A DNA stretch of 44,575 nt, taken from assembly GCA_046734915.1 (NCBI GenBank), contig JBKPSC010000231.1:1-44575 (forward strand), in the 5' to 3' direction. The DNA comes from Acidobacteriota bacterium. GTDB taxonomy: Bacteria; Acidobacteriota; Vicinamibacteria; Vicinamibacterales; CAVVIG01. The notes below the pieces were generated by a model. It had not been told where the DNA came from, did no database searches, and saw only the letters and a program-made list of their open reading frames with translations. Every line of letters starts with the position of its first letter. Position 1 is the first letter of the stretch. Made by a program: the position numbers and the translations under genes. Below are positions 1 to 44,575 of the stretch, piece after piece.

Positions 1-1345
1 GCTCCTGCCTCCCAGCTTTTCCATCGAGGAGTTTGGACGGCGGCTTCGCGGCGGCCAGACCACCTCCGTCGAGGCGACCGAAGCGTGTCTTCGGGCGATC
101 GACGAGAAAGACGAGGGCCTCAACGCGTTCATTCTGGTAATGGCCGAAGAGAGCCGGCGGCAGGCTCGGCAGGCCGACAGCGATCTCGCCGCGGGACACG
201 ACCGTGGACCCATGCACGGCGTGCCCATCTCGCTGAAGGATTTGATTGACGTTCGCGGCGTCGCGACGACGGCGGCCTCGAATGTCCGCCGCCACGTCGT
301 CGCGGCCAGCGATGCGCCGGTCGTCGTCCATCTGCGGCAGGCAGGTGCTGTCGTCGTCGGCAAGACCAACCTGCACGAGTTCGCGTTTGGCACGACCAAC
401 GAAGACTCCGCCTGGGGGCCGGCAAGGCACCCGTTCGACCCGTCACGATCGCCCGGTGGGTCGAGCGGCGGGTCGGCGGTAAGCGTCGCTTCCGGCATGG
501 CCCTGGCGACGATCGGGACCGATACCGGCGGCTCGATTCGCATTCCGTCCGCGGCCTGTGGGCTGGTGGGACTGAAGCCCACTGCGGGCGAGATCGCGAC
601 GGACGGTGTCGTCCCGTTGTCGCACACGCTTGATCACGTCGGACCGCTCGCGCTGACGGTCGGGGACGCCTGGCACGTGCACCAGGCCCTCCTCGGCCGA
701 TCCGCCAGCCGTCCACTCGTAGCCTCGCCGCTGGCGGGAATGCGGCTGGGCATTCCGCACCGCTATTTTTCGGATGTCCTTGAACCCGGCGTCCGGGCGG
801 CCTTCGACGCAACGGTATCGGCACTCGCGCGGGCTGGCGCGCGGACGGCAACCGTCGACATCGCACACGCGGACTACATCGCCACCATTTACCTGCAGAT
901 TGTGCTCGCCGAGGCGGCCGCATTCCACGCCTCGGCGCTCGAGTCGGTCGGCGATCGGTACACATCGCCCGTGCGACTGCGGCTGGAAATGGCGAGATAT
1001 GTGCTCGCCGAAGACTATCTGCGGGCGCAGGCCGGCCGCGCCGTTCTTCGTCGCGAGATCGACGCCGCACTGGCGTGGCACGACGCGCTCATCCTGCCGA
1101 CGCTGCCGATCGTCGCGCCGAAGATCGGCGAAGCGTCGCTGACCATCGATGGCACCGCCCATCCAGTTCGAAACCTGATGCTCCGGCTCACGCAGCCGTT
1201 CAATATCAGCGGACATCCGGCGGTTTCGCTGCCCTGCGGCAGCGTCGATGGGCTGCCCGTGGGCTTTCAAATCGTCGGCCGCCGGCAGGAGACCGACGCG
1301 CTGATGCGGGTCGCGCTGGCCGCCGAGCGCGCCATCCAGAGTTAA
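1..1345 (+). CDS. Amidase signature family protein (GatA/AtzE-like amidase), 5' end outside the window
   Basis: The frame is open from base 2 (LLPPSFSIEEFGRRLRGGQTTSVEATEACLRAIDEKDEGLNAFI) into the 140..1345 ORF. Motifs GVPISLKD, GKTNLHEFAFG, PGGSSGGSA and GTDTGGSIRIPSAACG (Ser-cisSer-Lys triad). Confidence 0.93.
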   Translation, partial: LLPPSFSIEEFGRRLRGGQTTSVEATEACLRAIDEKDEGLNAFILVMAEESRRQARQADSDLAAGHDRGPMHGVPISLKDLIDVRGVATTAASNVRRHVVAASDAPVVVHLRQAGAVVVGKTNLHEFAFGTTNEDSAWGPARHPFDPSRSPGGSSGGSAVSVASGMALATIGTDTGGSIRIPSAACGLVGLKPTAGEIATDGVVPLSHTLDHVGPLALTVGDAWHVHQALLGRSASRPLVASPLAGMRLGIPHRYFSDVLEPGVRAAFDATVSALARAGARTATVDIAHADYIATIYLQIVLAEAAAFHASALESVGDRYTSPVRLRLEMARYVLAEDYLRAQAGRAVLRREIDAALAWHDALILPTLPIVAPKIGEASLTIDGTAHPVRNLMLRLTQPFNISGHPAVSLPCGSVDGLPVGFQIVGRRQETDALMRVALAAERAIQS

Positions 1346-1373
1346 TCCGTCCCAACGGCTGCACCGTGGGAGG

Positions 1374-1532
1374 CTACATTGGCAGCGGCGGATTCCGCGG
1401 TGGAGGAATGTCCGGTGGTCCCGCCGGAGGAGGAATGTCCGGTGGCGGTACCGGCTTGATGTCCGGCGGTGGTTTGTCTATGGGATCCGGCGGCCGCGGG
1501 AAGTCTGGTTGTTGAGGCTGTTCACTACCCAT
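1374..1532 (-). CDS. Small proline-rich hypothetical protein (52 aa, PPPDI repeats)
   Basis: ATG at 1532, about 20 nt after the DUF1801 stop. MGSEQPQQPDFPRPPDPIDKPPPDIKPVPPPDIPPPAGPPDIPPPRNPPLPM; fills the gap between convergent genes. Confidence 0.55.
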   Translation of the reverse strand: MGSEQPQQPDFPRPPDPIDKPPPDIKPVPPPDIPPPAGPPDIPPPRNPPLPM

Positions 1533-1551
1533 GGCCGTAGCCGTTGCAACA

Positions 1552-2019
1552 TCACGGCCGGAAGCGAAGCACGGCTGTCGAAGCGCTCGGTGCCTTGACA
1601 CGCGTGTCCACGTCGTCGGCTGACGCGCCACGGGGGCGCTTGAGGCCGGCGAGCTTGCGCGCCCGACGCAAATAGACGCGGATTTCGCGGCGATCGAGAT
1701 CGGCGAGCGACTGCAGCTTGATGTGGCGCATGCCCTTCCCCGTTCCCTGCAGCAGGCCAGATGCATCAGGCAGGTCCGCACCCCTCGTAAACGTGAGGTT
1801 GGCGTGCTTGTGGAAAACCGCGATCATGCACACGGCATCTTTGATGACGCGCTCTGTCGGACCATACAGGAGCATGACCTTGTTGCGCATCGCGAAGATG
1901 TATTCGTGACAGGGCGCCATCTCGCTGAGGACGACAGTTCTCAAGCCGAGAGCGAGCGACTGGACCGCCGGATCGTGGCGAAAAAGGAACTCGATGAGCT
2001 CGCGTGGCGGCGTTCTCAT
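1552..2019 (-). CDS. DUF1801 (YdhG-like) domain protein
   Basis: Pattern 'LALGLRTVVL...HANLTFTRGADLPDASGLLQGTGKGMRHIKL' is typical of DUF1801. Confidence 0.8.
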   Translation of the reverse strand: MRTPPRELIEFLFRHDPAVQSLALGLRTVVLSEMAPCHEYIFAMRNKVMLLYGPTERVIKDAVCMIAVFHKHANLTFTRGADLPDASGLLQGTGKGMRHIKLQSLADLDRREIRVYLRRARKLAGLKRPRGASADDVDTRVKAPSASTAVLRFRP

Positions 2020-2044
2020 GGCGCACCCCGCAGTGCGTTGCCGA

Positions 2045-3838
2045 TCAGACCTTCAAACCGACAGCACGCATGAGCTCCAGCGCGTTGCTGTGCTCGACGA
2101 CACCCGGGCGCATACGGTAGTCGAACACCATCGTACCGTTATCGATGCGATCTTCGAAATGAACGTTGACCGCGGCGGCGGCGAGCGAACCGGTGAACGC
2201 CGTCAGCGCAAGATCGTGCGTCGTGATTAGGCCGATGGCGCCGGCCTCGACCAGCGTCCGGACGATGGCTTCGGCACCGATTCGCCGATCGTGGGAGTTG
2301 GTGCCGTGCAGGATTTCGTCGAGGAGAAACAGCAGCGGCAGCGGGCCGGCCGCCAGTTCGACGATGGTCCGTATCCGGAGGATTTCCGCGTAGAACCGCG
2401 AGAGGCCGGCCTGTAGCGAGTCCTCTACGCGCAGCGTCGCGCCGATCGCCAGCAGCGACAGCCTCATCGATGTCGCGCAGACCGGCGCGCCGGCGAGTGC
2501 CAGTACGACGTTGCAGCCGATCGCCCGCAACAGCGTGCTCTTCCCCGACATGTTCGACCCGCTGACCACCAGGACGCGAGGCCAGTCGCCACCCAGTCGT
2601 AGGTCGTTCGGCACCGCCGCGTGACTCACGATGAGCGGGTGAGCCAGTGCTTCGGCCTCGAGCAGCGGCCCCTCTCTCTCGACCGACGGAAACGGGTTTT
2701 CCGGACGCTCGTAGGCGAACGCGGCAAGGCTGCTCAAGGCCTCGAGCTCACCAAGCGCATCCAGCCACGACGCCAGCGCCGCCCCGTGGCGCGCCTGCCA
2801 GCGATCGATGGCGACCGATGCCTGGCTGCGAACGAGCAGCAGCGCGCCGATTGGCGCGAAGAGCGGGTTGTGCAACGAGTCGAGGGCAGAGACGAATGTC
2901 TGCAGTCGCTTGAGACAAGCCGACGGGGCGACACCTTCCCGCATCAGCCGGCGATGAATGCCGACGAGCCTTGGCGATGAGAAAGCCTCACCCTCGACCC
3001 GCGCCAGGAGCGCGACGAGCAGGCGCAGGTCGAGCGAAGGCGCCTCGATGCGGTGAGTGGCCTCGGCAATCTGCTGGCGCCAGACGGCGACGAGGCCCAT
3101 TTGGAGGAGCAGCCAAGCCAGTGGAATCCAGACGTCCACCAGATCGGCTAAGGCCAGCGCAATGGTCGCCGCCGTGCCCGCAGCCGACACAGCGAAGAGC
3201 GCTCCGGCGATTGCTGGCAGGCCGAGCGGCGACGTCCGGGCCCACTGATCCAAGGCGGATGTACGTCCGACGTGGGTCTCGGCGGCGAGCACCGCGAGGT
3301 CTTCTCGGAAGTCGAGCCGGCCGCGCAACTCCTGGACACCCTGCTGCCGTCCCTGGATCTCGTCGACGTCGGCAGGAGCCCGAAGCCAGTCGGCGAGGGT
3401 CTCCTCGCCCGCTTCGGTTCGCGCCGTCGTCAGCAATTGGAAGAGAGAGCCCGACCCGAAAAGATCCAGGTCGCGAACGTACGGGTGTTCGGTCGCGAAG
3501 CGGGCACCGTCCGGTCCGGTGCCAACCCATTTACCGTCCATGCGCTCGAGCCCTCGCACGTACAGTCGCTTCGCCCGCGCTGCGCGCTCGTTGCGCTGCA
3601 ACACCAGGGCGTGGACCACGACCAACGCAAGGAACAGCACTGCCGGCGCGATGAACGTGATGATCGGCCCGGTACCACGGATGAACACCAGCCACCCGGT
3701 GAAAGCGGCCACCCCCGCCACCGCCAGACGCAGATTGGAGATGCGGATGTGCTGGCGATCGCCTCTGGCGATGCGCTCGTCCCACAGCGCAATGCGACGC
3801 TGGTACTCGGCGCGTGGACCTGCCGCGCCTGTGGTCAC
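2045..3838 (-). CDS. MutS-related ATPase (domain V only) with N-terminal transmembrane segments
   Basis: Walker A SGSNMSGKSTLLR, SRFYAEI, Walker B LFLLDEILHGTN, ITTHDL. Hydrophobic helices near the N-terminus and mid-protein. GTG at 3838 overlaps the upstream TGA (GTGA). Confidence 0.88.
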   Translation of the reverse strand: MTTGAAGPRAEYQRRIALWDERIARGDRQHIRISNLRLAVAGVAAFTGWLVFIRGTGPIITFIAPAVLFLALVVVHALVLQRNERAARAKRLYVRGLERMDGKWVGTGPDGARFATEHPYVRDLDLFGSGSLFQLLTTARTEAGEETLADWLRAPADVDEIQGRQQGVQELRGRLDFREDLAVLAAETHVGRTSALDQWARTSPLGLPAIAGALFAVSAAGTAATIALALADLVDVWIPLAWLLLQMGLVAVWRQQIAEATHRIEAPSLDLRLLVALLARVEGEAFSSPRLVGIHRRLMREGVAPSACLKRLQTFVSALDSLHNPLFAPIGALLLVRSQASVAIDRWQARHGAALASWLDALGELEALSSLAAFAYERPENPFPSVEREGPLLEAEALAHPLIVSHAAVPNDLRLGGDWPRVLVVSGSNMSGKSTLLRAIGCNVVLALAGAPVCATSMRLSLLAIGATLRVEDSLQAGLSRFYAEILRIRTIVELAAGPLPLLFLLDEILHGTNSHDRRIGAEAIVRTLVEAGAIGLITTHDLALTAFTGSLAAAAVNVHFEDRIDNGTMVFDYRMRPGVVEHSNALELMRAVGLKV

Positions 3839-4839
3839 GACGTTCGCGTGAGCAGCTCGCGTGCGATCCGGACGTTGCCGTCGATGGCGCCCTGCAGTTC
3901 GTCGACGGCGATCCACTCATTGGCTGTGTGCGCCAGGTGGATCGACCCCGGACCGTACAGCAGCGGCTGACCCCAGCGATTCAGGAATGGAATGTCGGTC
4001 GTGTACGGGAACACCGCCGAGTCGAAGCCAGGTACCGTCGTCATGCGGACGGGAGGGACTTCAAGGACGTGCTCGATGTTGACACGAGACTCGAGGGGCG
4101 CGATGGCGCGGCGAATCTCGCTGGCGTCCGAAACCGTCCGGAACAGCACTTCAGCCTCGGCCGATGGCGACACGACGTTGGGTGCCACGCCGCCGACGAT
4201 GAGACCGACCGTATAGTGTGTGCGCCCCAGGATCGAATCTTCAGGCAGGGCCATGGCCCGCAGCGCGACCAGCGCGTCAATGAGCTTGTCGATCGCCGAT
4301 TCGCCCAGCTCGGGAAACGATGAGTGCGCTGCGCGCCCGGATGCGCGCAGCCGGAGCCTGAGCAGACCGCGGGTGGCCACGCCGAGCCGCAGGTCCGTCG
4401 GCTCACCGTCGACCAGATACTCGCATCCGCTCGTCGTACGGTTCGCGACGCGCGCGCCGTCGCTGCCGCGCTCCTCGCCGACCACGAACAGCAGGCCGGC
4501 TCGCGTTTCGCCTTCGCTGCGAAGATGTTCGACGGCGGCAACCTGCGCCGCCAGAATGCCTTTGGCGTCGCAGGCGCCACGGCCGTAGATGCGGCCGCCG
4601 TCGACGCGGCTCGGAAAGAATGGCGGCACGCAGTCGTAATGCGTGGAGAAGACGACCTTCGGGGAGCCTACTGTGGCCAGCACGTTGAAGCGCGTCTCGT
4701 CGACGCGTTGCTCGGCGACCTCGTAACCGAGGTCCTTCAAATACTGGGAGAGCCAGCGTCCAGCCTGTCCTTCGCGTCCGGTCGTCGAGTCGATGTCGAC
4801 GAGCGATCGCGTCAGCTGAATGACGTCGCTAATGGTCAC
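3835..4839 (-). CDS. M20 family deacylase (ArgE/DapE-like; probable acyl-diaminopimelate deacylase by context)
   Basis: STHYDCVPP, GRGACDAKG, VGEERGSDGA, DGEPT, GRAAHSS, YGPGSIHLAHT. Start at GTG 4839, 2 nt after the dapA stop. Confidence 0.85.
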   Translation of the reverse strand: MTISDVIQLTRSLVDIDSTTGREGQAGRWLSQYLKDLGYEVAEQRVDETRFNVLATVGSPKVVFSTHYDCVPPFFPSRVDGGRIYGRGACDAKGILAAQVAAVEHLRSEGETRAGLLFVVGEERGSDGARVANRTTSGCEYLVDGEPTDLRLGVATRGLLRLRLRASGRAAHSSFPELGESAIDKLIDALVALRAMALPEDSILGRTHYTVGLIVGGVAPNVVSPSAEAEVLFRTVSDASEIRRAIAPLESRVNIEHVLEVPPVRMTTVPGFDSAVFPYTTDIPFLNRWGQPLLYGPGSIHLAHTANEWIAVDELQGAIDGNVRIARELLTRTS

Positions 4840-4841
4840 AA

Positions 4842-5744
4842 TCAGTGGACCACCACAGCCTTGACCAGATCGAGGGACTTCAGCACCTTGAGAATCCGGT
4901 CCTTCGAATCCTGCCGCGGCGACACCATCGGCAGTCGATACACCTCCTCGAGAAGCCCCATCGCCGCCATCGCCGCCTTGACGGGGCCGGGGTTCGACTC
5001 GACGAAGTTCACCTGCATCAGCGGCAGCAGGCGGTCGTGCATCGCGCGGGCTGCGCTGAAGTCGCCGTGCTCGGCCGCCTCGACCATCTGGACCATCTCT
5101 GCGGGCACCTGATTCGACGCGACCGAGATCACGCCGCGGCCGCCGATCGCCATCAGCGGCAGCGTGATCGCATCGTCGCCCGACAGCACGATGAACTCGG
5201 ACGGAACGAGGTGGCAGATCTCGCACATCTGTGAGATGTTGCCCGACGCTTCCTTGACCCCGACGATGTTGGGCAGCGCGGCCAGCCGCGCCACGGTCGA
5301 CGGCTCGATGTTCACGCCGGTGCGGCTCGGAACGTTGTAAAGAACGATCGGCAGCGGCGTGCTGTCGGCAATAGCCCGGAAGTGCTGATACAGACCTTCC
5401 TGGGTCGGTTTGTTGTAGTAGGGAGCCACCGACAGCAGGCCTGAGGCGCCGGCCCTCAGCATCTCTGACGCCAGATGGATGATCTCGCGCGTGTCGTAGC
5501 CGCCGGCGCCGGCCAGCACGGGCACCTGGCCGCCGGCTTCATCGACGAGGATTTCGACAATGCGCACCCGCTCCTCGAGCGTGAGCGTTGGGTTCTCTCC
5601 AGTCGTGCCGCAGGGCACGACGAAGTGAATGCCGGCGTCGACCTGCCGGCGACCCAGGCTGCGGACCGCCTTCTCATCGAGATCGCCGGATGACGTGAAA
5701 GGAGTGACGAGCGCGGTACCCACGCCGGTCCATCTGGTTCTCAT
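4842..5744 (-). CDS. dapA: 4-hydroxy-tetrahydrodipicolinate synthase
   Basis: TALVTPF, CGTTGE, PYYNKPTQEG, LYNVPSRTG, GVKEASG (Schiff-base Lys), SGDD, ESNPGPVK. Confidence 0.97.
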   Translation of the reverse strand: MRTRWTGVGTALVTPFTSSGDLDEKAVRSLGRRQVDAGIHFVVPCGTTGENPTLTLEERVRIVEILVDEAGGQVPVLAGAGGYDTREIIHLASEMLRAGASGLLSVAPYYNKPTQEGLYQHFRAIADSTPLPIVLYNVPSRTGVNIEPSTVARLAALPNIVGVKEASGNISQMCEICHLVPSEFIVLSGDDAITLPLMAIGGRGVISVASNQVPAEMVQMVEAAEHGDFSAARAMHDRLLPLMQVNFVESNPGPVKAAMAAMGLLEEVYRLPMVSPRQDSKDRILKVLKSLDLVKAVVVH

Positions 5745-5745
5745 A

Positions 5746-5828
5746 GGCCTCTCCAGGCTTCAGGCTCCGGGCTTCAGGCTTCAGGTGCTTCCGGAATCGA
5801 ATTCTGAACTCTGAACTCTGAATTCTGC
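5746..5828. repeat. Two adjacent 7-mer tandem arrays: ~(CAGGCTT)x4-5, then ~(CTCTGAA)x4
   Basis: ctccaggcttcaggctccgggcttcaggcttcagg ... gaattctgaactctgaactctgaattctg, between dapB and dapA. Confidence 0.85.
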
Positions 5829-5832
5829 ATCG

Positions 5833-6537
5833 TCATGTTCCACGCAATCCCAGCACGTCCTGCATGTCGAACCAGCCGCGCTTGCCCTGCACCCACCGGG
5901 CGGCGACCAGCGCGCCGCGGGCGAAAGCGCCTCGATCGCGCGCAGTGTGGGTCAGCGTGATCGAATCCGACGGCCCCTCGAAGCCGACCGTGTGCGTGCC
6001 GGGGATCGAACCGGCGCGCGTGCTGGAGACATCGATGGCGCGCTCATAACCGGCAGCTTCCATCGTGCGCTTGAGCAGCAGCGCGGTCCCGGATGGCGCA
6101 TCCTTCTTGGTCGAATGATGCGCTTCGTGCAGCCAGGCGCCAAACTCGGCCTGCTCGGCGAACCGCCGCGCCGCGAAGCGTACGAGGGCCTCGAAGATCA
6201 CGACGCCGGTCGCGAAGTTCGGAGCCGCCACGATGCCGGCTCCGGCATCGGCGACCGCCCGACGAAGCACCGCCTCGTGCTGCTGCCAGCCGGTGGTGCC
6301 GAGGACGACGTTGAGGCCACGCCGGGCGAGGGCCGGCACGTTCGACACGACGGCATCGCCGAGCGAGAAGTCGATGGCGACGTCCGCGAATCCCCGCCAC
6401 CGGTCGTCGTCGGCGGCGCCTGTATGCGACGGCGACTCCGGGTCGATGACCCCGACGACTTCACCGCCATATCCACCGGCGAGCTCGCCAACCAGTCGGC
6501 CCATTCGGCCGTATCCGACGAGAACGATGCGCATCAC
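5833..6537 (-). CDS. dapB: 4-hydroxy-tetrahydrodipicolinate reductase
   Basis: GYGRMG Rossmann motif, DVAIDFS, VLGTTGW, APNF, EAHHSTKKDAPSGTA, IPGTHTV, HTARDRGAFARGA. Confidence 0.96.
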   Translation of the reverse strand: MMRIVLVGYGRMGRLVGELAGGYGGEVVGVIDPESPSHTGAADDDRWRGFADVAIDFSLGDAVVSNVPALARRGLNVVLGTTGWQQHEAVLRRAVADAGAGIVAAPNFATGVVIFEALVRFAARRFAEQAEFGAWLHEAHHSTKKDAPSGTALLLKRTMEAAGYERAIDVSSTRAGSIPGTHTVGFEGPSDSITLTHTARDRGAFARGALVAARWVQGKRGWFDMQDVLGLRGT

Positions 6538-6545
6538 CGCACGCT

Positions 6546-6592
6546 TTCAATCTGCAACCAATCTTCAATCTTCAATCTTCAAATCTGCAATT
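6546..6592. repeat. Degenerate 7-mer tandem array (TTCAATC)n
   Basis: ttcaatctgcaaccaatcttcaatcttcaatcttcaaatctgcaatt, between asd and dapB. Confidence 0.75.
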
Positions 6593-7632
6593 CAAAGGAT
6601 ACCTTGCTTGTGCATCAGCTCCGCGTTCAGAATCGCCGCGCCGGCCGCGCCGCGAATCGTGTTGTGGCCGAGGGCCACGAACTTGTAATCGAACAGCGGA
6701 CAGGGCCGGAGCCGACCAACGGTGACCGTCATCCCACCGTCCCGGTTGGCGTCGAGAATCGGCTGCGGGCGGTTCTGCTCGGTCAGATAGACGATGGGCT
6801 GTCTTGGCGCGGACGGAAGCTCGAGCTTCTGCGGCTCACCGCGGAATGAGTTCCACGCGTCGATGATGGCTTCGGGCACGGGTTTCTGGTCGAGCGCCAC
6901 GGAAATCGATCCAGTGTGGCCATTCTGAACGGGGACGCGCGTCGTCGTCGCGCTCAGCCGCACCGGATGGTGTGCAACGGCATTCCCCTTGAGCGTGCCC
7001 AGGATCTTCTGTGTTTCGGTTTCGACCTTCTCCTCTTCGCCCCCGCCAATGTGCGGAATGATGTTGCCGAGGATGTCCCACGACGGGACGCCCGGGTAAC
7101 CGGCGCCGGAAATCGCCTGCAACGTGGTGACGATGGTGCGCGTCAGCCCGAACTGGCGCAGCGGCGCCAGTGCCATCGCCAGCACAACAGCCGCGCAATT
7201 CGGGTTCGTGACGATGCTGCCCTTCCATCCCATCGCAGCGCTCTGCGCCTTCAGCAGCGCGAGGTGATCCGCGTTGACCTCGGGAATCAGCAACGGAACC
7301 GTCGATTCCATGCGGTAGTTACGCGAATTGCTGACCACGATGTGGCCGGCGGCGGCGAACGCCGCCTCGATCTCACCGGCGACCGAGGAGTCGAGACCCG
7401 AAAACACCAGCTTGGGCGCGTTGCCAGGCGCCGCCGCTTCGACGACTTTCCTGGCGACGTCGTCGCGAAGTGGTGATGCGAGACGCCAGGCGGCGGCGTC
7501 ACGGAACGCCTTGCCCTCGGATCGCTGGCTGGCGCCGAGCCAGTCGACCCGGAACCACGGGTGGTCGGCGAGAAGTGCGATGAATTGCTGGCCGACCATG
7601 CCGGTCGCGCCAAGAATGCCCACGGGAATCAT
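6592..7632 (-). CDS. asd: Aspartate-semialdehyde dehydrogenase (archaeal/eukaryotic-type)
   Basis: GILGATGMVGQ, PLLIPEVNADH, NPNC (catalytic Cys), QAISGAGYPGVPS, RVPVQNGHT, LGHNTIRGAAG. Confidence 0.97.
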   Translation of the reverse strand: MIPVGILGATGMVGQQFIALLADHPWFRVDWLGASQRSEGKAFRDAAAWRLASPLRDDVARKVVEAAAPGNAPKLVFSGLDSSVAGEIEAAFAAAGHIVVSNSRNYRMESTVPLLIPEVNADHLALLKAQSAAMGWKGSIVTNPNCAAVVLAMALAPLRQFGLTRTIVTTLQAISGAGYPGVPSWDILGNIIPHIGGGEEEKVETETQKILGTLKGNAVAHHPVRLSATTTRVPVQNGHTGSISVALDQKPVPEAIIDAWNSFRGEPQKLELPSAPRQPIVYLTEQNRPQPILDANRDGGMTVTVGRLRPCPLFDYKFVALGHNTIRGAAGAAILNAELMHKQGIL

Positions 7633-7697
7633 ATGGATCGTCCTCTGAAAAAGTGAAGGTCGGGATTGCGGCGGGTGCCGAAGCGGCGGCCGCAGTC

Positions 7698-7731
7698 AAA
7701 AAAAAAGCCGACGCGGAAGGCCCGTGTCGGC
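7698..7731 (-). terminator. Intrinsic terminator inside the asd operon 5' leader (attenuator terminator)
   Basis: Minus strand GCCGAC-ACGG-GCCTT-CCGC-GTCGGC followed by 9 U, about 65 nt upstream of the asd ATG and downstream of the promoter. Confidence 0.88.
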
Positions 7732-7759
7732 AGTCAAAGTGCTCGGATCGCGTCGAGAC

Positions 7760-7840
7760 TCAGTTTTCGAGCAGCATGCCTCCGACAGGGGTGACCCGCT
7801 TTCGACCAGTGCACTTTCGAGTAAGGAGTCGGAGGCGCAT
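7760..7840 (-). CDS. Putative leader peptide MRLRLLTRKCTGRKRVTPVGGMLLEN (26 aa)
   Basis: ATG lies 10 nt downstream of the TATACT -10 box with no SD (near-leaderless). The ORF spans segments 1 and 2 and stops before the terminator. Confidence 0.45.
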   Translation of the reverse strand: MRLRLLTRKCTGRKRVTPVGGMLLEN

Positions 7841-7850
7841 GCGACTTAGT

Positions 7851-7879
7851 AGTATACGAAGGCCTTTCACAAAGGTCAA
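7851..7879 (-). promoter_or_regulatory. Sigma70-type promoter of the asd-dap operon
   Basis: Minus strand TTGACC-17 nt-TATACT. The spacer contains the palindrome CCTTT-N3-AAAGG (7863-7875). Confidence 0.8.
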
Positions 7880-8016
7880 TCGAGCGCGCTGTCTCCGCGC
7901 AGGAAAGGCCCTTCGCCCGGGCTAGAATTGTGCTTCATCTTCAAGGCCGAACGTTCGGCGATTCCTGCCGGTTGGCTTCGTGCCGACGGCGCCGACTGGC
8001 AGCAGCGAGATCCTGT

Positions 8017-9768
8017 GTGCAGCAGGTGACCTTTATAGAGGAAGACGCCCGCATCCGGGCTCTCAGCGCCGAGCGGATTCTCGACGACGGCGCCGGGGTC
8101 CTTTTCAACGATCTCGTCCTCATCGCGGCGGCGACCTTCAGTGTACCGATCGCCGTCGTCAACTTCGTCGATCGCGATCGGCAGTGGTTCAAGGCCCGCG
8201 TCGGGATCACGCCGTCTGAGGCACCTCGGACGGTGGGCTTCTGTCCACTCGTCGTCGACGAGCGTGCTTCACTCGTCGTCGAGGACGCTGCCTCTCTACC
8301 CGAGTGGGCGCAGCGGCTGTCTGCCTTCGGCCGGCCGGTCCGCTTCTACGCGGGGGTGCCGATCATGGCGACCTCAGGACACGTCCTCGGCACAGTTTCC
8401 ATAGCCGACGAGCAGCCCCGGTCGTTCGGTCGTGATCAGATTGCCGTGCTCGAGGCGATCGCCCGGCAGGTGCTGCCGACGCTCGGCCTGCATAGACGTG
8501 CGGAGACCGAGGAGCAGACGGCAGAGCTCCGACGGGCCAATGAGAGCTTGCGATCCGAGGTGCGCGAGCGTCAGCGCACTGAGGACGCTCTGCGCCGCAG
8601 CCAGGAGAAGCTCGTGCAGTCAGAGAAGCTGCAGGCCATCACGCAGCTGGCCGGCGGCATCGCGCACGAGTTCAACAACCTGCTGGCCGTGATGTTCGGC
8701 TATCTTTCCCTGCTCGAAACGAACCTGGACGAAGAGGATCCGCGACGGGCCGACCTCCGGCGGGTCGCGGACTCGGCCGATCGCGCCGCCTTGCTCACGC
8801 GGCAGCTGCTGGCCTTCAGCCGGCACCAACGGCTGTCACCGCAGCTCGTCGACCTCAATACCCTGGTGGCGCGCCAGGAGCGCATGCTCGCGCGGGCAGT
8901 GGGCGATCAGGTGCGCCTGACGTTGGTGACTCCAGCCGAGGCCTGTCCGGTCCGGGTGGACCCGGCGCATGTAGAGCAGGTCCTCCTGAATCTGGCGATC
9001 AACGCCCGCGATGCCATGCCTGGCGGCGGGACGTTCACGATCACGATTTCGCCGGTTTCGGTCGATGACCTGCCGACGCGGGTCTCGGGCAGCATCGAAC
9101 CGGGCCCGTACATTTCACTCCAGGTCGCCGACACGGGTCACGGCATGACGCCTGAAGTGGTGACGCGAATTTTCGAACCGTTCTTCACCACCAAAGAGGT
9201 CGGCCGGGGCACCGGCCTTGGTCTGTCGACCGTCTACGGTGCCGTGACGCAGAGCGGCGGGTACATTCAGGTCGAGTCAACACTCGGCGGAGGCAGCACA
9301 TTTACCATCCTCCTGCCGCGCGTCGAGTCGGCCGCGCCAGGGGCTGCCGACGATGTTGTCCGCGTGACGCCGCGCGGCTCCGAAACGATTCTGGTCGCCG
9401 AGTGCGATCCGGCGCTCCGCGGACTGACGGCCGCGGCCCTGCGCCGCCACGGCTACTGGGTGCTCGAGGCCGCCGATGGCGTCGACGCGCTGGGCCTGTG
9501 TGTGCGGCAGGCCGGGCCGATTCACCTGCTGATTGTCGACGCGGTCATGCCGGACATGAGCGGCGCCGGCCTCGCGAAGCGGATGCTACCCACGCGCCCG
9601 CAGGCACGAGTCCTGTACATGTCCGGATATGACGGCGACCCCTCGTCGCTCGGTCTCGGGCCCGCCGACCCGGTCATCCACAAGCCGTTTTCGCCCGATG
9701 AACTGCTCGACCGTGTCCGCCGCCTGCTCGACAGCCGCGACGTGCCGTACCCGCGTCGGCATGATTGA
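8017..9768 (+). CDS. Hybrid sensor histidine kinase (GAF-HisKA-HATPase-REC, CckA/NtrB-like)
   Basis: GAF motif RFYAGVPI, H-box AGGIAHEFNNLL, N-box NLAINARDAM, DTGHGM, FEPFFTTK, GTGLGL, receiver LLIVDAVMP. The start is uncertain (GTG at 8017 or 8026; ORF open from 7930). Confidence 0.92.
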   Translation: MQQVTFIEEDARIRALSAERILDDGAGVLFNDLVLIAAATFSVPIAVVNFVDRDRQWFKARVGITPSEAPRTVGFCPLVVDERASLVVEDAASLPEWAQRLSAFGRPVRFYAGVPIMATSGHVLGTVSIADEQPRSFGRDQIAVLEAIARQVLPTLGLHRRAETEEQTAELRRANESLRSEVRERQRTEDALRRSQEKLVQSEKLQAITQLAGGIAHEFNNLLAVMFGYLSLLETNLDEEDPRRADLRRVADSADRAALLTRQLLAFSRHQRLSPQLVDLNTLVARQERMLARAVGDQVRLTLVTPAEACPVRVDPAHVEQVLLNLAINARDAMPGGGTFTITISPVSVDDLPTRVSGSIEPGPYISLQVADTGHGMTPEVVTRIFEPFFTTKEVGRGTGLGLSTVYGAVTQSGGYIQVESTLGGGSTFTILLPRVESAAPGAADDVVRVTPRGSETILVAECDPALRGLTAAALRRHGYWVLEAADGVDALGLCVRQAGPIHLLIVDAVMPDMSGAGLAKRMLPTRPQARVLYMSGYDGDPSSLGLGPADPVIHKPFSPDELLDRVRRLLDSRDVPYPRRHD

Positions 9769-10822
9769 AGCGCTGTTTCATGCCTGGGAAAGACGCCTGG
9801 CTTCCGTCACGACCGACCGCGTCGTCCGGCCGTTCGAGTGGGGGTTGGACTGGATCGATCGGCGGTCAGTGGTCGATGGCGACGCCGCGCACGACCAGCT
9901 CGAGGCGTGGGTCTCGCACGTCATGCAGGACAGCGACGCCTTCTTCAGCGCGCCGCCGACGCGCGAGTACCAGTTGAGCCGCGCGGACGCCCGCGGCGAG
10001 CAGATGCTCACCTTCCCCTCCGGGTTGGCCACGCCGCAGCCGACCAACAACACCGTGTACGCCCGGTTCGTCCCGGCGCGAAAGACCGCGGCCGGCGAGC
10101 CTCGCGCTGCAGTCCTGGTGCTGCCGCAGTGGAACGCTGACGAAGGCGGTCACGTCGCTCTGTGCCGGCTGCTCGCGCTCAACGGCCTGTCAGCCCTGCG
10201 CCTCAGTCTTCCCTACCACGATCGCCGGATGCCGGAGGAATTGCGTCGCGCCGACTATATCGTCAGCGCGAACATCGGCCGGACACTCCAGGTGTGCCGG
10301 CAGGCTGTAATAGATGCGCGGCGCGCGATCGCATGGCTCGCGGCGGTTGGCTTCGAGCGAATCGGCATCCTGGGCAGCAGCCTCGGCTCCTGCCTCTCGC
10401 TGCTGACGACGGCGCACGAACCGCTCGTCCGCGCACAGGCGCTCAACCACATCTCGCCGTATTTTGCCGACGTCGTCTGGCGGGGACTCTCGACCGAGCA
10501 CGTCCGCCAGGGCCTGAACGGTCACATCGGGCTCGATGGGTTGCGGAGGTTGTGGCGGCCGATCAGTCCCCAGTGGTACTTGGATCGCGTGCGGGATCGC
10601 CAGACGCTGCTCGTGTACGCCCGGTACGATCTGACCTTTCCCGTCGACCTATCCGAGGATCTCGTGCGCGAGTTCCGGCGCCGAGGCATTCCTCACGAGG
10701 TCGCCGTGCTGCCGTGCGGTCACTACAGCACGGGAAAAACGCCGTTCAAGTTCATCGACGGCTGGATTCTTACGCGGTTCCTGAAGCGAGCACTAAGTAG
10801 GGACGTAGGACTTAAGACTTAA
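9761..10822 (+). CDS. Alpha/beta hydrolase (ABHD18-like)
   Basis: ATG 9761 overlaps the kinase stop. Nucleophile elbow GSSLG, acid region YARYD, catalytic His in PCGHY. Confidence 0.82.
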   Translation: MIEALFHAWERRLASVTTDRVVRPFEWGLDWIDRRSVVDGDAAHDQLEAWVSHVMQDSDAFFSAPPTREYQLSRADARGEQMLTFPSGLATPQPTNNTVYARFVPARKTAAGEPRAAVLVLPQWNADEGGHVALCRLLALNGLSALRLSLPYHDRRMPEELRRADYIVSANIGRTLQVCRQAVIDARRAIAWLAAVGFERIGILGSSLGSCLSLLTTAHEPLVRAQALNHISPYFADVVWRGLSTEHVRQGLNGHIGLDGLRRLWRPISPQWYLDRVRDRQTLLVYARYDLTFPVDLSEDLVREFRRRGIPHEVAVLPCGHYSTGKTPFKFIDGWILTRFLKRALSRDVGLKT

Positions 10823-10843
10823 GACTTAAGACTTAAGACTTAA
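10809..10843. repeat. (GACTTAA)x5 perfect heptamer array
   Basis: gacttaa x5 between convergent genes; it supplies the hydrolase stop codon. Confidence 0.95.
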
Positions 10844-10849
10844 AGTCCC

Positions 10850-11431
10850 CTAATCCGTCGGCTTGATCAGCTTCGTGAAGAGCGCCCGGCGATCGAATCC
10901 GCGGTCTGCTGGTTTGGTCTCTGTCGTCGTCGGCTCGGGGGGCTTCGGGGGGAAAAAGAGCTCCATGAGTCGCGCTGCCGCCATCGTGAGGTCTTTGTAG
11001 TCGCTCAACTGATCTCTGACATCGGTCGCCAATTGCGTCAGCAGCGGACGCACCTGTTCGTACGGCAACGGCTTGTTCACCCACTTGTCGCGGAAGCTCA
11101 CGGTCCGGCGCTGCTCGACGGCGCCGTTGCTGGCAATCTGGCGGAGCGTATCGGCGTGCTCCGGCGAGAACTGATCAGGCAGCGAAGCGAGCACCGCGTC
11201 GAGATCAGCGGTCACGCGGTCGAACATGTCCGAGAAGAAATCGATGTACTCGAACGCCGCATTTGGATTCTCGAGCTGACGACGGACCTCTTCGACACGC
11301 TGCCGGAGCGTCAGCAGAGTGGAGCGTGAAGCTGCGGTGTCGGCGCGCCATTTCTCCAGGTGCACCTGCACCTGGTCGACGGTCGCAGGCTCGGCGGACA
11401 AGGACGGCGTGAGCGTCGATCGTTCCAGCAT
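10850..11431 (-). CDS. Hypothetical alpha-helical protein (193 aa)
   Basis: Clean ORF 2 nt downstream of the 67-aa gene; protein-like composition; no motif recognised. Confidence 0.8.
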   Translation of the reverse strand: MLERSTLTPSLSAEPATVDQVQVHLEKWRADTAASRSTLLTLRQRVEEVRRQLENPNAAFEYIDFFSDMFDRVTADLDAVLASLPDQFSPEHADTLRQIASNGAVEQRRTVSFRDKWVNKPLPYEQVRPLLTQLATDVRDQLSDYKDLTMAAARLMELFFPPKPPEPTTTETKPADRGFDRRALFTKLIKPTD

Positions 11432-11433
11432 GG

Positions 11434-11637
11434 TTACAGATACTTCAAAAGGCCCTCGAGCGCAGCCAGGAGCACCTCCGCCAGGTCGCGGACAAAGGGC
11501 GTGACGTCACCCTCGTTGACGGCATTGGCCACCGTGACCGGACTCGTGAGGAAGAGCCATGCGGTCGCGATCGCCAGCACCACGCCGACAAGGGCAATGG
11601 CCCCGAACACGCTGAGCCCAATGCGTTGGATGCTCAT
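11434..11637 (-). CDS. Small membrane protein (67 aa)
   Basis: Hydrophobic N-terminal helix IGLSVFGAIALVGVVLAIATAWLFL; operon spacing with its neighbours. Confidence 0.75.
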   Translation of the reverse strand: MSIQRIGLSVFGAIALVGVVLAIATAWLFLTSPVTVANAVNEGDVTPFVRDLAEVLLAALEGLLKYL

Positions 11638-11654
11638 GGCAAGGGGTTAAAGGC

Positions 11655-11736
11655 AACGGTTCACAGGTTCACACGTTCACGGGTTCACCGGTTCAGCGCC
11701 CGTGAACCAGTGAACCCGTGAACCTGTGAACCCGTT
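11655..11736. repeat. Inverted pair of 8-mer tandem arrays, (GGTTCACN)x5 / (GTGAACCN)x4, able to form a long hairpin
   Basis: aacggttcacaggttcacacgttcacgggttcaccggttca-gcgccc-gtgaaccagtgaacccgtgaacctgtgaacccgtt. Confidence 0.9.
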
Positions 11737-11738
11737 CC

Positions 11739-13106
11739 TTATACTGCCGTCGCCGACAGCACGACGGGTTCACCAAGCTGAAGCGCCGCCAGGTCGCCGC
11801 CGATAGCATCGAGGTCGCCGACGATCAACGTGGTCAGACGTTCAGGGTGCAGGTGACGTTCCGCGGCGCGGGTCACGTCCTCGGGCGTCACGCGCTCGAC
11901 CGCGGGGACGAACTGCGCGAAGTAGTCATCGGGCAGATCGTGCAGCACGATTTGCGTGACGGCACGCGCCACCTGCTCCGCGGTCTCGAAATTGCGAGCG
12001 TATCCACGGGTCAGCGCCGCGATGCCCAGCGCCAGCTCTTCGGCCGTCACCGGCCGCGGACCGCGGATCGCCGAGATTTCGGCCAGCGACTCCTCGATGG
12101 CGCGCCCGGTGGCCGCCGTGTGCACGCTGACCTGCAGCGCAAAGGGCCCGGCGTGCCGCCGGAAGTCGAACGACGTCCGAGCGCCATAGGTAAACCCTTT
12201 GTCCTCACGTAGATTCAGGTTGATGCGGCTGACGAACTGCCCGCCGAGCACCATGTTGGCGGCGACGAGCGCGTGGTAGTCCGGCGTGTTGCGCGGTACG
12301 GCCACGTGTCCGATGCGGAGCTCCGACTGCGGCGCGCCCGGCCGCGGAATCACGTTCAGCGCCGCCGGCCGCGGCAGGTCGCCGGAGAACGCCGTCGCCG
12401 GCGTGGCGCCGCCGTTCCAGTTCTCGAACGCGGTGGCCGCAAGTCGGCGGATGGTCGCATGATCGCAGTCCCCGACGGCGACGAGCGTCGTTTCACCCGG
12501 ACGCATCGCCGCCGCATGAAACCGCCGCACGTCGTCGAGCGTCATGCCGGCCAGCGAGGATTCTGTGCCGAGCGGCGTATGCCCGTACGGGTGCGCGCCG
12601 TACAACAGGCTCGCGAACGTCCGATCGGCGACGGCACCGGGCATGTCGCGTAGCTGGGTCAGCCGATGGAGCCGCAGCTGCCGCACGCGATCGAAGTCCT
12701 CGTGACGCAGCGCCGGTCTGGCCACCATCTCGGCGAGCAGATGCATGGCGCGATCGGTGAATCGCGTCAGGACTGTCGTGCCGACCATGGCGGCGTCTGA
12801 GCCGATGTCGGATTCGAGCTGCGCCCCGATTCGCGCGAGCTCCTCGTGCATCTCAATCGCCGAGTGGGTCCCGCTTCCTTCATCGAGCATGTCGAGCGTC
12901 ATCGCCGCGAGACCTTCCCGACCTGGTGGATCGTCGGCGGCGCCGCGCTTGATGAGCAGCATGACCGAGACCAGCGGAATGATCGCGTGAGCGACCGACC
13001 AGACGTGCAGGCCGTTCGGCAGAACCGACTTTTCAATCGGCGGAAAGTGAAAGACCGGTGATGGACCGGGCTCTGGAAGCTTTGACCGGTCGACGTTCAC
13101 GGTCAC
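11739..13106 (-). CDS. M16 family peptidase, non-catalytic subunit
   Basis: GLAAMTLDMLDEGS with no HxxEH, HPYG, SRINLNLREDKGFTYG; GTGA-coupled to the catalytic partner. Confidence 0.92.
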   Translation of the reverse strand: MTVNVDRSKLPEPGPSPVFHFPPIEKSVLPNGLHVWSVAHAIIPLVSVMLLIKRGAADDPPGREGLAAMTLDMLDEGSGTHSAIEMHEELARIGAQLESDIGSDAAMVGTTVLTRFTDRAMHLLAEMVARPALRHEDFDRVRQLRLHRLTQLRDMPGAVADRTFASLLYGAHPYGHTPLGTESSLAGMTLDDVRRFHAAAMRPGETTLVAVGDCDHATIRRLAATAFENWNGGATPATAFSGDLPRPAALNVIPRPGAPQSELRIGHVAVPRNTPDYHALVAANMVLGGQFVSRINLNLREDKGFTYGARTSFDFRRHAGPFALQVSVHTAATGRAIEESLAEISAIRGPRPVTAEELALGIAALTRGYARNFETAEQVARAVTQIVLHDLPDDYFAQFVPAVERVTPEDVTRAAERHLHPERLTTLIVGDLDAIGGDLAALQLGEPVVLSATAV

Positions 13107-14410
13107 GAGACCACCGCCACGGTCGACCCCGGCAGTGCCAGATCCGTTCGGCCCCGGGGCACGATGCTCAGCGCCACGCGCCGGCTGTGGTGCACAAACT
13201 CCGCGACGGCAGCCATCAGCGATTCGCGGGTCACCTGCTGGTAACGCGCCAGATCGCGTTCGAAAAACGCCGGATCGGAGAGAAACACGTTATAGGCATT
13301 CAGCTGATCGGACTTGCCGCCGAATCCGCCGACACTCTGCAGCCGGAACATGAACTGCGATTCGGCCTGCACGCGCCCGCGAGCCATCTCGTCCGGCGTC
13401 GGACCCTCGGTCGCCAGCCGATCGATCTCCTCGGCGATCGCCGATTCGAGCTCGGCGAGTCGATGGCCGGGGGCGGCGGTGGCGGCAATCTGCATGAAGC
13501 CGGCGATTTCGCGCGAGTTCTGGGCTGCTGAGACGTCGGTGGCGATGCGTTCCTCGAACACGAGCCGGCGGTAGAGCCGCGATGTCTTGCCATTGGCGAT
13601 GACGTCAGCGGCCAGGTCCAGCGCGGCATCGCCATCGGCAAACATCGCCGGCGACTGCCAGGCCAGGTACAGCCGTGGCAACTCGACGCGATCTTCGTGA
13701 ACCAGCCGGGTTTCGCCGGTGAGGCCCGGCGTCTCGGGGCGGACCGGCGCGGTCGCCGGCCCCGGCGGCAGCTCCTCGAAGTGCGCGCGGGCCAGGGCGA
13801 GGGCGCGTTCGACGCTTACATCGCCGGCGATCGTCAGCGACGCATTGGCGGGATGGTAGTAGGTCGCGAAGAATTGCCGGACGTCGTCGAGCTGCGCGGC
13901 GTGAAGATCGCTGATTTCGCCGATGGTCGTCCAATGATAGGGGTGCTCGGGCGGATAGAGCGCCGCCAGCATCACCATCGGCGCCAGCCCATACGGCCGG
14001 TTCTCGTAGTTCTGACGCCGCTCGTTCAACACCACGTCCCGTTGGTTGGCGAACTTGGCTTCCGTCAGGGCTGGAAGCAGATACCCCATGCGATCCGATT
14101 CCATCCACAGCGCGAGCTCGAGGGCGTTGGTCGGAACGACTTCCCAGTAGTTCGTGCGGTCGGAGTTGGTCGAGCCGTTCAGCGAGGCGCCCGCGCCTTG
14201 CAGTGGCTGGAAATAACCGTGATCGTGATGCTGCGAGCCTTCGAACATCAGGTGCTCGAAGAGATGCGCGAAGCCGGTGCGGCCCGGCACTTCGTTTTTC
14301 GAACCGACGTGATACCAGACGTTGACGGCCACGATGGGACACGCATGATCCTCGTGCACCAGAACGTCGAGCCCGTTGGCGAGCGTGTGCTTCTCGAAGG
14401 GGATGTTCAT
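13103..14410 (-). CDS. M16 family zinc peptidase, catalytic subunit
   Basis: WYHVGSKNE, GFAHLFEHLMFEGS (HxxEH), NGSTNSDRTNY, ESDRM, VVLNERRQ. Confidence 0.95.
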   Translation of the reverse strand: MNIPFEKHTLANGLDVLVHEDHACPIVAVNVWYHVGSKNEVPGRTGFAHLFEHLMFEGSQHHDHGYFQPLQGAGASLNGSTNSDRTNYWEVVPTNALELALWMESDRMGYLLPALTEAKFANQRDVVLNERRQNYENRPYGLAPMVMLAALYPPEHPYHWTTIGEISDLHAAQLDDVRQFFATYYHPANASLTIAGDVSVERALALARAHFEELPPGPATAPVRPETPGLTGETRLVHEDRVELPRLYLAWQSPAMFADGDAALDLAADVIANGKTSRLYRRLVFEERIATDVSAAQNSREIAGFMQIAATAAPGHRLAELESAIAEEIDRLATEGPTPDEMARGRVQAESQFMFRLQSVGGFGGKSDQLNAYNVFLSDPAFFERDLARYQQVTRESLMAAVAEFVHHSRRVALSIVPRGRTDLALPGSTVAVVS

Positions 14411-15489
14411 GGCACCGGCGTCAGCGGAATCGTCGGTCGCGTGTAGCTGGCAATCGACAGCTGCGCCGCAGTCTGCTCCGCCACGCCGATGAACGCCCGC
14501 GTCGCGGCGACCTCCGGTTCGGCGACGACGAGCGGAATGCCAACGTCGCCGCCTTCGCGAATCGGCTGATAAATCGGGATCCGGCCGAGGAAGGGCACGC
14601 CGAGCTCCGCGGCCAGATTTTCGCCGCCGCCTCGCCCGAAGATGTCGGACTCGTGGCCGCAGTCCGGGCAGGTGAAGTAGCTCATGTTCTCAATCAGGCC
14701 GAGCGGCTGGATGTTGAGCTTCTTGTACATCGCCACCGCTCGACGCGTGTCGGCCAGCGACACCTGCTGCGGCGTCGTCACGACGATGGCCCCGGCGGTC
14801 GGGACGCTCTGGCTGAGCGTCAGCGCGACGTCTCCCGTGCCGGGCGGCATGTCGATGATGAGATAGTCGAGATTCGTCCAGCGCACTTCACGGAAGAACT
14901 GCTGCAATGCCCCGTGCAGCATGGGACCGCGCCAGATAATCGGCGCATCGTCTGCGGTGAGGAAGCCCATGGAGATGACCTGCAGGCCGTACTTCTCGGC
15001 CGGCACGATCTTCTGACCGTCCGTCATGAGCTGCGTCTTGATGCCCAGCATGATCGGCACGTTCGGACCGTAGATGTCGCCGTCGATCAGGCCGACCTTG
15101 CTGCCGCACTTCGCCAGCGCGAGCGCGAGGTTCACCGCGACGGTGGTCTTCCCGACTCCGCCTTTGCCCGCGCCGACGGCGACGATGTTCTTGACGCCGG
15201 GAATTGGCTGGCGCGGCCCGTCGCCGCCGAGTGAGGCGGAGCGCACGCTGGCGCTCATCGTGACGTCGACGCTGGCCACTCCGGGCAGCTGCATCACCGC
15301 TGCGCGCGCCTGATCGCGCATCTGGTCTTTGACCGGACACGCGGGCGTGGTCAGCTCGATGGTGAAGGCGACGCGGTCGCCGTCGATTTTCAAATCTTTG
15401 ATGAATCCCAGGCTGACGATGTCGCGGTGGAGATCGGGGTCGCGAACCACGGCGAGCGCACCCAGGACGGCGGCGTCTGTAACTGGCAT
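14407..15489 (-). CDS. mrp: Mrp/ApbC (NBP35 family) Fe-S cluster carrier ATPase with N-terminal DUF59 domain
   Basis: DPDLHRDIVSLG...TTPACP (DUF59), GKGGVGKTT, DIYGPNVP, WRGPM, DMPPGTGD, VTTPQ, ENMSYFTCPDC. Start at ATG 15489. Confidence 0.95.
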   Translation of the reverse strand: MPVTDAAVLGALAVVRDPDLHRDIVSLGFIKDLKIDGDRVAFTIELTTPACPVKDQMRDQARAAVMQLPGVASVDVTMSASVRSASLGGDGPRQPIPGVKNIVAVGAGKGGVGKTTVAVNLALALAKCGSKVGLIDGDIYGPNVPIMLGIKTQLMTDGQKIVPAEKYGLQVISMGFLTADDAPIIWRGPMLHGALQQFFREVRWTNLDYLIIDMPPGTGDVALTLSQSVPTAGAIVVTTPQQVSLADTRRAVAMYKKLNIQPLGLIENMSYFTCPDCGHESDIFGRGGGENLAAELGVPFLGRIPIYQPIREGGDVGIPLVVAEPEVAATRAFIGVAEQTAAQLSIASYTRPTIPLTPVP

Positions 15490-15516
15490 GATTCCAAGAA
15501 TAACAGGGAAAAACTG

Positions 15517-15670
15517 GGGAATGAAGGAATCAGGGAATGAGGGAATGAAGGAATGGAAACGCGGGAATGCGGAAATGAAGGCGATGGAAGAGCCGGCGTC
15601 CTGGCCATCCCACATTCCCCGGCTCGATCATTGCCATTCCCTCATTCCCTCATTCCTTCATTCCGCATTC
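15517..15670. repeat. Inverted pair of 8-mer tandem arrays, (GGAATGAR)n ... (CATTCCYT)n
   Basis: gggaatgaaggaatcagggaatgagggaatgaaggaatgg... at 15517-15580 faces ...cattccctcattccctcattccttcattccgcattc at 15612-15670. Confidence 0.88.
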
Positions 15671-15683
15671 TCCAATGTCCGTT

Positions 15684-16064
15684 CTAGGTTGCTGTTTCGA
15701 ACAGCTTCCGCCCCTGGTGGTGCAGGAGTGTCCAGAGAGCGTAGCAGCCGAGGGCGGTGCCGTAAGGCAGAAGCAGGAGATCGACGGAGCCGAGCATCAA
15801 TGCGGCCAGGCGTGACCAATGGCGGTGGCGGCGCAACGGAAGACCGACCGCGATGTGCGCTGCGCCCCAGATGATGGCGAGCAGGGCCAGGGCCGTGAAC
15901 GCCGCCGCCATGACGCTGGCGGCGAACTGGCCGCCGTGCTCAGACGCAGATGCGGCCAGCGCGATTGCGGCGACGCCGAGGGCCAGCGTCGACAGGCCGA
16001 TGAGCGTGATCATCACGCCCCACACGACGAAGAGCACACCGGCCAGCTCGACGTGAAAGCTCAC
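15684..16064 (-). CDS. Hypothetical membrane protein (about 3 TM helices)
   Basis: Long hydrophobic stretches and the motif 'LLLLPYGTALGCYALWTL'; 4 nt downstream of the DnaJ-like gene. Confidence 0.8.
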   Translation of the reverse strand: MSFHVELAGVLFVVWGVMITLIGLSTLALGVAAIALAASASEHGGQFAASVMAAAFTALALLAIIWGAAHIAVGLPLRRHRHWSRLAALMLGSVDLLLLPYGTALGCYALWTLLHHQGRKLFETAT

Positions 16065-16068
16065 GGCG

Positions 16069-16533
16069 TCAGGCCGCGGAAGGACGAACCGCGACGCGGA
16101 CCTCGACGCTCAGCGGCACGGCGCTCGGCACGTGCACGCGGAAGCGGAGACGCGCGCCGTCTTCGACGCCGGCCGGCACGGAGACGCGAACCGGGTGGTG
16201 CACCGGCGCGTGACCGGTGCCGCGACAGGCAGCGCACGGCTCGGCCCACGTTTCACCCCGTCCGCCGCAGCGCGGACACGTGCCGCGCAGGGTCACGTCG
16301 AGCGGGACGGTCGTCCCGCGCGAGGCCTCCCGCTTCGATACCGACACCTCGGTCGTCAACGTCTCGACGTCGGACGGCACGCCGAGAAATCGATCGCGGA
16401 CGCGCGGCACGAACTGGCCCACCGACGGGAAATCAATGGCGACTTCGTCGGCGAAGCAGTCACGCGGCCCGTGCGACAGTCCCCGCGTGTCACGTTCGGC
16501 GTGTGGCAGAAACCGGAAGCGCTCGCTGCTCAC
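16069..16533 (-). CDS. DnaJ-like Zn-finger/C-terminal domain protein lacking a J-domain
   Basis: CPRCGGRG...CAACRGTG (two CxxCxGxG repeats) and VSVPAGVEDGARLRF (DnaJ CTD motif); no HPD motif. Confidence 0.8.
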   Translation of the reverse strand: MSSERFRFLPHAERDTRGLSHGPRDCFADEVAIDFPSVGQFVPRVRDRFLGVPSDVETLTTEVSVSKREASRGTTVPLDVTLRGTCPRCGGRGETWAEPCAACRGTGHAPVHHPVRVSVPAGVEDGARLRFRVHVPSAVPLSVEVRVAVRPSAA

Positions 16534-16545
16534 GATAACCTCGGT

Positions 16546-16596
16546 ACGATAGGAGTCGATCCGTCGCTTGTCAAGGAAGGGACGCGGTGCTACCGT
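16546..16596. promoter_or_regulatory. Overlapping divergent sigma70-like promoters
   Basis: Minus: TTGACA (16569-16574)-17-TATCGT (16546-16551). Plus: TTGTCA (16568-16573)-17-TACCGT (16591-16596), with an extended TG. Confidence 0.65.
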
Positions 16597-16604
16597 GCAC
16601 GGCA

Positions 16605-16787
16605 GTGCCCGACACCGGTTCGCGCGATTGCCCGATGTGCGGCGGCACGATGCAGCTCAGACGGCTGCAGCGCGTGACGCCGATACCCGGCAATCCGAAG
16701 GCGATGACGAAGACGGTCGCCGAGTGGGTCTGTCCTGATTGCGACTACTTCGAAGAGGACGAAGAGGGAAGCCCGGAAGGCTCGTAA
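16605..16787 (+). CDS. Small Zn-ribbon protein (CPMC...CPDC) with acidic tail
   Basis: Two CxxC knuckles ending WVCPDCDYFEE. Start placed at GTG 16605, just after the -10 box (ORF open from 16587). Confidence 0.72.
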   Translation: MPDTGSRDCPMCGGTMQLRRLQRVTPIPGNPKAMTKTVAEWVCPDCDYFEEDEEGSPEGS

Positions 16788-16823
16788 GGCGTGCCGCCCA
16801 GGGCAACGCCCTGCCGGGGGTCT

Positions 16824-17045
16824 TCAGCGCGCGCCGATGGTCAGCAGGACTTCCTTGCGGAGGGTATCCTCGAACTCTTCGAACTTCAGGGCGGACTCGC
16901 ACTCGTCGCACAGCACTTCGAGCACAGCCGGACGACTCTCTTCCGACACTTCCACGCGCCCATCCTCGAGATGGACGACGTGCATCTGCAGCGTCTTGAC
17001 CTGGAAGTTCCGGTCGTTGCCGCAGTTAGGGCAAGTCAACGTCAC
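16824..17045 (-). CDS. Small Zn-ribbon protein (CPNC...CDEC), 73 aa
   Basis: SD AAGGGAG upstream of GTG 17045; two CxxC motifs. Confidence 0.8.
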   Translation of the reverse strand: MTLTCPNCGNDRNFQVKTLQMHVVHLEDGRVEVSEESRPAVLEVLCDECESALKFEEFEDTLRKEVLLTIGAR

Positions 17046-17188
17046 GTACGATCTCCCTTGTGCCCCGGTCCGGGGCGACTGCCGATCCGAATTGATTCTA
17101 TGTAATGGCACTGGCCGGGCGCAATGAAAAACGCCTGGAATTACGCGAATTCTCGTGAATTCCCGGCAAATCTGCTAACGTGCCGCCG

Positions 17189-17368
17189 ATGGGAAGCGAC
17201 AGACATTTCCAGATTCATGTCGAGGAGCGCGGGCCGCACTGGATCTCGTGGCTTTCGCGAACCGGCGAAACCAAGCCCGACCGTGCAGTGGTTCTCGTTG
17301 CGGCATCGCAAGAGGAAGCGGAAGCCCGCGCGCGAAAGTGGGCCGAGAGACTGAATGCGGAATCCTGA
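17189..17368 (+). CDS. Small hypothetical protein (59 aa)
   Basis: TAACGT -10 box 7 nt before ATG 17189; beta-beta-beta-alpha pattern ending VAASQEEAEARARKW. Confidence 0.68.
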   Translation: MGSDRHFQIHVEERGPHWISWLSRTGETKPDRAVVLVAASQEEAEARARKWAERLNAES

Positions 17369-17384
17369 TCCTTGTCGGCTCTGG

Positions 17385-17462
17385 GGTTCTCAGTTCTGAG
17401 GTTCTTGGTTCTCGGGTTCTTGGTTCTCGGGTTCTCCTCGGTTCTCGGGCTCCGGGTTCTCG
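17385..17462. repeat. GGTTCT(C/T) 7/8-mer tandem array forming the 3' end of the helicase gene
   Basis: ggttctcagttctgaggttcttggttctcgggttcttggttctcgggttctcctcggttctcggg; read on the minus strand as ENPEPENRGEPENQEPENQEPQN*. Confidence 0.85.
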
Positions 17463-20242
17463 TTGGCGAACGCCGGCACGCGGAGGCGGTGCACGCGACC
17501 GTGCGGCCCTGACCACTCGAGCACGCACTCTTGGTTCGCGCCGACCGCCCGGTTGAGGAGATCGCGCAGGTCGCGCGGCAACACCTCACCCAGACTGCCG
17601 CGACCCATCCGGCACACGCCGTCTTTCAGCGCACCCGACAGATACAGCCGATCGCGCGCGCGAGTCATCGCCACGTAGAGCAACCGCTTCGTCTCTTCGC
17701 GATCGCGCGCCTGCGCGTCCTCGTCAGCCTCCGACTGATAGTCGGCAATCGCGATCGTCGCCGCCCCTCTGAAGTCGGCCGTGACGCGGATGGGCGCCCG
17801 TGGGCCGCCTGTGCCCCGGCCGAGGTTCACCAGGAACACGATCGGGAACTCGAGGCCCTTGGCAGCGTGAACCGTCATCAGGCTCACCGCGTCCTGTGCG
17901 TCGATGACGGCGTTGGATTCATCGCCGACTGCGAGCTGCTCGAGATGCTCGGCAACGCGGGACAGCGTCGCGTACCCGCGGTTCTGGAAACGGCGCACCA
18001 TGGCCCCGAGCTTCTTGAGATTCTCCCGTGCCTGCCGCTGCATGGGCCCGCGCGTTTCGTAGGCGTAGGCGGTTTCCTGCAGGATGCCGCTCAAGAGATC
18101 CCACGGGGGCTGCCGATCGACTTTCGCCAGCCACGCCGGCATCGCCGCCCGAAGCCGCTCGAGGACCTCGCGATCTTCCCCGTCGAGCGCCTGGCACGCG
18201 GGAGGAGGCTCCGCGGCCATGATCGCTCTCGCCAGGTCAGGCGCCAGGCGGGCAATTCCGGGGTCCGAGAGCCGAATGACGCGCGAACGCAGGAGCGCCG
18301 CCGCCCGCAGGTCCGACAGCGGATCGGCCAGGTACTGCAGGAGCGCCACGACGTCTTGGACTTCGTCGGCGTCGAAGAATCCCAGCCCCTTGTAAACGTA
18401 GGTCGGCACGCCGCGCCGTTCGAGCGCGCGCTCGAACTCGCGGTGGGAATCGCGCGATCGAAACAGCACCGCGATGTCCGCAGGACGCGCCAGGTGGCGA
18501 GTGCCGAGCGCCCGGTCTCGTACTGTGACACCGCTGAGGATTCGGGCAATCTCGTCGGCCACACGGTCGGCACTCTCGCGGACGCTGGCGCCGGCGATGA
18601 GACCCAGGGCCGCGGCGTCTTCGGCGGGCCAATCGTCCGGAAGGGGAAACCGCTCCGCCTCACGGTAGAGGAAGGCGTCACGCCGCTGCGGCCCGTCGGC
18701 GGCGATCGCCCCGAATGCGTCGTTCACGAAGGCGAGGAGCGGCGGCGACGAGCGGAAGCTCACCGATATCGCTCGCCGCGGATCGCCTTCCGGCCGCAGC
18801 CCCCGCACGAACGCCACGGCATCGTCCAGAACGCTGATGTCGGCGTCGCGAAACCCGTAGATCGATTGCTTGCGATCGCCGACGATGAAAATGGATGGTG
18901 GCAGCGAGTCGGCCGAGGCACCGAGACCCTCACCCCAATTTTTCACCAGCTGCTCGACGAGCTCCCACTGGACCCGGCTGGTGTCCTGAAATTCGTCCAC
19001 GAGCACGTGCCGGTACCGAGCCTCGAGCCGGAAACGGCTGGGCGCGAACTCGTCCATCGTCTTGAGCAGACGCACCGCACGCTCGAGGACGCCGGAGAAA
19101 TCGAGCAGCGCCCGGGATTCCAGGTTGCGTTGATGCTGCGTGAGCGCGACCGCGAAGATCCGCCAGACGCCGCGGGCCTGAATGGCATTGAGGTCTCGCC
19201 GGAATGCCTTCAACGTTTCGGCAATGGCTGGCGCGATGTCCGAACCCACCTGCCTGTGCCGTTTCCAGGCGGCCTCACTCGCCGCGTGAATCGCCTTGTA
19301 CTCGACACCGCGAAAGGTGCGGTCGCGAGGCCGGCCGTCAGTCGTCAAAAAGTACGCGCGCAGCCGATCGACGAGCACGCGGAATGCCGCCTGACCGGGA
19401 CGCGAGTCGAGCGGTGTCACTTCTTCGGCATTAGCCGGGCCGCTCGCAAGGGCGCGGATGTCGGCTGCCAGCATCGCGAAATGCGGATGACCGATAGGAC
19501 CTTCCCGCAGAAACCGCTCGAGCCCACCGTCGACGCTCGTCAGGTGATCGCATAGCCGGCTTCCTGCGTGGCGGCAGGCGGTCGCGACGGTCAGATCGCG
19601 CGGGCCGTGCGCGAGAAAGCGCCGCAGAGCCTGCGGCGCGACGAGCCGGCGCTCGAGGAGGGCTGCAATGCCCACGCGGAGCCGTCGCTCGCCGAGCTGT
19701 GCGAAGACGAGCGCGACGTCATCGTCATCGCGAGCGATGGCGCGACAGACGCGGAACGTCTGGTCGAGCGACTCGGCGACGATGCGGGGGCCCTCCGTGT
19801 CGTCGGCGAGCTCGAAAGCCGGGTCGACGTCGGCCTCCAGCGGAAATTCGCGAAGCAGCGACAGGCAGAATGCATCGATCGTCGAGATGGCGATGTCGCC
19901 GAGGCGATCCTTCAGGTCGCGCCAGCGAGCGAGGTCCCGCGACGACAACCGGCCGGCGTCACGCAGCCGGTCGATGATCCGCTCGCGCATCTCGGCGGCG
20001 GCCTTGCGCGTGAAGGTCATCGCCAGGATGTGCTCCGGTTCGACTCCCGCCCGCAGCAGGTTCACGTAGCGCTCGACGAGCACGCGTGTCTTGCCCGTGC
20101 CGGCCGAGGCCTCCAGCACGACGTTTCGCGCCGGGTCGACCGCCTGATCGCGCGCGCTCTGGTCGGGCGCGTTCGTCACAACCGGAGCCGGGGGCTCCGG
20201 TTCGACGTCGAACGGCAGCATGGGTTCAGACGTCGCCGACAT
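17390..20242 (-). CDS. addA: UvrD/AddA-like SF1A helicase, without a C-terminal nuclease domain
   Basis: ASAGTGKT, MTFTRKAAAEMRERI, STIDAFC, VLVDEFQDTS, VGDRKQSIYGFRDAD, MTVHAAKGLEFP, RLLYVAMTRARDRL. ATG 20242 overlaps the end of addB. Confidence 0.88.
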   Translation of the reverse strand: MSATSEPMLPFDVEPEPPAPVVTNAPDQSARDQAVDPARNVVLEASAGTGKTRVLVERYVNLLRAGVEPEHILAMTFTRKAAAEMRERIIDRLRDAGRLSSRDLARWRDLKDRLGDIAISTIDAFCLSLLREFPLEADVDPAFELADDTEGPRIVAESLDQTFRVCRAIARDDDDVALVFAQLGERRLRVGIAALLERRLVAPQALRRFLAHGPRDLTVATACRHAGSRLCDHLTSVDGGLERFLREGPIGHPHFAMLAADIRALASGPANAEEVTPLDSRPGQAAFRVLVDRLRAYFLTTDGRPRDRTFRGVEYKAIHAASEAAWKRHRQVGSDIAPAIAETLKAFRRDLNAIQARGVWRIFAVALTQHQRNLESRALLDFSGVLERAVRLLKTMDEFAPSRFRLEARYRHVLVDEFQDTSRVQWELVEQLVKNWGEGLGASADSLPPSIFIVGDRKQSIYGFRDADISVLDDAVAFVRGLRPEGDPRRAISVSFRSSPPLLAFVNDAFGAIAADGPQRRDAFLYREAERFPLPDDWPAEDAAALGLIAGASVRESADRVADEIARILSGVTVRDRALGTRHLARPADIAVLFRSRDSHREFERALERRGVPTYVYKGLGFFDADEVQDVVALLQYLADPLSDLRAAALLRSRVIRLSDPGIARLAPDLARAIMAAEPPPACQALDGEDREVLERLRAAMPAWLAKVDRQPPWDLLSGILQETAYAYETRGPMQRQARENLKKLGAMVRRFQNRGYATLSRVAEHLEQLAVGDESNAVIDAQDAVSLMTVHAAKGLEFPIVFLVNLGRGTGGPRAPIRVTADFRGAATIAIADYQSEADEDAQARDREETKRLLYVAMTRARDRLYLSGALKDGVCRMGRGSLGEVLPRDLRDLLNRAVGANQECVLEWSGPHGRVHRLRVPAFANENPEPENRGEPENQEPENQEPQN

Positions 20243-23126
20243 AGTCCTTCCGGCAGACCGCGGCAAAGCTGCACGATTCGCACAGAAACACATCGTCTGG
20301 CGTGGGTGGAAACTCACCGCGCTCGATGGCATCGATGGTCGCCGCGGCACGCGCTTGCGCGTCGGCGAGGACCTTGTCCCGATCGCTCTGTACCGCCACG
20401 AGCGGGACGATGCGCTTAGGACCCTTGAAGGCGATATAGGCGGCCTCGCCAAGAGCCCACGTTCGACCGTGGCGGCCGCTCAATTGCTGCTCCGCCGCCA
20501 GCCCGTAGATCGGCAGTTGCAGCGCGCGCGACCGCTGCGGCGGCCATCCAAGCTTGTAGTCGACCAGTCTGAACGTGCCGTCCTGGAGGAGGTCGATGCG
20601 ATCGGCCTTGCCGCGTAGCGCCACGACGCGCGGACCGTCCGGCGTGTTCAGCGTAATGTCGCCATCGAGCCGGTGCTCGAGCAGGCGCTCGACGACGGGC
20701 ACCGGCCGCTCGGCTTCCATTCGCAGGACGGCCTCGCCAAGACCGGCGGCCGCCGACGAGCCGAGGAGACGTGTCCGCTCCAGTCCGGCCTCGGCTTCCG
20801 GCAGCCTGGTCAGCTCTTGCTCGACGACATTCGAGAAGACGGCTCGTGCCTCGCCGAGCGTCTCCGCGGTGATTGCGCGGCGCCCGGACTGCTGCCAGGC
20901 CTCGAAGAACACCTCGAAGACACGATGCATGAACTGACCCTGCTGCCGCGGATCCATCACCTCCGCGTCGTCGGGCTCGTCATCGAGCTTGAGCACGTGC
21001 TGGGCAAAAAACTTGAACGGGCAGGCCAGGTACACTTCGAGCGAGCTGACCGACCACGGCCGACTATCCTGCCGCCCGATGCTGCCGTGGTACGCAGAGG
21101 CCGCGGACGCGGTGCGACGGCTGCGCCGCTCGGCCCACTCCCGCGTCTCTGCGTCGAGCGCTTCGACGCGGAGCCGCTGGCTGACAAGTGCGGCATCTGG
21201 CGTGATCGGCACAGGTTCGTCCGTTGATGAGACGGTGGACAAGCGCGCACGGGGAATCTCGTCGAGCTGCATCGATCGCATCACGATCGCTTCGTCATCG
21301 AGAACGATCGTGGAGATCGCGACGCGGCGCGCGGCCGAGGCGATCAGGTCGATGAAGCGGGCGTCGGCCGCACGCCGCCTGCTGCTCTCGGACGGCCAAC
21401 CGAGCGACCGAAGGAGTCCGGCTGGATAGAAGATGTTGCGCGCTTGACGATCGGGCCATTCGCTTTCGATGAGGCCGACAATCGACATGTCGTCGAACGT
21501 GCCGTACCGCGCGGCGCGATCGTCGAGAAGATGAATGCCCTTCTCCGAAGCAACTCCGGCCAGTGTTTGTTCGCCAATCCAGCGGCGCACGGCGGCCGCC
21601 AGTTCCTCGATCGTCCAGTCCGGATCGTGATGAGTGGCGTGAGCCTTTACGAGCGCCGAGAGCAGCTCGATGACGGCCGCTCGTGCTCGTATTTCACGCG
21701 CATCCAGCGGACCCTCTGTCAGCGGGCGATGCCTGGCCGTGATGAAGTCAATCAGGCGCTGAATCTGAACGGACGCCGGCGCCGCGATCCGCAGCGGCGA
21801 CAACTCACGTGCGACGACGAGCGCGGCGTCGAGCGCGGGACGAGACTGCTCGTCGGTCCAGCTGCCGCCCAGCTCCTCGAGCCGCTTCAAGTCGCCAAGG
21901 TAGCCAAGTTCGCGAAGCGTGAAGTCGAACCTTCGAATCGAGGCGCGCTCCAGCGTCGCGCTCATCGTCCAGTGCGGGCTTTGGAGGAGCGCCGTCAGCG
22001 CGCTTCGCGAGAAATCGGTGTCGGCGGCGTCCAGCGCGAGATCGATCGCCGCGACGGCCGGTTCAGCCGCCAGGGGTAACGAATCGGAGGTCTGATACGG
22101 AATGCCGGCCGCGCCAAGAGTCCCGCCCGCGAGGTAGAGATACGGCAGCGGCCGCTTGTACACGATCGCGGCTCGATCCAGATTCGGGGCGTTCTCATCA
22201 GTCCCTTCGACATGAAGATGATTGGCGACGGCGTTGAGCTCCTCTTCCCGGTCGCGTCGCGTGAACCACAGTGCGCCATCCCCAGGCGCTTCCAGCCTTG
22301 GTCGGACGCCAGGACCGCCCATGGCATTGACCTCTTCGAGCTCGGGCCACCAGCCGTGCAGCCGCTCGTGGAACCCCGAGCCAAGGACGGCCTCGGTGCA
22401 AACGAGCTCGAGCTGTTCCAGTCCGGGCATTCGAGAGAGGAGGTCGAAGTCGCCAATGAAGAGACCATCGGGCTCGGCGATCCAATCGGCGACGGTCACG
22501 ATGACGTGATCGACACAAGGCGTTGTCGGGTGCCTCATCAGATGGTCGCGGAGTGTGTGTTCGTCCCAGCGTCCCGAGGCTCCGAGCCGTCGTTGGTATT
22601 CGCGGAACGTGTCGTTGAGAAAGCGAGTCTGCGCGAGCAGCCGACCGGTGCCCCGATCGTCGCCGCCGCTGAGCGTCTCTTCGATCAGCTCGTTGAACCG
22701 ATCGAGCCGCTGCGATTGACGGCGCAGCTGGTCGTAGAACCTGAGCATCTCGGCGACGAGTCCCGGGCGAAGGCGAAAGGGCAGTTCGTCCGCCTGGCGG
22801 TCAGCTGATCGGCCGTGTGGCGCGCTGGCCGCGGCCTGCGCTGCAGCCTGGGCGATGCTGTCGCGCTCGACGGCGCTCAGCCGTCGCGGAGCTCCGGGCA
22901 ACCGGCCATGCAGCAGATCGTAGAACTGGTCGCGGGTCAGGACGCTGGCGGCGCTGACCCCGCGGCCCGCGGGCAGGCCGCCATGCCGGCAGAGCTGTCG
23001 CGCCGCCGCGTCGGTCGGTACGATGACTATCGCTCCCGGGCCGCGGCCGCAAAGATCGGTAATGGTCTGTCGAAATGAGTGCAGATCAGGGACGCGAATG
23101 AGCCGCGTCCGTCGAGCAGTGATCAC
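20226..23126 (-). CDS. addB: AddB-like protein: inactive helicase-like body plus a PD-(D/E)xK nuclease with Fe-S staple
   Basis: SVSSLEVYLACPFKFF, GQFMH, RGKADRID, LVDYK, LQLPIY, CESCSFAAVC (four Cys for 4Fe-4S). Confidence 0.85.
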   Translation of the reverse strand: MITARRTRLIRVPDLHSFRQTITDLCGRGPGAIVIVPTDAAARQLCRHGGLPAGRGVSAASVLTRDQFYDLLHGRLPGAPRRLSAVERDSIAQAAAQAAASAPHGRSADRQADELPFRLRPGLVAEMLRFYDQLRRQSQRLDRFNELIEETLSGGDDRGTGRLLAQTRFLNDTFREYQRRLGASGRWDEHTLRDHLMRHPTTPCVDHVIVTVADWIAEPDGLFIGDFDLLSRMPGLEQLELVCTEAVLGSGFHERLHGWWPELEEVNAMGGPGVRPRLEAPGDGALWFTRRDREEELNAVANHLHVEGTDENAPNLDRAAIVYKRPLPYLYLAGGTLGAAGIPYQTSDSLPLAAEPAVAAIDLALDAADTDFSRSALTALLQSPHWTMSATLERASIRRFDFTLRELGYLGDLKRLEELGGSWTDEQSRPALDAALVVARELSPLRIAAPASVQIQRLIDFITARHRPLTEGPLDAREIRARAAVIELLSALVKAHATHHDPDWTIEELAAAVRRWIGEQTLAGVASEKGIHLLDDRAARYGTFDDMSIVGLIESEWPDRQARNIFYPAGLLRSLGWPSESSRRRAADARFIDLIASAARRVAISTIVLDDEAIVMRSMQLDEIPRARLSTVSSTDEPVPITPDAALVSQRLRVEALDAETREWAERRSRRTASAASAYHGSIGRQDSRPWSVSSLEVYLACPFKFFAQHVLKLDDEPDDAEVMDPRQQGQFMHRVFEVFFEAWQQSGRRAITAETLGEARAVFSNVVEQELTRLPEAEAGLERTRLLGSSAAAGLGEAVLRMEAERPVPVVERLLEHRLDGDITLNTPDGPRVVALRGKADRIDLLQDGTFRLVDYKLGWPPQRSRALQLPIYGLAAEQQLSGRHGRTWALGEAAYIAFKGPKRIVPLVAVQSDRDKVLADAQARAAATIDAIERGEFPPTPDDVFLCESCSFAAVCRKDYVGDV

Positions 23127-24547
23127 CGTATGGGCACAGGCGGCTTCATCATGGCGTCAATCTCCGCTGCCGCGCGCGTGATGAGCATGAGCGCGCCGGC
23201 CGCCGCCGACGAGGCATCCCAGGCTCGATCGATGCTGCCGCTGAGCGCCGCTTCACGGCGAATGCGTGCGGCGCCGTCGGCCAACTGGGCGGCGCTGATC
23301 ACAAGCGCATGCGCCGCTCGAAGGTCCTCAGGCGCAAGGATAGCAGTGACCGCCCGCAGAATCTGATCCGACGCCGATTGTATCTGGGAAAGCGCCAGCG
23401 GCGTCGACCCCGAGAGCGCCTTGATGTCCTCGAGCGCGGGCTTCAGGCCCTGCAGCTTCTGGAGTTGAGGCGTCACGGCCGCACCGTACTTCTTGTACTC
23501 CTCCGACTTGAGCAGCCAGCGGTCCCGGGCAAGGCGCATGCGCTGCGCCGCGTCGAGCTGGTCCTGGACCGCAGCCACGAGTGCCGTGACGGCTTCCGGC
23601 CGGCGTCCGCCCAGCGTGCGGTCTTCGATCGGAATCTGCGCCAGGATGTTCTGCACGCCGCGTACGTCGCCGCGCTTCGCCCGCTGCTCCGCGAAGGCCA
23701 CGTACCGCCGCGTCAGCGTCTGATACAGACGATCGACCGTCAGCTCGGTGGCAATGGCTCCTTGCGTTGCGACCTTGGTTGCCGCCGCCCACCCGCTTTC
23801 CAGCGCCGCCGTATCGCGGTCGAGACTCCCAAGAACCGTGGTCAAGAGCGAGACCCGCTCCACCGAGGACTCAGTCAGCCGCGCCGCCAGCAGCGTCTGC
23901 TCGATCGCCTCGCGCGGCGAAGGATGCGGCAACAGCGGTTCCCGATAATCCGGCACCTCGGTTGCCGCCACAAAATTGAGATCGAAGCGGCTGAGGCCGG
24001 CGGCGGCGCGCAGATCGGCGATGGCTTCGTCCAACGTCGCGAGCATCTGCCGCACCTCGTTCTGCTTGTAGTTGTAGTGCCGGGCCGGCCAGGCGGCGAG
24101 CGTCTTGCGCGCCCGCTCGACGACGGCGAGACGCCCCGCGGCGTCGGCCGCCTGGGAAACGTCGTTCAGCGCTTGTGCCACCTCGTCGGTCAGGAGCGCA
24201 TAGTCCTGTTCGGCACGGCTGGCGATGTAGCGCGTGGCTCGCGCGGCGTCGGCGTACCGGTTGGTCCGCTCCCAGTCGATACGTTCCGAAGACAAGGTGA
24301 CGAGGTGAAGCTGGGGCTCGACGGGCGATGCCGAGGTCGGCATCGAGAACACGACACGATCCGACAGGCGCGCGAGCTCGCCGTAGCTGACGAGCGACGA
24401 GCCGTCCTTGAGAAAGACCCGGAAAAACGGGCTCTCGTCGCCTTGCGGGGCTACCCGTTCACCCGGGACCTGGCCGGCGGCGATCGGCGCGGTGCCCCAG
24501 ACGAGACACCCCGCCGCAACCAGGGCGGCCAGACGCACACTTCTCAT
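23123..24547 (-). CDS. Hypothetical exported alpha-helical protein
   Basis: Signal-like N-terminus MRSVRLAALVAAGCLVWGTAPIAAG, then RVFLKDGSSLVSYGE and a long helical region; stop overlaps the addB start (GTGA). Confidence 0.8.
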   Translation of the reverse strand: MRSVRLAALVAAGCLVWGTAPIAAGQVPGERVAPQGDESPFFRVFLKDGSSLVSYGELARLSDRVVFSMPTSASPVEPQLHLVTLSSERIDWERTNRYADAARATRYIASRAEQDYALLTDEVAQALNDVSQAADAAGRLAVVERARKTLAAWPARHYNYKQNEVRQMLATLDEAIADLRAAAGLSRFDLNFVAATEVPDYREPLLPHPSPREAIEQTLLAARLTESSVERVSLLTTVLGSLDRDTAALESGWAAATKVATQGAIATELTVDRLYQTLTRRYVAFAEQRAKRGDVRGVQNILAQIPIEDRTLGGRRPEAVTALVAAVQDQLDAAQRMRLARDRWLLKSEEYKKYGAAVTPQLQKLQGLKPALEDIKALSGSTPLALSQIQSASDQILRAVTAILAPEDLRAAHALVISAAQLADGAARIRREAALSGSIDRAWDASSAAAGALMLITRAAAEIDAMMKPPVPIR

Positions 24548-24723
24548 TGGAACCCAAGCGTACGTAGGTGGTTTTCCGCCGTCAAGCGACGCGGGTGTGG
24601 AAAACCTGTGGATGACTGGTGCATTTCCTGTTGATTCGCGGACAGCCAGATCTTTTTTCGGCGCGACTGTTCCAAAACTCGCGTCCAAGCGGCCTTGAAC
24701 GCCGTTTTCGTACGGTCCTTCGC

Positions 24724-24751
24724 TTGATACCGCCGCCGCCGTACGTAGAAT
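24724..24751 (+). promoter_or_regulatory. Putative sigma70 promoter
   Basis: TTGATA-16 nt-TAGAAT upstream of the 78-aa gene. Confidence 0.5.
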
Positions 24752-24815
24752 CGTCTGCGTTCCACACAGTTGTTAACCGCTGTCGCGCGCACCGACATCC
24801 GGTGCGCGTCCGGTC

Positions 24816-25052
24816 GTGCCTGTGGCCATAGCGATACATCGATTTCACGAGAACATAGCCGGGCATCAGTACCAGATTGAGGTCGCCGCCGTCTCCAAAG
24901 ACCGGTGGCGCGCCTACATCGTCCGCATCCCAGGGGTGCCGACGGCCCTGATGCCTTTTTATGGCCCGACGCCGCGAGAGGCCGCTGACTTGTTGAGACA
25001 GTGGCTCACCCGTGCGCACGAGCGCGCCGGCGTGAGCACCCGTCGCGTCTAA
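24816..25052 (+). CDS. Small hypothetical protein (about 78 aa)
   Basis: Compact ORF YQIEV...RWRAYIVRIPGVPTALMPFYGPTPREAADLLRQWL directly upstream of the S9 peptidase. Confidence 0.75.
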   Translation: MPVAIAIHRFHENIAGHQYQIEVAAVSKDRWRAYIVRIPGVPTALMPFYGPTPREAADLLRQWLTRAHERAGVSTRRV

Positions 25053-25073
25053 TCCAAGTGTAGGATCGGTCCC

Positions 25074-26165
25074 GTGACCGCTTGGAACCCCGTCAGCCGG
25101 GGGGTTGCGGGTATCGCTCTGGCCGTCAGCGTCCTGGCCGGAAGCGCTGTGCCGTACGCGGCGCAGGCCCAGGCCTCGGCCCCGGCCCCGGCGACTGCCC
25201 GGCCCCGCATCCGCACGCCTGACTTCGCCCAGATGCGGCGTCAGCAGGCCCTGACGGATGAAGTCTGGCGCCACGCGAGCACCGGCTACATGCAGGTGGA
25301 GAAGATCACCTACACCAGCCGGGTTGGCGATCTCGAGATTCCAGCGTTCGTGTTTCGACCGCTGCAGACAGCCGGCGTGAAGTCCCATCCCGCGCTCGTC
25401 TGGGTTCATGAAAACATCCGCGGTCATCTCTACGAGCACTACGTGCCCTACATCAGGCAGGCGACCGCGAAAGGCTACGTGGTCATCGCGCCCGAGTATC
25501 GCGGGAGCATCGGCTATAGTCCGCAGCTCTACGAGGCCATTGATTACGGTGGCAGCGAAGTGGACGACGTCGTCACGGCGGCCAGTGTGCTGGCCATCCG
25601 GTATCCCATGGTCGATCCGCAGCGGATCGGCATCATCGGGTGGAGTCATGGCGGCATGATCACGCTGCTCTCGATCTTCCGGAATCCAGGGACCTTCGCC
25701 TCGGCAGTCGCGGTCGTGCCGGTCGCCAACCTGTTCCAGCGTCTCGCTTACAAGGGCGTCGAAGAGCACCGGGCGCTCATCGACCCGAACAATCGCTTTG
25801 GCGGCACGCCGGCGCAACGGCCGGCTGTGTATCGCGATCGGTCGCCCCTCTTTCAGGTCGACAAGCTGCGGATTCCGCTGCGGGTGCACATCGCGGACAA
25901 CGATCAGGACGTCAACATCGAGGAAGGGATGCAGCTCATCGACGCGCTCCGCTCCCGCCAGTCCGAGCTGGCCGAGACCGAAGTGTTTCGCAACCCCCCG
26001 GGAGGACATCTGTTCGATCGGCGCGTCAACCTGAAGACGTTCGAGCCTGACGACACGCCGGCGCAGCGGGACTCCTGGATGAAGGTCTGGACGTTCCTCG
26101 ACCGGACGCTGGCACCGCCCGATCCGGCGGCCGTCATCACGTCCTCCTCGTCTTCTTCACGCTGA
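25074..26165 (+). CDS. Secreted S9 family (prolyl oligopeptidase-like) peptidase
   Basis: Signal peptide, APEYRGSIGY, nucleophile GWSHGG, Asp in DQDV, His in PGGHLF. Confidence 0.9.
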   Translation: MTAWNPVSRGVAGIALAVSVLAGSAVPYAAQAQASAPAPATARPRIRTPDFAQMRRQQALTDEVWRHASTGYMQVEKITYTSRVGDLEIPAFVFRPLQTAGVKSHPALVWVHENIRGHLYEHYVPYIRQATAKGYVVIAPEYRGSIGYSPQLYEAIDYGGSEVDDVVTAASVLAIRYPMVDPQRIGIIGWSHGGMITLLSIFRNPGTFASAVAVVPVANLFQRLAYKGVEEHRALIDPNNRFGGTPAQRPAVYRDRSPLFQVDKLRIPLRVHIADNDQDVNIEEGMQLIDALRSRQSELAETEVFRNPPGGHLFDRRVNLKTFEPDDTPAQRDSWMKVWTFLDRTLAPPDPAAVITSSSSSSR

Positions 26166-26323
26166 CCCCGCCGGTTCGCCGGATCGGCCGCCCAGGCTGA
26201 ACGGAAAAGCCAGCCGCACGCGCATTATTCCGCTAGGATGTCGCGGTCGGGCGGGATGTGAGGCCCGACTCGTGCCGTCGATATCACACGGGCAATGGGT
26301 CGGACGGAAAAGAGGGGGGCTGT

Positions 26324-29300
26324 ATGGCGCGCCTGCGTGTTTCCGGACTGCTGTTGTGTCTCGCCGTCGCCAGCGCCGCCAACGCCCAGAACACCAGCCA
26401 GGTGTTCGGCAAGGCAACCGATACCTCGGGCGCGGTCCTGCCCGGCGTAACCGTCACGCTGACGAGTCCCGCCTTGCTCGAACCGCGCGTCGCGGTCACC
26501 AGCGACACTGGAACGTACGAGTTTTCGGGCCTGCCCATCGGTGTATACGCCGTGAGGTTCGAGCTCGCCGGATTCGGGACGCTGGTCCGCGAAGGACTGC
26601 AACTGCAGGCCGGATTCAACGCCCAGGTCAACGGCGAGCTGTCGGTCGGCACCCTGCAGGAGAACGTCACGGTGACGGCGGTGAACCCGATCGTCGACGT
26701 GCGCAGCACGACCCAGGGCACCCGGTTCAACGTCGAGGAGCTGCAGGCGATTCCTTCAGCGCGGGATGTCTTTCAGGTGCTGACCCAGACTCCTGGTATC
26801 AGCTCGGACCGGCAGAACGTCGGCGGCACCCACAACGGTCAGCAAACGGGGATGTTCTCCCGGGGAGCGGCCAACGGCCAGGGGCGATGGTTCGTCGACG
26901 GCGTCGACCGCAACGACATCGCCAACGGACGTCCGTTCGTGATCGATTTCAACTCGGTCGAAGAGGTGCAGGTCTCCACCGGCGGCGCCGATGCCACGAT
27001 GCAGACGCCCGGTGTGTTCGTCAACGTCGTCACGAAGAGCGGATCCGACGCGTTTCGCGGCGCCACCTGGTTCCTGCGAACGGATCGCGCGCTGGGCTCC
27101 AACAACGTGACCGACGAGCTGCGGCGCGAGGGCGCCAACTCCGGCAATCCTTTGGTGTACACCAACGACTACGGCGGCCAGTACGGCGGCCCGATCAAAC
27201 GCGGGCGCGCCTGGTTCTGGGCCACCTACGGCATGCAGAACGTGCGGCTCGGCGTTCTCAACTATTACCAGACGACGCCTGAGTGCGCGCCAGTCAAGGC
27301 GAATCCGCTCTCCGTGTCGTTCGACGCCGTCGTCGATTGCCTCAACTTGAACAAGCAGGACGTGCCGGCGCTGGGCTCCAAGTTCAACGTGCGACCGTTC
27401 GCCGGAAACCTCATCACCGTCGCCAATTCCTTCGGCCAGCGCGTCGAAACCATCCGCGGCGCCGACGACCTCCATCCCACGTTCGAAACCACGAACAAGA
27501 TGACGTACCTCAAGCGCAGCGACAGCCGCTACGCCCTCGGGCTGCCCTGGTGGAACACCGAGATCTGGGATCCGAGCTGGAAAGTCGGCGATCAACACAG
27601 CTTCAACGATCGCTGGCTGGTCGATGTGACCTTCGGGCACCACTGCTGGTGCGATTCGATCGTGCCGCAGACCGACGAGCTCCGCCAGGTTCAGCCGATG
27701 CTCGAGCTGACGACCGGCACGTGGGGGCGGTCGTGGTCCGATTCCAGCATGATGCTGGTGACGAACAATACGCTCGAGGTCAGCACGAGCTACTTCGTGC
27801 CCGGCGCCCTTGGCGGCGACCACTCCTTCAAGGCAGCCTACAAGTACGGACATTTCGGCGAGGTGTACGACCGGACCTACAGCGGACACGGCCAGGCGGT
27901 GTTCAACACGCCGACGACGCTGCCCATCTTCAGCACGCCGTTCACGGCACGAGTGATTCGGGACTTCATCACGCCGGCATTTCTTGACCAGCACTCGACG
28001 TACTTTCAGGACACCTACACGCATAACCGGCTGACCGCGATCCTCGGTCTGCGGTGGGATCGGCAGGAAGACAAGGTGGCCGAGATCACCGTGCCGGCGC
28101 ATGCCTTTCAGGGTCAACCGACGATTGACGGGACGCCATTCAACCTGTTCCCGGCGCTCGACGTCCCCGCCGTCCGTTCCGGCGTCGTCTGGAATACCTT
28201 CGCACCCCGGGTGGGCGTGACCTACGACCTGACCGGCAATGCGACGAACGTGATCAAAGGGTCGTACGCGCTCTATTTCGATCAGCGATCGGCTGGCCAA
28301 ACGTCCAAGCCGCTCAATCCGGCCGGGTCCGCGCGGATCGACCTGGGGTGGACCGACTTGAACCGCGACACCGTGGTGCAGGTGAACGAGATCAACCAGA
28401 GCGTGATCCGATCGGTGACCGGCTTCGACCCGGCGAATCCGGCGGCGCTGGTGTCGGCCAATACCGTCGACACGAACGTCGGCGCGCCACGAACCAGCGA
28501 GATCGTCATCGGCTTCGGCAAGGAGATGCCTGGAGATTTCGGCATCAACGTCAGCTACGTGTGGCGCCACTACGATCGCTTCATCTGGAACGACACAATC
28601 GGCATATCGTCGGCGGACTACTCGCCAATCCGCTTCACGCCGCCAGCGAGCTCTTGTCCCGCTGGCGCCCGCTGCGAGGCCGTCACGTACTACGTCCCGA
28701 ACGTCACTTTGCCGAGCGCCTACAATCTGACGAATCGCCCCGACTTCACGCACGTCTATAACGGCCTGGAGCTCGTCGTCAGGAAACGATCGTCGCGCGG
28801 CTGGATGCTGAACGCGAGCTACTCCTATAACACGACCCTCGAGCACTACGATTCGGCGGCGGCGTACGAGGATCCAACCGACATCGATCATCGCGACGGA
28901 TTCCAGTACGCGCCCTCGGCCGGCCTTGGCGGCGGCGGCGGGTCCAACCTCGCCGGCATCCCGATCAACGCCAAGTGGATTGCGAAGCTGAATGGATCGT
29001 ACCGGCTGCCTTATGAGGTCAACATTGCGGCAACCGCCGACCTGCGGCAGGGCTACCCGTTCACCCAGGCCATCAACATCGCCTCGCGGCCGAACCGTGC
29101 CCCGGCAATTGCCGTGATGCTCGACCCACTCGGCGAAACGCGGTTCACCAATTTCGCGACGATGGACCTGCGGCTGGACCGGTCGTTCGTGTTCGGCGGA
29201 GTCAAGCTGCTGCCGTCGCTGGATGTCTTCAACCTGTTCAACGGGAACACGGTGATGGGGCGACGAGTCAATCAGAACGCCGTGAACGCGAACAGCGTCT

Positions 29301-29353
29301 TCGGCATTCTCGCGCCGCGCATCGCCCGGGTCGGCCTGATGGTGACGTTCTGA
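26324..29353 (+). CDS. TonB-dependent receptor-like outer-membrane protein with N-terminal carboxypeptidase regulatory-like domain (Oar-type)
   Basis: Purine-rich SD before ATG 26324, signal peptide, DTSGAVLPGVTVT, NVVTKSGSDAFRG, FAPRVGVTYDL, LDVFNLFN, C-terminal Phe (MVTF). Confidence 0.92.
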   Translation: MARLRVSGLLLCLAVASAANAQNTSQVFGKATDTSGAVLPGVTVTLTSPALLEPRVAVTSDTGTYEFSGLPIGVYAVRFELAGFGTLVREGLQLQAGFNAQVNGELSVGTLQENVTVTAVNPIVDVRSTTQGTRFNVEELQAIPSARDVFQVLTQTPGISSDRQNVGGTHNGQQTGMFSRGAANGQGRWFVDGVDRNDIANGRPFVIDFNSVEEVQVSTGGADATMQTPGVFVNVVTKSGSDAFRGATWFLRTDRALGSNNVTDELRREGANSGNPLVYTNDYGGQYGGPIKRGRAWFWATYGMQNVRLGVLNYYQTTPECAPVKANPLSVSFDAVVDCLNLNKQDVPALGSKFNVRPFAGNLITVANSFGQRVETIRGADDLHPTFETTNKMTYLKRSDSRYALGLPWWNTEIWDPSWKVGDQHSFNDRWLVDVTFGHHCWCDSIVPQTDELRQVQPMLELTTGTWGRSWSDSSMMLVTNNTLEVSTSYFVPGALGGDHSFKAAYKYGHFGEVYDRTYSGHGQAVFNTPTTLPIFSTPFTARVIRDFITPAFLDQHSTYFQDTYTHNRLTAILGLRWDRQEDKVAEITVPAHAFQGQPTIDGTPFNLFPALDVPAVRSGVVWNTFAPRVGVTYDLTGNATNVIKGSYALYFDQRSAGQTSKPLNPAGSARIDLGWTDLNRDTVVQVNEINQSVIRSVTGFDPANPAALVSANTVDTNVGAPRTSEIVIGFGKEMPGDFGINVSYVWRHYDRFIWNDTIGISSADYSPIRFTPPASSCPAGARCEAVTYYVPNVTLPSAYNLTNRPDFTHVYNGLELVVRKRSSRGWMLNASYSYNTTLEHYDSAAAYEDPTDIDHRDGFQYAPSAGLGGGGGSNLAGIPINAKWIAKLNGSYRLPYEVNIAATADLRQGYPFTQAINIASRPNRAPAIAVMLDPLGETRFTNFATMDLRLDRSFVFGGVKLLPSLDVFNLFNGNTVMGRRVNQNAVNANSVFGILAPRIARVGLMVTF

Positions 29354-29430
29354 TGGCGGGACAAGGAGCGACTCATGATCGCTGACTGACCCACACGCCA
29401 GGCGCTTAGCCTGGCACCACGTTCATTGAC

Positions 29431-29469
29431 AAGCCGTCGCGGCGAGACGCCCGACGGCTTTTGTCTTTT
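29431..29469 (+). terminator. Putative intrinsic terminator after the TonB receptor
   Basis: AAGCCGTCG-cggcgagacgcc-CGACGGCTT followed by TTGTCTTTT. Confidence 0.6.
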
Positions 29470-29481
29470 CAAGGAGCTGAC

Positions 29482-30285
29482 ATGACGGCCAACACGCCTC
29501 GTCATCCACTGACCGAAGCGCGAGTCGCCTGCACCATTCCCGGCATGGATTCGGTGACGGTTCGTCGTGACGTGCCTTATCGGGGAAGCGATGACGATTC
29601 GCTCACGATGGACTTGTACTATCCATCTGAGTCACACGAGGCACTTCCGGCCGTGCTCCTCGTCACGGGATATTCGGACCCGGGCGCGCTGCAGGTGCTC
29701 GGCGCCAGATTCAAGGAAATCGGGCCATTCGTCTCCTGGGCCCAGCTCATCGCCGCCTCGGGTCTCGTCGCCGTGACTTACACCAACAGTACGCCTGCGG
29801 ACGTGGACCATGTGTGGCGCCACCTTCAGGAACAGGGGCCCGCCCTCGGCATCGACGCGAACCGGCTCGGGGTGTGGACGTCTTCCGGACATGGACCGAA
29901 CGCGTTGTCGTTCTTGATTGAGCGCGGTGATAGCGTGCGATGCGCGGTGCTCGCCTACCCTTACACGCTCGACGATCAGGGGTCGACGCACGTCGCTGAC
30001 GCGGCGAGACAATTCCGGTTCGTGACGCCGGCGGCCGGCAAGTTCATCGACCGGCTGCCGCCGAGCGTTCCCCTGCTCGTCGTGCGAGCGGGACGGGACG
30101 AGATGCCTGGGCTCAATGCCGCCCTGGACCGATTCGTCAACGCGGCGTTGACGACGAATCTGCCGATCACCGTGATCAACCATGCGACAGGACCGCACGC
30201 ATTCGACCTCTTCGACCGGAGCCGCGCGGCGCGCGAGATCGTCGAGTACATGCTGGCGTTCCTGCGGAGTCACCTGGTCCCGTGA
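29482..30285 (+). CDS. Alpha/beta hydrolase fold protein
   Basis: SD AAGGAG and ATG 29482; LTMDLYYP, IDANRLGVWTSSGHG, RAGRD, GPHAFD. Confidence 0.82.
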   Translation: MTANTPRHPLTEARVACTIPGMDSVTVRRDVPYRGSDDDSLTMDLYYPSESHEALPAVLLVTGYSDPGALQVLGARFKEIGPFVSWAQLIAASGLVAVTYTNSTPADVDHVWRHLQEQGPALGIDANRLGVWTSSGHGPNALSFLIERGDSVRCAVLAYPYTLDDQGSTHVADAARQFRFVTPAAGKFIDRLPPSVPLLVVRAGRDEMPGLNAALDRFVNAALTTNLPITVINHATGPHAFDLFDRSRAAREIVEYMLAFLRSHLVP

Positions 30286-30293
30286 CGAGGGCG

Positions 30294-30593
30294 TCAAGGC
30301 GAGCCGGAAGCGATTCGATGCTGAATGTCGTCTGCCTTCTGACTCGCACGGAATTCGACGATGCGTACGTCGGCGAGCCCCCGGGCGCAGAATGGATCCG
30401 CGCGCATGATCGCTTCAATCTCCGCCCGACTCTTCCCCACGGCCAGGATGATTCCCCCATCACGGGGAATCTTGCGTCCCGACACGAGGAAGTGCCCCGA
30501 CGCGTAGTGCTTCTTGAGGAAGCTGACGTGCGCCCGCATGTGGGCGTCGATCTCGGCGAGCGGGACTTTGTAAATGAGCTCGATGACGAACAT
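30294..30593 (-). CDS. YciI family protein
   Basis: AHVSFL...SGRKIPRDGGIILA...ADPF. Confidence 0.9.
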   Translation of the reverse strand: MFVIELIYKVPLAEIDAHMRAHVSFLKKHYASGHFLVSGRKIPRDGGIILAVGKSRAEIEAIMRADPFCARGLADVRIVEFRASQKADDIQHRIASGSP

Positions 30594-30596
30594 AAC

Positions 30597-30697
30597 GGGC
30601 TTCGGGCTTCGGGCTTCGGGCTTCGGGCTTCGGGCTTTGGGCTCTGGCCTTAAGACTTAAGACCTAAGACTTAAGACTTAAGACCCTAAGACCCTAA
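30597..30697. repeat. Two adjacent 7-mer arrays: (GGGCTTC)x5 plus 2 degenerate copies, then ~(TTAAGAC)x6-7
   Basis: gggcttc x5 at 30597-30631; cttaagacttaagacctaagacttaagacttaagaccctaagaccctaa at 30649-30697. Confidence 0.93.
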
Positions 30698-32019
30698 AAC
30701 GTATATTCGATCCCCCAGAGCGGCGTGACCTTGTCGTGAAGGCCGCGGTCGTCGAGCCCGAACAGGACGTTGAACTGCGCGATGAGGCGATCGACTACGT
30801 TCAGCTTCATCCCCAGCGCGCCGCTCAACGTGCTGAACGACCCGCGATCGAAGGTAACGCTCCGGAACGTCGTCGATCCGTCCAAGGCATTGAAGGTGTC
30901 TGGCTTGAGCCGTTCCGCATCGATCACCCAGCGTCCCAGGAGATCGCCGACAATCGTCAGTCGCGGGATCACGCCAAGGTCGGCGCCGCCGGTGTACCCG
31001 AACTGATCGGGAAAATCAGCCGACACCCCGCGGGCTGGATCGCCGGCGAGAATGCTGGAACCGTTCCACGTGTAGCTCACGTTGAGGTGCGGCGCCAGTT
31101 TCTGGAACGTGTCTGACCAGATGAAGAACGGCTGCACGCCCGTGGTGCCGCTGCCAAGCAGGTTCATCGCATCACCGGTCGGCACTCTTACGTCGAGGCC
31201 GACGGCTACCCCGTTCGACTGCCCGCTCGCCAGCGTGCCTTTGAACCTGATCGTGATGTCGCCGACGCCCGTGGCGCCGCCGACCGCGGTGAACAAACGG
31301 CGATCGCCGACATCGCCGTTCGATTGCCGGAAGAAATGCGTCAACTCGTTGGTGGTCCCTATCCGGTGGATCGTCGCGTCGGACACGACCCGCAGGCTGG
31401 TCTCGACCACCGGCACCGCCACCGAGACGTCGAAACGATCGGTCACGCCGTAGGTGAGGAACGTCGTGGACTGATTGACTGTGGCGTTGATGTCGTTCAG
31501 GGTCGTCACGACGTCTTCGCGGCCGCCGCGCTGCGCGGCGTTGTCATGGGTGAAGACCGCCGGCACGCTGTGAAGATCGAGCCCTTCGATCGTGTCGAAC
31601 GTGAATCGCTGAACCGCGAACCCGAGCGCCAGCCGGCCGGCGCCGACGGTGTCGGCGCGCTCGGCCAGAATCGGCCCGAAGCTTTGCGTCGTGCGCTGGA
31701 AGACGCCGAGACTCGGGTCGAAGCGGTAGGTGAACCCGGACGCCGGCGACGGAAGCGGGACGCTCACGAGCTGCGCGACCAGCGCGGTGCTGAACTGGCT
31801 GAAGTTGAACTGGAAATCGCTGGTGAAGTGCGCCGTATGTGGTTGCTCGCCCGGCAGCGTGGCGAGGCTGTCGACGACGAGGCCGTTGGGGCCGTAGAGA
31901 TCGGCGAAGAGGGTTGCCAGATTGCGAACGGGCGCGGCCAGGTTGTATGGCTCCTGAGCCTCGACCGTCGCCGACACGAGCGCCACGCAGATCGCCAGCG
32001 CGGCCGTCAGGGTTCGCAT
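30694..32019 (-). CDS. Putative outer-membrane beta-barrel protein (MetA-phenol-degradation/transporter-like)
   Basis: Signal peptide, amphipathic beta strands, YGVTDRFDVSVAVP, GVGDI, VRVPTGD, C-terminal GIEYTF. Confidence 0.78.
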   Translation of the reverse strand: MRTLTAALAICVALVSATVEAQEPYNLAAPVRNLATLFADLYGPNGLVVDSLATLPGEQPHTAHFTSDFQFNFSQFSTALVAQLVSVPLPSPASGFTYRFDPSLGVFQRTTQSFGPILAERADTVGAGRLALGFAVQRFTFDTIEGLDLHSVPAVFTHDNAAQRGGREDVVTTLNDINATVNQSTTFLTYGVTDRFDVSVAVPVVETSLRVVSDATIHRIGTTNELTHFFRQSNGDVGDRRLFTAVGGATGVGDITIRFKGTLASGQSNGVAVGLDVRVPTGDAMNLLGSGTTGVQPFFIWSDTFQKLAPHLNVSYTWNGSSILAGDPARGVSADFPDQFGYTGGADLGVIPRLTIVGDLLGRWVIDAERLKPDTFNALDGSTTFRSVTFDRGSFSTLSGALGMKLNVVDRLIAQFNVLFGLDDRGLHDKVTPLWGIEYTF

Positions 32020-32041
32020 GTGTGCCTTCCGGTTCCGCGCG

Positions 32042-34069
32042 TCATCGAATCGCGACCACGACCCACCCGGTGCTCGTGCGCGTCAGCTGCAGCGTCTGGT
32101 CGCTGTCGACCGTCTGCGTCCGCCCCCCGGCCTCGATGGTGTCGCGGCGCTTGACCCGGACCGACGCCTCGTCGCCGCGGCGATCGATTGACGTAATCGT
32201 CAGCGCGACGCGTTGCGACGAGACCGCGCGAAACCCGTCCTGAAGCCGCCGCTCTTCCTCGCGCGACAGATTCGGTTTGATGGACTTGAACAGCATCAGG
32301 TCTTTGGTCTCGATCGCCCGTGCGTAGCTGGCGGTCACGCGTCGAATTGCCGCCTCGTCGTCTTCACGGTCGCGAGGCACGGCGTCTGCCGCAGCCGGCG
32401 GCAGCTCCGGAACCTGCGCGGCTGCTGGGGGCTCGTTCGGCGTCGAACTCGCCGCGCGGGACGGCGGCTGCGGCAAAGAATCAGGTGCCGTTGTCGGCGG
32501 CTGCGCCTGACTCGGTTCCAGGGCTGCGACAGGGGCGGACGGGACCGGTAGTGGTGCCGCTGCCGCCGCGTCGGCCGGTGATGGCAGCGCCTTGGGTTGT
32601 TCGGGCGGCCGGCGAGCTTCGGAGGCCGGGCGCGAGGTGCCGCCGGGCGCGGTTGGCGCGGCCGCAGGCACACGTCCGGCAAGGCGGGCCGCCGTATCGG
32701 CGACGAGCGGTGAGGCTGCGTCGATGGCCCTCGCCGTCTCGAGCGCCCGCGTCGAACCAGCGATGTCGCCCGCCGCCGCGAGGCGTCGCGCCTCGGCGAT
32801 TGCGGCGTCGAACTGGCCAAGCATTTTCACCGCCTGATCGTGAATCCTCGTCGCGGCCGGCTGGCCGGGCTCCAGAGCGAGCGCCTCTGACGCGTACGCG
32901 GCTGCGGCCCGGTAGTTCTTGGCTTCGAGGCTTGACGCCGCCAGCGCCAGGCGGTTCTCGACCGCCTGCCCCGCCGTCGCCTGATTTGGCGGCGTGTCCT
33001 GACGAACTCCGCCGACGCGAATGGCGTAGGCGCCGATCGAGACGAGAGCGATGGCGAGCACTGCTCCGGCGATCATGAGCGCCGTCGATCGCGGATGACG
33101 CGCAGGAGCCGCACTACCGTCGCTCTGCGCGGCCACGACCGCAGTCTGCGTGGTCGGCGCCACGCGCCGCGCGGCCTGACGCGCGGCCGGCATCATGACG
33201 GTCACCGCGTGCGTTCCGGCCGACTCGAGATCGCGGCGCACTCGCTTCAGGTCCGTCCGAAGATCGCCGGCCGACTGGTATCGGCGATGCCGGTCCTTTT
33301 CGAGGCAGGCCGTGATCACGTCCTCGAGGTGGGGTGGCAAGTCCGGATTCAATGACGTGGGGGCGGCCGGCGTCCGGTTCAGGATCGCCGCCAGGATGAC
33401 CGGCGATCGCTTGCCCGGGAACGGATGCTGACCGGTCGCACACTCGTACAAGACCACGCCAAGCGAGAACAGGTCGGTGCGGCCGTCGAGCTCCTCGCCC
33501 ATCGCCTGCTCGGGCGACATGTAGGCGACCGTGCCGAGCGTGATGCCTTCTGCCGTTCGATGCGCCGTATCGATCGTCGTTTCCGGATCCGTCGAGACCG
33601 GCGCCAGCTTGGCGAGGCCGAAGTCGAGAATCTTCACGCGGCCCTGGTCCGTCAGGAACACGTTGCCGGGCGTGATGTCGCGATGAATGATGCCGCCGCC
33701 GTGTGCTACGTGCAGAGCGTCGGCGACTTCGATGCCGATGTCGACGAGCTGACCAATCTCCAACGGGCCATCCGCCAGGCAATCACGGAGCGAGCGGCCC
33801 TCGAGCAGCTCCATGACGATGAACGGGTGGCCATCCACCTCGTCGATGTCGTAAATCGTGCAGATCGCGGCGTGATTCAACGCAGACGCGGCGCGGGCCT
33901 CGGCGCGCAGGCGGCGGACGGCGTCGGGCTCGTGCTTCGAATCGTCATGGAGGAATTTGAGGGCAACCGATCGCCCCAGACGGTCGTCCTCGGCGCGGTA
34001 GACGACTCCCATTCCGCCAGCGCCGAGCTGCGACTCGATTCGATAGTGCGAGACCGTCCGTCCGATCAT
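32042..34069 (-). CDS. Hanks-type Ser/Thr protein kinase with one TM helix, Pro/Ala linker and C-terminal NTF2-like domain
   Basis: MIGRTVSHYRI, LGAGGMGVVY, VALKFL, HRDITPGN, DFGLAK, GTVAYMSPEQ, DLFSLG; TM segment ALMIAGAVLAIALVSIGAY. Confidence 0.93.
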   Translation of the reverse strand: MIGRTVSHYRIESQLGAGGMGVVYRAEDDRLGRSVALKFLHDDSKHEPDAVRRLRAEARAASALNHAAICTIYDIDEVDGHPFIVMELLEGRSLRDCLADGPLEIGQLVDIGIEVADALHVAHGGGIIHRDITPGNVFLTDQGRVKILDFGLAKLAPVSTDPETTIDTAHRTAEGITLGTVAYMSPEQAMGEELDGRTDLFSLGVVLYECATGQHPFPGKRSPVILAAILNRTPAAPTSLNPDLPPHLEDVITACLEKDRHRRYQSAGDLRTDLKRVRRDLESAGTHAVTVMMPAARQAARRVAPTTQTAVVAAQSDGSAAPARHPRSTALMIAGAVLAIALVSIGAYAIRVGGVRQDTPPNQATAGQAVENRLALAASSLEAKNYRAAAAYASEALALEPGQPAATRIHDQAVKMLGQFDAAIAEARRLAAAGDIAGSTRALETARAIDAASPLVADTAARLAGRVPAAAPTAPGGTSRPASEARRPPEQPKALPSPADAAAAAPLPVPSAPVAALEPSQAQPPTTAPDSLPQPPSRAASSTPNEPPAAAQVPELPPAAADAVPRDREDDEAAIRRVTASYARAIETKDLMLFKSIKPNLSREEERRLQDGFRAVSSQRVALTITSIDRRGDEASVRVKRRDTIEAGGRTQTVDSDQTLQLTRTSTGWVVVAIR

Positions 34070-34120
34070 GATTGCTCTGGAGGACTCAACCTTTGATGAT
34101 ATCCGACCGACCGCACGCTT

Positions 34121-34153
34121 CCGGCCGAAAACTGGCCGGAAACCGGCCGGAAC
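34121..34153. repeat. Three 11-bp direct repeats in the divergent kinase/GNAT promoter region
   Basis: CCGGCCGAAAA / CTGGCCGGAAA / CCGGCCGGAAC. Confidence 0.6.
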
Positions 34154-34233
34154 GCCGGCGGCGGACGACGGCCGTGCTGGTCTGGCGCGCTCCACGAAGG
34201 GACGCCTCGCTCCCGTCGACGTCAGGGTGACAG

Positions 34234-34815
34234 ATGAAGTTCGCGATCAGGCCGTTGACCCCTGCCTTGTGGCCGAGCCTAGTGGATCTCTTCGGCGCAC
34301 GCGGAGCCTGCAACGGCTGCTGGTGCATGTACTGGCGGATAGGCAGCCGTTATCGACAACGGCGGGCGGCAGAGAACAAGGCCGCGTTCGGAAGGATCGT
34401 CGCAAATGGGCCTCCGCCTGGCTTGATCGCGTTCCACGGCAACGTCGCAGTCGGGTGGTGTCAGCTGACACCGCGTCACGAGCTGCCGTGGCTCGATCGC
34501 ACGTGGCGGCTCAGACGCGTAGACGAGGAGCCGGTGTGGGCGCTGTCGTGTCTCTACGTTCGGAAGGGCTACCGCCGGCTGGGCATCACATCGGCACTGA
34601 TTCGTGAGGCGGTGAATGCCGCGCGGCGAGCCGGAGCACCGGCGCTCGAGGCGTACCCGTTCGATGCGGATGTCTCACCGAGCGCGACGGGCACGGGTTA
34701 CGCGTCGACGTTCGCGCGACTGGGATTCGAGACGGTGGCGCGCCGCGTACCGGCCCGTCCGATCATGCGGTTCGATCTGCGGCTGGCGAGCCGGTTGCGG
34801 AGGAAGCGCCGGTGA
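34234..34815 (+). CDS. GNAT family N-acetyltransferase
   Basis: GCWCMYWR, VGWCQLTPR, acetyl-CoA motif YVRKGYRRLGITSAL, LEAYP, FARLGF. Confidence 0.9.
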   Translation: MKFAIRPLTPALWPSLVDLFGARGACNGCWCMYWRIGSRYRQRRAAENKAAFGRIVANGPPPGLIAFHGNVAVGWCQLTPRHELPWLDRTWRLRRVDEEPVWALSCLYVRKGYRRLGITSALIREAVNAARRAGAPALEAYPFDADVSPSATGTGYASTFARLGFETVARRVPARPIMRFDLRLASRLRRKRR

Positions 34816-35036
34816 AGGCAGCCCGATGGCCCACATTCAACTTCGCGGAAACGATCGAGCTGAACATTGTCGTGGTCTTGTCCTTGCCCACCTGCCCAAC
34901 CTGTAAATTGCCTGAGCCTTGGTGTAACTGAAGGTGCCGACGGTAATCGTTTCGAGGCCATCTCGTACGGAGGCGCCGATCGTGAGGCGGGTTGGAACGG
35001 CGCTTGCCAGACGTTGCCGGTGAGAAAAGCACGAAA

Positions 35037-35738
35037 ATGCGCGTTCTGGTCATCGACATCGGGGGATCGCACACCAAGCTCGCCATTGGCGAATCTGACG
35101 AGCGCGCAGAGATCGACTCGACCGAGGGAATGTCTCCACAATCGCTGTTCCCACGAATACATGCCGCCACCGATCACTGGGAGTACGAGGTCGTTTCGAT
35201 TGGCTATCCTGGCCGCGTTGGGCCAGATGGCCCCACGAAGGAGCCGGGCAATCTGGGTAACGGCTGGGTGGGTTTCAACTTCGAGGCGGCGCTGGGCAAA
35301 TCGGTGCGAGTCGTCAACGACGCAGTGCTGCAGGCGCTTGGCGCCTACCACGACGGCCGGATGCTCTTTCTCGGATTGGGCACAGGCCTCGGATCGGCTC
35401 TCGTCAGCGAACGCGTCGTCGTGCCGCTCGAACTCGGTGAGCTGCCGTACGAGAGCGGCCACACGCTTTTCGAGATTCTCGGACAGGAGGGATTCGAACG
35501 CCTCGGCGAGTCAGTGTGGCAGCAGTTCGTTCGTGAGGTCACGGTCGCGTTGCGCGAGGTGTTCCTGGCAGATTACGTGGTGCTCGGCGGCGGACGCGCA
35601 TCGCTCGTCGATCCGCTGCCGCCTCACACCCGGCGTGGCAGCAATGACGATGCGATCAAAGGCGGCACGCGGCTTTGGCGGGAGATGGTCGAACCACACG
35701 ATCGCCGGCCGTCGCCTTTCTGGCGAGTCGTCGTCTAA
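35037..35738 (+). CDS. ROK family sugar kinase (polyphosphate glucokinase-like)
   Basis: IDIGGSHTK, SIGYPG, VNDAVLQALG, LGLGTGLGSA, LELGELPY, VVLGGG. Confidence 0.88.
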   Translation: MRVLVIDIGGSHTKLAIGESDERAEIDSTEGMSPQSLFPRIHAATDHWEYEVVSIGYPGRVGPDGPTKEPGNLGNGWVGFNFEAALGKSVRVVNDAVLQALGAYHDGRMLFLGLGTGLGSALVSERVVVPLELGELPYESGHTLFEILGQEGFERLGESVWQQFVREVTVALREVFLADYVVLGGGRASLVDPLPPHTRRGSNDDAIKGGTRLWREMVEPHDRRPSPFWRVVV

Positions 35739-35870
35739 ATCATTGGCGCAAAGAGCAACCTGGCTGCCACTCAGAGACACGGTCGGGATTTAACCTCGTG
35801 CAAACAAACATCAATGATATGGCCCGGAGCCGGCTGAAGGCGCGGGTCTTGCACCGACCGCTGTGACACG

Positions 35871-36032
35871 ATGATGTCGACACCACCTTGTCCGATTTGC
35901 CACTCGCCGCTCACCGAGCGATTGCCCTTTGGCAAGGAGCTGGACGACTATCCTGTCTACTCCTGTGGCGCATGTGGGCATGTTTGGCGCCAGCCCAGGG
36001 TCCCATCGCAGAATCCGGATACGAGCGACTGA
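35871..36032 (+). CDS. Small Zn-ribbon protein (53 aa), not in the ORF track
   Basis: Manual translation MMSTPPCPICHSPLTERLPFGKELDDYPVYSCGACGHVWRQPRVPSQNPDTSD*; ends 4 nt before the next GTG. Confidence 0.7.
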   Translation: MMSTPPCPICHSPLTERLPFGKELDDYPVYSCGACGHVWRQPRVPSQNPDTSD

Positions 36033-36036
36033 CTCA

Positions 36037-36495
36037 GTGAAGATCATTTCCGGTGGACAGACCGGCGCCGATCGCGGCGCTCTCGATGCAGCGCTGGATT
36101 GCGGATTCGAGGTCGGCGGTTGGGTTCCGCGTGGTCGTCTCGCTGAAGACGGGCGAATCGCCGATCGCTACTCGGGAATGATCGAGACCGAAAGCCCGGA
36201 TCCAGGCGAGCGCACACGCCGCAACGTTCGCGACGCCGCCGTAACAGTGATCGTCTCGCACGGCCCGCTCAGGGCCGGCTCGCAACTCACCCTCGACGAA
36301 GCCACTCGCCTGCGCAAGCCCGTGCTGCACCTGGATCTGGATGTGCTTGACCCTGACGCCGCCGTGATCCGTCTCCGCGAGTGGTTGGAGATCGAGCGGC
36401 CGGCGGTGCTGAACGTCGCCGGGCCTCGCGCCAGCGAGGACGCCGCGATCTACCTGGCGGTGAAGACGCTGATGTGCGAAGTGCTCGAGCCCTAA
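36037..36495 (+). CDS. SLOG superfamily protein (putative molybdenum carrier / circularly permuted YpsA-like)
   Basis: KIISGGQTGADRGALDAA, GGWVPRGRLAEDG, RTRRNVRDA, LNVAGPRASE. Confidence 0.88.
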   Translation: MKIISGGQTGADRGALDAALDCGFEVGGWVPRGRLAEDGRIADRYSGMIETESPDPGERTRRNVRDAAVTVIVSHGPLRAGSQLTLDEATRLRKPVLHLDLDVLDPDAAVIRLREWLEIERPAVLNVAGPRASEDAAIYLAVKTLMCEVLEP

Positions 36496-38027
36496 CTCAG
36501 AGCGTCGGCGATCGCGGCGACCAACGTGGCCGGCGGGACGGTCACGACGCTCGAGCGTGGCGAGCGTTGGTTTGAAATCTGATCGAGCGCGAGCGATCGG
36601 ACGGCCGGCGATCCGCCGAACGGGTGGCGACTCACGAGGAGATCGCACGAGCAGCCGTCGCCCAGCTCGGAGGCATCGCCTAGCGCGGTCACGCGCGCGC
36701 CCGAAGCCTCGAGCGTCGTCGACAGCAGCGTCCGCTGGAGGGCGTCTTCTTCGACGATGGTGATGCGGAGACTGCGCAGGATCGGCTCGCCGGGGTGTAC
36801 CGCCTGCAACCGCTGAACCGACGGCGAGGCGAGCGGCAGGGTGACCGAGAACGTCGCGCCACGGCCAGGGCCGTCGCTCGTCGCTTCCACTTCTCCATCA
36901 TGCAAGGCCACCACTTCCCGAGTGATCGACAGTCCGACGCCGAGCCCGCCGTGCTGCCGGCTGAGGCCGCTCTCGGCCTGCCGGAACTTGTCGAACACGT
37001 GCGGGAGGAACGAAGCCGCGATACCCGCGCCGTTGTCCCGAACGGCCGCGGTCACCGAACTCGGGCCGGCACTCCCGACGATGTCGACGCGTCCACCCGC
37101 CGGCGTGAACTGAACGGCGTTGGTCAGAAGGTTCGTGAACACCTGCTGCAGCCGCACCGAATCGCCACAGACGAGCGCCGACGGTGCGTTCACAACGAGC
37201 TCGATGCCCTTCCCGTCCGCGAGATGGCGAGCGGTATCGGCCGCGGTCTCGATCGCCTGACTGATGTCCAGCACCCGCAGCTCCAGGTGCATCTTGCCTT
37301 TGCTGATCCGCGAGACGTCGAGCAGATCGTTGATCAGCTGATTCTGCAGCTTGGCGCTGCGCTCTAGGCTGGCGAGCGCGCGCTCGCGCGCCGCTTCGCT
37401 CGGCGTCGAGTGCTTCAGCTGCCAGATCCAGCCGAGAATCGCGTTCATGGGCGTCCGGAGCTCGTGCGAGAGTCCGGCGAGAAACTCGTCCTTGAGGCTG
37501 TTCGCCCGTTCCGCCTCTTTACGCGCCGCCTGTTCTCGAATGGCGGCAGCCGCCAGCTCCCGCTCGACGTTCCGCACCCGGAGATGCGCACGGATCGTGG
37601 CTACGAGGACGTCGCTGTCGATGGGCTCAACGAGATATGCATCGGCGCCGGCGCCAAGCGAGCGGACCCGATCGGCGGTGGTGATGGCGGTATGCGACAC
37701 CTGGATGACCTGCACCGCCGGCGGCGTGGCCTCGGCCTTGAGCCGCGCGGCGATCTCGAAGCCCGAGATATCGGGAAGGTTGACGTCCAGCAGCACCAAA
37801 TCAGGATTCTGGCGGCGCGCGAGCTCCAGGGCGCCTTGGCCAGTCGCCGTATCGATCACCCTGAAGCCCGCGCGCATGAGGATCTGAAGTTTCACGAAGC
37901 GCCCGGCATCCTCGTCATCGACGACGAGAATGAGCGGCGGCTCCGGCGGCGCCGTGCCGGACTTGTCCGGCTCAACCATGCCGCGCTGCCGCGCCGCGCC
38001 GGCATCCGGTCCGTGATTCCCGCTCAT
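36492..38027 (-). CDS. Hybrid REC-histidine kinase with a degenerate C-terminal receiver
   Basis: ILVVDDE...LLDVNLPD, H-box LSHELRTPMNAI, NLLTNAVQFT, DNGAGI, GLGVGL. ATG 38027 overlaps the upstream TGA. Confidence 0.9.
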   Translation of the reverse strand: MSGNHGPDAGAARQRGMVEPDKSGTAPPEPPLILVVDDEDAGRFVKLQILMRAGFRVIDTATGQGALELARRQNPDLVLLDVNLPDISGFEIAARLKAEATPPAVQVIQVSHTAITTADRVRSLGAGADAYLVEPIDSDVLVATIRAHLRVRNVERELAAAAIREQAARKEAERANSLKDEFLAGLSHELRTPMNAILGWIWQLKHSTPSEAARERALASLERSAKLQNQLINDLLDVSRISKGKMHLELRVLDISQAIETAADTARHLADGKGIELVVNAPSALVCGDSVRLQQVFTNLLTNAVQFTPAGGRVDIVGSAGPSSVTAAVRDNGAGIAASFLPHVFDKFRQAESGLSRQHGGLGVGLSITREVVALHDGEVEATSDGPGRGATFSVTLPLASPSVQRLQAVHPGEPILRSLRITIVEEDALQRTLLSTTLEASGARVTALGDASELGDGCSCDLLVSRHPFGGSPAVRSLALDQISNQRSPRSSVVTVPPATLVAAIADALS

Positions 38028-40120
38028 CACGGCCGCTCCAACGTCTCGAGAATCGCCGATTGCAACGCCATGCGGCTCAGTCCGGATTTCGACAGGATAC
38101 GAGTCGGTCCCAGGATTCGCCGCTGATCGGCGTCGAGCACCTGCGCGGTGATGACGATGATCGGGACGTGGGCCGTGACGCTGCCGGCCCGAAGGCGTTC
38201 GACCAGCTCCACGCCGTCGATGTCTCCGAGGTGAATGTCGACCAGCAGGATGTCCGGGGCCAGTTCCTCCGCCCGCTGAAGGCCCTCGCGTCCAGTCGAG
38301 GCCTCGATGATTTCGTGGCCGCGATCCTTCAACAGCTCGCGCACGATGTAGCGCGACGTCTCCTCGTCGTCTACCACCAGCACCCGCAGGGCCTTGGCCG
38401 GCACCAGCGTGTCGAGAGTGTTGAGCAGCCAGGCGCGATCGATGGGCTTCACCGCGTAGGCGTCGGCGCCGAGTGCAAGACCCTTCTGCGCGTCGTCGAT
38501 CGAGGACCCGATGATGAGCGGAATGGATTGTGTCTCCGGATCCTGCTTGAGGCGCGCGACCATGTTCCACGCCTCTTCGCCCTGAAGCCGGAGATCGAGG
38601 ATGATCGCCGCCGGCCTGGCGACCGACAGCGCGAATTCGGCGGCGACGAGCGAGCGGGCGGGCACGACCTGGAATCGGCCCGTCGCAAGCAGCCGCTCGT
38701 AGACGAGCATGTCCTCGTCGCTGTCGTCGATGACCAGCACCGGAACCCGACCGGGCTGCAGGACGATCGGCGTGCCGCTGCCATGATGCCGATAGAGGAT
38801 CGGAATCGTCGCGTAGAAAGTCGATCCGACGCCGAGCGTGCTCTGCACGCCGATCGTCCCGCCAAGCAGCTCGCACAGCCGCTTCGACAGTGACAACCCA
38901 AGGCCGGTGCCTTTGGTGCGGCGCTGCAGCGGATTTTCGATCTGCGCGAACTCCTCGAATACGCGCTCCAGGTGCTCCGGCGGAATACCAATGCCGGTGT
39001 CGGCAACCGAGAACACCACCGCCTTGCCCGATTCGGTTCGGCGCGCGCCGACCCGCACCTCGCCCGTCTCGGTGTACTTCAACGCGTTGGAGATGAAATT
39101 GCGCAGGACCTGCGACACCTTGCTCTCGTCCGAGAAGAGCGGCGGCAAATCGTCCGGATCCTCGAAGACGAGCGAGAGCGACTGATTGATGAGCAGCGGA
39201 CGCAACATCCCGCGCAAGGCGCCGAACAGGCTTCGGACTTCGAACGGCGCTGGACGCACTTCGATTTTTCCGGCCTCGACCTTCGCGATGTCGAGCAAGT
39301 CGTTCACGAGATCCGACAGCTGCTCGGCCGATCGACGAATGTAGAAGATCTCGTTCTTTTCGTCCTTGTCCGACTGGAGGCGCTCGGCGAGCAGGCCGGT
39401 CAACGCGATAATCGAGTTGACCGGCGTCCTGAATTCGTGAGTCATGTTGGACAAGAACCGGGTCTTGAGCTCGTCGGCGCGCCGCAGGTGGTTCGCTCGC
39501 TCATCGAGCTCGGCGTACAAAGCGACGACGCCACGGTTCGTGTCTTCGAGCTCGCGGTTGACGCGTTCGAGCTCCCCGCGACGCGCATTCAACTCGTCGA
39601 GCAGGCGCAACAGCTCACGATTCTGCGCCTGCACTTCCTCGAGCGCGCCGACCGGGCGCTCCCGACTCAGCGACTGGCTCAAGGCGGCCACCTGGCCCGG
39701 GCTCAACGGGTCGACGTTCCGCGGCAGAATCTTGCACATCGTCACGGCCGTGCCGGTCGCCGTGGACTGGATGTCGAACCGATCCATGAGACGCCGGGTG
39801 CCGACAATGCCAAGGCCCATGCCGCTCGACGACCTGTAGCTGCCGCTCAGCACGGCGTCGAGGGCGGTGACTCCAGGGCCGCTATCCGTGACGCGAATAC
39901 ACAGCACTTGCGGCGGGGTCACGCCTTCGAGCGAGAACTCGACCCGGCCTCCAGAAGCGTAGGCGTACGCGTTCCTGGCGATTTCCGACACTGCCGTGGC
40001 GATGCGCGTCTGCTCGGTGATGTCGAAGCCGAGCTCCGCAGAGATCTGGCGCGCCCGTTGCCGCGCCGACACAATGTCGTGCTCGTGGAGAATCCGTGAT
40101 GACAGCAGCAGTGTGCTCAC
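38027..40120 (-). CDS. RsbT-like HATPase-coiled coil-histidine kinase-REC-REC hybrid
   Basis: N-terminal ATAVSEIARNA...DSGPG...GMGLG, H-box MTHEFRTPVN, NFISNALKYT, DTGIGI, and two receivers (ILDLRL, LVDIHL). Confidence 0.92.
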   Translation of the reverse strand: MSTLLLSSRILHEHDIVSARQRARQISAELGFDITEQTRIATAVSEIARNAYAYASGGRVEFSLEGVTPPQVLCIRVTDSGPGVTALDAVLSGSYRSSSGMGLGIVGTRRLMDRFDIQSTATGTAVTMCKILPRNVDPLSPGQVAALSQSLSRERPVGALEEVQAQNRELLRLLDELNARRGELERVNRELEDTNRGVVALYAELDERANHLRRADELKTRFLSNMTHEFRTPVNSIIALTGLLAERLQSDKDEKNEIFYIRRSAEQLSDLVNDLLDIAKVEAGKIEVRPAPFEVRSLFGALRGMLRPLLINQSLSLVFEDPDDLPPLFSDESKVSQVLRNFISNALKYTETGEVRVGARRTESGKAVVFSVADTGIGIPPEHLERVFEEFAQIENPLQRRTKGTGLGLSLSKRLCELLGGTIGVQSTLGVGSTFYATIPILYRHHGSGTPIVLQPGRVPVLVIDDSDEDMLVYERLLATGRFQVVPARSLVAAEFALSVARPAAIILDLRLQGEEAWNMVARLKQDPETQSIPLIIGSSIDDAQKGLALGADAYAVKPIDRAWLLNTLDTLVPAKALRVLVVDDEETSRYIVRELLKDRGHEIIEASTGREGLQRAEELAPDILLVDIHLGDIDGVELVERLRAGSVTAHVPIIVITAQVLDADQRRILGPTRILSKSGLSRMALQSAILETLERP

Positions 40121-41133
40121 GCCGCTTCCCGTGCAACCAACACCGTTACGTCGTCGCGCCCGCGGGCGAGGTCTCGGTAGAGCGTCGCCGCGATGAGCGC
40201 GGGATGCCGGGCTCGAAGGCCCGGATAGCTATCGAGCGACCAATGAGCGCTCAGACCGTCTGAATGCATGACGAGAACGGATCCTTGCTCCCATGGGTAG
40301 GTGTAGTCACGAAAATATTGTGCCCGGTGACCGAGCGTCCCAGTATGGCAGACCGTTTGCCGTGTCGCCGTGGTGCCGCAGATGGCCCCGACGATGTTGC
40401 CGACGCCGGCGAACCGGACGACCCGCTCCGCGGAGCGGACATCGGCAATCGCCGCGGCCGCGCCGCGCGTGTGGCGCAGGGCCTGATGAATGCGCTCCAG
40501 CGCTTCGGATGGCTCCCGCATCGGCGACGCGACGAACGCACCCACCGCCGCCATCGATGCGTCGGCGGCATGCAGCCCGTGGCCAAGGCCATCGGCCACC
40601 AGCATGCTGACGCCGCTCGGCCGCGACTGTGTTTGCCAGCGGTCGCCGCAGACCGTTTCGCCCTTCTTGGCCAGCGACACGGCGCCGACGGCCATCGGAT
40701 CCTGCAGCTCCGCACGCCGGCGATTCATACACAGGCGCGCCATCACCGTCGTCCCGCGGCCGGGCAGTGAGTACACGTCGAAGCTGTCGGACAGGCGGCG
40801 GATCGCGCCGAGGCCGGTGCCGCTCGACCCGGCCGTCGAGTAGCCATCCTCGAGGCTGCGGTGCACGTCGGCCATTCCAGGTCCGCGATCGACGGACAAG
40901 ATCTCGATTTCAGCGTAGGCGCCAGTGGCCACCACCCGCATCAGGAGCTCGCCGTGGCCGGCGGGCGCATGCTTGAGCAGGTTGGTGGCCATCTCCGTGG
41001 CGACAAGCCCCACGCGGTGCGCGTCGGTGGCGTCGAAGCCAGCCGAGGCGGCCAGCTCGGTGGCGCAAGCACGGCTGGCGCCGGTCTGACTGGAGTCAGC
41101 GCCCACGAGCACCTGCAGATGCGCCGCGCTCAC
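40117..41133 (-). CDS. HATPase-PP2C (SpoIIE) phosphatase fusion, RsbX-like
   Basis: ATEMATNLLKH, DRGPGM, GTGLG; PP2C motifs CGD, VADGLGHG, MHSDGL, DDVTVLV. Start at GTG 41133 or 41139. Confidence 0.9.
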   Translation of the reverse strand: MSAAHLQVLVGADSSQTGASRACATELAASAGFDATDAHRVGLVATEMATNLLKHAPAGHGELLMRVVATGAYAEIEILSVDRGPGMADVHRSLEDGYSTAGSSGTGLGAIRRLSDSFDVYSLPGRGTTVMARLCMNRRRAELQDPMAVGAVSLAKKGETVCGDRWQTQSRPSGVSMLVADGLGHGLHAADASMAAVGAFVASPMREPSEALERIHQALRHTRGAAAAIADVRSAERVVRFAGVGNIVGAICGTTATRQTVCHTGTLGHRAQYFRDYTYPWEQGSVLVMHSDGLSAHWSLDSYPGLRARHPALIAATLYRDLARGRDDVTVLVAREAA

Positions 41134-41531
41134 TTCCACCTCGCAATCACGACGCGGGTACCAGCGGGAGTCGAGGCGATGTGAAACTCGTTGGAGAGGC
41201 GCTTGGCGCCCGACAGACCCAGGCCGAGACCGACGCCGCTCGTATATCCATCGGTCATCGCGAGCTCGATGTTCGGGATGCCTGGACCATGATCCTCAAA
41301 CGTCAGCCGCAGCCCTTTCCGGACGCCATCGGCCAGGCTCTCGATGAGTGCCTCCCCGCCGCCTCCATGGACGAGCGTGTTGCGCGCGAGCTCGCTCGCC
41401 GCCGTCACAATCTTGGTCTGATCGACCAGACTGAATCCGAGCGCCACGGCGTGTCGCCGGACGGCCTGTCGAACGATCACCACATGGTCCGCTTTCGTAA
41501 TCGGCAGCGACTCACAAACTCCGGCGGTCAT
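41130..41531 (-). CDS. rsbT: Stressosome Ser/Thr kinase RsbT
   Basis: LGFSLVDQTKIVTAASELARNTL, EDHGPGI, DGYTSG, GLGLGLSGAKRL. Start at ATG 41531. Confidence 0.93.
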   Translation of the reverse strand: MTAGVCESLPITKADHVVIVRQAVRRHAVALGFSLVDQTKIVTAASELARNTLVHGGGGEALIESLADGVRKGLRLTFEDHGPGIPNIELAMTDGYTSGVGLGLGLSGAKRLSNEFHIASTPAGTRVVIARWK

Positions 41532-41904
41532 ACCCGTTGTCCCGATCGCCTTCGCGGGTCGCGGCGAGCAGCGCCATGCCCTTTTCGACGTCGAGCGCGG
41601 TGCGAACGCCCTCCAGGGACATGCCCAGTTCCACCAACGTGATCGCCACAGCCGGGCGCATGCCGACGACAACAGTTTCCGCGTCGAGCACGCGGACCAT
41701 CGCCGCGATGTTGCCAAGCATGCGGCCGATGAACGAGTCGACCATCTCGAGGGCCGAGATGTCGATGAGCACTCCCTGCGCCGCGGTCTCGGTGATGCGC
41801 GTGGTGAGATCGTCCTGGAGCTGGAGCGCCAGCTGATCGTGCATGTCGACCTGGATCGACACCAGCAGACAGGACCCGAGCTTGATGATCGGAATGCGTT
41901 CCAC
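41512..41904 (-). CDS. rsbS: Stressosome STAS protein RsbS
   Basis: LLVSIQVD, GVLIDISALEMVDSFIGR (phospho-Ser), VGMRPAVAITLVELG. Confidence 0.95.
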   Translation of the reverse strand: MERIPIIKLGSCLLVSIQVDMHDQLALQLQDDLTTRITETAAQGVLIDISALEMVDSFIGRMLGNIAAMVRVLDAETVVVGMRPAVAITLVELGMSLEGVRTALDVEKGMALLAATREGDRDNGYDRRSL

Positions 41905-41906
41905 GG

Positions 41907-42803
41907 CTACATCGACTGGCGCGCGGGCGGCTGGCTGGTGCCGCCATTCGGCGAGTCCGCCTGCGTGATGGTGAGCCTGAGCCGCCTCAGCGCCACCGAA
42001 AATGCGTCAGCCAGAGTGGCCTTGGTCGTGACCGAGTTCAAGTCGACACCGAGATGCACGATGGTCTGCGCGATCTGCGGCCGGATGCCGCTGATGATGC
42101 AGTCGGCGCCCATCAGTCGCGCTGCGGCGACGGTTTTCAGAAGATGCTGCGCGACGAGCGTGTCGACCGTCGGCACGCCGGTGATGTCGAGGATGGCAAT
42201 GAGTGAGCCGGTCTCGACGATCCGCTGGAGCAGGCTCTCCATGACCACTTGCGTTCGTGCGCTGTCGAGGGTGCCGATCAATGGCAATGCGAGGACGCCC
42301 TTCCAGAGCGTGACGACCGGTGTCGACAGCTCGAGCATCTCCTGCTGCTGACGCGCAATCATCTCGTTCCGCGCCCGCTGATATATCTCGGTCGTGAACA
42401 AGCCCAGGTCGTCGAGAACGCGGGTCATGGTCCATACGTCCTCGGCCAGGTACTCCGCATCTTTGGTGCGCTTGGCGATGTGGCTGAAGAGCGGCTGCTT
42501 CAACGAGAAGATGAACGTGGCCGTTTCACTCGGGCTGAAGCCTCGCGCGGCGCGCGATGCCGACAGGCGCTGGAGGTGCTCGCGGACCGGCGCCCAGCCG
42601 TCGGCACGGATGTCCAGGTTGTCGGTCGTCAGCGCCCGCGAAAACGCCGCAAGGAAACTGGTGGACTCACGCAGGAGATCGTCCTCATTGATGAGATCGG
42701 GGCGCGCGCCGGCTGCCTGCAGTTGCAACGGCACCCAGTCACTCAGAATCTCGCGATGATGTGTCTGGACCAAATCCTTGAATCGACTGTTCGTGAGGGC
42801 CAT
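41907..42803 (-). CDS. rsbR: Stressosome sensor RsbR (RsbRD-type N-terminal domain plus STAS)
   Basis: SRAARGFSPSETATFIFSLK, ELSTPVV, LPLIGTLDSART, LDITGVPTVDTLVAQHL, ISGIRPQIAQTIVHLG. Confidence 0.95.
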   Translation of the reverse strand: MALTNSRFKDLVQTHHREILSDWVPLQLQAAGARPDLINEDDLLRESTSFLAAFSRALTTDNLDIRADGWAPVREHLQRLSASRAARGFSPSETATFIFSLKQPLFSHIAKRTKDAEYLAEDVWTMTRVLDDLGLFTTEIYQRARNEMIARQQQEMLELSTPVVTLWKGVLALPLIGTLDSARTQVVMESLLQRIVETGSLIAILDITGVPTVDTLVAQHLLKTVAAARLMGADCIISGIRPQIAQTIVHLGVDLNSVTTKATLADAFSVALRRLRLTITQADSPNGGTSQPPARQSM

Positions 42804-42935
42804 CAACCAACCTCTGCCATGAGTATCGTGGCGGGGATGGATATTACGTCAATTCCAGTTGAGACTGCTGCAAGGCACGCGGCTTCAGACCGCGCTTTCG
42901 TGGATTGACTGTTCGAGTGAACATGTTCATCGAGC

Positions 42936-43385
42936 ATGACTGGTTGGGCCCGGCAAGGCACGTCAGTCGAGGAAGGCCGCCACCTCGTTCTCTACGATGG
43001 CGTCTGCGGATTGTGCAGCCGCCTGCTGCAATTCCTGCTCGAGCACGATCGCCGGCGCGTCTTCAGTTTTGCGTCCCTTCAGGGCGGGAGAGGTCGCGCC
43101 ACCGTCGCCCGGTGGGGCGGCAACCCCGACGAATTGACCACGTTTCATGTGATCGTGAACTTCCAAACGGCGGACGCCCGGATGCTGACCAAGGGCGCGG
43201 CCGCCGTGTTCGTGGCCGGTGAGCTAGGGTGGCCCTGGAAGGCGATGCGACTGGCCGGCATTCTACCGGTATGGCTCCTGAACTGCGCGTACGACGCTGT
43301 CGCACGATCGCGATATCGCGTCTTCGGCCGCTACGACCAGTGTCTGCTGCCGCGCCCGGAATTTCGCAGCCGCTTCATCGAGTAG
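42936..43385 (+). CDS. DCC1-like thiol-disulfide oxidoreductase (DUF393)
   Basis: VLYDGVCGLC (DxxCxxC), FASLQ, YDAVARSRYRVFG, RSRFI. Confidence 0.92.
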   Translation: MTGWARQGTSVEEGRHLVLYDGVCGLCSRLLQFLLEHDRRRVFSFASLQGGRGRATVARWGGNPDELTTFHVIVNFQTADARMLTKGAAAVFVAGELGWPWKAMRLAGILPVWLLNCAYDAVARSRYRVFGRYDQCLLPRPEFRSRFIE

Positions 43386-43409
43386 TGCGGCGGAGGTGAG
43401 AAAAAGCTC

Positions 43410-44096
43410 TCAGGAGCTCAGTCCCACCGCTCTGTCGCCGTTGCCGTTGATGAACGCCGTTGCGGCCTGGACCACTTCCTCTTGCGAAGGGACCTTGCCG
43501 ACACCGGCCACACCCTCTTTGGCGCACTCGATGTACGCCCAGCGGACGATGCCGTCGCGGTCGATGAGAAACTGCCCCCTCATCTGCGGAAATGTCGCCT
43601 CCCAATCGCGCTGATCTATCGGCGTAGGCTGGTAGAGGTCCAACGCCGCGAGCGCGGCTCCGGCCGCGGAAACCGGGAGGGGAGCCGGCAGCTCTCCCGT
43701 CGGGTTGACGTAGGTCTGCTCCAGCTGCTCCATCAACTGAGGCGTCAGCTCGATGTGAGGCACTCCGTACGATCGGTGGCTGGTCAGCTGCGGGTCGGCG
43801 CCGATGACCAGGCGCGTCGGCCTGAACTTGAAATACAGCCGGGCGTTGTCGAGTTCCGTCCCCACAATGGCCAACGAGTCGACGCCAAGCGACTTCAGAC
43901 GCTCGGACGTGGTTCCCATGTGGGCCAGCGCGCGCCGGCAGAACGGACAATACATACCCGGGAACAAACCCAGGAGGAGCGGGGTCCTTCCCCGGTAGTC
44001 GGCCAGGGAAATCGTCCGTTCCTCGCTCACGGCAGGCACCACGAAGTCAGGTGCAGGTTCGCCGGGCTGCACTGAGGACTGAACTGACTGCGACAT
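43410..44096 (-). CDS. AhpC/TSA family redoxin (CxxC)
   Basis: PGEPAPDF, ISLADYRG, CPFCRR, QFLIDRDGIVRW. Confidence 0.85.
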   Translation of the reverse strand: MSQSVQSSVQPGEPAPDFVVPAVSEERTISLADYRGRTPLLLGLFPGMYCPFCRRALAHMGTTSERLKSLGVDSLAIVGTELDNARLYFKFRPTRLVIGADPQLTSHRSYGVPHIELTPQLMEQLEQTYVNPTGELPAPLPVSAAGAALAALDLYQPTPIDQRDWEATFPQMRGQFLIDRDGIVRWAYIECAKEGVAGVGKVPSQEEVVQAATAFINGNGDRAVGLSS

Positions 44097-44134
44097 AAGA
44101 CTCCCCGTTTCGATGAGTCGTTGATTCTACACGG

Positions 44135-44575
44135 TCAACATAAGAACGGAAGCAACAGGAGCGCATCTGGATCGAGGCCCGTCCGCTCGCAGAGGACCCT
44201 GGCCTTCTCCATGTATTCCTCGGCTTTGGCCCGATCGCCGCGATCGAGGTGGATCGTCGCCAGGCCGTCGTAACACGGCAGGATCAGCTGCGGTTCGCCG
44301 ATTTTCTCGGCGAGGGCAAGCGCCTCGCGGTATTCCTCCTGCGCCTTGAGGAGCTCCCCGCGGCATTGGTGAATCTGCGCCATCACGACCAGCGGCACCG
44401 CGAGGTGGTCCAGCTGCCCAAGCTCCCGGTCGAGAGCCGCCGCCGCCTGCGCCGCCTCCAGACCCTCGGTCTCGCACCTGTCTGTCAGAGCGCAGTAGGC
44501 CGTCGCGAGGTTCGCGTAGATGTACGACTGGAGCGAAGCCGCGCCAATCTTCGACGCCAGCTCGAGTCCGGTCAG
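44135..44575 (-). CDS. C-terminal TPR region of a larger protein (5' end outside the window)
   Basis: The frame is open to the window edge: LTGLELASKIGAASLQSYIYANLATAYC...YREALALAEKIGEPQ...LATIHLDRGDRAKAEEYMEKA, a TPR-like helical repeat pattern. Confidence 0.8.
   Translation of the reverse strand: MTGLELASKIGAASLQSYIYANLATAYCALTDRCETEGLEAAQAAAALDRELGQLDHLAVPLVVMAQIHQCRGELLKAQEEYREALALAEKIGEPQLILPCYDGLATIHLDRGDRAKAEEYMEKARVLCERTGLDPDALLLLPFLC

What the first reader, a model, noticed from the sequence alone, without database searches (positions are those of the whole stretch)
7640..7879. Candidate new attenuator/riboswitch controlling the asd-dapB-dapA-deacylase (lysine/DAP) operon
Seen in sequence (minus strand): promoter TTGACC-17-TATACT, then a ~210-nt leader. 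Segment 1 GCCUCCGAC pairs with segment 2 GUCGGAGGC (9 bp, flanked by GCAUGC on both sides). Segment 2 can instead pair with segment 3 (CCCCUGUCGG/CCGACACGGG, 9 of 10 bp), which is the 5' arm of a GC-rich terminator followed by U9 just before asd. This is the 1:2 / 2:3 / 3:4 logic of classical attenuators such as trp, his and thr. The 1:2 helix encloses two CGAAAG motifs (possible GNRA loops). I see none of the canonical lysine-riboswitch landmarks (5' AGAGG, long P2/P3 kissing arms) and no T-box motif. Inference: an uncatalogued switch sensing lysine, DAP or aspartate-family status.
Basis: partly seen in the sequence, partly recalled or inferred. Interest (0 to 1): 0.85.

Follow-up and report, generated by a model that had tools for sequence, protein, structure and literature searches.

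The report
Lysine-codon leader-peptide attenuator before asd
The leader in front of the asd-dapB-dapA lysine operon is most likely not a riboswitch but a classical attenuator, in which a ribosome translating a 26-codon leader peptide with two lysine codons decides whether transcription stops at a terminator.

Summary
No Rfam family matches it.

The two CGAAAG motifs are Arg-Lys codons in that ORF.

- **ORF conservation:** it is present upstream of asd in 30 of 30 loci of the family (Vicinamibacterales, Acidobacteriota). Its stop is TGA, TAG or TAA at one place, and its length varies from 21 to 34 codons.
- **Wider family:** a covariance model built from these leaders finds related leaders in 64 of 151 genomes of the order. 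It finds none in 140 genomes of other orders of the phylum.
- **Codon content follows operon content:** leaders of dap-containing operons carry two or more Lys codons in 64 of 69 cases. Leaders of asd-ask-hom-thrC carry Thr/Ile and no Lys. A hom-metY-metX leader is Met-rich, and a his-operon leader carries nine His.

This is the signature of ribosome-mediated attenuation, so the element is a new, uncatalogued member of a known kind. A metabolite-binding riboswitch is unlikely.

Transcription start, translation and lysine response are inferred, not shown.

The parts
7874..7879 (-). -35 hexamer TTGACC
   Evidence: Sequence and promoter scan. It is not conserved in relatives, most of which have an extended -10, TGCTATACT, instead.
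7851..7856 (-). -10 hexamer TATACT
   Evidence: TATACT is present in all 30 family loci and is exact in 41 of 54 leaders of other families.
7760..7840 (-). Leader ORF of 26 codons plus a TGA stop (MRLRLLTRKCTGRKRVTPVGGMLLEN). Its ATG lies 10 nt after the -10 box, so the transcript is probably leaderless or nearly so.
   Evidence: The ORF is present in 30 of 30 family loci. Starts are ATG 26, GTG 2, TTG 2; stops are TGA 13, TAG 11, TAA 6; lengths are 21-34 codons. Frame 0 is open in 30 of 30, against 16 and 21 of 30 for the other two frames. The transcription start and translation are inferred.
7814..7816 (-). Lys codon 9 (AAG) within the first CGAAAG; proposed main regulatory codon
   Evidence: In the thr-operon leaders of family f4 this region reads Arg-Ile-Arg (CGA ATT CGG); that the Ile sits at the same position as this Lys is my reading of the sequences, no alignment of f4 with f1 was made. 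Leaders of dap operons keep two or more Lys codons in 64 of 69 cases.
7799..7801 (-). Lys codon 14 (AAG) within the second CGAAAG (Arg-Lys-Arg)
   Evidence: AAGCGG is nearly invariant in alignment A1.
7828..7836 (-). Segment 1 (GCCUCCGAC), inside codons 2-5 of the leader ORF
   Evidence: The homologous helix in alignment A1 has changes on both sides in 8 of 10 pairs; 3 of 500 shuffles reach this.
7778..7791 (-). Segment 2 (CCCCUGUCGGAGGC), codons 17-21. It pairs either with segment 1 or with segment 3.
   Evidence: The 2:3 helix is paired in 89% of cells in A1, but without covariation.
7741..7772 (-). Hairpin P3 (GCUCG...CGAGC). Its 5' arm holds the last codons of the leader ORF, and the stop codon lies just after it, in the loop.
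   Evidence: RNAalifold consensus; the pairs are kept in 28-30 of 30 sequences and do not vary.
7698..7731 (-). Intrinsic terminator: segment 3 (7731-7721), loop, segment 4 (7716-7707) and U9 (7706-7698)
   Evidence: The six basal pairs are invariant in 30 of 30 sequences.
6592..7632 (-). asd, aspartate-semialdehyde dehydrogenase, first gene of the operon, with Shine-Dalgarno AGAGGA at 7646-7641
   Evidence: NCBIfam NF006416 and TIGR00978, above their cut-offs.
5833..6537 (-). dapB
   Evidence: TIGR00036, 134 bits against a cut-off of 122.
4842..5744 (-). dapA
   Evidence: TIGR00674, 339.6 bits.
3835..4830 (-). ArgE/DapE-family deacylase. The true start is probably near 4830; the listed ORF runs on to 5226 and overlaps dapA.
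   Evidence: Family matches begin at residue ~133 of the 463-aa ORF and score below the curated cut-offs. It is the homologue of the last gene of the dapB-dapA-dapD-dapE operons of sister families.

Best explanation
The leader is a ribosome-mediated (leader-peptide) transcription attenuator of the asd-dapB-dapA-deacylase operon, in a version tuned to lysine.

**Proposed sequence of events:**
1. Transcription starts a few bases before the AUG at 7840. This is inferred from the fixed 9-10 nt distance to the -10 box.
2. A ribosome translates the 26-codon leader ORF.
3. When lysyl-tRNA is plentiful, the ribosome runs through to the stop codon in hairpin P3 and leaves. Segment 1 then pairs with segment 2, or segment 2 is covered by the ribosome. 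Segments 3 and 4 form the terminator, and transcription stops at the U9 tract before asd.
4. When lysyl-tRNA is scarce, the ribosome stalls at or just before the first Lys codon (codon 9). It covers segment 1, so segment 2 is free to pair with segment 3 as segment 3 emerges. The terminator cannot form and the operon is transcribed.

**Shown here:** the ORF and its conservation; the three mutually exclusive helices; the terminator; and the match between leader codon content and operon content across an order of bacteria.

**Inferred:** the transcription start, translation of the ORF, stalling, and the response to lysine.
For: 1. **A conserved ORF.** It occurs in 30 of 30 loci of the family. The start codon lies 9-13 nt after TATACT in 23 of 30. 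Three different stop codons occur at one place, and lengths run from 21 to 34 codons, so every length difference is in frame. The untranslated spacer from stop to terminator (45-62 nt) shows no period of three.

2. **The helices.** The 1:2 helix has changes on both sides in 8 of 10 pairs (3 of 500 shuffles reach this). The 2:3 helix is paired in 89% of cells. The terminator base is invariant, as expected for a strand that must fit two partners.

3. **A wider family.** Covariance model R1 finds related leaders in 64 of 151 genomes of the order. Of the 55 hits in other families, 53 lie directly upstream of aspartate-family operons.

4. **Codon content follows the operon**.
   - Operons holding dap genes have two or more Lys codons in 27 of 29 and 10 of 10 leaders in other families, and in 27 of 30 in the window's family. 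None has zero.
   - asd-ask-hom-thrC (2 loci): no Lys, and Thr+Ile = 8.
   - asd-ask only (11 loci, one family): 1 Lys, about 6 Thr, 2 Ile, 2 Met.
   - hom-metY-metX: 6 Met.
   - his operon: 9 His.
   - Genome G166 has both a Thr/Ile/Met leader before asd-ask and a Lys leader before dapB-dapA-dapD-dapE.
   - Arg codons are about equally common in all classes, so they do not mark a class.

5. **Folding with a masked ribosome footprint.** Stalls in roughly the first 11 codons favour the antiterminator, and stalls further on favour the terminator. The first conserved Lys lies inside the favourable range in 18 of 30 family leaders; this is my count from the printed profiles.

6. **No competing regulator.** No lysine riboswitch was found in 31 related genomes, while the control search found it in 4 of 14 known genomes. 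The window has no Rfam match.
Against: - Only two Lys codons are present, and they are not adjacent. Arg codons are more numerous (about 5 per leader).
- In the window's own leader, segment 1 lies further 5' than in most relatives. The masked-footprint model removes the terminator only for stalls at codons 4-8, not at Lys 9, and not at all with the narrower footprint.
- In other families the equilibrium model removes the terminator in only 26 of 53 leaders. Antitermination would therefore have to be kinetic.
- Without a ribosome, the truncated-transcript model already prefers 2:3 over 1:2 in many leaders.
- Seven of 30 family loci have 38-74 nt between the -10 box and the start codon, with no clear Shine-Dalgarno sequence.
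- The 2:3, P3 and 3:4 helices show no covariation, because they hardly vary.
- The other two frames are also open in 16 and 21 of 30 leaders.
- The genomes are related, so the counts are not independent events. The asd-ask class comes from a single family and the thr class from two genomes of one family.
- No transcription start, ribosome occupancy or lysine response has been measured.
Confidence: 0.72

Rival explanations
1. A metabolite-binding riboswitch for lysine, diaminopimelate or a related compound. The 1:2 helix with its enclosed region would be the aptamer, and ligand binding would favour the terminator.
For: The expression platform has the right form, with mutually exclusive 1:2, 2:3 and 3:4 helices. 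The region inside the 1:2 helix is well conserved within the family. No known riboswitch occupies this place.
Against: - The conserved letters inside the helix are read in frame as Arg-Lys codons of an ORF with a conserved start and variable stop codons.
- By inspection of the sequences printed, the hairpin inside the 1:2 helix does not pair consistently across the family leaders. This inner hairpin was never counted with a tool; one search tested only the 1:2 helix itself.
- In sister families the 'aptamer' region is replaced by Thr/Ile/Met, Met or His codon runs that match the operon.
- Insertions of 9-27 nt in this region are tolerated as long as they stay in frame.
Confidence: 0.04
2. A translation-coupled attenuator without lysine specificity. 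It would report general translation capacity, or several amino acids at once (Arg, Thr and Lys), rather than lysine alone.
For: The leader has about 5 Arg and 2-3 Thr codons beside 2 Lys codons. asd serves Thr, Met and Lys. Leaders of asd-dap operons in family f6 are rich in both Thr and Lys. The modelled window of antitermination in the window's own leader covers codons 4-8 (Arg, Leu, Leu, Thr, Arg), not Lys 9.
Against: Lys codons are the class-specific feature: two or more in 64 of 69 dap leaders, none in the thr, met and his leaders. Arg is equally common in all classes. Leaders of dapB-dapA operons without asd keep Lys and lose most Thr.
Confidence: 0.14
3. The small ORF encodes a peptide that matters in its own right. 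It could be a nascent-chain arrest or sensor peptide acting in the ribosome tunnel (as TnaC or SpeFL do), or a free micropeptide.
For: The tail ...R-V-G-G-V-x-x-L-[D/E]-x-stop recurs across families, also where the nucleotides differ at third codon positions (GGA GGA against GGT GGT).
Against: The tail overlaps segment 2 and the 5' arm of P3, so RNA pairing can explain much of its conservation. The peptide has no family match in NCBIfam. The class-specific part of the peptide is exactly the codon run expected for tRNA sensing.
Confidence: 0.06
4. The terminated leader transcript is itself a small regulatory RNA that acts in trans, in addition to or instead of cis control.
For: Attenuator-derived small RNAs are known. 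The title and abstract of PMC6614838 in the listing report that the Sinorhizobium rnTrpL attenuator RNA regulates in trans. The leader here is unusually well conserved (70-80% identity across genera).
Against: Nothing here points to a target. The overlapping constraints of coding and three helices are enough to explain the conservation.
Confidence: 0.04

Closest known systems
Classical leader-peptide attenuators of enterobacterial amino-acid operons (thr, trp, his; Rfam Thr_leader, Trp_leader, His_leader). Mechanism and names are from established knowledge.
   Same: A short leader ORF carrying codons of the end-product amino acid, mutually exclusive 1:2, 2:3 and 3:4 helices, and an intrinsic terminator before the first structural gene. 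The sister leaders with Thr/Ile runs before asd-ask-hom-thrC are functional counterparts of thrL.
   Different: There is no sequence or model match to any Rfam leader family, even at E up to 10. The start codon sits 9-10 nt after the -10 box, without a Shine-Dalgarno sequence. The regulatory codons are Lys, few in number and not in tandem. An extra hairpin, P3, lies between segments 2 and 3.
Leaderless leader-peptide attenuators of Actinobacteria (Streptomyces lividans trpL, leuL, ilvL, metL, thrL). Passages of PMC8079986 read.
   Same: The leader peptides are transcribed without a 5' UTR, often hold only one to three regulatory codons, and are followed by hairpins and a U-rich stretch.
   Different: A different phylum and unrelated sequences. 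No lysine-dependent leader is among the eight listed there.
Sinorhizobium meliloti sORF SEP5. Passage of PMC10117765 read.
   Same: A translated small ORF with six Thr and three Lys codons in the 5' UTR of a gene of the aspartate pathway. Its authors propose it as a leader peptide.
   Different: It is an alphaproteobacterial element. No alternative helices or terminator are described in the passage I read, and its supplementary tables were not available to me.
Leader-peptide attenuation of the lysine (alpha-aminoadipate pathway) gene cluster of Thermus thermophilus. Recalled from memory (JBC, about 2005); not found in the library.
   Same: As recalled: Lys codons in a short leader peptide control a lysine biosynthetic cluster by attenuation.
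   Different: A different pathway (AAA, not DAP) and a different phylum. Nothing about it could be checked here.
Lysine riboswitch (L-box, Rfam RF00168)
   Same: The same regulatory niche: it switches lysine-pathway genes such as lysC, asd and dapA off through a terminator when lysine is plentiful (established knowledge).
   Different: No match in the window or in 31 related genomes. The sensor here is a translated ORF, not an aptamer.

Membership tests
Ribosome-mediated (leader-peptide) transcription attenuator | A short ORF with a start codon in the leader, upstream of the terminator | tested here: met
   26-codon ORF at 7840-7760. It is present in 30 of 30 family loci and in 54 of 56 further loci found with the model.
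Ribosome-mediated (leader-peptide) transcription attenuator | The leader ORF holds codons of the amino acid(s) made by the operon | tested here: met
   Two Lys codons in the window. Across the order, Lys, Thr/Ile/Met, Met or His codons follow the operon content. The enrichment in the window itself is modest (2 of 26 codons).
Ribosome-mediated (leader-peptide) transcription attenuator | Mutually exclusive helices 1:2, 2:3 (antiterminator) and 3:4 (terminator), with segment 1 inside or next to the regulatory codons | tested here: met
   All three are present in the sequence. The 1:2 helix shows covariation. The 2:3 and 3:4 helices are conserved without variation. In the window, segment 1 ends 11 nt before the Lys codon.
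Ribosome-mediated (leader-peptide) transcription attenuator | An intrinsic terminator directly before the first structural gene | tested here: met
   GC-rich hairpin at 7731-7707 plus U9, 65 nt before the asd start. It is invariant in 30 of 30 loci.
Ribosome-mediated (leader-peptide) transcription attenuator | Translation of the leader ORF, and readthrough that depends on the amino acid | not testable with these tools
   The only evidence is contigs of soil metatranscriptomes. One of them (X19, record 23) spans 7619-7769 across the terminator. Contigs show no ends, no levels and no conditions.
Lysine riboswitch (RF00168) | A match to the family covariance model | tested here: not met
   No match at the gathering score in the window, none at E up to 10 in 7550-7980, and 0 of 31 related genomes.
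T-box leader (RF00230) | A match to the family covariance model | tested here: not met
   No match.
Rfam amino-acid leader families (Thr_leader, His_leader, Trp_leader and others) | A match to a family covariance model | tested here: not met
   One search lists only three chance-level matches (Hrs10, ncS54, mir-1473), far below their gathering scores. The element works like these families but is not a sequence member of any.

The most novel reading that the evidence does not exclude
The lysine, threonine/isoleucine/methionine, methionine and histidine attenuators of Vicinamibacterales may all descend from one leaderless attenuator scaffold. The shared parts would be the -10 box followed 9 nt later by AUG, a variable run of regulatory codons, a ...V-G-G-V...L-[D/E] tail, hairpin P3 and the terminator. 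On this reading the scaffold was re-programmed for different pathways simply by exchanging the codon run. The conserved tail peptide would additionally act from inside the ribosome to time release at the stop codon. If true, this would be a natural example of a modular, re-codable attenuator, and one that includes a nascent-peptide component.
Probability: 0.25. Interest if true: 0.6.

Novelty: new member of a known kind. Interest (0 to 1): 0.45.

Why it matters
Lysine-pathway genes are usually controlled by the lysine riboswitch, by T-boxes or by proteins. Leader peptides that read lysine codons are rarely reported, and almost nothing is known about attenuation in Acidobacteriota; a passage of PMC2965389 read says as much.

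In this order of common soil bacteria the aspartate-family operons (Lys, Thr, Met), and at least one his operon, carry leaderless leader-peptide attenuators. These are related enough to be found by one covariance model, and their codon content changes with the genes they control.

Three uses follow:
- A clean comparative argument for the mechanism.
- A family that could be added to Rfam, so that these leaders stop being called candidate riboswitches.
- A set of natural variants for testing how few regulatory codons suffice, and where they must lie.

Tried and rejected
**Searches and analyses that gave little or nothing**
- **Rfam.** At the gathering score and at E up to 10 there were only chance-level matches.
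- **NCBIfam scan of the leader peptide.** No family matched.
- **Pattern scan of genome contigs.** Only 4 of 120 hits were real. It therefore gives organism titles but no distribution.
- **RNAalifold on A1.** It returned only P3 and the terminator base. The 1:2 helix had to be named by hand.
- **Equilibrium folding with a masked footprint.** The results are suggestive in the window's family but inconclusive. The window's own leader does not switch at Lys 9. Only 26 of 53 leaders of other families switch at all. Truncated transcripts prefer 2:3 even without a ribosome.
- **Metatranscriptome contigs.** Shares were small and most contigs came from relatives. No ends or levels can be read from contigs. 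Parts without cover mean nothing.
- **Literature on the recalled Thermus thermophilus lysine leader peptide.** It is not in the library; the one paper found uses 'leader peptide' for a mitochondrial signal.
- **Whether a lysine-codon leader before dap genes is in print.** The searches found no description for Acidobacteria. The nearest is the Sinorhizobium SEP5 remark. This holds only for the library searched.
- **Closed resources.** Supplementary tables of PMC10117765 and PMC8079986 could not be seen and may list further leader peptides.

**Readings considered and rejected**
- GNRA tetraloops at CGAAAG: rejected because the motifs are read in frame as codons, and by inspection the enclosing hairpin does not pair consistently.
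- T-box: no match.
- Regulation of the divergent histidine kinase gene at 7930: rejected because the element keeps its place before asd, ask or dapB in relatives that have other neighbours.

**Rows dropped**
- L220 and L236 gave no leader ORF and have no pathway gene downstream. I take them for false model hits and left them out of the codon table.
- In one search only 20 of 30 loci passed both anchor rules. Two of those 20 gave no stop in the output.
Full report
**1. What is in the sequence.** On the minus strand the window holds a promoter-like site: TTGACC at 7879-7874, a 17-nt spacer, and TATACT at 7856-7851. The scan reports it with 10 of 12 matches. A leader of about 210 nt follows, up to the asd start at 7632.
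- GCCTCCGAC (7836-7828) against GTCGGAGGC (7786-7778), each with a GCATGC beside it.
- CCCCTGTCGG (7791-7782) against CCGACACGGG (7730-7721), 9 of 10 pairs.
- A GC-rich hairpin (7731-7707) followed by nine T.
- Two CGAAAG motifs.

The centroid fold shows the 1:2 helix and the terminator. The energy is not unusual for the composition (z -1.36). The genes downstream are asd, dapB, dapA and an ArgE/DapE-family deacylase. A hybrid histidine kinase gene runs the other way.

**2. Not a catalogued RNA.** Rfam 15 gives no match at the gathering scores over the whole window. In 7550-7980 it gives only three chance-level matches at E up to 10. The lysine riboswitch model finds nothing in the window's genome or in 30 relatives, while the same search finds it in 4 of 14 control genomes.

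**3. Conserved in relatives.** A DNA search of 60 related genomes found window positions 7822-7696 at 69-80% identity in about 20 genera of the same family, and the terminator alone in more. In all 30 loci the match lies just upstream of asd. The one scan of named genomes was mostly chance hits. Its four true hits carry titles of Vicinamibacterales or Acidobacteriota MAGs.

Reading the 30 upstream regions shows an ATG shortly after the -10 box, and a frame that stays open to a stop inside the next hairpin.
- The ORF is present in 30 of 30 loci.
- Starts are ATG 26, GTG 2, TTG 2. One TTG call (L018) has an ATG 9 nt after the -10 box that I consider the better start.
- Lengths are 21-34 codons; 26 is the commonest.
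- Stops are TGA 13, TAG 11, TAA 6.
- In 23 of 30 loci the start lies 9-13 nt after TATACT. Most relatives have the extended -10 TGCTATACT, so the transcript would be leaderless or nearly so.
- All length differences inside the ORF are in frame. The spacer from the stop to the terminator varies from 45 to 62 nt with no period of three.
- Where start and stop could be placed by independent anchors, the stop was in frame in 17 of 18 loci. The exception has an earlier in-frame stop.
- Frame 0 is open in 30 of 30, the other two frames in 16 and 21 of 30. This control on its own is only moderate.

In the window the ORF is 7840-7760 and reads MRLRLLTRKCTGRKRVTPVGGMLLEN. The two CGAAAG motifs are Arg8-Lys9 and Arg13-Lys14.

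**5. The helices.** On the alignment of the 30 leaders (A1):
- The 1:2 helix has changes on both sides in 8 of 10 pairs, and 3 of 500 shuffles reach this. One clear example is G-C to A-U in L011.
- The 2:3 helix is paired in 89% of cells, but segment 3 hardly varies, so there is no covariation.
- P3 and the base of the terminator are invariant.

Invariance of a terminator stem across some 30 genera is unusual. It is what one expects if segment 3 must fit both segment 2 and segment 4, while segment 2 must also fit segment 1 and encode Arg-Val-Gly-Gly.

**6. The decisive comparison.** A covariance model built from A1 (R1) matched 64 of 151 genomes sampled from the order. By family the counts were f1 11 of 12, f6 11 of 12 and f8 11 of 12, with the others partial. 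It matched none of 140 genomes from other orders of the phylum; the only hits in that sample were 4 genomes of the order itself.

I fetched the surroundings of all 55 hits in other families plus one second hit in a family genome. 52 lie upstream of asd, aspartokinase or dapB operons. One lies upstream of hom-metY-metX and one upstream of a his operon. Two have neither a leader ORF nor a pathway gene.

A rule that did not look at peptide content recovered a leader ORF in 54 of 56. The rule asked for a start codon 5-15 nt after a -10-like hexamer, 18-50 codons, and a stop 25-95 nt before a GC-rich T-run. TATACT was exact in 41 of the 54.

The codon content follows the operon:

| Operon after the leader | Loci | Regulatory-codon content |
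|---|---|---|
| Holds dap genes, other families | 29 + 10 | two or more Lys in 27 of 29 and 10 of 10; none with zero |
| Holds dap genes, window's family | 30 | two or more Lys in 27 of 30; none with zero |
| asd-ask-hom-thrC | 2 (family f4) | no Lys; Thr+Ile = 8 |
| asd-ask only | 11 (family f8) | 1 Lys, about 6 Thr, 2 Ile, 2 Met, e.g. MSRTTTTIAITTATMRKHGGRGGGVCGLDD |
| hom-metY-metX | 1 | 6 Met; a second Met-rich ORF and terminator follow |
| his operon | 1 | 9 His |

Genome G166 has both a Thr/Ile/Met leader before asd-ask and a Lys leader before dapB-dapA-dapD-dapE. In the thr-operon leaders the corresponding region reads CGA ATT CGG, Arg-Ile-Arg; by my reading the Ile takes the place of the first Lys of the window, but f4 and f1 leaders were not aligned with a tool. 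Arg codons number about 3.5-5 in every class, so they do not mark a class.

These genomes are related and the classes are few. The counts therefore describe a pattern and are not a statistical test.

**7. Mechanism.** The pattern is that of ribosome-mediated attenuation. A ribosome that stalls for want of lysyl-tRNA at codon 9 would cover segment 1 and leave segment 2 free for segment 3. A ribosome that runs on lets 1:2 and 3:4 form.

Folding with a masked footprint gives partial support. In the window's family, stalls within about the first 11 codons favour the antiterminator and later stalls favour the terminator. The first conserved Lys lies inside the favourable range in 18 of 30 leaders; this is my count. 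With the narrower footprint, the terminator stays likely (probability above 0.5) as follows:

| State | Loci with terminator probability above 0.5 |
|---|---|
| No ribosome | 22 of 30 |
| Ribosome at the first Lys | 15 of 30 |
| Ribosome at the last Lys | 28 of 30 |
| Ribosome at the stop | 26 of 30 |

Several results go against a simple picture:
- The window's own leader switches only for stalls at codons 4-8.
- Only 26 of 53 leaders of other families switch at all at equilibrium.
- Truncated transcripts often prefer 2:3 even without a ribosome.

The decision would thus have to be kinetic, as in the classical systems. The exact stall site in the window is open.

**8. Expression.** Four soil metatranscriptome runs hold parts of the stretch as contigs. 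One contig (X19, record 23; 151 nt, 3 differences) runs from 7619 to 7769, that is, from inside asd across the terminator into the leader ORF. This fits readthrough transcripts. However, contigs show neither ends nor levels, and DNA carry-over cannot be excluded.

**9. What is known.**
- Leaderless leader peptides with few regulatory codons are described for Streptomyces lividans: trpL, leuL, ilvL, metL and thrL. No lysine leader is listed (passages of PMC8079986).
- A translated Sinorhizobium sORF with six Thr and three Lys codons before an aspartate-pathway gene has been proposed as a leader peptide (passage of PMC10117765).
- I recall a paper on leader-peptide attenuation of the Thermus thermophilus lysine cluster but could not find it in the library.
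- A passage of PMC2965389 notes that almost no predicted attenuators of Acidobacteria have an assigned function.
- My searches found no description of this family. This holds only for the library searched, and supplements were closed.

**10. Verdict.** The riboswitch reading is not supported. The element is a lysine-codon leader-peptide attenuator and belongs to an order-wide family of related attenuators for aspartate-family operons, and at least one histidine operon. The kind is known and the member is new. Confidence is about 0.7 for the full statement, and higher, about 0.85, for 'ribosome-mediated attenuator' without naming lysine.

Noticed in passing
L235 (G122:C7:55050-60830, minus strand): Two Met-rich leader ORFs in tandem, each followed by its own terminator, lie upstream of hom-metY-metX. 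The first reads MLPRTTTMSMRMPMSMGMRVGGVCAIGS. This looks like a methionine-codon attenuator of the same scaffold.
   Followed up: partly
L234 (G159:C41:235900-241700, minus strand): A leader ORF with nine His codons and a terminator lies upstream of a his operon (hisG and hisD identified). The lysine-leader model found it at E 0.003.
   Followed up: partly
L182 and L188 (genome G166): One genome carries two attenuators of the family: a Thr/Ile/Met-rich leader before asd-aspartokinase and a Lys leader before dapB-dapA-dapD-dapE.
   Followed up: yes
window 3835-5744: The window's operon has no dapD between dapA and the deacylase. Most sister families have dapB-dapA-dapD-dapE. The listed deacylase ORF (3835-5226) overlaps dapA by about 380 nt, so its real start is probably near 4830.
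   Followed up: partly
L002-L030, about 15-40 nt upstream of the -10 box: In most family loci a conserved divergent gene starts right next to the promoter (reverse strand...GAAGCAT). The window's genus has a different neighbour, the histidine kinase gene at 7930.
   Followed up: no
L187 (G142:C3, between the terminator and asd), and also L167, L177, L162, L164: Repeated GC-rich palindromic units lie between the attenuator's terminator and asd, for example three copies of a unit of about 45 nt in L187. They look like REP-type intergenic repeats.
   Followed up: no
L011 (G005:C7): asd downstream of an intact leader matches in several pieces in different frames. This is either a frameshifted gene or an assembly error in a 64%-complete genome.
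   Followed up: no
L202 and L224 (family f5): Here the first gene after a Lys leader is an asd of the other class, with an N-terminus of the type ...GWRGMVGSV.... It is not the archaeal-type asd of the window, and aspartokinase-dapB-dapA-dapE follow it. I identified it by eye only.
   Followed up: no
window 7665-7693, minus strand: A second GC-rich hairpin (GCGGCCGCCGCUUCGGC...GCCGC) lies between the terminator and the asd ribosome-binding site. It appears in the centroid fold. By eye, the spacers printed differ in other genera.
   Followed up: no
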